This document shows, in pieces, positions 1 to 64,000 of a stretch of 64,000 nucleotides of DNA; position 1 is the stretch's first letter, and the number at the start of each line of letters is the position of its first letter. Source of the DNA: Flaccisagitta enflata (taxonomy: Eukaryota); assembly GCA_965153355.1 (NCBI GenBank), contig OZ231126.1, positions 38,812,001 to 38,876,000 of the forward strand. Direction: 5' to 3'. Both the position numbers and the translations under genes were made by a program. The notes under the pieces were generated by a model. That model searched no databases. It had not been told where the DNA came from and saw only the letters and a program-made list of their open reading frames with translations.

Positions 1-610
1 GCACCCCCCCTATCTCGAGGCCAAAATCCCAACCTTTAGGCCCAAATTCCAGTCTTTAGGCTCAAAATTCAGCCTTAAGGCCCAAAATCCAGCCTCAAGG
101 CCAATATCCCAGTTTCAAGGCCCAAATCCCAGCTTTGAGGCCTAAATCCTAGCCTTGGGGCCCAAATCTTAGCTGCGAAGCCTAAATCCTAGCCTCTAGG
201 CCCAAATCCTAGTCTCCAGGCCCTAATCCCAGCCTTAAGGCGACGTCCCAATCTCAGCCTGAAGGCCCATATCCCAGCCTCAAGGCCCAAAACCCAGCCT
301 CGAGGCCAAAAATTCAGCCCCAAAGCCAAAATTCGAGCCTCAATGCCAAAATTCAAGCCCCAAGGCCCAATCCGAGTCCCTATTCTATCCTTAAAGCTCA
401 GATCCCAAGCTCAAGGCCATAAGTCTAGCCCTAAGGCCATATCTCAACCCCTAAACACAAACTTAACCATAAACAATAACACTTATTAAAGAAGCTTTGG
501 TCATTGGCCCCAAAGGGACCACTGCACTGCCACTCTAACCACGTTACACTCACATACTCTTACATAGGGGCAATGGGTACCGCTGACCAGCCAACGATTT
601 TGCGACTATT
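1..610 (-). mobile_element. Non-autonomous HINE/DINE-1-like element, family D (21-bp minisatellite core), truncated by window start
   Basis: About 21-bp GGCCCAAATCCCAGCCTCAAG tandem units, then ...GGTACCGCTGACCAGCCAACGATTTTGCGACTATT, the reverse complement of the end seen at 2413 and 15768. Confidence 0.6.
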
Positions 611-629
611 GGATATAAAGTATTATAGG

Positions 630-633
<4 letters not shown>

Positions 634-715
<82 letters not shown>
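634..715. repeat. (AG)n microsatellite (first of many: also ~1985-2092, 3420-3606, 10057-10130, 13725-13816, 34320-34474, 44456-44546, 48165-48421, 52698-52910)
   Basis: Pure dinucleotide runs seen directly. Confidence 0.95.
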
Positions 716-719
<4 letters not shown>

Positions 720-1128
720 GGTTGGGTTAACACAAAGATAGACTAAGTGACAGAAACAGGCAGACAGACAAAAAGCAATAGTCGAAAAATGCAAGTAGAT
801 AGAACAGATTAAACATGGAATATGTGCCTTCCACGTGATTTCTAAAGAGGCGAAACCAACGCATAAACCCCCTCATAGAGATGATGCATCTGTAAACTCT
901 TAGAAATAGATATGTTTGTACGAGGGGACTCGCAAACAGACTCTGGACATGAGACGATGTATTATTGCGATAATAGTCATAAAGAGTCGATCCATTAAGA
1001 AACCTGGAAGGGGTTTCAAAACGTGATCCATCTTTCTTGTTCCTTATCACTCAACTTATGCCGGTGGCGCACTTTTGTAGTCAAACAAAGGAGCATATGG
1101 ATGTAGATGGTCGTTTTTTTCTTTCTTC

Positions 1129-1206
<78 letters not shown>

Positions 1207-1465
1207 ACTATCTTTCTTTCTTTCTAGATCGTCCTTCTCCTTTCTTTCCAAACAACCAAAAAACGACAACGACGACTACAAGGACACAACGAAGTTCTGC
1301 TCTCGTCCTTGCTACATCGAGTTTTTTGCGGGTCTGTTGACATAGCTGATGTAAACGCAGCGATCTTAACATCATCAATTTTTGTCTATCATGTCGTTAT
1401 CTCTAGAGCGGTGCTTGTAGATGCCCATCATTCCAGTCCCTAGTTACCGTAATCGTTTTAAAACA

Positions 1466-1487
1466 TATCATCATCATCATCATCATC

Positions 1488-1519
<32 letters not shown>

Positions 1520-1520
1520 T

Positions 1521-1555
<35 letters not shown>

Positions 1556-1582
1556 TATCTCATCATCATTCACTATAATCAT

Positions 1583-1627
<45 letters not shown>

Positions 1628-1655
1628 TCACCAACATTATCATCATTCACCAACG

Positions 1656-1700
<45 letters not shown>

Positions 1701-1770
1701 ACATCATCATCATCATCATCATCATCATCGTCATCGTCATCATCATCATCATTACCATCATCATCATAAC
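1466..1770. repeat. (CAT)n trinucleotide microsatellite
   Basis: Interrupted CAT runs; these explain the poly-His, poly-Ile and poly-Met pseudo-ORFs. Confidence 0.95.
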
Positions 1771-1972
1771 TTCATCTAGCATCTATCATGATATATATCA
1801 TAATATCATAATAATGACAAAATGTGCGTAAATGTCGTCATTACTGTCATCATAACCGTTGACATCGTTCTTCTCACGATGAACCTTAAAAGTCTTTATC
1901 ATTGACATTTGTCTCTAATTTGTAGCTAAGCTACGGGGCCGCTTATGTCTTTATCTTTGTCTGTCTCTATGT

Positions 1973-2098
<126 letters not shown>

Positions 2099-2412
2099 GG
2101 TGGTCAATATTTACAAGATAAGCGTTACCGTGTGCGTGTGTGTGTACCTTTAAGTCTGTTTTATGTTTTACGTCCGAGAGTACGATTGTAAAACAAGGGA
2201 GGAGAATAGCGCAGTATCAAAACATACAAATATTGAATTATCAAGAAGAAGAAGAAGAAGAAGAAGAAAAAGAAAAAGAAAAAGAAAAAGAAAAAGAAAA
2301 AGAAAAAGAAAAAGAAAAAGATTAAAAGAATGGCCCCTCAAGGCTGGGATTTTTGCCTCTAGGCTGGGATATGGGCTTCAAAGGGGGTGGACGGATGGAG
2401 AAGAAGAAGAAG

Positions 2413-3031
2413 AAATAGTCGCAAAAGCGTTAGGTGGTCAGCGGTACCCATTGCCCCTATGTGAGTGTATGTGGGTGTGTGTTGGTTAGTAAGGCAGCAG
2501 TCCAAAAGGGGTCGATGACCTACGCTGAATATATTTGAGCCTTAAGACTGGGATTAGGGCCTGGAGGCTGGGATTTGAGCCTGGAGGCTGTGATTTGATC
2601 CTCAAGGCTGGGGTTTAGACTTCGAGGCTAGAATTTGAGCTTCATGGCTGGGATGTGAGATTAACTGCTGGGATTTGAGCTTTGAGGCTGGGATTTGAGC
2701 TTGGAGACTAGATTCGAGCCTCAAGACTAGGATTTGGGCCTCAAGACTAGAATTGGAGGCTGGGATTTGAGCCTCGAGGAAGGGATTTGCACTTCAAGGC
2801 TGGGATTTGCGCTTCAAGGCTGGGATTTGCGCTTCAACACTGGGATTTGCGCTTTGAGGCTGGGATTTGAGCTTCAAGGCTGGAATTTGAGCTTTGAGGC
2901 TGGGATTTGAGCTTTGAGGCTGGGATTTGGGCCTCAAGGGGGTGGGGGGTACGAAGAAGAAGAAGGAGAAGGAAAAATTTCTGCATATGTGAAAGCATAG
3001 GTCATCGGCCCCTTCGGGGCCGCTGCCCAAA
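2413..3031 (+). mobile_element. HINE/DINE-1-like element, family D, with internal 21-bp minisatellite
   Basis: Starts AATAGTCGCAAAAGCGTTAG-TGGTCAGCGGTACCC. Subterminal inverted repeat GGCAGC..CC..AAGGGGTCGATGACCTA / TAGGTCATCGGCCCCTTCGGGGCCGCTGCCC. GGCTGGGATTTGAGC units lie between, and it ends in an A-run. Confidence 0.65.
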
Positions 3032-3415
3032 AGAAGAAGAAGAAGAAGAAGAAGAAGAAGAAGAAGAAGAAGAAGAAGAAAACGGAGAAGAAAAAGATAT
3101 ATATATATTGAATTATCAAGAAGAAGAAGAAGAAGAAGAAGAAAAAGAAAAAGAAAAAGAAAAAGAAAAAGAAAAAGAAAAAGATAAAGAAGAAGAAGAA
3201 GAAGATGAAAAGGAAGAATAAGAATACAAATAAGACAGTAAGTAGAACATACGGTCATATCTCGGCTGAATCAAATCTCCAATACTGTAATTTTTTCTCA
3301 CTAAGTTTCAGAATTTAATGTCTCAATCGTGAAGAATGAGTTTTCTCGTGTTTACAAGTCGCGCATCCTTCATATTTTCGATAGTTTACATCTTGAGATA
3401 GATAAAAAAAGAAAA

Positions 3416-3671
<256 letters not shown>

Positions 3672-3739
3672 GAGAAAGAAAGAAAGAAAGAAAAGACAGA
3701 CAACCATAGGCAGACATAGAGGTACAGACAGAGGCAGAA

Positions 3740-3770
<31 letters not shown>

Positions 3771-3971
3771 GTCAGCCATAGGCAGACATAGAGGTGAAGA
3801 CAGAGGCAGAAACGGACAGACAGGCTTACAGACAGTTAGACACAGACATAGAAATGCGCAGTCACAGAAAGACAGAAAAGCATAGACAAATGTCAGACAA
3901 CGAGAGAGATTTTGATCCGGATGTTTCAAAAAGTGATTATAACCGGTATTTTTTCCCCTCATTTTGAGGGA

Positions 3972-4197
3972 AACAAGGCCGGATACACGACTACCAATGT
4001 CGCATGCAGGTTGGCAGGGGCAGCGATAAAAAATGCTAACTCAAGCATTTAGGCAGGAGAAGCCAGTAATGCAAAAACCGTCCGTAAATACCAAAGAAGC
4101 TAATGGCCACAGATCGACCGACAGACCAACCGACTGACCGACCAACCAACCGATCGACATAGCGGGTTATAGGGTCAAGTGCACGCGGGAGATAAAA
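3972..4197 (+). mobile_element. HINE-like element, family A (AACAAGGCCGGATACAC...(GACC/GACG)n...hairpin-AAAA)
   Basis: Conserved 5' end, tetranucleotide microsatellite and degenerate 3' palindrome, in A/T-run context. Many other copies, e.g. 7893-8070 (+), 20965-21174 (-), 27961-28135 (-), 30123-30290 (-), 51410-51602 (-). Confidence 0.65.
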
Positions 4198-4383
4198 CCG
4201 GCTGACTTACTAGGTTTTTGGCATCTTCATCTGTCGTTGCATGCAGTGCTTGCGTGCAATTGGGAAGGATCAATGATGCAAATGCAGTGCAGAAAGAATT
4301 AAGTGCGAGTGTACTTAAGAGGCGACCGACGGCGACACGAAAATAGTCTAAGTCCTGCACTAAGTAGAGTCTAAAAATACTAT

Positions 4384-4560
4384 TTAGTTGCGGACACGCA
4401 ACTCTATAAGAGGCTTTGTCCGTCCGTCCGTCGGTCCGTCCGTCGGTCCGTCCATCAGTCCGTCCGTTGGTCCGTAACGATCGAGGCGAAAAGTGGGAAA
4501 ACGCACATTTCCGCCCCTGCCCACTCGTCCGCAACTGGTGGCCGTGTATCCGGCCTTGTT
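4384..4560 (-). mobile_element. HINE-like element, family A
   Basis: TTAGTTGCGGACACGCAACT hairpin, (GTCC)n, ends GTGTATCCGGCCTTGTT. Confidence 0.65.
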
Positions 4561-5369
4561 TGAATTCGCCTTCATATCTATGAATAATTTCAAAATGTGA
4601 AAGGATCTTCCTCAAATGCAACATAGTTTGGCATTGACAGAAATCTAACAGGCAACATTTAACAGTCGCAATTGTTGCCTTTAATGTCATTTTAGCGACT
4701 TTGACGTGCCAAATTCTTTTCCCCATTTAATCAATTCAAGTTGAATTTCTTTTGGACAATCACCAAAAAGAAAAGATTAAAGGGAGGGAATGGATAAATG
4801 GTGATAAAACGAAGGGTGGGGACTGGGGAGGAAGAAAGAAGAGGGAGAAAGGAGGAGAAGGAACAAACAGACAAGGGAGTTTCACTTCTTTTTCTTATTT
4901 TCTTTCTTTTGTTCTTAGTTTTTTTTCTCTTTTATTTTCTTTCTTTTTGGTCTATAATATAGGCTTAGTGCCACTTTTAATTCGTTGGTTGGTCCGTCCG
5001 TCAGTTCGTTACTGACATTTGTCTATTTAACGTGTTTTTCTTCTTTATGCGTCAACGCACCTGCCAAAGTACCTCAATGACATACTACATCACTAATCTG
5101 CCCACCCGCACGCGACTAAGGATGCCGTGTATCCAGGCTTGTTCACTCATGAAGGCAGGAAGAGGAGATGGCGCGAAGAATGGCAATTTTTTTTCAAATT
5201 TGTCATGATACAAATTGAAATGAATGATGCGATGAAAGAACGACTTGCACCGATTTCCGAAACCAAAAATCTTTGCCCTTTAAGATTATGTATTTGGTAG
5301 CCTCTTGGAGTGAGTTGATGATTTTTTACTTCCTGCCTCTCTGCGCATGTGTTTTTGATATATTTGCGA

Positions 5370-5875
<506 letters not shown>

Positions 5876-8800
5876 TGAAGACCGAAAAGGATAAAATTGT
5901 AAGATGAAATAGAAGTAAGAGAAGGGAAAGACGTGCTTCAAAGGGGATTTGCTATATTCCATTTGATTCCTTAAGAAACAAGGCCGGATAGACGGGCCAA
6001 GACGGTGCGCCTGGCGTTATTTGTTCTTAGACCTATCCGTAAACGTAATATAATAGTAATTTTCATTAAGAAACCAGACAAACTGAACCTGTAAGCTTCG
6101 ACCCACGGTAAATCGACTAAACTTAACATGGATATGAATGTTTCATCCCTGGTACAAGCTGTGGCCTTTTCCGTTGAAAATGGGTTTTGTCCTCAGGGTT
6201 GACAGTACACACACAAAGTAATTAGCTCCGGCAAACACTGACGCTAAAGGCTATCTGCAAGACTGCAACAATGGGAGTCGACAAATATTTGGAAACATCG
6301 TTTGATGTTTTTTTTTATTTGACATGATAGGTCCTGCTGGGATGGCAATTTCGATATGTTTTTGGGATGGGTACGGGTTGATGGCGATACCTGGTACCTG
6401 GGTACCTAAATCTACTACACTGGCAAGTGGATTCTGAACTAAACAAATTTAGTAAACAAGGCCAAGTTGAGGCCGATAAGTGCACCTAGCTTGATTATGT
6501 ATCAATGAATGAATGAATGAATGAATGAATGAATGAATGAATGAATGAATGAATGAATGAATGAATGAATGAATAAATGAATGAATGGTGATGAGATTGA
6601 AGAATGACATCAGAATCGGCCGTTTGGTATAGTACATCCCAAACGTTTACGTGACCGACCGATCAACCAACGAACCGAGTGACCAACCAATCGACCATCC
6701 AACAAACGGACATGACCTCTTATTGAAGTACGAGGACGCACTTAAAAACGCTCAAAATTAATAAATCAGACATACAGACGGGAATGGGAATGAGAGACTT
6801 GAGACATAAATTTGTAGACACGCGTGTACATAGGTTCATAACATAGAGTAGGCACTGCCTACTAAGCAGACGCACATGAAACCACTTTACATTTTAAATA
6901 AAGCACAATAAATATGATGGCGATTCTATTCTCTGGAGAAGTGGAGAAGAAAAGGAAGAAAAAAGCTTCCATACCATTCTCGTCTTTATGCCTCTTTATG
7001 CCTCTTTTGCCATCGTTTTCTGGAGGATGGCAAATAAAACTCGATGACAAGGCAAACAAGACGATGGCAAGAAGGATTTCTTCCTTCTTGCTGGCGAGCG
7101 ATTTAATATACGCAACCATGTTGATCGGTTGGTTTTGTCTGAAAGACTCTTGTCCTTACTACGTTCAAATCATTTTGAAGTTCTTTCAAGGCAAACGAGA
7201 TTGAAATTCCGTCATATCTTATTTGATATTGGTTATGAATGAAATTTCCTCACAGTGCATTCAATTTTGTTATTTGACTCATGAATCATGATTATTCATT
7301 CTCAGTCCGCCCTTACGCAATAGTATGTAACTGAGGCTAAATGGACCTTGTTGTTCGGGGACACGCTTGAGTGGTCGCGGACGTGGACGCGGGGCCGGAC
7401 GCGGGGCCGGACGCGGGGCCGGACGCGGAAGCCGCACGGCTAAAATCTGAGCGGTTTTACCAAAATCTGCGCTAATGTTAAATGTTTACCATCATCCAGA
7501 ATTTGATTTGCCAGATTTTGTTTCGCTCTAGCCTCTAGCCTCTAGTCTAGGGATGCAACTGCGTTTGACCCTTTCGCAGAATCGCTTCCTGTTTGTTTTA
7601 ACCATTTTTCTGTTCCTGAGATGTAGGATAAGAGATTGCTGACTGGAAGTGGGGTGAGCCAGATATCAACGGAAATTTTTTTCTGTCATTGATAAATTTT
7701 TGTTATAGCCAATATAGGAAAAAAGAGAAATAACATGAATAGACCAAAAATTTATATGAATTTTTATTCGACAACAAAGATTTATATCTGTTTTTGGCGG
7801 ATTTCTGTCACTCATGGAGTCGCTATTGCCTTTCAGTTAATATACGCTCTGAAGATCATGGTCTATGTGCTTAAAAGTTAGTGATAAAATAGCAAGGCCA
7901 GATACACGGCTACCGATGTCGCGTGCGGTAGGGCAGGGGCAGTGTTGAAACATGCTAGCTCAGGCCTTTAGGCAGGAGCAGTAAAACAAAGACGCCCAAA
8001 AACGCTAAAAAAAAAAACAAACAATGACCAACCGACCAACATAGCGGGTTGTAGGGTCACGAGCACACCACTAACAAGTGATGCGGGGTCACAATATTGT
8101 TGCGAACGGGTGGGCAGGGGCATCCAACCCCCATCCACACTCCAAGTCCAACACATACACAAAAAGCGTCTAAAACGCTCCTTTCTGCACTTTTTGACTC
8201 ATGGTCACGGACTGACGGAGGGACGGACGGACAAAGCCTCTTATAGAATTGCGTGTCTGCAACTAAAAACAGTGAGAAAAATCTTTGAAGAAAGATATCC
8301 CTTGATGCGTCACAAAAACTAAGAATGTGAATTACTCCTTCCTCTTCTGCTGAGTTGGACTTGACGTTGTTATATAAATTGCTAACGTTGTCCCTTCATA
8401 TTTCTAAGGAAGTTTTTTAGAATCGTTTGACGTCGACATCGGATTTTGATTAATTAACTGGATTACATTTTGTTCAGATCTCGCTATCAACACCTTGACT
8501 GACAGCAAGATGACATGACTTGAACTTTCACCTCCCAAGACTAAGCTCCTCTTCGTCACACCTCCTCGTCACCTTTATTTTAACGCAAGGCCGGATACAG
8601 AGCCATCTCTCAGACCCTCGCGTGCGGTTAGGCGGAGACAGAAGCAAGCAAAGTGATTTTAAGTATGTTTTAGGCGCGACAAAGCACCTCTATAGCTGGC
8701 TCTGTCAGGCGGTTGGTCGGTCTGTCTGTCTGTCTGTCGGTGACGCATTCGTTCGACGATCAACACATCGCGTCGCACCTTATTGGCCTACTTGGCCTTG

Positions 8801-9114
8801 TTCATAAATCTTCTATAATTCTGTTGTCGATGCCTTTCACGTTTTGGTTGGCGGGAACCTGTGAAGGTTATCTATCTAGAGCTAGAGGTATGTAACAGTG
8901 CTCGTGATATCGTTTCTATTAATTCAGGGTATTTCTGAGATTCGTATACGGACCAACGCGACGGAGGGACGGGCCGGATGGTGGATAGAAAGCACAAAAA
9001 TGAGTGGGCGAGCCTAAAAACTTAATTTAGAACCATTCCAGCAAAAGCGAAAAAGTAACATCAGCAGGGGTTGTCAGAACGTTTTTTCTGTCAACAACAG
9101 GAAAAAGTAAATTG

Positions 9115-9444
<330 letters not shown>

Positions 9445-9467
9445 ACACACATAGTGGTTTAATCTCT

Positions 9468-9570
<103 letters not shown>

Positions 9571-10054
9571 AGACATAAAGGAAGACAGAGGTGTCACCCT
9601 TGAGATAAACAGAGCCAGAAACAGGCATCCACGCGCCGCGAAAGTTAGCGTTTGCGGCTGCCATTCTCAGTCAGATTTTTTTCTGCTTACACAGCTATAG
9701 CAGAATACACCCAACAAGGTCATCGGACCAACTTCGCGTGTGTCGTAACTTTCAGATAAAGTCGGCTAGACAGATGGACAGACAGAGAGAAACAGTTTTG
9801 AATGACCTTAGAATAGTTGAAAAACCCTTTAAAACATCGAAAACACCTTTTAAACAACTTTTGGATGGACGAACCGTAGACCAACTGTAGACCAACCGTA
9901 GGCCAACCGTAGACCAACCGTAGAGCAACGGACCCACCGAAAAGCGTCTAATAGATTCGCGTAGAACGTGCCTAGAAATTCACGCGATTTCGAATATGTA
10001 CCATCTTCATAACTTTTGGCTTCGAAAGGATTTCGACCAGCGTAGATATCATGT

Positions 10055-10161
<107 letters not shown>

Positions 10162-10943
10162 TACAGACAGAGACAGAGAGAGCGGGAATCAGGCCTGAGC
10201 GATTGTATTGGGTATTGGTATTGGGTTTACAATATTGTTGTGTATTGGATTTTCCTTATACATGTAGTTTATTTTGTTATTTTACCAATACAATACAATA
10301 CTATACAATATTATGAAAAAACTGATCTGAGGAGAGTGAAATATATGAGAGACAGACTGAAGGAGATGAAGAGGAAGAGGAAAAGCATTCCTAGGTCTGA
10401 AGGAGAACAAAAACAGTGGAGAAGCTGAAAGATAAAAGCAGAAGAGGAGTATTCACTGAAAGTAAAAGTGGGTGAGGGATGAAAAGAGGAAGAGGAAGAA
10501 GAACTTATGACAGATTAGGTGGGTTGGAAATATAGACAAAGAGGAAGAAGAGGAATAAAAATCTATGAAAGAAACAATCAGTGGTCAGAAGCTGGAAGGA
10601 TAAAAAGGAGGAAGAGGAAGAAAATAAAGAATCTACAGGAGAGAGAGAGAGAAAGAGACAGGGAAAAATAATGAAAAACATAAACAAAAAGACAAACAAA
10701 CAAAAGAAAATAAAAAAAAAAACCAGAATCTGATCTAGTCAAAGAAAGAAACAAATAGATAAGTATAGAAAAAAATAGAAAAATATCAAGGATAAAGACA
10801 AAATAATTTTTTTAGCTATTCTTATATAACAAAATATTTACATGATGATTAAAATCATCATATTTTTTTTCAAATTATAGTATATCATCCAACTATGATT
10901 AATTTAATATATATTATTTCTTATTATCTATTATCAAAACTAT

Positions 10944-12530
10944 GTAAGGTAAGGTAAGGTAAGGTAAGGCTTTAGCGCCCCTAGGCGAACTCCAGTTCGC
11001 ATTGCGGGGGCCTCGTGTCTCTTTCCCTTTTGTATAGTGGGATTTTTTTCGATTCATCTCCACTTTCAGAGTCTCGCTCTTTTTTTTTTGCCACTATACA
11101 TCGTTTTGGGTTCCTCGTTTCCACCCATCATAAGATGCCTTAAAACCGTTGACAGTGTTTTTTTCTCTCACTTCGACTGAAATGTTATTCCAGACATTAG
11201 CCGCGCGCACTGTGAAGAAGTTTTTCCTCACATCCAGTCTCGCGGTTTCCACTTTAAGCACATTTTTTTTTCGAATCTCTCCTTCCTCCGTTATCATCGC
11301 ATTCCGTCGCGTTGGCCTGCGCTCCACACTTTCAATCTCGAACCATTTGTTTTTATTTACTCGATTGAATCCGTTCAAAGTCTTGAATGCCTCAATCGCA
11401 TCCCCTCTTTCTCTTCTTTCCGTCAATGTCGTTAGTCCCACATCTTCCAATTTTTCCTCGTATGTCTTTCCCTTTGCATCCGATAGCAGCCTTATAAGTC
11501 TTTCCTGCACTTTTTCAAGTGCCTTCTTATCCATCTCCAGCCATGGATTCCATGCTGCTACTGCAAACTCCAGCTTTGGTCTAATGAATGTTTTATATAT
11601 TGGAACAAGCGTCGCTTACGTCCGATAGTGAAAGGCTCGTTGCATCTGACCCAATGCAAAGTTTGCGGCCTTTGCTGCTGCTGCACACTGTTTTCCCGGC
11701 TTCATGGATGTATCCACCCACACGCCTAAGTCTTTTTCTTCTTCTTCTTCCTCGATTTTTGCTTCCCCCATGAAATATTCAAACTTCGGGTTATTCCGTC
11801 CGACATGAAGTATTTTACATTTCGATGCATTAAACTTCATGGCCCATTTTTTTGCCCATTCAACCAGGTCATCGATGATCCTCTGCATTTTTTTTCGATC
11901 GTCATCATTTTCCACCTTGAGCGCGACCTTTGTGTCGTCTGCAAACATCCGTATCAGGGCATCTCTGACAGCTTGGTGGATGTCATCAATGAAGATGTCA
12001 AACAATGTCCCGCCTAGCACAGAGCCCTGCACCACACTACTTATAACTTCCATCCATTCCAACAGTTCATCATCCACCTTCACCCTCTGTTTTCTTCCTC
12101 TAAGCCAGTCTATAAGCCATTCCTTCACTTTTCCGGTTATCCCCATCGCCTCCAATTTCAGCATCAGTCTCTTGTGGCACACTAAGTCAAATGCCTTCGA
12201 GAAATCCAAGTACAGGATGTCAAACGAAACACCTTCATCCATCCATTTTGTTGTTTGGTCCAAGAATTCAATTAGATTTGTTTGGGGTGATCGCTTGGCT
12301 CTGAAACCATGTTGCGCTTCACAGAGCAAGCGGTTTACCTCCACGTGCATCATCACTTCCTCCTTCACTATCCTTTCCATCATTTTGCACACCACGTTTG
12401 TCAGACTGACTGGTCTGTAATTCCCGGGGTCTGCCTTTTTGCCTTTCATCTTATATATTGGCGTTACATTAGCTTCCCGCCAATCGTCCGGGATCTTCCC
12501 TTTTTCCAGCGACTGTTGGAAAAGAATATA
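10944..12530 (-). mobile_element. 5'-truncated CR1-clade non-LTR retrotransposon
   Basis: RT reading frame plus a short 3' UTR with a stem-loop (GCGAACT-CC-AGTTCGC, 10985-11000) and a (CCTTA)5 tail at 10945-10969. Confidence 0.9.
11094..12530 (-). pseudogene. CR1 ORF2 reverse transcriptase fragment with one in-frame stop (TAA at 11616-11618)
   Basis: Motifs IPDDWREANVTPIYK..GNYRPVSLT, QHGF, YLDFSKAFD, VVQGSVLG, MFADDTK, EKDLGV, KNFFTVRAANVWN. ORFs 11616-12449 and 11094-11534 are in the same frame. Confidence 0.92.
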
Positions 12531-12938
12531 TATATTATATTGTATGCTATAATAATGTATTGTATATAATTTTAATGGATATTGTATTGTATTGGTATTG
12601 TATTGTATTGTCCCAATACTTGAAAGTATTGTATTGGTATTGTATAGTTGACAAAAATGATATATAGCTCAGGCCTGGCGGGAATACAGCAAGGTTTAGT
12701 CAACGACAGTTGACAAAGAAAATTGACTGGACCAACAGAAATACACTAAATACAAAAAGGCAGACACACAGAATGAAAAAAAGATAAAGCCGCAGCTATA
12801 GCTGGTGGAGTGTGGCCTACACTTGATATGCGCATGACAAAGCTGAAGACTGTCTAAAGCGGAACAAACAAGACCGACAACGGCAATTGAAGCCGTGAAC
12901 GCCATTCCCGAAAAACTCCAATGAACAGGGACAGTGAG

Positions 12939-13410
12939 AACAGGTTGCCCAAGGGCAATATGTGGTCAGCGATACCTGTTGCCCTGCTTTGCATGATTGT
13001 GAGTGAGAGAAAGAAGGGTAGCCGCCCCAAAGGGGACAAAGTCCTGTAGCATGTAGAACACAGGGGGACTTTTGCATGCCAGTTCGTCCGTCCATCTATC
13101 CGTCCATACCCCCAGGCCCTCACAGGCCTGAAATCTGCCCTCTCAGGCCTGAAATCTGCCCTCTCAGACTTTGAATCTGAGAGTGCATATATAAGGCCTT
13201 AGTTAGAGGTCAAATTTCAGGCCTAAGAGGGCAGATTTCAGGCCTGAGAGGGCAGATTTAAGGTCTGAGAGGGTAGATTTCAGGTCTGAGAGGACAGATT
13301 TTAGGCCTGAGAGGGCAGATTTTAGAATGGGAGGGACGAATAGACGGGCGGATGGACGAAGAAACGGACGCTCTACAGGAATTTGTCCCCTTCCGGCCGC
13401 TGCCCAAAAA
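12939..13410 (+). mobile_element. HINE-like element, family C (AACAGGT(C/T)GCCCAAGGGCAA...), with 21-bp AGGCCTGAGAGGGCAGATTTC repeats
   Basis: Same layout as family D (TGGTCAGCGATACC..TTGCCC, subTIR, minisatellite, end CCGCTGCCCAAAAA). Related copies at about 50220-50745 and 50968-51110. Confidence 0.6.
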
Positions 13411-13722
13411 GGCAAAGCGCAGTGATCCAAAAGTCGCCGGCAAATGCTGTCATCTAAAATGCTGATAAAGCTTAGTGTCAAGGACCAACGGACGGACCAA
13501 CGGACGGACCTACTAACAAACAACAAAATTCAACCCGCTGGTGCAGAGACCCGCAAGGACAGAGTGACACAATTGCTCGTGCAACTTGATCCCGACATGC
13601 AAACTCTCAGCGCTACAAATGCAGTCAGAAGTCAACAGCCGAAACTGGGTTCGCCCAGGGAACATTCGGAATAGGAATTGTCGTAACGCGATCTGTCTGG
13701 ACTTCAAAATCCCCCAAAGAGA

Positions 13723-13819
<97 letters not shown>

Positions 13820-14789
13820 AGACGGAAAGATAGACGGACAGACAGATTTATCCAATTTATCCAGACCAAAAACCGATAGACAGTAATCACACAATTAATG
13901 ATGATGACAGAAAGCAACAGACAGATAGGATGCCATTCCATTCAGTCACATTGTACCATTGAGACGAACGGAACGCTGGAGCTAGGAAGTCCCTGATTGA
14001 CTGATTGGCGTTCATGACGCAAAAAGCAATCTCTGAAATTGTTCTCTTGTTTTTTTTCTCGTAAACTGTTCATTGAAAACGCCGTTGAATTTGTCATTTG
14101 TCAGAGAACCTAAAACAAATGCTATTGACGCAAAAAACAAAGACCAGTTTGATTTTTGGAGACAAGTATATAAATTCAATTATCGAAACGTATGACAAAG
14201 AGGGAAACGCCGAGGTTGGCAAAATAGGAAAACTATGCGCGTAATGGTTTTTTTTCTAGCATTTTTTCTAAACAAGTAGCAACAGTCAACAACAAAATAT
14301 CCAGCATTTACAATCATCGCTGCAATGAAATCCCAAATTAGATTGTCCAAATATTCAAATGGAAACGATTTACTAATAAGAGGACAATCAAAACAAAAGG
14401 CAGATAAAAGAAAAAAAAATTGAAACAAAATTAATCATAGGTATTCCGTTAAAAAAATTTTACTAAGTTGTTTTAAGTAGAGGAGAAATAATATGAAAAC
14501 GATACCACAGGGCATTTTTCTTCAGAATGGTATACTTTTCTAGATAGGGAAACCCCAAAACAGCGACATTCTGTCCAAAAAAGGGCGCCAATGATAAACT
14601 TTGTCGTATTCCTGACCCCAATATGCGTAATGGGATTTAAGTACCATCGAAAGAAGCAAAATTTGGGATATTTCATATGGTTTTTTTTTTGTAATTGTTA
14701 ACGAAGTGAAAAAGAACCTTGGACTTGGTTCAGATTGAAATATATTTGATGGCAAAACTGAGATATAGGGGATGGTAGCCCCTCAGGTA

Positions 14790-15363
14790 CAGTAGATGTC
14801 GTCTAGACTTGGAAATACGGGGGAATTCATTACAGGAAGACAAATTTACTTAAGAGACTGATATTTGGAATAGAGACTAATAAAAAGATACTTTGTTGCC
14901 CATGGGTGTTGGTTGCTATGGAAACACATTTTCATGTATTCACGCTAATGTATCAATATTTTGAGAAATCTTTTTAGGGAACATTGTTTGAAATAAAATT
15001 TGCCACAACTTTCCCACAGTATGTTCTGTAAGAATATTGCTCGTTTAGCCGTTGCTAGGGAGCGTAACTATGTGTGACAGCCCTGTGATGCTCCCTAGCA
15101 ACCGCCAAACCAGCGATATTCTTACAGAACATACTGTGGGAAAGTTGTCGCAAATTTTATTTTAAACAATGTTCCTTCAAAAAATTTCTCAAAAAATTGA
15201 TACTTTAGCGTAAATACATAGAAATGTGTTTCCATGGCAACCAACACCCATGGGCAATAAAACATCCTTTTATTAGTTCATATTCCAGATATCACTTTCT
15301 TAACTTTATTTGTCTTCTTGTAATGAATTCCCCCGTATTTCCAAGTCTAGACGACATCTACTG
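14790..15363. mobile_element. Palindromic Tc1/mariner(pogo)-type MITE
   Basis: TA TSD, TIR CAGTAGATGTCGTCTAGACTTGG, and the whole element is an inverted repeat. Second copy at 26044-26605. Confidence 0.85.
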
Positions 15364-15767
15364 TACCCTCCAGGGGCCCTTAAAGGGGCCCAAAATCAGA
15401 CAAATTGCCAAAAATAACCAGAATATCGATTTCTTTGTTGTTATTCCTGCTTTATTGTCATTGGAGGTGTTAATTTGCTGTAAAGATACTGTTACCGTAT
15501 TTCTTGTAATTAGCGCCCCGGGCGCTTTTGAAATTGAAATGAAACATTGCTGTTTTAAACCTGCAATTAGCGCCCCCTATTCAATAATATCTAAAAAATA
15601 TTTTATGAAATTCACACTTTTCTTATAATTGAAATCAGCAAATCACTGTAAAGAGAATATTTTGTTGTATTACATCTCATTCTCATATGGTTTTTGCCAA
15701 AAAAATCTTATTTTCAACAAAATTTCCATGACTTTGTAAGAAAAATCACTCTTATCATTTCATGAAA

Positions 15768-16411
15768 AATATTCGCAAAAGCGTTAGATGGTCAGCGGTA
15801 CCCGTTGCCCCTATGTGAGTGTATGTGGGTTTGAGGTGGTTAGAGGGGCAGCGGCCCTGAAGGGGCAGCGGCCCCGAAGGGGGGGATGACCTATGCTGTT
15901 TTTATTTGAGCCTCAAGGATGGAATTAGGGCTTGGAGGCTGGAATTGGGGCCTTGAGGCTTGGATTAGGGCCTTGAGGCTGGGATTTGAGCTTTGAGGTT
16001 GGGATTTGAGCTTCAAGGCTGAGATTTGAGCTTCAAGGCTGAGATTTGGGCTTTGAGGCTGGGATTTGAGCTTTGAGGTTGGGATTTGAGCTTGGAAGCT
16101 GGTATTTGAGCTTCGAGGCTAGGATTTGAGCTTCAAGGCTGGGATTTGTGCCTTGAGACTGGGATTTGAGCCTAAGGGCTGGGATTTGAGCCTCGAGGCT
16201 GGGATTTTAGCCTGGAGACTGAGATTTGAGCCTCAAGGCTGGGGTTTGAGCTTCAAAGCGGGGATTTGAGCCTCGAAGCTAGGATTTGGGTCTTGAGACT
16301 AGGATTTGGGCCTTGAGGGGGGGGGATGGAGAAGGAGAAGAAGAAGAAGGAGAAATTTCCCCTATGTGTGAAAGCATAGGTCATTGGCCCCTTCGGGGCT
16401 GCTGCCCAAAA
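15768..16411 (+). mobile_element. HINE-like element, family D
   Basis: Same termini, subTIRs and 21-bp core as 2413-3031. Confidence 0.65.
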
Positions 16412-16464
16412 AGGAGGCTGGGATATGAACCTTGAGAGATAGATTTAAGCCTTAAATCATGATT

Positions 16465-17778
16465 TTTTGGGCAGCGGCCCCGAAGGAGTCAATATCCTAT
16501 GCTTTCACACATATGGGGGATTTTCTCTTTCATTTTCTTCTTCGTCTTGAGACCTAAATTCCAGTCTTAAGGCCAAAATCCCAGTCTCGAGGCCCAAATT
16601 CCAGCCTTGAGACCCAAATCCTAGCCTGGAGGCCCAAATCCTAGCCTGGAGGCCCAAATCCTATTGTTTAGGCCCAAATCTCAGCCTTGAGGTCTAAACC
16701 CCAGACAAGAGGCCCAGATCCTATCCTTGAGGCCCAAATCTCAGCCTCGAGGCTAGGATTTGGGCCCTAACAGCTGGGTTTCCTACAATTCTAAGAGAGC
16801 CAGGTGTCTGGGTTAGAAAGCTTACGTTTCTAGGTTTCCTAACCCATTTCACAATAGGGAATCAAGTTTTTTTTATGATATCTCAAAAAGTGCTGTTTCA
16901 ATTCTTCTAATTTCTTGGGTGATTCCATATGGTGGGACGACATGCTGATGCCATAAAAGAGTAGCATCGCTACTCTGCTGTACATAAGTAAAGATGTGAA
17001 AGAAAAATTCCTTTCTACATTTCTTACCTTTCTAGGTTTTCTAAGAAAAGATTTCTTACATTTCTAAGAATTCTAGGTTTTTTAAGATTTACAATATCAG
17101 AAAAAATGGAAATTTTTTCCCTCTTGTACATTTGTTGCTCCTTCTATAGGTGGGTTCACTTTTTAGCTAGAAAAGATTTCAATTTTTACTACAATAGTGA
17201 ACCTTGGCAAATCTAGAATTCTTAGAAACCTAAGCAAAACCTTCTTAGAAAACCTAGTATTGTAAGAAACCTAGGTGGGAATTTTTCTTTCTCTGTTTTC
17301 ACCTACTTAATGCAGAGTGGCGATGCTATTCTTCTATGGCATCAGGATGTCATCCCATTGTTAATAATCACCCAAAAAATTGGGAAAATTGATGTAGCGC
17401 TTTTAAAATGAAAAACACTTATATTCCCATTGTAAAATTAGTTAGAAAACCTAGAAATGTAAGCTTTCTAACTCAGATTCCTACGTTTCTTAGAAACGTA
17501 GGAAACCCAGCTACCTTAGGCTAGGATTTTGGCCTCGAGGCTGGAATTTAGGCCTCCAGACTGGGATTTTGGCCTTGAGACTGGAATTTAGGTCTCGAGA
17601 CTGGGATTTGAGGGGTGGAGGGACTAAGGAGAAAATGAAGGAGGAAATCTCCCATATGTGTGAAAGCATAGGTCATCGACTCCTTCGGGGCCGCTGCCCT
17701 GCTCCCCCTTCAACTTCAAGCACAACCTACTCAGCAGGGCATGGGTACCGCTGACCATCTAACGCTTTTGCGACTATT
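16465..17778 (-). mobile_element. HINE-like element, family D, interrupted by a MITE
   Basis: TTTTTGGGCAGCGGCCCCGAAGG at left and ...CTAACGCTTTTGCGACTATT at right. The minisatellite switches orientation near 16750. Confidence 0.6.
16772..17512. mobile_element. MITE with long imperfect TIRs, superfamily uncertain
   Basis: AGCTGGGTTTCCTAC...GTAGGAAACCCAGCT; the arms pair over about 250 bp; possible AC TSD. Confidence 0.75.
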
Positions 17779-18114
17779 AGCTATTCTTTCTGCTGCTTTG
17801 TTTTAAAAGGTAAATATTTTGAAAATATTCTGTCATCTGGTATTGGGCACAGACAAACATTAGGGGCCCAAAGGCCCCATCAAGGGGGCCCTAATGGCAC
17901 AAAAAGCCAAATTGAAACAGCAGAAAAAACTGACACATCTAATTTTTTCTGAGATTATCTCAATCGCCGTGACAAGGAAGGGGTTTTTGTATAGGGTGTA
18001 TTATCTAGATAGTATTCATTTCCACTAACATTTCAATAATTTTCCTGATGCAAAAACCCCTATAGACTGCCAAATATATGGCTGTCATAAAATCTGTAAT
18101 GTATGAATTCTTGC

Positions 18115-20349
18115 ATCTCGTTAGTGATCGTGTTAGTGATCGTGTTAGTGATCTTGTTAGTGATCGCGTTAGTGATCATGTTAGTGATCTTGTTAGTGAT
18201 CGTGTTAGTGATCATGGTAGTAATCTCGTTAGTGATCGCGTTAGTGATCATGTTAGGGATCACGTTAGTGATCATGTTAGTGATCTCATTAGTGATCATG
18301 TTAGTGATCATGTTAGTGATCTCGTTAGTGATCGCGTTAGTGATCATGTCAGTGATCTCGTTAGTGTTCCAGTTAGTTATCATGTTAGTGATCTCATTAG
18401 TGTTTGAGTTAGTTATCATGTTAGTGATCTCGTTAGTGATCGCGTTAGTGATCATAAAAGTGATCTCGTTAGTGATCGCGTTAGTGATCGTGTTAGTGAT
18501 CTCATTAGTGATCGCATTAGTGATCATGCTGGTGATCACATTAGTGATCATGTTAGTGATCTCGTTAGTGATCGCGTTAGTGATCATGTTAGTGATCTTG
18601 TTAGTGATCGCGTTAGTGATCATGTTAGTGATCTTGTTAGTGATCGCCTTAGTGATCATGTTAGAAATCTTGTTAATGATCGCATTAGTGATCATATTAG
18701 TGATCTCGTTAGTGATCGCATTAGTGATCATGTTAGTGATCTCGTTAGTGATCACGTTAATGATCATGTTAGTGATCTTGTTAGTGATCACGTTAGTGAT
18801 CATGTTAGTCATCTCGTTAGTGTTCGCGTTAGTGATCATGTTAGTGATCTCGTCAGTGTTTGAGTTAGTTATCATGTTAGTGATCTCGTTAGTGTTCGAG
18901 TTAGTTATCATGTTGGTGATCTCGTTAGTGATTGCGTCAGTAATCATAAAAGTGATCTCGTTAGTGATCGCGTTAGTGATCGTGTTAGTGATCATGTTAG
19001 TTATCTAATTGCTGATCATGTTAGTGATCGCGTTAGTGATTGCGTTAGTGATCATTTTAGTGATCATGTTAGTGATATCATTAATGATCGCGTTAGTGAT
19101 CATGTTAGTAATCTCATTAGTGATTGCGTTAGTGATCATGTTAGTGATCTAGCAGTGTTCGAGTTAGTTACCATGTTAGTGATCTCGTTAGTGTTCGAGT
19201 TAGTTATCATGTTGGCGATCTCGTTAGTGACTGCGTCAGTGATCATAAAAGTGATCTCGTTAGTGATGGCGTTAGTGATTGTGTTAGTGATCTCATTAGT
19301 TATCGGGTTAGTGATCATGTTAGTGATCGCGTTAGTGATCATGTTAGTGATCTTGTTAGTGATTGCGTTAGTGATCATATTAGTGATCTTGTTAGAAATC
19401 GCGTTAGTGATCATATTAGTGATCTTGTTAGTGATCGCGTTAGTGATCATGTTAGTAATCTCGTTAATGATTGCATTAGTGATCATATAAGTGATCTCGT
19501 TAGTGATCGCATAAGTGATCATAATAGTGATCTTGTTAATGATCGCATTAGTGATCATGTTAGTGATCTTGTTAGTAATCGCGTTAGTGATCATGTCAGT
19601 GATCTCAATAATGATGGCATTAGTGATCATGTTACTGATCTTGTTAGTGATTGCGTTAGTGATCATGTTAGTGATCTCGTTAGTGATCGGATTAGTGATC
19701 ATGTTAGTGATCTCGTTAGTGATTGCGTTAGTGATCATGTTAGTGATCTCCTTAGTGATCGCGTTAGTGATCATGTTAGCGATCTCGTTAGTGATCGCAT
19801 TAGTGATCATGTTAGTGATCTCATTATTGATCGGGTTAGTGATCATGTTAGTGATCTCGTTAGCGATTGCGTTAGTGATCATGTTAGTGATCTCATTAGT
19901 GATCGCATTAGTGATCATGTTAGTGATCTCGTTTGTGATTGCATTAGTGATCATGTTAGTGATCTTGTTAGTGATTGCGTTAGTGATCATGTTAGTGATC
20001 TCCTTAGTGATCGCGTTAGTGATCATGTTAGTGATCTCGTTAGTGATCACATTAGTGATCATGTTAGTGATATCATTATTGATCGCGTTAGTGATCATGT
20101 TAGTGATCTTGTTAGTGATCGGGTTAGTGATCATGTTAGTGATCTCTTAGTGATTGCGCTAGTGATCATGTTAGTGATCTCGTTAGTGATCGCGTTAGTG
20201 ATCATGTTAGTGATCTTGTTAGTGATTGCGTAAGTGATCATGTTAGTGATCTTGTAAGTGATCGCGTTAATGATCATGTTAGTGATCTCATTAGTGATTG
20301 CGTTAGTGATCATGTTAGTGATCTCTTTAGTGATCGTGTTAGTGATTGC
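18115..20349. repeat. 12-bp satellite (GTTAGTGATCAT and variants) with higher-order periodicity
   Basis: About 185 tandem 12-mers whose variable triplets (CAT/CTC/CGC) recur in order. Confidence 0.95.
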
Positions 20350-20869
20350 CAGGGTGTCACAAAGTGCCCGAGCACGCGAGCGGCGCTCGTAGGAAGCTTG
20401 CTAGACTGGTAGGAAGGGAAGGGAGAGGGAGAGAAAAAGAAAAAAGAGGATGAAGAAGAAAAGAGGAAAAGAAGAAAGGAAGAAAGGAGGGAAGAAGGAA
20501 GAAAGGAAGAAAGGAAGGAAGGAAGGAAGGAAGAAAGGAAGGAAGAAAGAAAGGAAAGAAGGAAGGAAGGAAGGAAGGAAGGAAAATAAAGAAGAGGTTA
20601 GAAAAAAAAGGTTTTTTTCCTTATGTTTATAAAGCTCCTGCAATTGTTTTTTTGTTTTCCTCAGTACACTCAGTTTTTTAAAGATTTTCAAAAAAAGCAC
20701 AAGCCTTTGGAAAAAATACAGTGGTAGTTGTTTTACTGATAACTATCACTACCTCTCTTCCTCCATTCCTTCCTTTCTTCTTTCTATCCTTCTCTCCTCC
20801 CTTCTTTTATTTTCTTCCTATTCCTTCCCTCCTCCCTTTCATTCTTCTTTCCTTCCTTCCTTCCTTCCT

Positions 20870-21459
20870 TCCTTTTCCTTCCTTCCTTCCATCATCATTT
20901 TCCCTTCTTCCTTCTATCCTTCCTTTCTGCCCTCTTTTTATTTGTTCTTACCCCTTCCTCCCTTTTTAGTTAAGTGCTATGTGACTGTACAACCCGCTTT
21001 TGTCGGTCCATTGGTCCGTCCACTGGTCCATCGGTCCATCGGTCCGTTACACTTTACTTTTTTGGGGTTTTTGTGGTTTTTGGCCTCACTGCTCTTGCCC
21101 AAATGATCAAGTGACCTGAAACATAGCCCCTGCCCACCCGCACGCCACTGGGGTAGCCATGTATCCGGCCTTGTTGTCCACTTTCCTACCTTCCCTCAAT
21201 TTGTTCCTTCCTACCATTGCTTCCCTCCTTCCTCCCTCCCTTCCTTCCTTCCTTCCTTTCTCCCTTACTTACGGAGGACTAAAAATCCCAAAAATGAAAA
21301 ATATTAAGTAGCTACGTACGTACGTACTTACTGACAGACATATCAACAGAACAAGGTGTAAAGTTGTGTGCAAGTGACTTTAAACGCTACATTATCTATT
21401 CTATGAAGTTCATCATGAAATCGCTAATCTGTGACTCATCAAAACAAGGCCGTATACAC
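20870..21459 (+). repeat. 590-bp direct duplication, copy 1 (copy 2 at 25026-25615)
   Basis: Near-identical from TCCTTTTCCTTCC...ATCATCATTTTCCC to ...CAAGGCC(G/A)TATACAC. Confidence 0.9.
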
Positions 21460-21460
21460 C

Positions 21461-24400
21461 GTTACCTGCACAAGTTGGGCTACGTTGAAAAAAAAAAATT
21501 TAGTAAGGAGGCTAAAAAAAGCCCAATCTTATGTAAAAAAACCTGGGGAATCCAACCGTGACCTTTTTAGAGCCCTACGCGGGGGCGTTTAGAAACGGCC
21601 CAAAAAAAAAACCAAAAAATGGCTATTTTTTGGTATTTTTGGCCAAAATTTTAAACTTAAATGGAGGCCAAGTATGTGAATTCATAGTTGGGTATACTTC
21701 AAGATGTGAGAGACTAGTAAAACAAGAATCATGATGATGGGGCTATTGTGGGGTACCTAAAAAGGCTCAGAAAGGGCCCTTAAAGCGAAAACTTAATAGT
21801 TTTTTTTTCATTGTGGCTACAAAAATGATTGGAATGCCTTCAAATTTGAATTGGGAGTTCCTAATAAATGCAACTACCATCATGCAAAAAATTGTGGCCC
21901 TCCTTAAATGACTTCATAGGAAAATTTGGCCCTAAAAACCAAAAATTGCTCCAAAAAAATTGGGTTTTTGAGTTCATTGACCTAAAAACAACAATTAAAG
22001 GTCAGGGTCCCCCATTTTTTTTTCTCTTTTGCTAATATAAGATGTTTGAGGGTTCCAAAAAAAATTTCAGGTCATATTTCCAAGAACTGACTGAGATATG
22101 ACCATTTGAAGTGACGTGGTAAAATTAAAAAATGGTGAAAATGACTATTTTTAGGGATTCTTAAAAAAAATAAAGTGCAAAAAGGGGTCCCAACAGTTTT
22201 AATTCATGATTGGGGACACTTAAAGATGTGAGAGACTAGGAAAACAAGAATCATAATGATGGGGCTATTGTGGGGTATCTAAAAAGGCCCAAAAAGGGCC
22301 CCTAGAGCGAAAAAAAAAGTTTTTTCTTCATTGTGGCTACAAAAATGATTGGAATGCCTTCAAATTTGAAGTGGAAGTTCCTAATAAATACAACTACCAT
22401 CATGGAAAAAATTGCTCTCCTTAAGGGACGAAAGGTGGCCAATCTGAACTTATTGAGAAAGCTTTATCTGGCCTGAAAGGTGCAATTGATATCCAATGAA
22501 CATCAAAAATCAAGTGACTGACACTGCCAACAGTCTCTATCACCTATTTACAACGCAAACCAAATAAGCAAAATCATGTCCTCAGATCGGTACATATTCT
22601 GACGACCCTGGATCTTAAAAATCTGAACGAATTAGATTTTTGGGGCAAGTAGATGCATACAAAGGACTGGCCGATTCAAAAGGTTCCCTGAAAGCCATTT
22701 TTAGTAGGTAAATCAAATCGAGTCTGATGAGAAGGTAACAAGGAATGGGAAAATCTCAGAAATCAAATCGGGTGGCCTTTCCTTACCCCAGTCTGGTGCC
22801 ACATATAAAATTTCATGACTTTTTGCGGTTAGGAACATATGTAAAAACGTACCGCTAATTTTCAGTTCTTCAACTTGATTTGTACTGATTTGAATTGAGT
22901 AAAATGCATTTTAATTGATTGGGCCTTTGGAACTTGTTGTTCCTGGCCAGTATCTTGGTAACTTGTTGCTAGGAAAACACAACTTTGAATTTCGGTGCTG
23001 CATGCTTCCTAGTGTAGAGTGATGCTATAGCTGTCTCTGTTATGTCATGCTATATCAATAGTGATTTGATTGTGAAAACCTGCGCGCCTAAAAATGTGTG
23101 GCTTGTACATCACATTAATCATAAGAAACCTATTTATTGATTTTTCTCGCATGAGACAACTAGAAGCCCTTAAATGACTTCATAGGAAAATTTGGCTAAA
23201 AAAAAACAAAAATTGCTCCAAAAAAATCGGGTTTTTGAGTTCATTGACCTAAAAACAACATTGAAAGGTCAGGGTACCCCAATTTTTTTTTTCTATTTTA
23301 CTAAATCAACATGTTTGGAAGTTGCAAAAAAAATTTCAGGCAATATTTACTAGAAATGGCCGAGATATGACCATTTGAAGTGACCTGGTAAAACTGAAAA
23401 AAGGCGAAAATAACCATTTTTTGGGATTCTTTGAAAATTTTAAGTACAAAAAGAGGTCCCAATAGTTTTAATTCTTATTTGGGATCACTTAAAGATATAG
23501 GGGACTAGGAAAATAAGGAACATGACAATGGGGCTATTGTGGGGTATCTAAAAAGGCCCAAAAAGGGCCCCTAAAACAAAAAATATATAAATATATAAAT
23601 TTAAAGGCATTCCAATCATTTTTGTAGCCACAGTGAAAAAAAAATATTTATTTTTTGCTTTAGGGGCCCTTTTCGGGCCTTTTTAGGTACCTCACAATAG
23701 ACCCATCATCATGATTCTTGTTTTCCTTGTCTCTTACATCTTGGAGTTTCCCTAACTATGAATTAAAACTATTGGGACCTCTTTTTGTACTTAAATTTTT
23801 CAAAGAATCCCAAAAAATGGCTTTTTCGCCGTTTTTCAGTTTTACCACGTCACTTCAAATGGTCATATCTCAGCCATTTTTCTAAAATATTGCCTGAAAT
23901 TTTTTTTGCAACCTCCAAACATGTTATTTTAGCAAAATAGAAAAAAAATTGGGGTACCCTGACCTTTCAATGTTGTTTTTAGGTCAATGAACTCAAAAAC
24001 CCAATATTTTGGAGCAATTTTTGTTTTTTTAGCCAAATTTCCCTATGAAGTCATTTAAGGAGGGCCACAATTTTTTCCATGATGGTAGTTGTATTTATTA
24101 GGAACTTCCATTTCAAATTTGAAGGCATTCCAATCATTTTTGTAGCCACAATGAAGAAAAAACTTTTTTTTTCGCTTTAGGGGCCCTTTTTGGGCCTTTT
24201 TAGGTACCCCATCATTATGATTCTTGTTTTCCTAGTCTCTCAAATCTTTAAGTGTCCCCAATCATGAATTAAAACTGTTGGGACCCCTTTTTGCACTTAA
24301 TTTTTTCTAAGAATCCCCAAAAATGGTCATTTTCGCCATTTTTTAATTTTACCATGTCACTTCAAATGGTCATATCTCAGTCAGTTCTTGGAAATATGTT

Positions 24401-25025
24401 CTGAAATTTTTTTTGGAACCTCCAAACATCTTATATTAGCAAAAGAGAAAAAAAAATTGGGGGACCCTGACCTTTAAATGTTGTTTTTAGGTCAATGAAC
24501 TCAAAAACCCGATTTTTTTGGAGCGATTTTTGGTTTTTGGGGCCAAATTTTCCTATGAAGTCATTTAAGGAGGGCCACAATTTTTTGCATGATGGTAGTT
24601 GCATTTATTAGGAACTTCCAATTCAAATTTGAAGGCATTCCAATCATTTTTGTAGCCATAATGAAAAAAAAACTATTAAGTTTTCGCTTTAGGGGCCCTT
24701 TTTGAGCCTTTTTAGGTAACCCACAATAGCCCCATCATCATGATTCTTGTTTTACTGGTCTCTCACATCTTGAAATATACCTAACTATGAATTCAAACAC
24801 TTGGCCTCCATTTAAGTACAAAATTTTGGCCAAAAATACCCAAAAATAGCCATTTTTTGGTGTGTTTTTTTGGCCGTTTCTACACGCCCCCGCGTAGGGC
24901 TCTAAAAAGGTCACGATTGGATTCCCCAGGTTTTTTTACACAAGATTGACCTTTTTTTAGCCTCCTTACTTGATTTTTTTTTTGCGACTAGAAATAATGC
25001 AGCTAGCTCAACTTGTGCAGGTAAC
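21461..25025. mobile_element. Foldback element: ~1.4-kb inverted arms built from ~540-bp tandem modules
   Basis: Ends GTTACCTGCACAAGTT/AACTTGTGCAGGTAAC. Module motifs such as GAATGCCTTCAAATTTGAA and GAGTTCATTGACCTAAAAAC recur directly and inverted. Centre about 23590. Confidence 0.85.
22425..23169. mobile_element. TTAA-flanked insertion (Kolobok-like, GGG...CCC termini) in the foldback's left arm
   Basis: TTAA at 22421-22424 and 23170-23173 interrupts the module sequence CTCCTTAAATGACTTC. TIRs are degenerate. Confidence 0.65.
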
Positions 25026-25615
25026 TCCTTTTCCTTCCTTCCTTCCATCATCATTTTCCCTTCTTCCTTCTATCCTTCCTTTCTGCCCTCTTTTTATTTG
25101 TTCTTACCCCTTCCTCCCTTTTTAGTTAAGTGCTATGTGACTGTACAACCCGCTTTTGTCGGTCCATTGGTTCGTCCACTGGTCCATCGGTCCATCGGTC
25201 CGTTACACTTTACTATTTTGGGGTTTTTGTGGTTTTTGGCCTCACTGCTCTTGCCCAAATGATCAAGTGACCTGAAACATAGCCCCTGCCCACCCGCACG
25301 CCACTGGGGTAGCCATGTATCCGGCCTTGTTGTCCACTTTCCTACCTTCCCTCAATTTGTTCCTTCCTACCATTGCTTCCCTCCTTCCTCCCTCCCTTCC
25401 TTCCTTCCTTCCTTTCTCCCTTACTTACGGAGGACTAAAAATCCCAAAAATGAAAAATATTAAGTAGCTACGTACGTACGTACTTACTGACAGACATATC
25501 AACAGAACAAGGTGTAAAGTTGTGTGCAAGTGACTTTAAACGCTACATTATCTATTCTATGAAGTTCATCATGAAATCGCTAATCTGTGACTCATCAAAA
25601 CAAGGCCATATACAC
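25026..25615 (+). repeat. 590-bp direct duplication, copy 2
   Basis: Matches 20870-21459. Confidence 0.9.
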
Positions 25616-25923
25616 GGCTAGCTAATTCGTGTGCGGGTGCACAGTGAAACTCAGACCACTAAAATCAATCTTTTTTGTAACACCGGTAACACCGCGTTAC
25701 CGGTGTCACCGAAATAAATGAATTGAGTGGTAACATTTGTCGGTAACACGGAGTAACGCAGATTCGAAGTACGTTTGTGTTACCGCCGTGTTATGCCCAG
25801 CGCATCTCGCGTTACCATGAAGTAAGGCGTAACAAATTTTGCTTTCGAGTTTCGAACAATACTTCTTCCCACCATGTTTTCCGATGATGTTCAAGGGAAT
25901 GAAGGGAAGAGATTAAAGGCGGG

Positions 25924-26790
25924 CAGGCCTGTATATAATTAAGTTTCCCCCCCCCCCCCGGGGAAAAAAATCAAAAGGTCTGGAGATGGGGAAGGAAATC
26001 AAAGGGGAAAAAAGAGAAAAAAAAGAAATTTGGGGAAAATATACAGTAGATCTCGTCTAGACTTGAGATAACGGGGCAAACATTGTAGGAAAACAAATGA
26101 AGCCAGGGGAGTGATATTTCAAACATAGACTAATAAAGGGATGTTTTATTGCCCATGATAGCTGGTTGCCATGGAAACACATTTCCATGTATTCTCGCTA
26201 AAGTATCAATCTTTTGAGAGATTTTTTTAGGGAACATTGTTTAAAATAAAATTTGCTACAACTTTCCCACAGTATGTTCTGTAAGAATGTCGCTCGTTTG
26301 GCGGTTGCTAAGGGTCGTCACACATGGATACGCTCCCTAGCAACGGTTAAACGAGCGACATTCTTACAGAACATACTGTGGGAAAGTTGTAGCAAATTTT
26401 ATTTTAAGCAATGTTCCCTAAAAAAATCTCTCAAAATATTGATACTTTAGCTAGAATACATGGAAATGTGTTTCCATGGCAACCAGCTATCATGGGGAAT
26501 TAAGCATCCTTTGATTAGTCTATGATCCAAATATTGCTCCCCTGCCTTCATTTGTCTTTCCACAATGCTTGCCCCCGTTATCTCAAGTCTGGATGAGATC
26601 TACTGTAACTCTTGACAGTACAAAATCATAAAATCTAATTAGTAAAACACATTTTAACACTATTTAAACCTTGTGGCTCAATGGGGAAGAAAATGATAGA
26701 TAAAAAAATATGACACAACGCGTCGCAGGGAAGAAAATCAAAGGCAGGGGGGGGGGGAAATCAAAAGCGACTCAATTGTATACACCCCTG
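25924..26790. mobile_element. hAT-like MITE containing a Tc1/mariner-type MITE
   Basis: 8-bp TSD AAGGCGGG and imperfect TIR CAGGCCTGTATATAATT / AATTGTATACACCCCTG. A related copy without the inner MITE lies at about 30898-31206. Confidence 0.8.
26044..26605. mobile_element. Palindromic Tc1/mariner-type MITE (same family as 14790-15363)
   Basis: TA TSD, CAGTAGATCTCGTCTAGACTTG TIR. Confidence 0.85.
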
Positions 26791-26974
26791 AAGGCGGGGG
26801 AAAAAAACCTTCTGTCTTTACAGCTTGTAAGGCACGACAAATGGCCTACAAACTGGGGGATCTTTTTATTTATATCCCCCAGAACGCCATTTTTTTCCTT
26901 ATCTCTGTCGCACCGGAAAGGGTTTCACATTATGATTGGGTTTCACGTGACGATTTCAAATCAGTTCTCCCATA

Positions 26975-27553
26975 CACTCTTTTCTTTATAAGAACCTCAT
27001 TTTTTTTCAAAAGCTTTATGTTCTTATTTTCAAGGCCAAACGAAACCTTCAACATTCTTAAAGCATTCTTAAATTCAAATACTACATAAACTATAAAAAA
27101 AACCTTATGATATACCATTACTCAATTATTCTAAATATATTTCTATCAAATACTGTTAAAATATATGCCAATCATTAAAGTCTGGGGACAGTTTCATGAT
27201 ATTTATTTAAAAGTTATAAAATATCATTTGAAGGTTTTTAATCTAAAGAAAAGAATTTCGCTTAAGGTAATATCTAATCATCATTGATAAAACACATAAA
27301 TTTTAGTATAACTAAGATAATATCTTATAGTTTTTGTATAATTAGCTTGAGAATATCTCTAGCTTTTGTTTAAACAGTATTTGATAGAAATATATTCATC
27401 ATTATTGAATAATAGTATATTTGAGGTTTCCTATAATTTATATATGATTTTAGATTAAGAACGCTCTAAGAACGTTGAAGGCTTCATTTGGCCTCGAAAA
27501 TAAGAACATAAAGCCTCCCAAAAAATATTACATTTTCATAAGAAAAAAAAGTG
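26975..27553. mobile_element. AT-rich palindromic MITE with TA TSD
   Basis: TA-CACT...AGTG-TA; the arms pair (TTTCTATCAAATACTGTT / AACAGTATTTGATAGAAA). Related fragment at about 28770-29230. Confidence 0.7.
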
Positions 27554-29230
27554 TATACTAAAATTCATGTGTTTTCTTAATGTTTTTTAGTCACATGCAC
27601 GCGACTCTACAACCCCCTTTGTCCGTCCGTTGGTTGGTCAGTCGGTCGGTCAAACTTTACTTTTTTTTATGATTTTATTTTTTTTACTTCACTGCTCCTA
27701 CCCAAATGGTCTGGTGACCTCAAATATGAGCTCCTCAGAAAGAGGGTTATTTCCTGTTTCCACATTTTAATGAAACAGCTTGAACCATGTTTTTTTGGAA
27801 AGCTGACGAGCCAGAGCATTGCGTGAATATGCATATGAATTGCGTGTAGTTGCTGTTTTGTAGTAATGCGATGAGCGGTATTCACCATGGTAACGTAACG
27901 CCATCTTGGCGTCTATGTGGCGTTATCTAAGGCGTTATTAATTGTTGTTATTGCTGTCACTTTTTAGTCGCGGACACGCAACTCAACACCTTGCCGTGTC
28001 GGTTGGTAGGTAGGTTGGTAGGTCGGTAAGTCCGTCGGTCTGTCCGTCCGTCACATTTTTGAATTCGGGGCGTTTTTTGCATTATTGCTCCTGCCCAACC
28101 ATCCGCGACTGGATTGCCTTGTATCCGGCCTTGTTTGTTTATCTTTTTTGTTTATTATGGAAATATTGTGATCATTTAAAAAAAAACTGAAGATAAAAAG
28201 AGTCTGATATAATATATTCACTAATAGTAATGATTTTTTTCAATTTGTCATTTGTTATTCTTTTTTCGTATTTTCATTTTTTACTTTTCAATTTTTACTA
28301 TTTACTTTTTACCATTCATTTTTTACCATTTATTTTTTACCATTCATTTTTGCATTTTTTTTTCTTATATCATATTTTGATTTTTACTTTTAATTTTTGA
28401 TTAAGTTTTTCTTTTTTTCTCTTTTGATATTTGATGTTTCATATTATTTGATTAATTAATCAAGTAATTAATCAAGTAATAGCACTTTTATATTCCTTTA
28501 AGCAGGAATGTTTTGATAGAAAATAGCTAAAGTTTGAAAAAGATCATTTTTTTTCACATGTGAGTGTAGATAACATCGAGGCGATATAAACACCGAAACG
28601 AGTCTCTCAGTTTTGGTCTCAGTCTCACCCTGTATCTCTAGATCTCTGTCACTCACAGACAGACAGCGCGGCGCTATTTATAAAGCTACCGCGCCGTGGG
28701 TAATTAAGCAATGCCATTTGTTGGTTTTGTTTTAATCGACTAGGCGCGTCTCACCTCGAACTCGACATACACTTATTTTCTTTTATAAGAACCAAGTTCA
28801 TAAGAACGTTAGGCTTCAAATTGTCAAAAATTTAAGAACATTGGAAGGCTTCATTTTATCCAAAGTTAAGAACATTAGGCTTAAGATCTTGAAAATTTAA
28901 GAACATTTTTTTTCTTTGCTTTTTTAAATCAATTGTTCCTTGTAAATGGATAGACTTTGTATCTTTTATGTTAAGCAAATCATGTCTCACTTTGAATAGC
29001 GTATATTTTTCTACTTTCATTGATCTTAAAACACTTAAAACATCTAAATCTGCTAGTTTGTTGTTTCATTTATATTATCCTTTATTTTCTCCTTAATAAG
29101 AAACTTAAAACTAATTAAGAACGTTCTTAATTGAAGGTTAAAAAGTGCGTTTAATTAAGAACAATTTAAAAACGGGCAAGCTTTGAAACTGCTCAAAATT
29201 TAAGAGTATTGAAGGCTTGACATTCTTATA

Positions 29231-29610
29231 AACAAGGCCAACACCTATAACTCGCGTGCGAGATTTACAGGGTAAGAAAGACTTAGAATGACTTAGAATG
29301 ACTTAGAATGACTTAAAATGTCCAAAAAGGACTTAAGATGACTAAAAAACCTAATGACCAAAAATGACTTAAAATAACTTAAGATGACTTGGAATGACTT
29401 AAAATGACTTAGAATGACTCAAAATGACTTAGAATAACTATTAATGACTAAAAAAAACTTAAAATGACCTAAGAGTTGACGTTATATTACAAAAAAAGTA
29501 AAGTGTGATGGACGGACGGACCGACAGACGGACGGACGGACCGACGGACGGACGGACGGACCGACCGACCGACAAAGCGGGGTGTAGAGTCGCGTGCACG
29601 CGACTAAAAA
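29231..29610 (+). mobile_element. HINE-like element with 10-bp GACTTAGAAT tandem core
   Basis: AAACAAGGCC start, (GACG)n, perfect 3' palindrome AGTCGCGTGCACGCGACT followed by AAAAA. Confidence 0.65.
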
Positions 29611-31254
29611 TGAAAAGTGTAACGCGAATTCGTTCCGTTCCTTTGGCTTCGCCGATGATTTTACCTCCTGCATGTTTTATGTCATGAAATGGCTCTAAAT
29701 TATGGTAGAAACTTAAAAATAAAAGGAATTAAAGGATTTTGAAGGATCTATCAAATAGTAATGGTTTCGTTTCGATCACATATGCACCACAAGGACAGGA
29801 GCGGTTTCAAGACAAACTAAAAAAAGTTGGAAATTTTTAAACCCCTTCGTCGTTGACATACTTTGAAATCTTCACTAGGGATTTCTATCGGGAACCTACT
29901 GTTAAAAACAAATTTTCTTATTAACAAGGCCGGGTGGGCAGGGGCGGAAATGCACGTTTTCCCACGTTTCGACTCGATCACCTCTACGGACCGACCAACC
30001 GACCAACCGACAGACGGACAAAGCGTGTGCGCAACTAAAAATATCAACTATCCAACATTTTTCTAACCAACGTTACCCACATTGATCTACGATCAACGTG
30101 AAACATGCAGGCAGAAAGTGTCTTTAGTTGCGGACACCCAACTCTATAAAAGGCTCTGTCTGTCCGTCCGTCCGTCCGTCCGTCCGTCTTTCCATCCGTC
30201 CATGGTGATCGAGTTGGAAAGTGTGAAAACCCGGATTCCGCCCCTGCCCACCCGTCCGCAACTGGTATTGGCCGCGTAACCGGCCTTGTTTTTTAGAAAG
30301 GTGTATCTTGCGATCTTACACTTGCAGGTAGTATGTCAGCAAATGTAGGGGTGTTCATGAACAATAATCTATTTGACTATTTAAAAAACAATGTTTTAGT
30401 AAACAATTTCATTATTAAAAGCTCGAAAAGAGCTTATATATAAACAGCAAAAATTACAACTTTTAAGAACATTTTTTTTTTTGCTAGTAATCTAATTGAA
30501 CATTGATTTTGTTTTTTTTATTTTATCTTTATTGAAAAACTTTTTTCATAATAAAATTTTTATAAACAATTTCATATAAGAACTTTATTATAATAATCAT
30601 AAAAATTGATAGAAAAAAAAATTTATAACAACTATTTCTTATTGAAAAAATTTTATTATAAAAATTAATATAAAAAAAAATCAAAAAAAGATTAAAAATG
30701 TTACTTCTAACCGATGAAAACATAAGTTCATGAATGAATCTTATTGTTCATTTATGGAAGTACATGTTCTTATTAAAAAAAAAGTTAAAAGTGTTACTTC
30801 TAAGCAATGACAACATAAGTTTATGAATGAATCTTATTGTTCATTTATGGAAAAACATGTTCTTACCCTCAATGAATTATATCATTTATTGATAATCCAG
30901 GCCTGTATATTGTTCTACATTGCCCCCCACCCTAGTGGGGAGGGTAAAATAATCAAACAGTTTGGAGATGAGGGAAAAAATGCAAGGGGAAAAAAAAAGA
31001 AAAAAAAATTGGAGAAAATAAAACTTTTGGCAGTAGTAAATCATAAAAAATGATTAGTAAAATACAATTTAAGATTATTTAATCCTTTGAAATACTGTTT
31101 TATTGCTAAATGGGGATAAAATCATAGATTTTGTAACATGACGCATCTCGGGGAAGAAAATTAAAGGCAGGGGCGGGAACTAATCAAAGATTATAGAACT
31201 GTATACTTTATATCATATATATTCATAGATTATCCCCTATCTAATTAATATTCA

Positions 31255-32084
31255 TCGGGAAAAAAGTCGAAGTCAGTCTTCGACTTTTTGACATATTCGA
31301 GAGAAACAGGGTTTTCATTTTCTTATGGGAAAGTTGGGCATCTCCACCGACCGATTGGGGCCTCCAATGAAATTGATAGGGTAAGTAAATTTGATAATTC
31401 TCTTTCATTTGGCGCCAAGCAGAATGCTCTACGACAAATATTTTTTGCGCTATGATTTTTTAAAGATTTATTTATGAAAAATTCGAATGAAATTTTTTTT
31501 GATTTTTTACGATTTTGTGTAGGATCAATAAAAGAGTGTATTTATGTTTGTTTGAGCATGCAAATACAAGAAAACATGTTTATGAGCACAGCTGCTCATC
31601 TGTGAGGGCGTTTTTGAGCATTTCAGCTCATTTAGCTAACTTAGCTCAGTCTGTTCTTTCTGATTTCAAATATAATAAATGAATGAATATTTTTAAACTT
31701 GTTTAAGCAAGCAAATAAAAAAACATGTCAGTGAGCAGAGCTGCTCATCTGTGAAGGCGTTTTCAAGTATTCTAGCTCATTTAGCTCATTTAGCTTGTGC
31801 TTTTTCTCTGATTTTAAATAGGATAAATAAATTAATGTTTTGATTTAAGCATGCAAATACAAGAAAGCATGTCAGTGAGCAAAGCTGGTTGTCTGGTTGA
31901 ATCATTTTGATTACTTTAGCTCATCTAGCTCATTTGGCTCAGTCCTATTTTTCTCTGATTTTCAGTGCAGTCAATACATACAATTGCTTTTGATTTGATT
32001 TAACAAAATTTCAGTGACTGAAGATAGTGAAAAGTGACCAATGCTTACGACTTTTTTCCTCCCGGCGACAGCCGCCATTACTGG
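31255..32084 (+). mobile_element. Non-autonomous Helitron, copy 1
   Basis: A|TC 5' end, 3' hairpin GGCGACAGCCGCC, CTGG|T end (CTRR rule), subterminal IR GGAAAAAAGTCG/CGACTTTTTTCC, internal ~135-bp subrepeats. Confidence 0.75.
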
Positions 32085-33066
32085 TATCAGGATAATCATG
32101 AACATACCGTTCATGGACACCCCATTATTCACTGACGGAATATCTCCGCACTCCGACTTCTTTTCCCTGCGCTCCTCGCACTTTTCCTGCTGCTCACAAG
32201 CTGCGCCAAAGCTTTGATCTTATGCTGCTGCTGCTGCGTCGGACTGAGGCTGCATCGCTACAGCTGACCATAGACGAGTTTGCTGTCGGCTAACGGCGCG
32301 CTGCGTTAATCTCAAAAGACTTGATGTTGTTACATCGAGGGCTATTAATAATAAAACTACTGATAGATAACTTGCGTTGAGGCAATGACAATGATGCAAT
32401 AGCGGCTCAAAAACGTTTTATATGTACAAGAAAATGTATGTTTTGGTCGTTTTTGAAAATCAAAATAAAGGTATGGAACCAATACTATTCGGAAGCCCTC
32501 GAACAACTCTTTAATACCTTTTTTTTAACACTGTTTCTACGATGAGTTTAAGCCATTTTATGAAGGAAAGTATGCCAGGAATAAAATCTCCGCCGAAGTC
32601 CAGCGAACGAAATGAATTTGCGCAACGTCTGAGAGCTTAGTTTCGCATACCGAATTGAAATAAAAACGATCACAAACTTTGCTACATCGCCTGTGGCGCG
32701 ATAGCTTTGTTTACATCTATCAATTATGTAATCACCCTCGCACGTCAATCCTGCCCCATAATTCCTTGGTATGCCGCCCTTAACGATTGAGGTTTACGTG
32801 AAAGTCATCATCATTAGTCATGGTGGTTGTAATTTAACCTGTTTTTAATCATCATATGACGCTAAATGATGTGTATCTACATTTTGCGATGTTTTGTTTG
32901 AAAGCCTAATTTGCACGTAGCAGTGCCGTAATCACCGTGACGTTTCTAGAGCGCTCTTTAAAAAACAGTCCAATCGCAAGTGCCGTCGACTTTGCCCCGC
33001 CAATGTCTTTGTTGAAAATGAGTCAAAGTTAGTATTACTTGTAACGATTACCTATGCGTCAGTTAA

Positions 33067-33914
33067 TCGGGAAAAAAGTCGAAGTAAGTCTTCGACTTTT
33101 TGACATATTCGAGAGAAACAGGGTTTTCATTTTCTTATGGGGAAGTTTCGGAACTCCTTAGGGCGATTGGTCCCTCAAATGAAATTGATAGGGTAAGTAA
33201 ATTTGATAATTCTCTTTCATTTGGCGCTAAGCAGAAGTCTCTGGGACAAATATTTTTTGCGTTATGAATTTTTAAAGATTTATTTATGAAAAATTCAAAT
33301 TGAATTTTTTTCGATTTTTTATGATTTTGTGTAGGATCAATAAAGGAGTGTATCTAAGTTTGGTTAAGCATGCAAATACAAAAAAACATGTTCATGAGCA
33401 TAGCTGCTCATATGTGAGGGTGATTTTGAGCATTTTAGCTCATTTAGCTCACTTAGCTCAGTTTTTTTTTCTTCTGATTTCAAATGCAATAAATAAGCAA
33501 ATATATTGATAGATGTTTAAGCAAGCAATTATAAGAAAGCATGTCAGTGAGCAGAGCTGCTCATCTGTGAGGGTGATTTTAAATATTCTAGCTTATTTAG
33601 CTCATTAAGCTTGCTCTTTTTTTCTGATTTCAAAACCGATGAATAAATAAATGTTTTGATTTAAGCATGCAAATACAAGAAAGCATCTCAGTAAGCATAG
33701 CTGGTTGCGTAGTCGAGTGATTTTGAATATTTAAGCTCATCTAGCTCATTTGGCTCAGTCCTATTTTTCTCTGATTTTCAGTGCAACCACTATATACAAT
33801 TGCTCTTAATTTGATCTAACAAATAAAAAGTTGCAATGACTGAAAACAAAAGCTTGGTGAAAAGTGAACAACGCTTACGACTTTTTTCCTCACGGCGACA
33901 GCCGCCATTACTGG
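33067..33914 (+). mobile_element. Non-autonomous Helitron, copy 2
   Basis: Same termini and body as 31255-32084. A 3' fragment also lies at about 51640-51813 (hairpin GGCGACAGTCGCC, CTGG|T). Confidence 0.75.
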
Positions 33915-34323
33915 TAGCCAAACGCTGGTCGTGAAAATCGAAATGACGAAGACGCGCTGGGAATATAAAAGCGTAGAGAGTAGTTTTTCTTGCTTAAAAA
34001 AAACGGAAGATGGTCGAAATTGAAAAAAAGGACGACGGTAAGAGTTTTATAATTTGTCGCCCCATGCCCTATGATGAGGATGAGCAGATCAAAGATACTT
34101 TTTTTTTTTGAAACACCCGAAGAGGACCTCGACCTCAAAGACAAATCACTTCTCCCACTTGTCTTCTTGTTTGTCTATGTCTGTATATGTGTGTCTGTCT
34201 ATCTAGCGTTTGTCTGTGCGTGTTTGTCTATCTGGCGTTTGTCTGTGTCTTCAGGTATCTGTCTGTGTGACTGTGTCTGTTTGTGTGTGTCTGTCTTTGT
34301 GAGCGCGTCTCTCTTTCATTCTC

Positions 34324-34478
<155 letters not shown>

Positions 34479-35082
34479 CATTTTTGGCTATCCGGCGTCA
34501 CCATCATCATCATAAATTACATTTTGTGTTACCACCATGCGCATTTTCACAAATTTCAATGGTGTTACTCCGCGTTACCGGCGGGTGTCATTCCGCGTTA
34601 CCCGCATGTGTCACTCTGCGTTACCAGTAGTTGAAAACAATAAAATAAAGAAGGGTAACACCGCGTTACCGGTGTTACTAAAATGGAGGTCCGAGTTTCA
34701 CTGTGGGGTGGGCAGGGGCAGTGTTAAAAAAGTCTCAAATTCCACATGAGAGGCTCAAACCCAAGCCTTAAGGCTTGAATGTGAGTTTTAAGGTTTATAT
34801 TTGAGCCCTAAGACCTGTGCTCTCACAAAGGTAAAAAAAATTTAGAAATTCTATAATTCATTATCAGCACAAGCCATCTATAGGTCATTGGATCCTCTGG
34901 GGCTGCTGCTCCTCTCACCATCTCAGTTATTCAGTTACTATTTTAGGAGCATCCAGAACTACTTTCGCTGGGTCTTTAGAGGTATCACCCCTATCACCCG
35001 CGATAATCATACGTATTTCCACTAGGAAGGCACAGTTGGAGAAATTTTGCTCGTAGGAAGCAAAAAATTTTGTGACACCCTG

Positions 35083-35250
35083 ATCATAATATCATCGTGA
35101 TCATCATCGTCATCATCATCATCATCATCAAGACTAACCAAATGGTCGGGACGGTATCCGGAAGACGTACAGAGAATCAGAAAGAAATAATCAAATATTG
35201 AAACAATAAAAGACGCAAAACTAGAGCTAAGGCTTCTATCTAGACTAAAG
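35083..35250 (+). repeat. ~170-bp direct repeat, copy 1 (copy 2 at 40748-40914, running into the gap)
   Basis: ATCATAATATCAT..(CAT)n..CAAGACTAACCAAATGGTCGGGACGGTATCCGGAAGACG... present twice. Confidence 0.9.
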
Positions 35251-35294
35251 AGTCTTTCTAGCGCTCTCGCGTACGAGCGTATTTCTCTAACAGT

Positions 35295-38200
35295 TAAAGA
35301 TGTTGAAAAATGTTGAAAAATGTTGAAAGTGTTGAAAACGTTGAAAAAGTTGAAAAAGTTGAAAAAGTTGAAAAAGTTGAAAAAGTTGAAAATGTTGAAA
35401 AATGTTGAAAATGTTGAAAAAGTTGAAAGTGTTGAAAAATGTTGAAAATGTTGAAAAAGTTGAAAGTGTTGAAAAATGTTGAAAATGTTGAAAGTGTTGA
35501 AAATGTTGAAAAATGTTGAAAAATGTTGAAAAAGTGTTGAAAAATATTGAAAATGTTGAAAATGTTGAAAATGTTGAAAATGTTGAAAATGTTGAAAAAT
35601 GTTGAAAATGTTAAAAATGCTGAACATGTTGAAAAATGTTAAAAACATTGAAAAATAATGAAAACGTTGAAAAAGTTGGAAATGTTAAAAACATTGAAAA
35701 ATGTTGAAAAAGTTGAAAATGTTGAAAAATGTTGAAAAATGTAAAAAACATTAAAAAATGTTGAAAATGTTGAAAAAGTTGAAAATGTTAAAAATGCTGA
35801 AATTGTTGAAAATGTTGAAAAATGTTTAAAATGTTGAAAAAAATGAAAATGTTGAAAATGTTGAGAATGTTGAAAAATGTTGAAAATTGTTGATAATGTT
35901 GAAAATGTTGAAAATGTTGAAAAATGTTGAAAAATGTTGAAAATGTTGAAAATGTTGAAAAATGTTGAAAATGTTGAAAAAGTTGAAAATGTTGAAAAAT
36001 GTTGAAAATGTTGAAAATGTTGAAAAATGTTGAAAAATGTTGAAAATGTTGAAAAAGTTGAAAAATGTTGAAAAATGTTGAAAAAGTTGAAAGTGTTGAA
36101 AAATGTTGAAAATGTTGAAAAAGTTGAAAGTGTTGAAAAATGTTGAAAATGTTGAAAAAGTTGAAAAATGTTGAAAAATGTTTAAAAATGTTGAAAATGT
36201 TGAAAATGTTGAAAATGTTGAAAATGTTGAAAATGTTGAAAATGTTGAAAAATGTTGAAAATGTTGAACATGTTGAAAAATGTTAAAAACATTGAAAAAT
36301 AATGAAAATGTTGAAAAAGTTGGAAATGTTAAAAACATTGAAAAATGTTGAAAAAGTTGAAAATGTTGAAAAATGTAAAAAACATTGAAAAATGTTGAAA
36401 ATGTTGAAAAAGTTGAAAATGTTAAAAATGCTGAAATTGTTGAAAATGTTGAAAAATGTTGAAAATGTTGAAAAAAATGAAAATGTTAAGAAATGTTGAA
36501 AATGTTGAAAAATGTTGAAAATAATGAAAATGTTGAAAATGTTGAGAAAGTTGAAAAATGTTGAAAATTGTTGAAAATGTTTATAACATTGAAAAATGTA
36601 GAAAATGTTGAAAAAGTTGAAAATGTTTAAAATGTTGAAAATGTTGAAAATGTTGATAATGTTAAAAACATTGAAAAATGTTGAAAATGTTGAACAAGTT
36701 GAAAATATTGAAAATGTTGAAAAATGTTGAAAAATGTAAAAAACATTGAAAAATGTTGAAAATGTTGAAAAAGTTGAAAATGTTAAAAATGCTGAAATTG
36801 TTGAAAATGTTGAAAAATGTTTAAAATGTTGAAAAAAATGAAAATGTTGAAAATGTTGAGAATGTTGAAAAATGTTGAAAATTGTTGATAATGTTTAAAA
36901 GATTGAAAAATGTTGAAAAAGTTGAAAATGTTTAAAAATGTTGAAAATGTTGAAAGTGTTGAAAATGTTGAAAAAGTTGAAAAAGTTCAAAAAGTTGAAA
37001 AAGTTGAAAAAGTTGAAAATGTTGAAAAATGTTGAAAAATGTTGAAAAATGTTGAAAAATGTTGAAAATGTTGAAAGTGTTGAAAAATGTTGAAAATGTT
37101 GAAAATGTTGAAAGTGTTGAAAAATGTTGAAAATGTTGAAAATGTTGAAAATGTTGAAAGATGTTGAAAATGTTGAAAATGTTGAAAAATGTTGAAAAAT
37201 GTTTAAAAATGTTGAAAATGTTGAAAATGTTCAAAATGTTCAAAATGTTGAAAATGTTGAAAATGTTGAAAAATGTTGAAAATGTTGAACATGTTGAAAA
37301 ATGTTAAAAACATTGAAAAATAATGAAAATGTTGAAAAAGTTGGAAATGTTAAAAATGTTGAAAAAGTTGAAAAAGTTGAAAATGTTGAAAAATGTAAAA
37401 AACATTGAAAAATGTTGAAAATGTTGAAAAAGTTGAAAATGTTAAAAATGCTGAAATTGTTGAAAATGTTGAAAAATGTTGAAAATGTTGAAAAAAATGA
37501 AAATGTTAAGAAATGTTGAAAATGTTGAAAAATGTTGAAAATAATGAAAATGTTGAAAATGTTGAGAAAGTTGAAAAATGTTGAAAATTGTTGAAAATGT
37601 TTATAACATTGAAAAATGTAGAAAATGTTGAAAAAGTTGAAAATGTTTAAAATGTTGAAAATGTTGAAAATGTTGAAAATGTTGATAATGTTAAAAACAT
37701 TGAAAAATGTTGAAAATGTTGAACAAGTTGAAAATGTTGAAAATGTTGAAAAATGTTGAAAATGTTGAAAATGTTAAAAATGTTGAAAAATGTTGAAAAT
37801 AATGAAAGTGTTGAAAATGTTGAAAATTTTGAAAAAGTAAGAATGTTGAAAATGTTGAAAATGTTAAGAAATGTTGAAAATGTTGAAAAATGTTGAAAAA
37901 TATCGCAAAATGTCGAAAATGTAGAAAAAATGTTGAAAATTGGTAAAAAATGTTGAAAATATTAAGCATGTTAAAAGAAGTTGAAAATGTTGAAAATGTT
38001 GAAAATGTTGAAAATGTTGAAAATGTTTGAAAATGTTGAAAAATGTTGAGAAAAATTTTAAAAAATTTTGAAAAATGTTGAAAAATATTGAAAATGTTGA
38101 AAAATGTTGAAAAATGGTAAAAAATGTTGAAAATGTTTAAAAAAGTTGAAAATGTTGAAAATGTTAAAAATGTTGAAAGTGTTGAAAATGTTGAAAGTGT

Positions 38201-39242
38201 TGAAAATGTTGAAAAAGGTTGATAAATGTTGAAAATGTTGAAAAATGTTGGAAAATTTTGAGATTGTTGAAAAATGATGAAAAAGTTGGAAATGTTGAAA
38301 ATGTTGAAAATGTTGAAAATGTTAAAAACATTGAAAAATGATGAAAATGTTGAAAAAGTTGGAAATGTTAAAAACGGTGAAAATCTTAAAAATGTTGAAA
38401 ATAATGAAAATGTTAAAAATGTTAAGAAATCTTAAAAATGTTAAAAATGTTGAAAATGTTAAAAAAAGTTGAAAATGTTAAAAATGTTGAAAATGTTGAA
38501 AAATGTTGAAAATGTTAAAAATGTTGAGAACGTTGAAAAAGTTGAAAATGTTGAAAATGTTGAAAATGTTGAAAATGTTGAAAATGTTGAAAAATGTTGA
38601 AAATGTTAAAAACATTGAAAAATATTGAAAATGTTGAAAAAGTTAAAAATGTTGAAAATGTTAAGAAATGTTGAAAATGTTGAAAGTGTTGAAAATGTTG
38701 AAAGTGTTGAAAATGTTGAAAATTGTTGAAAATGTTGAAAGTGTTGAATATGTTGAAAAATGTTGAAAAAGTTGCAAAAGTTGAAAATGTTTAAAAATGT
38801 TTAAAAATGTTGAAAAATTTTGAAAAATGTTGAAAATGTTGAAAGTGTTGAAAATGTTGAAAATGTTGAAAAATGTTGAAAATGTTGAAAAATGTTGAAA
38901 AATGTTGAAAATGTTGAAAATGCTGAAAATGTTGAAAAATGTTGAAAAATGTTGAAAATGTTGAAAATGTAGATAATGTTGAAAATGTTGAAAAATGTTG
39001 AGAATGTTGAAAAATGTTGAAAAATGTTGAAAAATGGTAAAAAATGTTGAAAATGTTGAAAATATCAAAAAATGTCTTAAATGTTTAAAAATGGTAAAAA
39101 ATATTGAAAATGTTGAAAATGTTAAAAAAAGTTGAAAAAGTTGAAAATGTTGAAAATGTTGGAAGTGTTGAAAATGTTTAAAGTGTTGAAAATGTAAAAA
39201 AGGTTGAAAAATGTTTAAAATGTTGAAAAATGTTGAAAAATT
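35295..39242. repeat. 9/10-bp AATGTTGAA(A) satellite, ~3.9 kb
   Basis: Direct observation. About 1-kb higher-order duplication (36421-36600 matches 37441-37620). Confidence 0.95.
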
Positions 39243-39422
39243 TGGCTGACTAAGGCCGACTAAGGCAATTTGGCCGACTAAGGCCGACTAAGGCACGATC
39301 GGATACGGCCTTAATCAGGGTAAGACCAAAAAAGCCCGACAGGACAACAGTCGCCTGCCTCATAGTACATTCAATGATTAATGACTTGACAAATTAAAAC
39401 ACATTCAAATAATTTAATTCAG

Positions 39423-39811
39423 ACTGACGTTAATACCACGAAAAGCGAAGCGCCGCCCTCCAAGTTTGTCGTCGTCGGCAACACGCTATGTAAGTATATG
39501 GCAACGACTGAAGTCAATCATACCAATAACGGAAATTCAGCGTGAATGATTATCGTTACGCGAGTATTACACATCCAATACATGTATTTAATTTTATTTC
39601 TTCAGTTGACATACGTGCTTACCCACTTTCGGCGCCGGGAAACCGAAGCGGAAAAGGCCTTGGAGAAAGCGGTCGCGAAGGCGAAGGCAGAACTGCAGCT
39701 TGCCAACGTCGCCAAACGGAAGTTGGCAGAGGAATTGGCCTCAACCAAATCTCGTTTGAAAGACATGACGAGGGAAAAGAAAGTCGCGTTGGACCGATGT
39801 GACAGACTTAC
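39423..39811 (+). CDS. Putative two-exon fragment (39423-39489, 39606-39811) encoding a basic/coiled-coil peptide
   Basis: TTCAG acceptors at 39421-22 and 39604-05, GTAAGT donors at 39490 and 39812. The spliced frame is open: ...PRKAKRRPPSLSSSATRY|LTYVLTHFRRRETEAEKALEKAVAKAKAELQLANVAKRKLAEEL... Confidence 0.45.
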
Positions 39812-40914
39812 GTAAGTGTCAAGTTAGTTATTGTTTAGCGAAAAGACTGACTGTAGACAAAACAAAGGAACGAGGATGAAATTGTGGAATCAGGCGAGGG
39901 GATCTTTTCCTTTTAAACTACCAAGCCTATTGGACCAACTTATTGGGGTGGTAGTGAAGAATGGGTGAGGGGGTGGGTCGATGAATGAATGGGGGATCCT
40001 TGAGTGGATGGGTAGATCACCGTAGATGGGTGCTGCTTGCGAGTAAAAACTTTTTAAAACCCTTCGTTTGGATCCACGTAAACTCGATAATTTTTCTCCA
40101 TTTATCTATTCATTCATTCATTCATTCATTCATTCATTCATTTTATTGAAAGAGTTTTTGGACTTAGATTATAGAATTTGACTGCAAAAAACTCAATTGG
40201 AAGTAATATACAATATTTATGCAAATTTGGTCAAAAAGTAGTGGAGTTGGCTTGAGGACAATATTAGGAAAAAACAAGCTGGTGGATTTGGATTTTTTTA
40301 GCCCAAATCCCTTAAATAACATCTAATAAGCATAACCCAAGTTCAGGATACCTTGGGAAAATTCATTTTTTGGATATATTCATGATAGATTTGGGGTTGT
40401 CAAGCTTCAAAAATCCATATTTGACAAGGTAGTGGTAGGTAAAAGGGGTAAATTGGTCATTTTGTAGGCAGTTCAGCCCAAAATTCCATTTTTTAGTCAA
40501 AGTACAATGTTCAAGGAGGATGCACACCAAAAATCATCAATGTGGTTGCATTTTTACAACTGTGACACAGCTGTAAAAATGCTCAAAATACCCCCTAATG
40601 TTTCAGACTCAGCCTATTGTCTCCCTTCACCATTTGTCACTGTCGCGTATTTGTCCCCCGCAACGGGGCGTCTACCCAGACCGGCGCAATATGACAACGC
40701 GTGATTCGAAGAACCAACTCGTGACTGTATTGGCGAATGTCAACAGTATCATAATATCATTGTGATCATCATCGTCATCATCATCATCATCATCAAGACT
40801 AACCAAATGGTCGGGACGGTATCCGGAAGACGTACAGAGAATCAGAAAGAAATAATCAAATGATAAAATAATAAAAGACAGAGACGCAAAACTAGAGCTA
40901 AGGCTAGACTAAAG

Positions 40915-40924
40915 NNNNNNNNNN
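40915..40924. other. Assembly gap (10 N)
   Basis: N run. Confidence 1.
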
Positions 40925-43030
40925 AAATTAGTAGTAAGTGTCTGCTGGGTATCTACTGGACCCATCCCAAATTAGTAGAAGGTGCCTGCTAGATATTCAT
41001 AGTCAGTACAACATTAAGTATTTAGTGTCTGCTGGGTGTCTGCTGGATCCATCCCCAGCAAAGTAGTAGGTGCCTGCTGGGTGTCTGCTGGATCCATCCC
41101 CCAGCTAGTGGTAGGTGTCTGCTGGGTGTCTACTGGTCCAATCCCCACATTAGTAGAAGGTGCCTGATGGACATTCCTAGTAGTCAGTACAACACGGTGT
41201 TAAACTGGTGTCTGCTGGGTGTCACTGGTTGTGCAAAATTAGTGGTAGGTGTCTGCTGGGTGTCTGCTGAGTCCATCCCCAACAAGTAGAAGGGTGCCTG
41301 CTAGACATTCTGGCCTGGTCAGTACAATTAAGTATTTGGTGTCTGCTGGGTGTCTGCTGGATCCATCCCCAGCACAAGAGTAAGGTGTCTGCTGGGTGTC
41401 TGCTGGATCCATCCCCAACACAGTAGTAGGTGTCTGCTGGGTGTCTGCTGGTACAATGCAATGAAGTAGAAGGTGCCTGCTAGACATTATAGAGTCAGTA
41501 CAGCGCTATGTGCCTATGGAGTGTCTGATAGGTGTCTGCTGGATCCATCCCCAACATAGTAGTAGGTGTCTGCTGGGTGTCTGCTGGTCCAATCCCCACA
41601 TTAGTAGAAGGTGCCTGCTAGACATTCATAGTCAGTACAACGTTAAGTATTTGGTGTCTGCTGGGTGTCTGCTGGACCCATCCCCAACTCAGCAGTAAGT
41701 GTCTGCTGGGTGTCTGCTGAGTCCATCCCCAACTTAGTAGAAGGTGCCTGCTAGACATTCATAGTCAGTACAACGTTAAGTATTTGGTGTCTGCTGGGTG
41801 TCTGCTGGATCCATCCCCAACTTAGTAGTAGGTGTCTGCTGGGTGTCTGCTGGATCCATCCCCAACTTAGTAGTAGGTGTCTGCTGGGTGTCTGCTGGTA
41901 CAATCCCCACATTAGTAGAAGGTGCCTGCTAGACATTTATAGTCAGTACAGCGCTAAGTACTAGGTGTCTGATGGGTGTCTGCTGGATCCATCCCCAACA
42001 TAGTAGTAGGTGTCTGCTGGGTGTCTGCTGGTCCAATCCCCACATTAGTAGAAGGTGCCTGATGGACATTCATAGTCAGTACAACGTTAATTATTTGGTG
42101 TCTGCTGGGTGTCTGCTGGACCCATCCCCAAATTAGTAGTAGGTGTCTGCTGGGTGTCTGCTGGACCCATCCCCAAATTAGTAGAAGGTGCCTGCTAGAT
42201 ATTCATAGTCAGTACAACGTTAAGTATTTGGTGTCTGCTGGGTGTCTGCTGGATCCATCCCCAACTTAGTAGTAGGTGTCTGCTGGGTGTCTGCTGGATC
42301 CATCCCCAACTTTGTAGTAGGTGTCTGCTGGGTGTCTGCTGGTCCAATCCCAACATTAGTAGAAGGTGCCTGATGGACATTCATAGTCAGTACAACGTTA
42401 ATTATTTGGTGTCTGCTGGGTGTCTGCTGGACCCATCCCCAAATTAGTAGTAGGTGTCTGCTGGGTGTCTGCTGGACCCATCCCCAAATTAGTAGAAGGT
42501 GCCTGCTAGATATTCATAGTCAGTACAACGTTAAGTATTTGGTGTCTGCTGGGTGTCTGCTGGATCCATCCCCAACTTAGTAGTAGGTGCCTGCTGGGTG
42601 TCTGCTGGATCCATCCCCAACTTAGTAGTAGGTGTCTGCTGGGTGTCTGCTGGTCCAATCCCCACATTAGTAGAAGGTGCCTGCTAGACATTCATAGTCA
42701 GTACAACGTTAAGTTTTTGGTGTCTGATGGGTGTCTGCTGGATCCATCCCCAACTTAGTAGTAGGTGTCTGCTGGGTGTCTGCTGGTCCAATCCCCACAT
42801 TAGTAGAAGGTGCCTGCTAGACATTCATAGTCAGTACAACGTTAAGTATTTGGTGTCTGCTGGGTGTCTGCTGCATCCATCCCCAACTTAGTAGTAGGTG
42901 TCTGCTGGGTGTCTGCTGGATTCATCCCCATGGCTCTTATTTTTGGTGTCTGCTGAGGTGCCTGCTAGATCCATCCCCAAAAGAAGGAAAATTTTAGTGG
43001 AGGTGTCTGATGAGTCCAAGTGTCTGCTAG
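40925..43030. repeat. Satellite of ~43-bp units (GGTGTCTGCTGGGTGTCTGCTGGATCCATCCCCAACTTAGTAGTA) in ~134/177-bp higher-order repeats
   Basis: Units punctuated by GACATTCATAGTCAGTACAACGTTAAG every 3-4 monomers. Confidence 0.95.
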
Positions 43031-44250
43031 ATCACAGGTACCAAGAAAAGACCTGATAAATATGGCGGACCGAAGGAGACCATATCCATCTGGGCACCAT
43101 CTCATACTCCCCATATACCAAAAATAGCAAGCAACTGAAACTCTCTCCTTCCTGAAACAACACTTTTGAAATATCTTATGTCAACCCCAAATTCTCAAAC
43201 TCAAAAACTGTAGTATTCATCTCAATGTTACAGAAAAACAAATCACAAATCACAAATCACCAATGCTACTCTCCGGTGATTTATTGAATTTTGGTTACAA
43301 AAGTAGCAATCATTGCCCTAACTACATTTGGTAGGCAGTATGCTTTTGGGTTAGATTGCGAAGAAATGCTTTTTTAAGATTCTCTATGGAAAACTAGGAG
43401 TGGTGCGCGTATTAACCAGTCAGTGAGGATTCACGAGGCCCTCTTCCATTTATTTCAGTTTGGGTATAGTGAGGGATATTGTTCCACTTGTCATGCACTG
43501 GGCTTTGGAGTTATGGGAACTCGATGATGCCTTCGTCTTTGCTATGTAACGGGTCGGGGCCTTCAGGGGAATGGGAAGTGGACACAATGCTAATTGAAGT
43601 CCAGGCGCTCCTAAGACTCTTTGGAGTATTAGGGAGGAAAGATTTTAGTGCAGCGATAACCCAGTACGTGACTCGTGACAGTGAGCAGGCCTTCAAAAGC
43701 GGTTTGTGGAAACGTTATTGTATTTGAGGCAATAAGAACCACATTTGCTCTCTTGATGGGAAGTTTAAGAACTAATGACACCAACATTGGACGTTGATAA
43801 GTTCGTCCGTTCGTCCGTCAGTTAGTCATTCGTTTGTCAGCCCGCAGGTTGGTTGGTCGGTCCACGAAATTTATACTTTCTAGCCTTTTAAAGCTCATTC
43901 CGTGGTCAATGTGAGGGATTCTACGTCTTCCCGTTTGTCTGCAAGCACTTCTCCGGTTCGGTCATGTCGTTCTTTTAAACCGTTTGACTAGTATGTACAA
44001 CATAGGTTCATGATATACACATGCCTCATTTTTATGAGGGAGGATCGAGAGCACGAAGAAACGACATATAATTGCTTTCTAAGCGTCAAAACACAGACAT
44101 TGTTATTCACGGTAAATTTGCATAAAGAGAAAAAAGAAGGTTAGGTGAAAAAAAATAACTCAAATATGGATAAGGAGATGAAATTGAGGGAGAAGAAGGA
44201 ACGATGTGACAAAGAGATTTAGAAAAAAATATCCCTTTACACTTACATAC

Positions 44251-44333
<83 letters not shown>

Positions 44334-44452
44334 CACAATCAAAAAGCCATGAATACACAAACACACAATTAGTATGCAGAGATTGGTTGGAGCAATCACG
44401 GTTTTTGTGCCCTGATAAAGGTCGTAATAAGAAAGAATGTGCTCCGGAAAAA

Positions 44453-44618
<166 letters not shown>

Positions 44619-45988
44619 GACAGAGAGAGAGAGCGAATGAGCGCGGAGTTTTCCTGAATTCATGTGACTAACGGGTAACCGCGTCTGATTCCAGTCAAAG
44701 ATCAAAGCAAGTCTACAACGCCTCTGAAAATGATGACAACAACAGAAGAGAGCAAAGGGTCTTGCAATGTATACTCTCAGAAGTCAAACGAACTGTTTCC
44801 TGGCTTAGGGAAGCACAGCGTTGCATTGGCAGGAGGTGACACGATGCCTTGAAAAAAATTGGGATGAATGGTGTATGAGATAACGCTGGTTGGGGGATTC
44901 ATGCTGTAATTCGTAAGCGCCCGGGCCTTATCTGAAAAAAAAAAAATACACGGCAGTAACCACTCTGTTAGTGTTTCATGTGAAAGAGCGTATTTCTTTC
45001 TGCCAGGTGAACGCAGACATTTGCTCCGGGTAGTTGACTCCATATAGTATTGACAAAGATGACAAGTTTTTCATATAATGAAAAAGTTAAACAAGCGCCC
45101 AAAAGGATCAACAGATTGACCTAACCGACCGACCGACTGTCGGAAAAATGGTTCACGAATTTGCGACTAAAATGCGACCAAAACATAAACATAATGATTG
45201 AGTATCGATACAGAATACTATATTATGTTGTCGCACTTCACTAACAAAAAGCAATGTTATGACAAAATTGGATTAATGACAAAGGAGAAGGCAATGTTTT
45301 CCCGTACAAACATCCTCAAGCCAAGAAAAATACACTTCGTATATGGTCATATACTGAAGAAAAAAAGAAGCAAGGTATGGGAAAAGAAATGAGCAGCAAC
45401 AAGTAAGGAGAATTGAGTTCAAAACAATCGAAGCATGTTTGAGAGATAGAGATGAAAATGTTGAAAATAAAAAAATTACAAAGAAGGATAGATAGAATGA
45501 AAGGTGGGTAGATAAATGGAAAAAATATGATGATCCAGAAATGAAGAAATTGTGTTCTTGTTGATTTGGAGGAAAGAATTAAGAAGAGCACAATGCAATG
45601 GAGGAAGATAGAGTGTCTTATTTCTTTCTTTTTCTATCCTTTCTTTCAGGATGAATCATTGCTACCAAAATATAATTTCAATCCTTAGTAAATGTATAAG
45701 AAATAATATGAAATGAATGAGCTTTTGAATCACAAACATAAGTAGAGTTTAAAGATAAAACAAAAATCAGAGCAGGTTTACATCAAATAGGAAATTCAAC
45801 TTTCTATATAAAATAGTAGGCACATGTATCAAGAGCGAATAGATGTGTGTTGTATTTTCCCTGTGCTAAAAAACCGACCCATTGTTTGATTTTGATAAGG
45901 ATGCAAGGGCTGATTCCACTTTATGTAGATCGGTATACAAGCGTAACTGATAAGCTGGATTTTTTTTTTCTAAAATGAGATTAGGATG

Positions 45989-46400
45989 AAACAGGTAACG
46001 CGGGGTTAGAATACCGTCGGGGATGGATGGGCAGGGGCGCACAAGCCCCGTCTACCAGACGTCCCCTTCCTCAACCCTCTTCCAAATCCCCCTCCAAACA
46101 CACACACGATATCTAAAAAATGGCTTTTTCACACTTTTCAACTCAAGCCTAATTTACGAACCGACGGACGGATGGACCAACGAATGGACAAAGCCTGTTA
46201 TAGCAACACTAGTACGTGACTATAAAAGTGATTTGGAAGAAAGGCGTTAAGAGAGATTCGAGGTGCGAGACGAATAACAATGGGGCGAAAGGGAATAAAC
46301 AAGTAACGCGGGGTTACACTTTCGTCTTGGACGGGTGGACAGGGGCCCACTATCCCTCCCCCCTCTGTACCCCCTTTCATACCTCCCTTCCACGCCCCCT

Positions 46401-46497
<97 letters not shown>

Positions 46498-46570
46498 CTC
46501 ACGAACGCACGCACAAACACCAGGTATCTTAAATGCGCGATTTCGAACTGGAGCGTGAGGGACGGACCAA
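45989..46570 (+). mobile_element. Two tandem HINE-like elements, family B (AACA(A/G)GTAACGCGGGGTTA)
   Basis: Shared 5' end at 45989 and 46298, GGGCAGGGG motif, GACG/GACC microsatellite. Relatives at about 8073-8270 and 48460-48630. Confidence 0.5.
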
Positions 46571-47480
46571 GGGATGCATTGCCTTTGGTAACTACATTAT
46601 CTTTTGATAATTCACTTATTCTTTGGTAATTTGTTTTGCTTAAATTGGATAATGCCTTTGATAAGTTCTAGAGTTTGGGGTTGACTCAGAGTAACTTGAT
46701 GGATTTGTCTCAATAAGTGGGAAGAATCTTGATTTAAGGTTTTGGGTGTTATGAGCATTTTACAATGGGAAGATCAGATGGCTGTGAGGAGCTTGGGGCG
46801 TTCAGCACACTCATCTGATACTCTTTCTTGTCACTTGCACATCCCACAAATAGCTGACAATTATAGATTTTTCTTGCTGTTGATTTGTATCTGTTGAGCC
46901 GCTTTGTGGTAAGGTTTGAAGTGGATCTTGATTTTTCTAAGGATAGCTGTGAGGGGTCCGGATGAAACACCAGTTAGAGCTCCCAAGGTTCTTGTCCTTA
47001 TTCTAGATTTTTTGTTATGGAGTAATGTTGTCCAACTCCATACAAACTAACGGACGGAAGGAGAAACAGACAAAGCTTCTTTCAGAGGCGCTAGTCCGCG
47101 ACTAAAAAGATATGTGAGGAAGAGGATGAATGAATGTAAGTAAGATTATAAGAGGATGAATGTAAGAAGAGATATGGGACATAGGATGTAGCCTACGCTG
47201 TGTACGGTGCGCCGCATTAAAAACAGGACAGTTTGTATCAATACCATATTATTGCGCAAAGATGGATTATTGAAACCAAATACGGATGAATACGTCGCTC
47301 ATGTGTTTGTAGTTAATGGATCCGCCTTCGGCCTGGATGGCAAGCTCCACAGAGCGTGGCAATGTGGCAAATGAGTTGGCGAGGTAGTCGACGGTGAGGC
47401 GGCACCAAACTGTAAACGTAACTATGGCATAGGACACTTTGTAATGCTGGTTTCTGCTTAACTATTGCCCTGAGACACAA

Positions 47481-47935
47481 AAAATTCATGACCATTTGAA
47501 AGCCCTGCAAAAAATCTTCCAAATGCGACGTTGCTGGTCATTGTAGCTTTATTCGTTTAGAAATGGCATAGGTTTGAGGAAAAAAAATTACTGTTTGAAA
47601 AGAGTGCTCATTTCAAAATTTTCCAACAAGCAATTTAAGTCTTTCTGTTTTTGTCAATGATGAAGCTTAGGATTGTCTTTGATACTCGATATCCATGGGC
47701 AAATTAAAGAGCTTCGAATTTTCTTTAAAATGGCGCCAAGAACAAATATCTCACTTAATGCGTTTGATTTTTATGTTATGATAAAGATGACCCCTTAAAA
47801 TCACATAGCAAATTTACAAATTTTTGACAGCCTGTCTTCATCCTAACGCCATTTCTAAACGGTTAACGTTAGGGCATCCAGAAAAGTCTCATTTAAAAGA
47901 TCTTTCACAGAGCTTCAAAATAGTCATGGATTTTG
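47481..47935. mobile_element. Old imperfect palindromic MITE
   Basis: AAAATTCATGACCATTTGAAAGC.. pairs with ..GCTTCAAAATAGTCATGGATTTT, and CGTTTAGAAATGGC pairs with GCCATTTCTAAACG. Confidence 0.5.
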
Positions 47936-48162
47936 CTATGTTTTTCTCATTGAATGGATGTAAAACACTGACATACAAGTGGTTCGCTTTTTGTTTTTTG
48001 CCATGGTTAGTTTTTTCCCATTCCTTTTTTTATAGCTTCTCTTTAGAGCGTCAGTGCGTCCAAACGAATTGACCGATTTAAACGCGGTTTGCGGCAAACG
48101 CTTTGTCTTTCAAAGAGCTTCAAATTGGTCACTGATAAAGCTATGATTATACAATAGTCGCA

Positions 48163-48429
<267 letters not shown>

Positions 48430-51400
48430 AGAGAGACAGAGAGAGAAACAGAGAAAAACATGTAACACAGGGTATCAATATCGTTGTGGACAGGGGCATC
48501 CAACCCCATCCACACCCAGACCCCCCCACACAAGTATCTAGACCGCTTGTTTTTCCACTTTTCCAATTGGATGGACAGACGGACCAACAGACCGATGGAT
48601 GGACTGACAGACAAAGCCTCTCATAGAGTCCGGAGTTGAAATGAGAGAGAAAATGTGCTGCCAGGATGCATAATTATCACCTAGGACATTTAAAAGTTCA
48701 AACAGACTTCAACTAACTCGATTCCTCGTTTTTTGGGAAAACGCGAAAAATGCGGAAAAATAAAAAAAGATTCAAAAATTCATAGCTCCAAAACTATTGA
48801 TCGCACAGAATTCTGCTTGGCGTCATCTGAAAGAGGAGAATTAGCTCTTTCTTAGCTATTAATTTCATGCGTAGTCCCATTCAGCTCCAGAAAAGCAGCA
48901 ACTTTCTCAAACGCTTCATGAGAAAAAGGGAAAATAACTTTTCTTCGCGGAAATCAAAAAGTCTTCGAATCTTCGAATCTCGACTTTTTTCCAAATTATT
49001 TTGAGCCGAGATATACCATGCGGATCAAAAAAAAAAGACGCACTTTTAAACAGTTAATTCAGCAAATAAATCTTCAAAAAACTATAAAAAATTATAGACC
49101 ATTTTGAAGATCTGCAAAAGTACTTTCATTTGGCGCCAATCTGGTATTGCTATCTTTTTTCGTTTAGAAATGGCATCAGTTTGAGTAAAAACGTTGCCAA
49201 TTTCAGTTTTGCAATCCCTATGAAAAAAATGCATTTTAGCAAAATAGTGCTTCTCTTTGCAGAGCTCTAGCTCCTGAACACAATTCGTAATTAATGGGAA
49301 ATACATTTACAAACAGACCATCGTCCAATTCTTTATCATTCCACCTCAAAATTGTGTGCTGAATGCCGGAAAACCGTCGCGAAAAATTTTTAGCTGTAAT
49401 ATTTTCGTCTGTCGCCCTCTGCACCCAAGGTATCAAAAATGCAAATCAGTTTTGAGCATAAAGGAGTCACTGTGATGATTTATGTCAGTTGAGACCCTTA
49501 CAATCGATATTAATGTATACAATAAATAGATTTTGAACAATTTGGTTGTTTGGTCTGACAATATCCATCCCTACTGGAGGGTATGCTGGAATGGGTCGTC
49601 AACTGCATCTTCTTTACTCTTGAATGTTACTTATCAGATTCTTTTGTTTTTTGCGTGAAAGTGATATAGTTTCATGGATAGGTATCTGTTTTTATGTTGG
49701 ATATGCCTGGATGAGCGCTTCTGATAATCAGTATGCTCCAGCACCTCGTCCACCGCTTCTTACAGGGTAATAAAAGAGATCTTGTCAAGTTAGTGTGCAT
49801 CAGAACCTGCAGCGTTAGTAAGATTATTGCAAACCCCACAATGATTTGCCATGTTAAATTTGAGAGTTTCTAGATCAATCCCACAACGCAAAAGATTCTT
49901 CATGATTGTCCACGTGCCTAAGCATTAAGTCATCAGTCCTGTTGCGGTCAATTGGTTGGTCCCATTTTTGGGCAATAGCGGTAGGACACGGGTGAATTTC
50001 AGGACATCCTTCCACCCCCCCTAAATGCTATTGGGTCCTCAAATCAGCACTCTTAGGCCTGATTTTGGCCCTCATGCCCTCAAATCAGCTTTCCAAACCT
50101 CATATCTGCCCTCAAGACCTCAAATCAGCCCTCCAGGCCGCACATCAGCTTTCAATTACTCAAATCTGCCCTTTAGGCCTCAAGCCTGACGTCTGACCTC
50201 AAATCTGCTCTTCAGGCCAAACCAGTCACACATGGGCAATATGTGGTCAGCAATACCCCTTACCCTACTTTTCATGATTGTGAATTTGAGAGGGAGAAGC
50301 AGGGAAGCGGCCTGTCTGTTCATCCATGAACTGAGGGCTGAGGGGCCATATTTGGATGATTAGAGGCCTGAGAAGGTTTTTTTTTAAAGGAGTAAGAGGG
50401 TTGATTTGAAGCCTGAGTGGGCCCATTTGAGACCCAAGGCCTGATTTGAGGTCTGTTAGGGCTGATTTGAGGCCTGTGAGGGCTGATTTGAGGCCTGTGA
50501 GGCCTGATTTGAGGCCTCAGAGCCCTGATTTAAGGCCTGAGAGGTTTGATTTAAGGCCTGGGAGGCCTGATCTAAGGCCTGAGAGGCCAGATATGGGCCT
50601 GAGAGGCTTGATTTGTGACCTGAGAGGCTTAATTTGAGGCCTGAGAGGCCTGGTTTGGGGCCTGAGGGGTGGGACGAACCAACAAACAAACAAAAGTCCC
50701 CCTGTGTTCTACAGGACTTCATCCCCTACGGGGCTGCTGCCAAAAAACAAGTCTTCAAATCAGCCCTCCAGGCCTCAAGTCAGCTTTCAAAACCTCCAAT
50801 CAGCTTTCAAAACCTCAAATCTGCCCTTTAAACCTCAAGCCTGGCGCCTGATCTCAAATTTGCTCTTCTGGCCAAAAAAAGGGACCGACAAACCAACCAA
50901 CTGATGGACAGTCAGACAGATGGACAGACATAGCAGGTTGTAGAGTCATGTAGCATGTGAGTAAAAAAAACAGGTCGCCCAAGGGCAATATATGGTCAGC
51001 GATACCCGTTGCCCTGCTGTGCATGATTGTGAATTTGAGTGAGGGGAAGCAGGGCAGCGGCCCCGAAGGGGACGAAGTCCTGTAGAACACAGGGGACTTT
51101 CGTTCGTTCGTGTTAAGACTCCTACTGAATGCTCCAATTACATCACATGGAAAATTGACAAAAAAGATTACAGATGGCTGATTTGAGGCGGGGAAGGGGG
51201 TCACCCGCTTACTTACCCGTAAGAACAAATGAACACATGAACGCAAGAATGAATGAATGAACGAACGAACAAACAAATGAACAAACCAATAAACCACATA
51301 CAAATGAATGAACGTACAATCAACAAACAAATGAATGAACTAACAAACCAACACCCTCCTATGATGTAATTTAGGAAACTGTAAAAAAAATCACGATCAA

Positions 51401-51957
51401 TCTGAGATCGTCTGTCGGTCCGTTGGTCGGTCCATCGGCCCGTCCGTCGGTCCGTCCGTCGGTCCGTCCGTCGGTCACACTTTACTTTTTATGGGTTTTT
51501 GGGGTTTTTGGCATCACTGCTCCTGCCTAAATGATCTGGTAACCTCAATTATGGCCCCTGCCCACCCGCACGCGACTGGGGTAGTCGTGTATCCGGCCTT
51601 GTTTTATCTAGATGTGATAAATGAATAGATATTTTGATACATGTTTAAGAAAGCATGTTTTTTTCCTCTGATTTTCAGTGCAATCAATACATAAAATTGC
51701 TCTTGATTTGATCTAATCGAAAAAAAGATTTGCAGTGACTAAAGTTAAAAGCTTGGTGAAAAGAGACCAATGCTTACGACTTTTTTCCTCACGGCGACAG
51801 TCGCCATTACTGGTATTTCATTCTGTTTTTTTTTAAACTGGTTTCCCTGTTACCATTGTTGACATCATCATTGTATTCATTATCTTCATTGTTTTTGACG
51901 ATATCTTTGTCATTATTGTTGTGGTAGTCATTGTTTTTAGTTTTGCTACTATCATTG

Positions 51958-52199
51958 CACCTTGATCTGGGGGCTGAGAAAAACCCGAGATGAATCTCAA
52001 TAGCTTAAATTACATGAAAAGCATACTTCTAGTTGCCCCAGTGGGATGAAATTTTACATGAAGAAAGCCGATGGTTTTGCAGAGCTTCAGTTAAAATTTC
52101 ATCTCACTGGGTTATTTAGAAGTATGCTTTTCATGTAAATTAAACAATTGAAACACACTAGATTCACCCCGGGTTCCACCCCCCCCCCAGATCAAGGTG
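51958..52199. mobile_element. 242-bp palindromic MITE, CAC...GTG ends with CATTG duplication (Transib-like)
   Basis: TIR CACCTTGATCTGGGGG; CATTG at 51953-51957 and 52200-52204. Confidence 0.7.
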
Positions 52200-52696
52200 C
52201 ATTGTCATCATATCTTTCATTATTATTTTTCTCAACTTTGTTACTTTGATATTGTCATCACCGTTACTGTTTCATGTTGTTGATATCAATTTATTTCCCT
52301 TGCTCATCATTGATTTAGTTGTTGCAGACGTCAGTTTCGTCATTGTTATTGTTGTCACTGTCTCATGTTGTTCTTTACTTTACCCACTTTGAAATGTAAG
52401 CACGTTTAACGGTTTTATTTGCAGTATACCAACTAGTCAACCAATTACTCATCAAAAGTCTGATTCAAACGTTTTTACTGAAACCTGCTGAATAGTCGAT
52501 GCTTTTAGAATAATTCCTTAGCGAGAAAAGAAACAAGTAGCAACATAAGTTAGGATTTTAAAAAATCAATCTCTAGGAATGTTTGAAAATACGCGACCAA
52601 TCATGCATTTTTTCCACGAAGTTGGTAAAGTCAATTTCGTTTGATTTATAGTAAGTCTTTAGAGAGAGAGAGTTCGTTTGAATCAAAGTAGGTTTT

Positions 52697-52812
<116 letters not shown>

Positions 52813-52824
52813 GAGAGAGAGAGA

Positions 52825-52892
<68 letters not shown>

Positions 52893-53036
52893 GAAAGAGA
52901 GAAAGAGAGAGAGATAGACTGACTCTATAAGTAGCGTTGTCTGTCTGTTGGTCCATTTCTTCCCCTGCCTCGCCCACACCTGATTGATATTGTTTACAAA
53001 GCTTTTTATTTTTGACTTGGTCCTGTTTTCATCGCA

Positions 53037-53693
53037 ATGATGCAGTTGAAAATCGGCCTCATCCTTGGAGATAGTATTCTTCATGGATATTTTTCCAACG
53101 ATTCCCTCCTCTGCTCCAAAATCAAACAACAGTTTGACCTTGACGTTGTCCAATCAGATTTTCGACCAGGGAAAACAACAGATTTTCTTGTTCACAAGGT
53201 TTTTCCTTGGCAAATGGCAGAATTTGTCAACAGACATGATTGCAACATCTTGGTCGACGTGTTTTTGATTTCTGGAGCAGTTGACCTTTCTGATTCAATT
53301 TCCAAAACTCTGCATTTCAATATCAAAGATTTCATAACGAGACGAAATGCAGAATTGAAAATTGTGATGGATCATCCGTTTGTCCGACGTTTGTTTGTCT
53401 ATCCCCTCACGCCTCGTCGCATTTGTAAAAATGACTTATGCGTCAGGTTTCCAAAATACTCAAATCGCAATTGGATCTTGATGGCAAATCGGTGTGTTCA
53501 TGATGTCAACCTTTCAAATATTAACTTTCACTCAAAGTTGCGTCATGTGCCCCCATTGCCTACAAACCAAATGTTGAAGCATGTTGCAAAAGATGGTATT
53601 CATCTAGGTCCAGATGGAAAAAGTGCATATGCATGGTCGGTGTTGCAGGTCTGTGAGCAAAAGAAATTCTCAAAGGATGAATTCCCTCCTTAG
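53037..53693 (+). CDS. SGNH/GDSL hydrolase-fold protein, in frame with the downstream Helitron ORF
   Basis: Block I LILGDS, block II RPG, block III SGAVD (Asn replaced), block V KDGIHL, with typical spacing over 218 aa. Confidence 0.75.
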   Translation: MMQLKIGLILGDSILHGYFSNDSLLCSKIKQQFDLDVVQSDFRPGKTTDFLVHKVFPWQMAEFVNRHDCNILVDVFLISGAVDLSDSISKTLHFNIKDFITRRNAELKIVMDHPFVRRLFVYPLTPRRICKNDLCVRFPKYSNRNWILMANRCVHDVNLSNINFHSKLRHVPPLPTNQMLKHVAKDGIHLGPDGKSAYAWSVLQVCEQKKFSKDEFPP

Positions 53694-53729
53694 CAACATC
53701 CAAAGAGTGAGGCGTCACCACTCCAATCA

Positions 53730-56700
53730 ATGGACATGCAATTAGCAAACTTTGAAGCTAAGAAGAGAGAAGAGAAGAAGAAGAGAGTTGATGCAATTTT
53801 GATTGATTCGTGGTCTGAAAGGCTTTCAAAAGACAGTAACGTATCGGTTAAAAAGGAGATGCATTTTAAATGCACTTCTTTATGCAAGGAAAGAAAAGCG
53901 CAAAAAATCAAAGACGTTTCAATCAAAGTTGCTCCAAAAAAGAAATCAGAAAAGAAAAAAAGAAAGCAAAAGAAAAGCGAGTTTCAAAGACCAATTGATT
54001 GCAGAGTTGACGCCTTTATCAACAGAAGTATTTTGAGAAAGCAGAAAAGTGGAGAGGAGAAACAAGTTGATCGACTGGTCAAAGATATTTTAAGAAAACG
54101 TTTGGTCAAGGATGTTTGCTCTTCTCCACTGCATCACTATAAGGGGGTTTGTCCATCTGCAGGCTCCTCAATCCTGAATCCTCAATCCAATGGTTTGTCT
54201 GCCAATCAACCCAAGAATTTGTCTGCTGATCAACCCGATACTTTGTCCGCTGGTCAACTTGCCGGTATATCTGATGATCAACTTGTTGGTGTGTCTGTTG
54301 ATATGTCCATTGGTCTATCTGATGATCCACCGTGCGGTCCTGAAGTTGATCCATCCATTGATCTATCTGTCAATCTATCCGCTGATTCATCTTACGACCT
54401 TTCAAATACTTCATTTTTTTATCATTCCGTTGGTCCAAAAATTGATCAACATGAGAGAGCAAATGCTGAGACGAGACTAAGGCAAAAAATTGTGTCTTTA
54501 GAACAACGACGCACAGCAACCAAGACTAAAGATATGATTTTTGAGCATATCACCAAACCCAACAAGCCTCGCAATTTTGGAAAGAAACAACAACAAAAAG
54601 TTGTGAAAAAAATGAAAAAATTCTTCAACTGTTTTACTTCCGAGTCCCATCAATTAACATCAGAGAAAATCCGTGTGACCTATCACACACGAAATGGTAT
54701 AATGGTAGAACATGTTGAAGCTAATGGTTCATGCAATACCATCTATAACAATATGAACCTTAGTGGAGGCGGCAAGAAGAGAACAGCCAGTGAAGAGAGA
54801 GATAGAAAAAGAAAACAAAGAGCTAAACAAGATGAGAAGAAAAAAGAAAAACTGAGAGAAGAAGCAAAGAATAGAATGAAGAACACGAGAGAAGAGCAGC
54901 CAGAAGAAGAAAAAGATGAATTTAGGGAAGAAGCAAAGAATAGAATGAAGAAGTTAAGGGAAGAGCAAAATGAGGAACAAAAAGAAGATGAGAAAAGCAG
55001 GGACAGAAAAAGAAAACAGCAACTGAGGGAAAAGAAAAATGAGGAAGAGAAGGAACAAGAGATGAGCAAGGACAGAAGAAGAAAACAGCAACTGAGGGAA
55101 GAGATCATGGTGATAAGAGGGGCAGGATTAAGAGAAGAAGCAAAGAATAGAATGAAGAACACGAGGGAAGAGCAGCCAGAAGAAGAAAAAGATGAATTTA
55201 GGGAAGAAGCAAAGAATAGAATGAAGAAGTTAAGGGAAGAGCAAAATGAGGAACAAAAAGAAGATGATAAAAGCAGGGACAGAAAAAGAAAACAGCAACT
55301 GAGGGAAAAGAAAAATGAGGAAGAGAAGGCAGAAGAGATGAGCAAGGACAGAAGAAGAAAACAGCAACTGAGGGAAGATCAAGGTGAGGAAGAACAAACA
55401 AAGAGTAAGCAAAAAGCTACTGAAGTTTTCAGTGATGAAGCAACAAAAAAGCTGATCTCCACAATGAGGAAGATTCAGATTCAATCTCACGATGAATCAT
55501 ACCAGGTAAATAGAAAGGAGATTGAATCTGAATTTCACAGTTTTTTCAAAGCAATTGCTGATGGACCTCATTTTTACTGTGTTTCATGTGCGCGAAGTAT
55601 GTTCCGTGAACAAGTGGTAAAACTGTCACAACTTATGAGAAACAAAAAAGTTTCTCATGGTAACATCAACATTGACTGGTTTAAGGATATCCCTAGTATT
55701 GATAACTGCTTGTATATCTGCAAGACATGTCAAAATCACATAACACGAGGTAATCTTCCCAAGTTAGCTGTGGCTAACAGCAATGAATTACCTAATGTTC
55801 CTGAATTACCTAATGTTCCTGATTTTATTAAGACTTTGAACGATGGAGAAGAGAGGCTAGTGGCACCACGCACCTTCTTTGTGAGAGTAAAAAGCCTTGG
55901 TATTGGTGCTCAACGCGGCATTGTTAGTAATGCTGTGAATGTACCAATACCAATGGAAAAAATGGTCTCTCAGCTGCCACTTACTTCTGCTGATAATGTT
56001 GTTACTCTGAATTTCAAACAAAAACTTAAGTATGACCATTCATACCTCACCATGAATATAAGTTTGGAAAATGTTTGCTCTGCATTGAATTACCTCATCA
56101 ATACAGAGCTTTACAAAAAGTTGGATATTACCCTAAGTGAGGGTAATATCTTACTCTTGAGAAACAACATAACCAATTCTATCATTGTCCCTCCATGTCT
56201 TGATGATATACAAGAGACTGTTGATGTTCCTAGTGATGTTGTTATGACTGATTGTGACAATATGTCTAGTGGAATGAATGGAGATACAGTTGCTGAGCAT
56301 GACATGGCAAATGATAATGTCAATGGTGTTGAAGATTGTGAAAATGCTCCTGAAAACGATGAAGTTGTTGATGATGAAGATGATGATGGATGGACTGAAA
56401 AAATGGAAAAGGAATGTCTAAATGTAGGTAATTCTGACACAATGATACTGAATGAGATCGAAGACATTAGCAATATTTCAATGGCATTGAAATCATTCAG
56501 TATCGCGCCGGGGGAGGGGCAAGTACCTCTTCCCCTGACTCTAGACCAACATGCGCTCAGAGCTGCGTATCCTACTCTCTTTGCAGGTCAATTACCCAAA
56601 GAAGGTTTGATATCACTCTCTATTGCGGATGTTGCAAAGTTGTACATGGAGCATCGTGATCCAAGGTTTCGTTTACACAACCAATTTCCATTTGCTCTTT

Positions 56701-56927
56701 ATCGTGTTGCACAAACATTTGCACTAAAAAATTCAGTGTTTGTGAACCTGAAAAAGAACAAATGCCTGGATGGTTCAAATATCACTGCCAAGGACATTTT
56801 AGGAACCTCAGGTAATAGTCTCATCCAGCATAATAGTGGGTATAAAGTACTCATGTCTGATAGGTCATCGCCAGCCTATTGGCAAAAAATTCAAGGTGAG
56901 TTAAAAGGGATGATACGCCAAAAATGT
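53730..56927 (+). CDS. Helitron/Helentron Rep-helicase N-terminal half (STPR-like repeats, Cys-rich/DUF6570-like region), truncated before the HUH motifs
   Basis: GPHFYCVSCAR, YICKTC, PKLAVAN, EERLVAPR, AVNVP, ALNYL..ELYK, IAPGEGQVP, YPTLF, DPRF, RSSPAYWQ, GMIRQ: the motif order I recognise ahead of the Rep domain in Helitron-like proteins. The annotated ORF tail to 56966 comes from the MITE. Confidence 0.85.
54855..55378 (+). repeat. 276-bp (92-aa) in-frame tandem duplication of 23-aa charged repeats
   Basis: REEAKNRMKNTREEQPEEEKDEF... starts at 54855 and again at 55131. Confidence 0.9.
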
Positions 56928-57385
56928 GAGTTAGTCTGCTTTCCACCAGCCTCTAGACTAATATGAGGGTGGGAAATCCAATGGTGAGGTCAGAAATGCT
57001 CTAGGACAAAGATTTATGACTTCAACCCAGACCTGAATGAGCATTTAGGCCCCGCACTGGACATTTTTGACATTTTCAGCACTCGAACTTGGGAGCCTAC
57101 TCAAAGCTTGCCCCCCTACTAAGCCTCTGGGCTCAAATCAGGATTTTATGTTTTTCTAGTTCTTCTAGATCAGTGAGAGAGGTCGCGAGAGGTGTTGTTC
57201 CCTGCCTGAATGCCAGTTTTGAGGGACAAAAGACAAACGGTAGCCATGTACTAACAAAATGTGGCAAAATGCATACTCAGGTCAGGGTTGACCTCATAAT
57301 TCTTTGTCCTAGACCATTTTTGACCTCACCATTGGATTCCCCACCCTCAAATTAGTCTAGAGGCCAGTGGAAAGCAGACCGACTC
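56928..57385. mobile_element. Palindromic MITE with GAG...CTC termini (Sola-like?) at the point where the Helitron ORF ends
   Basis: GAGTTAGTCTGCTTTCCAC / GTGGAAAGCAGACCGACTC and about 120-bp paired arms; no clean TSD. Confidence 0.7.
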
Positions 57386-59451
57386 AATTACTTCTTATTC
57401 TCCTCTTTTTCTGAAAGATATTACCCTAAGGGCCCCCAAAAAAGTCCCTAATGAGGATTTTTTTGAAACAAGTTTGATAGACAAACAATAGATGTGCCCT
57501 CGTCGGTACTGGTAGGTTTTTTTTTTTTTTAGGTAACCTTGAAGCATTTTAGACTGAAACAATTTCGCATTATTGAGATAAGGTGAATATATGTGATAAG
57601 AGGAGAAAAATGATGCGATGACATGCATTTTTCCAATTCTTTAATTCCATTTGAATGAATAGGATAAGCATCAGTTCATCATAAATTCAATACCTTTTAC
57701 TTATTTCGTCAAAAAGTTGGGATCGAATTCGTTATAAGGGCTTGTGTAGGGTAGGGAGGGGTGGGAGGGGTGGGGGGAAATCCACCGTCGCCCCACCCCT
57801 CGGTTGAATTTACCCACCCCTCACATCATCAGTCCACCCTCACTTCATTTTTCCAACTCAACGTGAAACTTAAAAATCACTATTACCCCTCGATCCACCC
57901 CTACCCCTCGATCCACCCCTACCCCTCAATCCACCCCTACCCCTCAATCCACCCCTACCCCTCAATCCACCCCTACTTGTACAAAAATCTCATTTACATA
58001 TTGCAGTCTCAATACCTTTAAGTTCAAGGATTCATATCAAAACTAAAAAGGGTGGTGGTGGGGAGGGTGGTGGTTCAAAATTGACCTACCCTTTAGGCTC
58101 CACCTCGTATACCCCTAGGTTCACCCCCTAGGTCTACCCCTAGGTCTACCCCTAACCCTAAACCCAACATTACCCCTAAACCCAACATTACCCCTAAACC
58201 CAACACTACCCCTACCCCTATCCCTCCATCCACCCCTACCCCTCCATCCACCCCTACCCCTCGATCCACCCCTACTTGTACAAAAATCTCATTTACATAT
58301 TGCAGTCTCAATACCTTTAAGTTCAAGGGATTTCATAGTTCAAAAAACCAAAAAGGGTGGTGGTGGGGAGGGTGGTGGTCTGGGGGACCACCTGCCTGTT
58401 TCACCTCGGTATACCTCTAGGTTCACCCCTAGGTTCACCTCCCCAACCCCATTACCCCTAACCCAACACTACCTCAACCCCAAACCCAACACTACCCCTA
58501 ACCCTAAACTTCAACACACCCTAGGTCTACCCCTATGTCTACCCCTAACCCTAAACCCAACACTATCCCTAACCCTTAACCCAACACTACCCCTAACCCT
58601 AAACCCAACACTGCCCCTAACCCAAAACCCAACACTACCCCTAGGTCTACCCCTAGGTCCACCCCTACAGGCTTTTACTCAAAACTTGATAAAATTCAAG
58701 ATTACAAAAAGTACAAAATCTCTATTTACATATTGCAGTCCTAATACCTTTGTCATGATTTCATAATTAAAACAAAAAGAAGTTGACCCACCCCTCGGTC
58801 TACACCTCAGTCTACCCCTCAGGCTACCCCTAGGTCTACCCCTAGGTCTACCCCTAGGTCTACCCTAAACTTTTAGGTCTACCCCCTTCAGGTCTACCTC
58901 AGTCTACCCCCAAGCCTTTACTTCAAACTGAAAAATTGCAAGATTGGCAAAAAGTACAAAAATCTCTACTTCATATATCAGTCTAAGGGATTCATAATTA
59001 AAAAAAAACAAAAAGGGTGGTGGTGGGGGAGGGTGGTGGTTCAATATGAAATTGACCTACCCCTCGGTCTACCCCTGTCTACTCCCTGCTTTTACTTCAA
59101 AAACTTGATAAAATTCTTAAGTTTCAGCCTACTTGTACAAAATCTCATTTACATATTGCAGTCTCAATACCTTTAAGTTCAAGGGATTTCAATTCAAAAA
59201 CTAAAAGGGTGGTAGGGGAGGTGTGGTTCAAATTGACTCCACTGCCCACTTTGTTCACTCCTCTCTCGGTATACTCCCTAGGTCTACCCTAGCTCTACCC
59301 CTAACCCTAAACCCACCATTACCCCTAAACCCAACACTACCCCTACCCCTACCCCTCCATCCACCCCTACCCCTCCATCCACCCCTACCCCTTGATCCAC
59401 CCCTACCTGCACAAAAATCTCATTTACATATTGCAGTCTCAATACCTTTAA

Positions 59452-60345
59452 GGCTATCGTTGCTTCAAAATGAAGTTACCCTGAATTTTTTTTTCTTTTA
59501 TAGAATGATAAATACTAGTGTAAGAAACCCCTTCAAAAAATTTCAGAAAATTGAAAAAACCCAAATATGAGCAATTTTTCAGACGCTCGCTAGCCTGACT
59601 GGGGCAACGGAGGAAGCTGAAATTTTTACTGAAGATAGAGAAGACATGTGGCCAGGGTAGACCTGTAAAAAGAAATTCAAATTTTATTATTTTACATACA
59701 ATAAATCCAAGAAGAAATCTGTAAAATGTAACCATATAGAGGCTAGTAGCTTTTTTGGGAATTTGTTCCAGGTCTACCCTGGCCACATGTTTTCTCGATC
59801 TTCAGTAAAAGTTTCAGCTTCCTACATTGCCCCAGTCAGGCTAGCAAACGTCTAGAAAAATGTCATTATTTTGCTATTCATTAGAGTAAAAATCGTAAGA
59901 AATACTGGGTAAAGGTACAACTTATGAACAATTTTTTTCATCAACTCTTTTATAGTCTCCCTAACTCTCAGTTTTAAAGCACAAATTCATAGAAGCAGTC
60001 AGCGTCTGTGGCTAGTGAGTAGATTGCCTGACATGAGCACTGTGATAATGCGCAGGGTGAGAATAGAAATGAATTTCTTGAAACATTGACCTGGGAAAAA
60101 GAGTTTGTGATTAAGGAGGGGCAGACACCCTCCTTAAGTCTGTTGTTCAAATCCTCCTCTGATACATTGATAATTTTCATTTTTTCCTCTTTGCTTTACC
60201 AAAGCATTCCTGATTTTGTTTTCGCTTTGTATCTTGGGTCAGGCAAATGCTCTATGGTTGAAAATTGAAAGAGAGACCCTCTTAACGCACATTGGTCATG
60301 AAAACAGATTTTTAAATATTCGACTATCTTGAGGAAATGTAAGCC
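59452..60345. mobile_element. Kolobok-like non-autonomous element (TTAA TSD)
   Basis: Splits the module ATACCT|TTAA|GTTCAAGG. TIR GGCTATCGTTGCTTCAAAAT vs GGCTTACATTTCCTCAAGAT. Internal palindrome at 59575-59860. Confidence 0.75.
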
Positions 60346-61629
60346 TTAAGTTCAAGGGATTTCATAGTTTAAAAAACAAAAAAGGGTGGTGGTGGGGGAG
60401 GGTGGTGGTTCAAAAATTGACCTACCTCAGTCTACTCCAGGTCTACCTAGGTTCACCTCTCTAGTCTACTCCCAACCTAAACTCCAACACTATCCTAACC
60501 CCCAAACCCAACATCACCCCCTAACCCTAAACGTGCAACACTACTCCCTAGGTCTACCCCCAGGTCTACCTCACCTCCAACCCCAACATTCACCCGACCT
60601 TGGGTTCAACACTACCCCCAACCTCTGTCCCCAAGACTACCTCTGTGGTCTCACCCAGGTTCACTCCCAGGTTCACCCCCAGGTCTACCTCAGGTTCACC
60701 CCAGGTCTACCCCAGGTCTACTCCCTCAGGTTCATCTCCCTAGGTTTTTTTAAACTTCAAAAATTTGATGAAATTGCAAGTTTACAAAAAGTACAAAAAT
60801 CTCATATATATATTGCAGCCTCAATATTTTTAAGTTCAATGAATTTCATAATTCAAAAAACCAAAAAGGGTGGTGGTGGAGAGGTGGTGGCTCGTGTTGG
60901 GTTTAGAGTTAGGGGTAGTGTTGGGTTTTAGGTTTGGGTAAAGGCTTAGGCCAGGCAAAAGGCCGGTGTTGTGCAGTGCTGCCTAGGTTAGGGCATGTTG
61001 GTCGAGGTTAGGCAGTATTGGGCCAGGCTTGTGTGTGCTACGAAAGAGGTGGTGCTGGGGCTTAGGCCAGGGTGTGCTGGTTTAGGCCAGTAGTGTAGGC
61101 TCTAGGGTTAGGTGCAGTGCTGGGCCGAGGGTTAAGGGTTGTGTTACACAATTAACAATGCCTTCCATCCACCCTACCCTTGACCCACCTCCCCTACTCG
61201 ACCCACCCCTACCCCTCGACCCACCCCTACCCCTCACCTTCCCCTCAGCCCACCCCTACCTACCCCTCGATCCACATCCCACCCCTCGATCTACCCCTCG
61301 GGTTAAATTCCCACCCGTCGCTACCCCTGCATAATTCCATCCACCCGTCGGATTTTACCCACCCGTCGCTACCCCTCGCTACCCCACACAAGCCCTTATA
61401 ACGAATTTTAACCAAAAGTTTCTTTAGGACTTTTTATCAAACTAATCAGGTAAGATGCTACCTACTTTTTACTTGGAGAACTTGATGCCTCAATCGATCC
61501 TAAGACTCAAAAAACAATACCGGGTCGATTCAGTTGAAACTAGGATTTTAATATTTTGAAAAATGAATTGAGGTGGGAGGGACGGGGGCTGGTTCAACAA
61601 CAACAACTGGAGCTTGCTAAACAATTGTT

Positions 61630-62385
61630 GACTGTTTGAGAGTGATTTGGCGTGAATAGGGTGACATTGAGAAAATGGGTTTCGGACGGAGACGGACACA
61701 CCCTCTTATAGAGATGCGAGGACGCATCTAATAATGATTGAGGACTGTTTGAGAGTGATTTGGCGTGAATAGGGTGATATTGAGAAAATGGGTTTCGGAC
61801 GGACGGACACACCCTCTTATAGAGATGCGAGGACGCATCTAATAATGATTGAGGACTGTTTGAGAGTGATTTGGCGTGAATAGGGTGATTGAGAAAATGG
61901 GTTTTGACGGACGGACACACCTTCATAGAGATGCAGGACGATTAATAATGATTGGGACTGTCGGAGAGTGATTTGGCGTGGGAATAGGGTGACATTGAGA
62001 AAATGGGTTTGACTACGGACACACCTTCTTATAGAGATGTGAGGACGCATCTAATAATGATTGTGGACTGTTTGAGAGTGATTTGGCGTGAATAGGGTGA
62101 CATTGAGAAAATGGTTTCGGATGACGGACATTGACTTTATAGATGAGGGACGCATTCATTAATGATTGTGGACTGTTTGAGAGTGATTTATGTGAATAGG
62201 GTGACATTGAGAAAATGGATTTCGGACGGACGGACACACCCTCATATAGAGATGCTAGTATTCATCTTACAATGATTGTGGACTGTTTGAGAGTGATTTG
62301 GCGTGCAGAGGGTGACATTGAGAAAATGGGTTTTGGACGGACAGACACATCCTTTTCTTATAGAGATGCGAGGCGCATCTAAAAA
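61630..62385 (+). repeat. Seven ~110-bp tandem units, each ending in a HINE-type 3' hairpin
   Basis: GACTGTTTGAGAGTGATTTGGCGTG...GGACGGAC..CTCTTATAGAGATGCGAGGACGCATCTAA; the last unit ends in AAAAA. Confidence 0.85.
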
Positions 62386-64000
62386 GTAGTGCAATTGATG
62401 GGAAATTGTTTGATTCGTCTACATCCAAAATCTTGTATTTTCACTTTTTCTCATAAAACTTAATAAGGATCGATCTAATTAGTTAAAGATGTCTCATGTA
62501 GGGTAGTGAGGTGGAGGTGGTCGAGGGTGTGAGACCACCCCTCGGCCCCACCCTCCCACCCCTTGGTTGAAATTGACCACCCCTTGGTTTACCCCTCCCA
62601 CCCCTCGGTTTACCCCTCCCACCCCTCGGTTTGCGACCTCCTCAGCTTACCCTCGTCCACCCCATCGGTCTACCCCTCGTTCTACCCCTGGGTCTACCCC
62701 TGGGTCTACCCCTGGGTCCACCCCTCGTTTTTTTTATACTTCAAAAATTTAATAAAATTGCTAGTTTGCAAAAAGTACAAAAATCTCATTTACATATTGC
62801 AGTCTCAATACCTTTAAGTTCAAGGGATTTTATAATTCAAAAAACCAAAAAGAGTGGTGGCGGGGGAGGGTGCTGGTTCAAACTGAAATTGTTTATAAAA
62901 TACACGACTATCATTTAAATTAAAATGAAAATGTCTACCCCTCGGTCTACCCCTCGGTCAACTTCGGGTCTACCACTGGGTCTACCCCTCGGTTCTTTTT
63001 TATACTTCAAAAATTTGATAAAATTGCTAGTTTACAAAAAGTACAAAAATCTCATTTACATATTGCAGTTTCAATACCTTTAAGTTCAAGGAATTTCATA
63101 ATTCAAAAAAACAAAAAGGGTGGTGGTTTAAACTGAAAATGCACAGCTATCATTTAATTTACAGCCTAGAGAAAAGAAACATTTTGCAGATATATATATA
63201 TAGACATTTTTCCCATAGCAAGTAAAATATTTCATTCGTGGTAAAACAAAACCTTTTACCTTAAGCAAGTTAAAATTTGCCTAACCCCAACACAACCCGT
63301 AACCCTAACACAACCCTTAACCCTAAACTCAACATTACCCCTAGCCCTAAACCTAACACAACCCTTAACCCTAAACCTAATACAACCCTTAACCCTAAAC
63401 TCAACATTACCCCTAACCCTAAACCCAATACTACCTTTAACCCTAAACTCAACATTACCCCTAACCCTAAACCTAACACAACCCTTAACCCTAAACCTAA
63501 CACAACCCTTAACCCTAAACCCAACACTACCCCTAACCCTAAACCCAACACTACCGGTAGATTTTTTTCTCAGGCGGAAGTAGCTTAAAAAGTGCTTTTC
63601 TTGTACCTAAGAATGTGTTACGAGCGCCATGGCGTCATTTTTCAGTCAAAAATTATAAGATGTAAACATATTTCAAATTTCTACATCAAATTGAGAGGAA
63701 TTTCATGCAATTTCCTTCATTTTGCCCCTCTCTTATGTAGAAAATCGGGGAAAAAAATGCGTGATCTTTGCGTGATGGAGGCTTCCTACCAAATTTTTTC
63801 CATTTATGATCTATTCCAAAGTGTTTCTTACATCCTATTCCATTCACTCGGGCATCTTTGAGAACTAGATGAAAAAAAAAATGGAAGTAATCTATCGCAA
63901 ATACGAAAAATTGTGGCCTCCCGTATATTGTGACTCAACCGGGAAAACTTGGTTTTTTTCTGCTTGTTGATATATGTGCGATAAATCGCTCAGATTAAGC

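Follow-up and report, generated by a model that had tools for sequence, protein, structure and literature searches.

A probable dead copy of a Helentron-type (HLE2) transposon whose reading frame opens with a predicted SGNH-fold esterase domain

The locus lies within a 64-kb stretch of DNA, referred to as the window. It consists of two open reading frames (ORFs) on the forward strand that share one frame, 53037–53690 and 53694–56963, with a lone TAG at 53691–53693 between them. The first ORF contains 218 codons from the ATG at 53037 to 53690 (225 codons stop to stop, from 53016), and the second contains 1090 codons stop to stop and is terminated by the stop at 56964–56966. The original prediction had described a 218-aa and a 1066-aa ORF in the same frame with one TAG between them. 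This layout is confirmed, the 1066 aa being the stretch from Met 53730 to 56927. For a frame of 1309 codons with a single stop in DNA of 40% GC, chance is excluded. Elsewhere in the window, the sole RT seen is a fragment at 11619–12668 on the minus strand.

The first ORF (53037–53690) is an N-terminal domain of 218 aa with a predicted SGNH/GDSL fold, an assignment that rests on structure prediction. The AlphaFold (AF2) model has a pLDDT of 88.4, and the three-layer α/β/α SGNH fold is present according to AF2, Foldseek and VIA. Foldseek gives at least 124 matches in the PDB at E ≤ 1e-3, and the natural proteins among the matches listed are all SGNH enzymes. VIA-align against cellular SGNH hydrolases gives Z 13–14 over 165–180 residues, and the Atlas comparison a score of 0.95 to GDSL clusters. 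The Pfam profile Lipase_GDSL_2 aligns end to end (1–175 of 178) with 12.3 bits against a gathering cut-off of 32.9 (E 0.24); its best score among family members is E 1.3e-3, and DUF459 gives matches in 4 of the 15 members, at best with E 1.8e-4. A profile check of the SGNH domain had been proposed, and its outcome is divided: structure prediction supplies the fold, but Pfam stays under its threshold. The first β-strand begins at residue 4, which leaves no space for a signal peptide.

All four expected motifs are present in the window (GDS at residue 11, PGKT at 44, GAVD at 80 and DGIH at 186). The catalytic positions are Ser13 (GDS 11–13), Gly45, Val82 replacing Asn, Asp186 and His189, which bears out the earlier reading of an SGNH-fold N-terminal ORF that keeps its Ser and Asp-x-x-His and has Val for the block III Asn. 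Among family sequences covering each block, the block I nucleophile Ser is retained in 22 of 24, the block II Gly in all and the block V DxxH in 16 of 18. At block III, Val or Ile is found in 21 of 23 members, and Asn in only two, P0013 (GANN) and P0024 (GAND). The domain also carries two family-specific motifs, FPLTPR and FPKY..W. In canonical SGNH enzymes the ND2 of this Asn supplies the third donor to the oxyanion hole (PMC10792757). With the residue so widely replaced, the domain may be a weak catalyst or none at all; the retained Ser, Asp and His speak mildly for catalysis.

The TAG is followed by a linker (53694–54560), which starts with a motif conserved in the alignment of relatives, 'SPLQSxD..LA..EAKKR', and continues as a basic, K/R-rich, low-complexity stretch that is variable among relatives and may be NLS-like. 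In tblastn, P0001, P0004 and P0005 are collinear with the window from 53037 to about 54100–54170. Next comes a conserved mid-box (54561–54776) with the sequence ..KKMKKFF..EKIRVTYHT.NG.MVEHV....NLSGGGKKR. It is 37% identical to the relative L001 over 147 aa (E 9e-17) and 48% identical to residues 543–615 of P0005, and no Pfam family matches it at its cut-off. K/E/R-rich repeats with a period of 69 bp (23 aa) occupy 54828–55394, with a 276-bp tandem duplication at 54855–55378 (98% matches), as identified by Tandem Repeats Finder. STPR repeats have a period of 23 aa. The K/E/R repeats are STPR-like by period only; the STPR profile check suggested for this ORF returned no Pfam match at E ≤ 1 or E ≤ 10.

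By sequence similarity, the region 55488–56921 is assigned to a RepHel protein of the Helentron type (HLE2), as the N-terminal part that precedes the catalytic domains. It contains in order a Cys-rich stretch, DUF6570, an acidic stretch and the Rep lead-in, of which the first residues alone are retained (..SSPAYWQKI..GMIRQ), and ends in ..SSPAYWQKIQGELKGMIRQ. DUF6570 (E 9.4e-12; ORF residues 685–819, 55746–56150) is the only Pfam match on the long ORF, with no Helitron_like_N and no PIF1. The HELIANO main text describes this domain as an HLE2 marker in the same ORF as RepHel (PMC11417382). Residues 12–433 of P0031 are 46% identical to the window (E 5e-118), and P0032 is 64% identical. Both relatives carry Helitron_like_N (residues 337–537 in P0031), PIF1 and a weak, sub-threshold Exo_endo_phos (E 9e-4 to 0.06). 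The C-terminal tail of P0031 (residues 1745–1975) had been suspected of being a cysteine protease or Herpes_teg_N-like, and gave no Pfam match at E ≤ 10 and no Atlas match. All tblastn matches of P0031, P0032 and P0033 end at 56921, these proteins match nothing else in the 64-kb window at E ≤ 1, and the window contains no Rep, PIF1 helicase or endonuclease (Pfam; tblastn E ≤ 1). The description of the long ORF as a replication protein must consequently be given up, as only the pre-catalytic N-terminus is there, and so must that of a functional polyprotein. The Helitron-type label survives as a Helentron/HLE2 affinity, through DUF6570 and the putative endonuclease-like domain of relatives, although the window itself has no Helitron_like_N. 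The family would thus qualify and the window copy be a fragment of it.

The truncation point is placed at 56922–56926 by the tblastn end coordinates, and the frame then runs into an inserted repeat. This is a high-copy inverted-repeat (MITE-like) element at 56927–57386, of no assigned strand and outside the Helentron, which was recognized by repeat search and a jump in depth. Its arms of 120 nt are 88% complementary, and summed depth rises at the element from about 2,000–2,800 to 19,000–86,000. Contigs with other left flanks begin at 56921–56928. Because the cut coincides with the end of another repeat, it is read as a truncation and not as the natural end of the protein. Resumption of the ORF past the inverted repeat was considered and rejected: a short frame after 57387 is vaguely PTFFLTFS-like, and tblastn found nothing.

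The TAG is a nonsense mutation (TTG>TAG) of the window copy alone. At site 53692 all three covering DNA contigs (one each in X1, X2 and X3) have T for A and so read TTG, and P0020, a 95%-identical protein, has Leu at the same position, in a stretch with 90/95 identities. Among the 11 relatives read, nine (P0001, P0002, P0003, P0004, P0005, P0007, P0008, P0015 and P0020) continue in frame into the SPLQ..D motif. An alternative genetic code for TAG was rejected, since the 1090 codons that follow contain no stop and other copies have TTG. With Leu or TTG elsewhere and the frame kept in relatives down to 34% identity, the adjacency of the SGNH region is not due to chance. The proposal that the SGNH ORF stands in the same frame as a Helitron-type protein is upheld; chance adjacency, in which other copies would never have SGNH upstream, fails, as relatives carry SGNH, linker, mid-box and repeats in one ORF.

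L001 is one ORF of 888 codons, open at its 3' end, in which two blocks align with the window in the same order, the first with 34% identity over 222 aa (E 2e-33). P0005, P0034 and P0035 are 514–629 aa long and occupy most of their 2.0–2.5 kb contigs. No longer SGNH-bearing protein was found except P0030 (2230 aa, E 7e-4), which was rejected as a spurious match to a DUF11/DUF7507 repeat protein. Single-sequence phmmer with the SGNH part returned no more than 30 proteins at E ≤ 0.001, of which one is spurious, and no single sequence among those seen has SGNH together with Rep or helicase. P0031, P0032 and P0033 begin downstream of the expected SGNH position, so SGNH-less sublineages are possible. 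The whole read-through ORF as query gave no match among the 8000 candidates with the most shared words, where low-complexity K/E words are suspected of crowding out relatives, and this outcome carries no weight. A scan with the family alignment found one locus in metagenome contigs and none in viral contigs.

In each DNA run more than 1000 short contigs match the window ORF, in identity classes from 99% to under 90%, and depth over the SGNH part equals that over the rest. Many copies across identity classes along the whole ORF indicate a repeat family. Inside the ORF, 23 of the 38 between-copy differences listed are synonymous (11 of 17 in the SGNH part), against a fraction of about 0.21 expected if random (p about 1e-4); the sample is a biased set, the 40 'best supported' of 473 differences, from mixed paralogous contigs. 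Together with the fusion kept in relatives, this synonymous excess suggests that the esterase is a conserved, selected N-terminal domain of the lineage. The poly(A) RNA run X14 (about 6% read) yielded 17 reads, confined to bins with an A/T/G-rich simple stretch (about 56358–56392) and a purine-rich stretch near 53890–54049, and these have no bearing on expression.

The closest known systems for the downstream part are the HLE2 RepHel proteins, which have DUF6570 at the N-terminus and an endonuclease at the C-terminus (PMC11417382, main text; Arkhipova, 2019, PMC6431247). In both cases DUF6570 precedes Rep within one ORF; the window part is 46–64% identical to proteins that carry Helitron_like_N, PIF1 and a weak Exo_endo_phos, and it belongs to a high-copy repeat. 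In contrast to these, the window family adds an N-terminal SGNH domain, and the window copy is without Rep, helicase and endonuclease. The HELIANO main text uses none of the words SGNH, GDSL, lipase, esterase and texim, the full set of 20 domains being that of its Supplementary Table S11 (PMC11417382). The view that the architecture is not standard therefore holds for the domains named in that main text, but a precedent exists in the texim–Helitron linkage of teleosts (PMC4021074). There an SGNH-type esterase lies directly 5' of a Helitron-type coding region in the same orientation, as here (Tomaszkiewicz et al., 2014, PMC4021074). This is the nearest precedent in arrangement. Whereas teximYa and teximYb are separate 15-exon genes whose Helitron lies either 3 kb downstream or inside the last intron, the window domain is intronless and fused in frame. 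No such linkage is found in amphioxus or sea urchin, and the capture has been placed in bony fish (PMC4021074). Teleost texim and the window family have a patchy distribution in common.

An SGNH esterase domain is said to have been recognized by Kapitonov and Jurka in 2003 in the ORF1p of CR1/L2/RTEX LINEs. Like the window domain, the LINE ORF1p enzyme is an intracellular SGNH esterase in the N-terminal 'first protein' position, as described by Schneider et al. (2013, PMC3905857). The window family differs in belonging to the rolling-circle DNA class and not to the retrotransposons, with no coiled coil identified and no adjacent RT; what lies downstream of its SGNH domain is Helentron N-terminal sequence and not an RT ORF2. 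The GDSL esterase ORFs of the bdelloid Vesta LTR and Athena/Terminon elements represent independent GDSL/SGNH recruitment by mobile elements, but these are retroelements with separate ORF3s in which the canonical S-G-N-H is mostly intact (PMC5408684; PMC6431247). Among cellular proteins, PAF-AH Ib alpha, sialate O-acetylesterase and bacterial GDSL lipases have the same fold, and their blocks I, II and V are present in the window. In contrast to such hydrolases, to which identity is 12–17%, the window domain has Val for the block III Asn and lies inside a transposon ORF. The sole match of the family profile to PDB sequences is PatB (E 0.19), and this search gives no sequence link to the LINE ORF1 esterases.

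Several other explanations of the locus were weighed. That a host SGNH gene, texim-like, was carried or fused by chance and has no role for the element would agree with the frequent gene capture by Helitron-like elements, with the treatment of additional domains as ancient captures in the HELIANO main text (PMC11417382) and with teleost texim, which lies 0–3 kb upstream of Helitron coding regions while most Helitrons there have none (PMC4021074). Such a passenger is nevertheless unlikely. The domain is intronless, stands at the extreme N-terminus of the same ORF, is in frame with mid-box and repeats in relatives as far as 34% identity and keeps its catalytic Ser, Asp and His, and a useless passenger would decay, whereas differences in this part are mostly synonymous. 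Still less probable is a pseudogene in the window that is no transposon and derives from a multi-domain gene of the host or from a domesticated Helentron N-terminus fused to an esterase. It would account for the missing Rep and helicase and for the failure of every SGNH-bearing sequence seen to extend to the Rep domain, but not for the abundance and divergence of matching contigs, for the identity to bona fide RepHel proteins up to the first Rep lead-in residues or for a cut at another repeat's end. A two-ORF element with programmed TAG read-through, in which a separate ORF1 esterase is occasionally extended into the Rep protein, has almost nothing to recommend it beyond a TAG in frame and exactly at the domain border, as a sense codon stands at this site in all other copies examined (TTG or, in P0020, Leu) and the frame is continuous in most relatives and in L001.

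A different question is whether the SGNH domain, having lost its oxyanion Asn, only binds a ligand or lipid and does not catalyse, as the original prediction had suggested. The substitution itself argues for this, given the role of the Asn as third donor in canonical enzymes (PMC10792757). However, Ser and Asp-x-x-His are kept across 35–82% identity although needless for pure binding, the backbone amides of Ser and Gly still supply two oxyanion donors, and Asn is kept in the two distant members. A purely binding module thus has some claim to attention but is the less probable reading of the domain.

The explanation that we consider probable as a whole is a dead HLE2 copy from a lineage whose giant ORF is headed by SGNH and continues as a Helentron RepHel. 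On this view the locus is a defunct member of a high-copy family of Helentron-type rolling-circle transposons, from a eukaryote with DNA that also appears in marine metagenomes. The ORF of this lineage would start with an intracellular SGNH/GDSL-fold esterase domain, followed by the basic linker, mid-box, 23-aa K/E/R repeats and DUF6570, and in intact relatives HUH Rep, PIF1 helicase and an endonuclease-like domain would come after DUF6570. Two events have disabled the window copy: TTG>TAG directly after the esterase domain, and the cut at 56921, where the Rep domain should begin, beside an unrelated inverted-repeat element. Full-length elements with SGNH, Rep, helicase and endonuclease in one protein are suggested by overlap, the window covering SGNH to DUF6570 and P0031 covering DUF6570 to endonuclease.

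As to function, the domain could be an acyl-esterase, active at least weakly, that also binds lipids and that tethers or traffics the transposase, alone or complexed with DNA, at membranes, a suggestion made by analogy and held tentatively, at somewhat less than an even chance. The nuclear envelope would be one such membrane, as proposed for the CR1/L2 LINE ORF1p SGNH esterase; the ZfL2-1 ORF1p esterase is reported to hydrolyse esters and to bind acidic phospholipids and liposomes (PMC3905857). It is doubtful that all of the following apply jointly: a widespread marine Helentron-type lineage in which SGNH is obligatory, catalytically competent and LINE ORF1p-like, serving membrane or nuclear-envelope targeting, or cell-to-cell passage and thereby horizontal spread. 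If this were true, the same enzyme would have been adopted convergently in at least four transposon classes that are unrelated to one another.

The window copy is a fossil, and it matters only because it physically joins the SGNH part to the Helentron part. At Pfam thresholds, surveys for accessory domains in Helitrons would miss the domain, which scores 12–16 bits against the cut-off of 32.9. The direction of the fish texim–Helitron association is re-opened; a bolder corollary of the doubtful joint reading above would be that teleost texim genes descend from a Helitron-borne domain instead of being host genes captured by Helitrons. LINEs (in ORF1p), bdelloid LTR elements and Terminons have already taken up SGNH/GDSL esterases, for reasons unclear to the field. 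An in-frame, selected SGNH domain in a rolling-circle transposase would extend this convergence to a class without an RNA or RNP stage. Explanations specific to RNPs would then lose ground to a general role in membrane processes, trafficking or interaction with the host.

The two open reading frames (ORFs) lie in the same phase on the plus strand and are separated solely by a TAG codon at 53691-53693. The upstream frame extends from stop to stop over 225 codons (53016-53690), 218 of them from the first ATG at 53037, and the downstream frame contains 1090 codons (53694-56963). The 218-aa ORF of the original prediction is confirmed (ATG 53037 to 53690), and its figure of 1066 aa corresponds to the stretch from a methionine at 53730 to 56927. 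No further long non-repetitive ORF was found near 53016-56963, and the DNA of the window is eukaryotic and repeat-rich. A (GA)n microsatellite of ~220 bp (52698-52918) is located 118 bp upstream of the SGNH start codon. When contigs from two source-organism DNA runs and one marine metagenome were compared over 52930-57700, position 53692 was T, not A, in every covering contig (one per run, three runs), giving TTG and hence leucine. The relative P0020 also has leucine at the site of the TAG and is identical at 90/95 positions across the junction. As the other copies carry TTG and relatives continue in frame at this point, the TAG is a nonsense mutation private to the window copy.

The first ORF gave an end-to-end match to Pfam Lipase_GDSL_2 (1-175 of 178) at E 0.24 and 12.3 bits (cut-off 32.9). 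Scanned singly, 4/15 family members touched DUF459 (best 1.8e-4) and 3/15 touched Lipase_GDSL_2 (best 1.3e-3), while a profile of the family retrieved from the PDB sequences the SGNH enzyme PatB alone (E 0.19), via block V. An AlphaFold2 model built from a 15-sequence alignment (pLDDT 88.4, pTM 0.85) has strands alternating with helices. Foldseek matched this model to at least 124 PDB chains at E<=1e-3, and the matches listed, barring a few designed scaffolds, are SGNH enzymes (PatB, GDSL lipases and acetyl-xylan esterases). VIA-align gave Z 13-14 across 165-180 residues, with a tie between GDSL lipases, PAF-AH Ib alpha (Z 13.6) and sialate O-acetylesterases, and language-model features placed the ORF at 0.95 to GDSL clusters. 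Only the structure thus identifies the first ORF as a domain of SGNH fold; since several subfamilies tied, none can be named for it. The blocks are found at residue 11 (block I, GDS), residue 44 (block II, the Gly within PGKT), residue 80 (block III, GAVD) and residue 186 (block V, DGIH). Compared with the canonical blocks described for TAP (GDSLS, ISGDTS, ELGGND and DxxH; PMC10792757), the domain misses the block III Asn alone. The first predicted strand begins at residue 4, leaving no signal peptide, which suggests that the domain is intracellular.

Conservation of the blocks was followed in 32 sequences, the window included, with counts over those covering each block. The block I Ser is kept in 22/24, the exceptions being P0007 (Cys) and P0018 (Pro), and exact GDS is present in 21/24. 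Asp-x-x-His is kept in 16/18 (exceptions P0010 and P0025). Block III has Val or Ile in 21/23 and Asn in two, P0013 (GANN) and P0024 (GAND). This conservation, together with the Asn of these two members, suggests that the ancestor was probably a canonical SGNH enzyme and that the Asn was lost within the clade. Between the window and other copies, 23 synonymous and 15 nonsynonymous differences were counted in the ORF (n=38), and 11 and 6, respectively, in the SGNH part; random single-base changes would be ~21% synonymous (binomial p ~1e-4 for each part). As the 38 differences come from the best-supported 40 of 473, a small, tool-selected sample of mixed paralogues, they are no more than indicative. 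They do point to selection for the protein during divergence of the copies, with the esterase part included.

A phmmer search of 1.84 billion cluster representatives with the first ORF returned 30 proteins at E<=0.001, 22 of them reaching 1e-10. One of the 30, P0030, was rejected as an unrelated repeat protein. In 9/11 relatives inspected (P0001, P0002, P0003, P0004, P0005, P0007, P0008, P0015 and P0020) the protein continues in frame past '..DEFPPL' into 'SPLQSxD..LA..EAKKR', the opening of the window's second ORF. P0005, with 51% identity across the SGNH domain, extends to the mid-box (the conserved block at 54561-54776 in the window) and the first of the K/E/R repeats that follow it. The metagenome locus L001 has a single ORF of 888 codons, not closed at the 3' end, with two blocks collinear with the window. 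One covers the SGNH part (34% across 222 aa, E 2e-33), the other the mid-box together with repeats (37% across 147 aa, E 9e-17). The linker between them is Pro/Ser-rich and differs from that of the window. Taken together, the in-frame relatives, the copies with leucine at the TAG and L001 show that the SGNH domain forms the N-terminus of a single long ORF throughout a family diverged to ~34% identity, and the SGNH and Helitron-type ORFs do belong together as predicted. At 53694-53760 the short motif 'FPPL....SPLQSxD..LA..EAKKR' abuts the SGNH domain and, unlike the remaining linker, is kept in nearly all relatives; it may serve as a site for processing or for interaction.

The sole Pfam match of the second ORF is DUF6570 (9.4e-12, 55746-56150), which occurs in the same ORF as RepHel, the Rep plus helicase transposase, and is described as a marker of HLE2 (Helentron/Helitron2), an endonuclease domain being enriched in one subgroup (PMC11417382). 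When the read-through protein, joined across the TAG, was used as query from residue 880 to 1309, three proteins were retrieved: P0031 (1975 aa, 46% identical across 96% of the query part), P0032 (1731 aa, 64%) and P0033 (1336 aa, 27%). P0031 contains DUF6570, Helitron_like_N (6.5e-30), PIF1 (2.1e-18) and a sub-threshold Exo_endo_phos. After the endonuclease-like region, its tail (residues ~1745-1975) is conserved with P0032 and has a Cys...His pattern; it gave no Pfam match at E<=10 and no Atlas match, and could be a cysteine protease. Herpes_teg_N is reported in HLE2 (PMC11417382).

In tblastn the alignments of all three proteins to the window end at 56921 ('..SSPAYWQKIQGELKGMIRQ'), beyond which the relatives enter the Rep core with 'LG.PTFFLTFSAAE..'. 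The same three queries gave no other RepHel match at E<=1 in the whole 64 kb. An inverted-repeat (MITE-like) element of 460 bp with 120-nt arms, 88% complementary, occupies 56927-57386. At 56927 the summed contig depth rises about ten- to forty-fold, and contigs with different left flanks begin at 56921-56928. Summed depth over 56930-57569 is ~4,800 to 86,000 in the two source-organism runs, against ~2,000-2,800 in the adjacent Helentron sequence, and the element is among the most abundant repeats seen here. The end of RepHel homology at 56921 and the start of the repeat at 56927 place the truncation of this copy exactly before the catalytic domains, either by insertion or by later rearrangement. 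The window copy, which carries one nonsense codon and is cut off on its 3' side, is a fossil. The original prediction of a replication protein is not upheld: the second ORF is a Helentron-type N-terminus. An SGNH esterase within a Helitron-type ORF stands; the prediction was overstated in that the window holds no replication domains.

Among the sequences examined, none combines SGNH with Rep or helicase. The longest proteins found with an SGNH domain (514-629 aa) come from 2.0-2.5 kb contigs, P0031, P0032 and P0033 start downstream of the expected SGNH position, and the window copy alone connects SGNH with DUF6570 and the Rep lead-in. The complete architecture is thus a putative one, assembled by overlap: SGNH - linker - mid-box - repeats - DUF6570 - Rep - PIF1 - endonuclease.

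The short contigs numbered 480 to 1331 per DNA run. Those of run X1 comprise 200 at 99% identity or more, 215 at 95-99%, 672 at 90-95% and 81 under 90%. Coverage extends to 30/30 bins, the SGNH bins being about as deep as the remaining ORF. The Helentron family is therefore multi-copy and of several ages, with the esterase part inside the repeated unit, depth not being equivalent to copy number. Within the 69-bp (23-aa) K/E/R-rich repeats, a 276-bp tandem duplication (54855-55378; 1.9 copies, 98% matches) arose by recent expansion in frame and is restricted to the window copy or close kin; some contigs of the compared runs skip parts of this region. Downstream of the element, 57750-63600 consists of several kb of C-rich tandem repeats of CCCTAA/ACCCCT type (periods 6, 12, 18 and 24 bp; higher-order unit ~299 bp), with a 111-bp satellite at 61624-62382. 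An RVT_1 fragment on the minus strand (11619-12668, E 1.3e-30) is LINE-like, unrelated, and 40 kb from the Helentron copy.

The nearest precedent is the texim SGNH genes of teleosts, described as situated directly 5' to the coding regions of Helitrons, or with a Helitron within the last texim intron; teximYa and teximYb have 15 exons each (PMC4021074). The link is reported there as absent from amphioxus and sea urchin, and its authors infer capture in the fish lineage (PMC4021074). In contrast to texim as so described (PMC4021074), the esterase of the window family is intronless, fused in frame and part of an HLE2 lineage from marine samples. Full-text literature searches on SGNH/GDSL-type esterases with Helitron or Helentron gave nothing else relevant, as judged by title or abstract. 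The words SGNH, GDSL, lipase, esterase and texim are absent from the main text of the HELIANO survey (PMC11417382). Scoring 12-16 bits, the domain would miss HELIANO's Pfam filter (E<=1e-3) in most copies.

Among analogues, the SGNH esterase of zebrafish L2 ORF1p has been studied best (PMC3905857), and GDSL ORFs carried by bdelloid LTR elements and by Terminons have drawn similar discussion (PMC5408684; PMC6431247). By analogy, the SGNH domain would serve the family as an intracellular acyl-esterase or lipid-binding head of the transposase. A role linked to membranes or lipids and combined with some, if only weak, catalysis can be proposed tentatively. Binding without catalysis appears less likely, given the kept block I Ser and Asp-x-x-His; the block III Asn is missing in most members. 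The rest of the probability falls to action on another substrate, for example as a deacetylase of a host factor.
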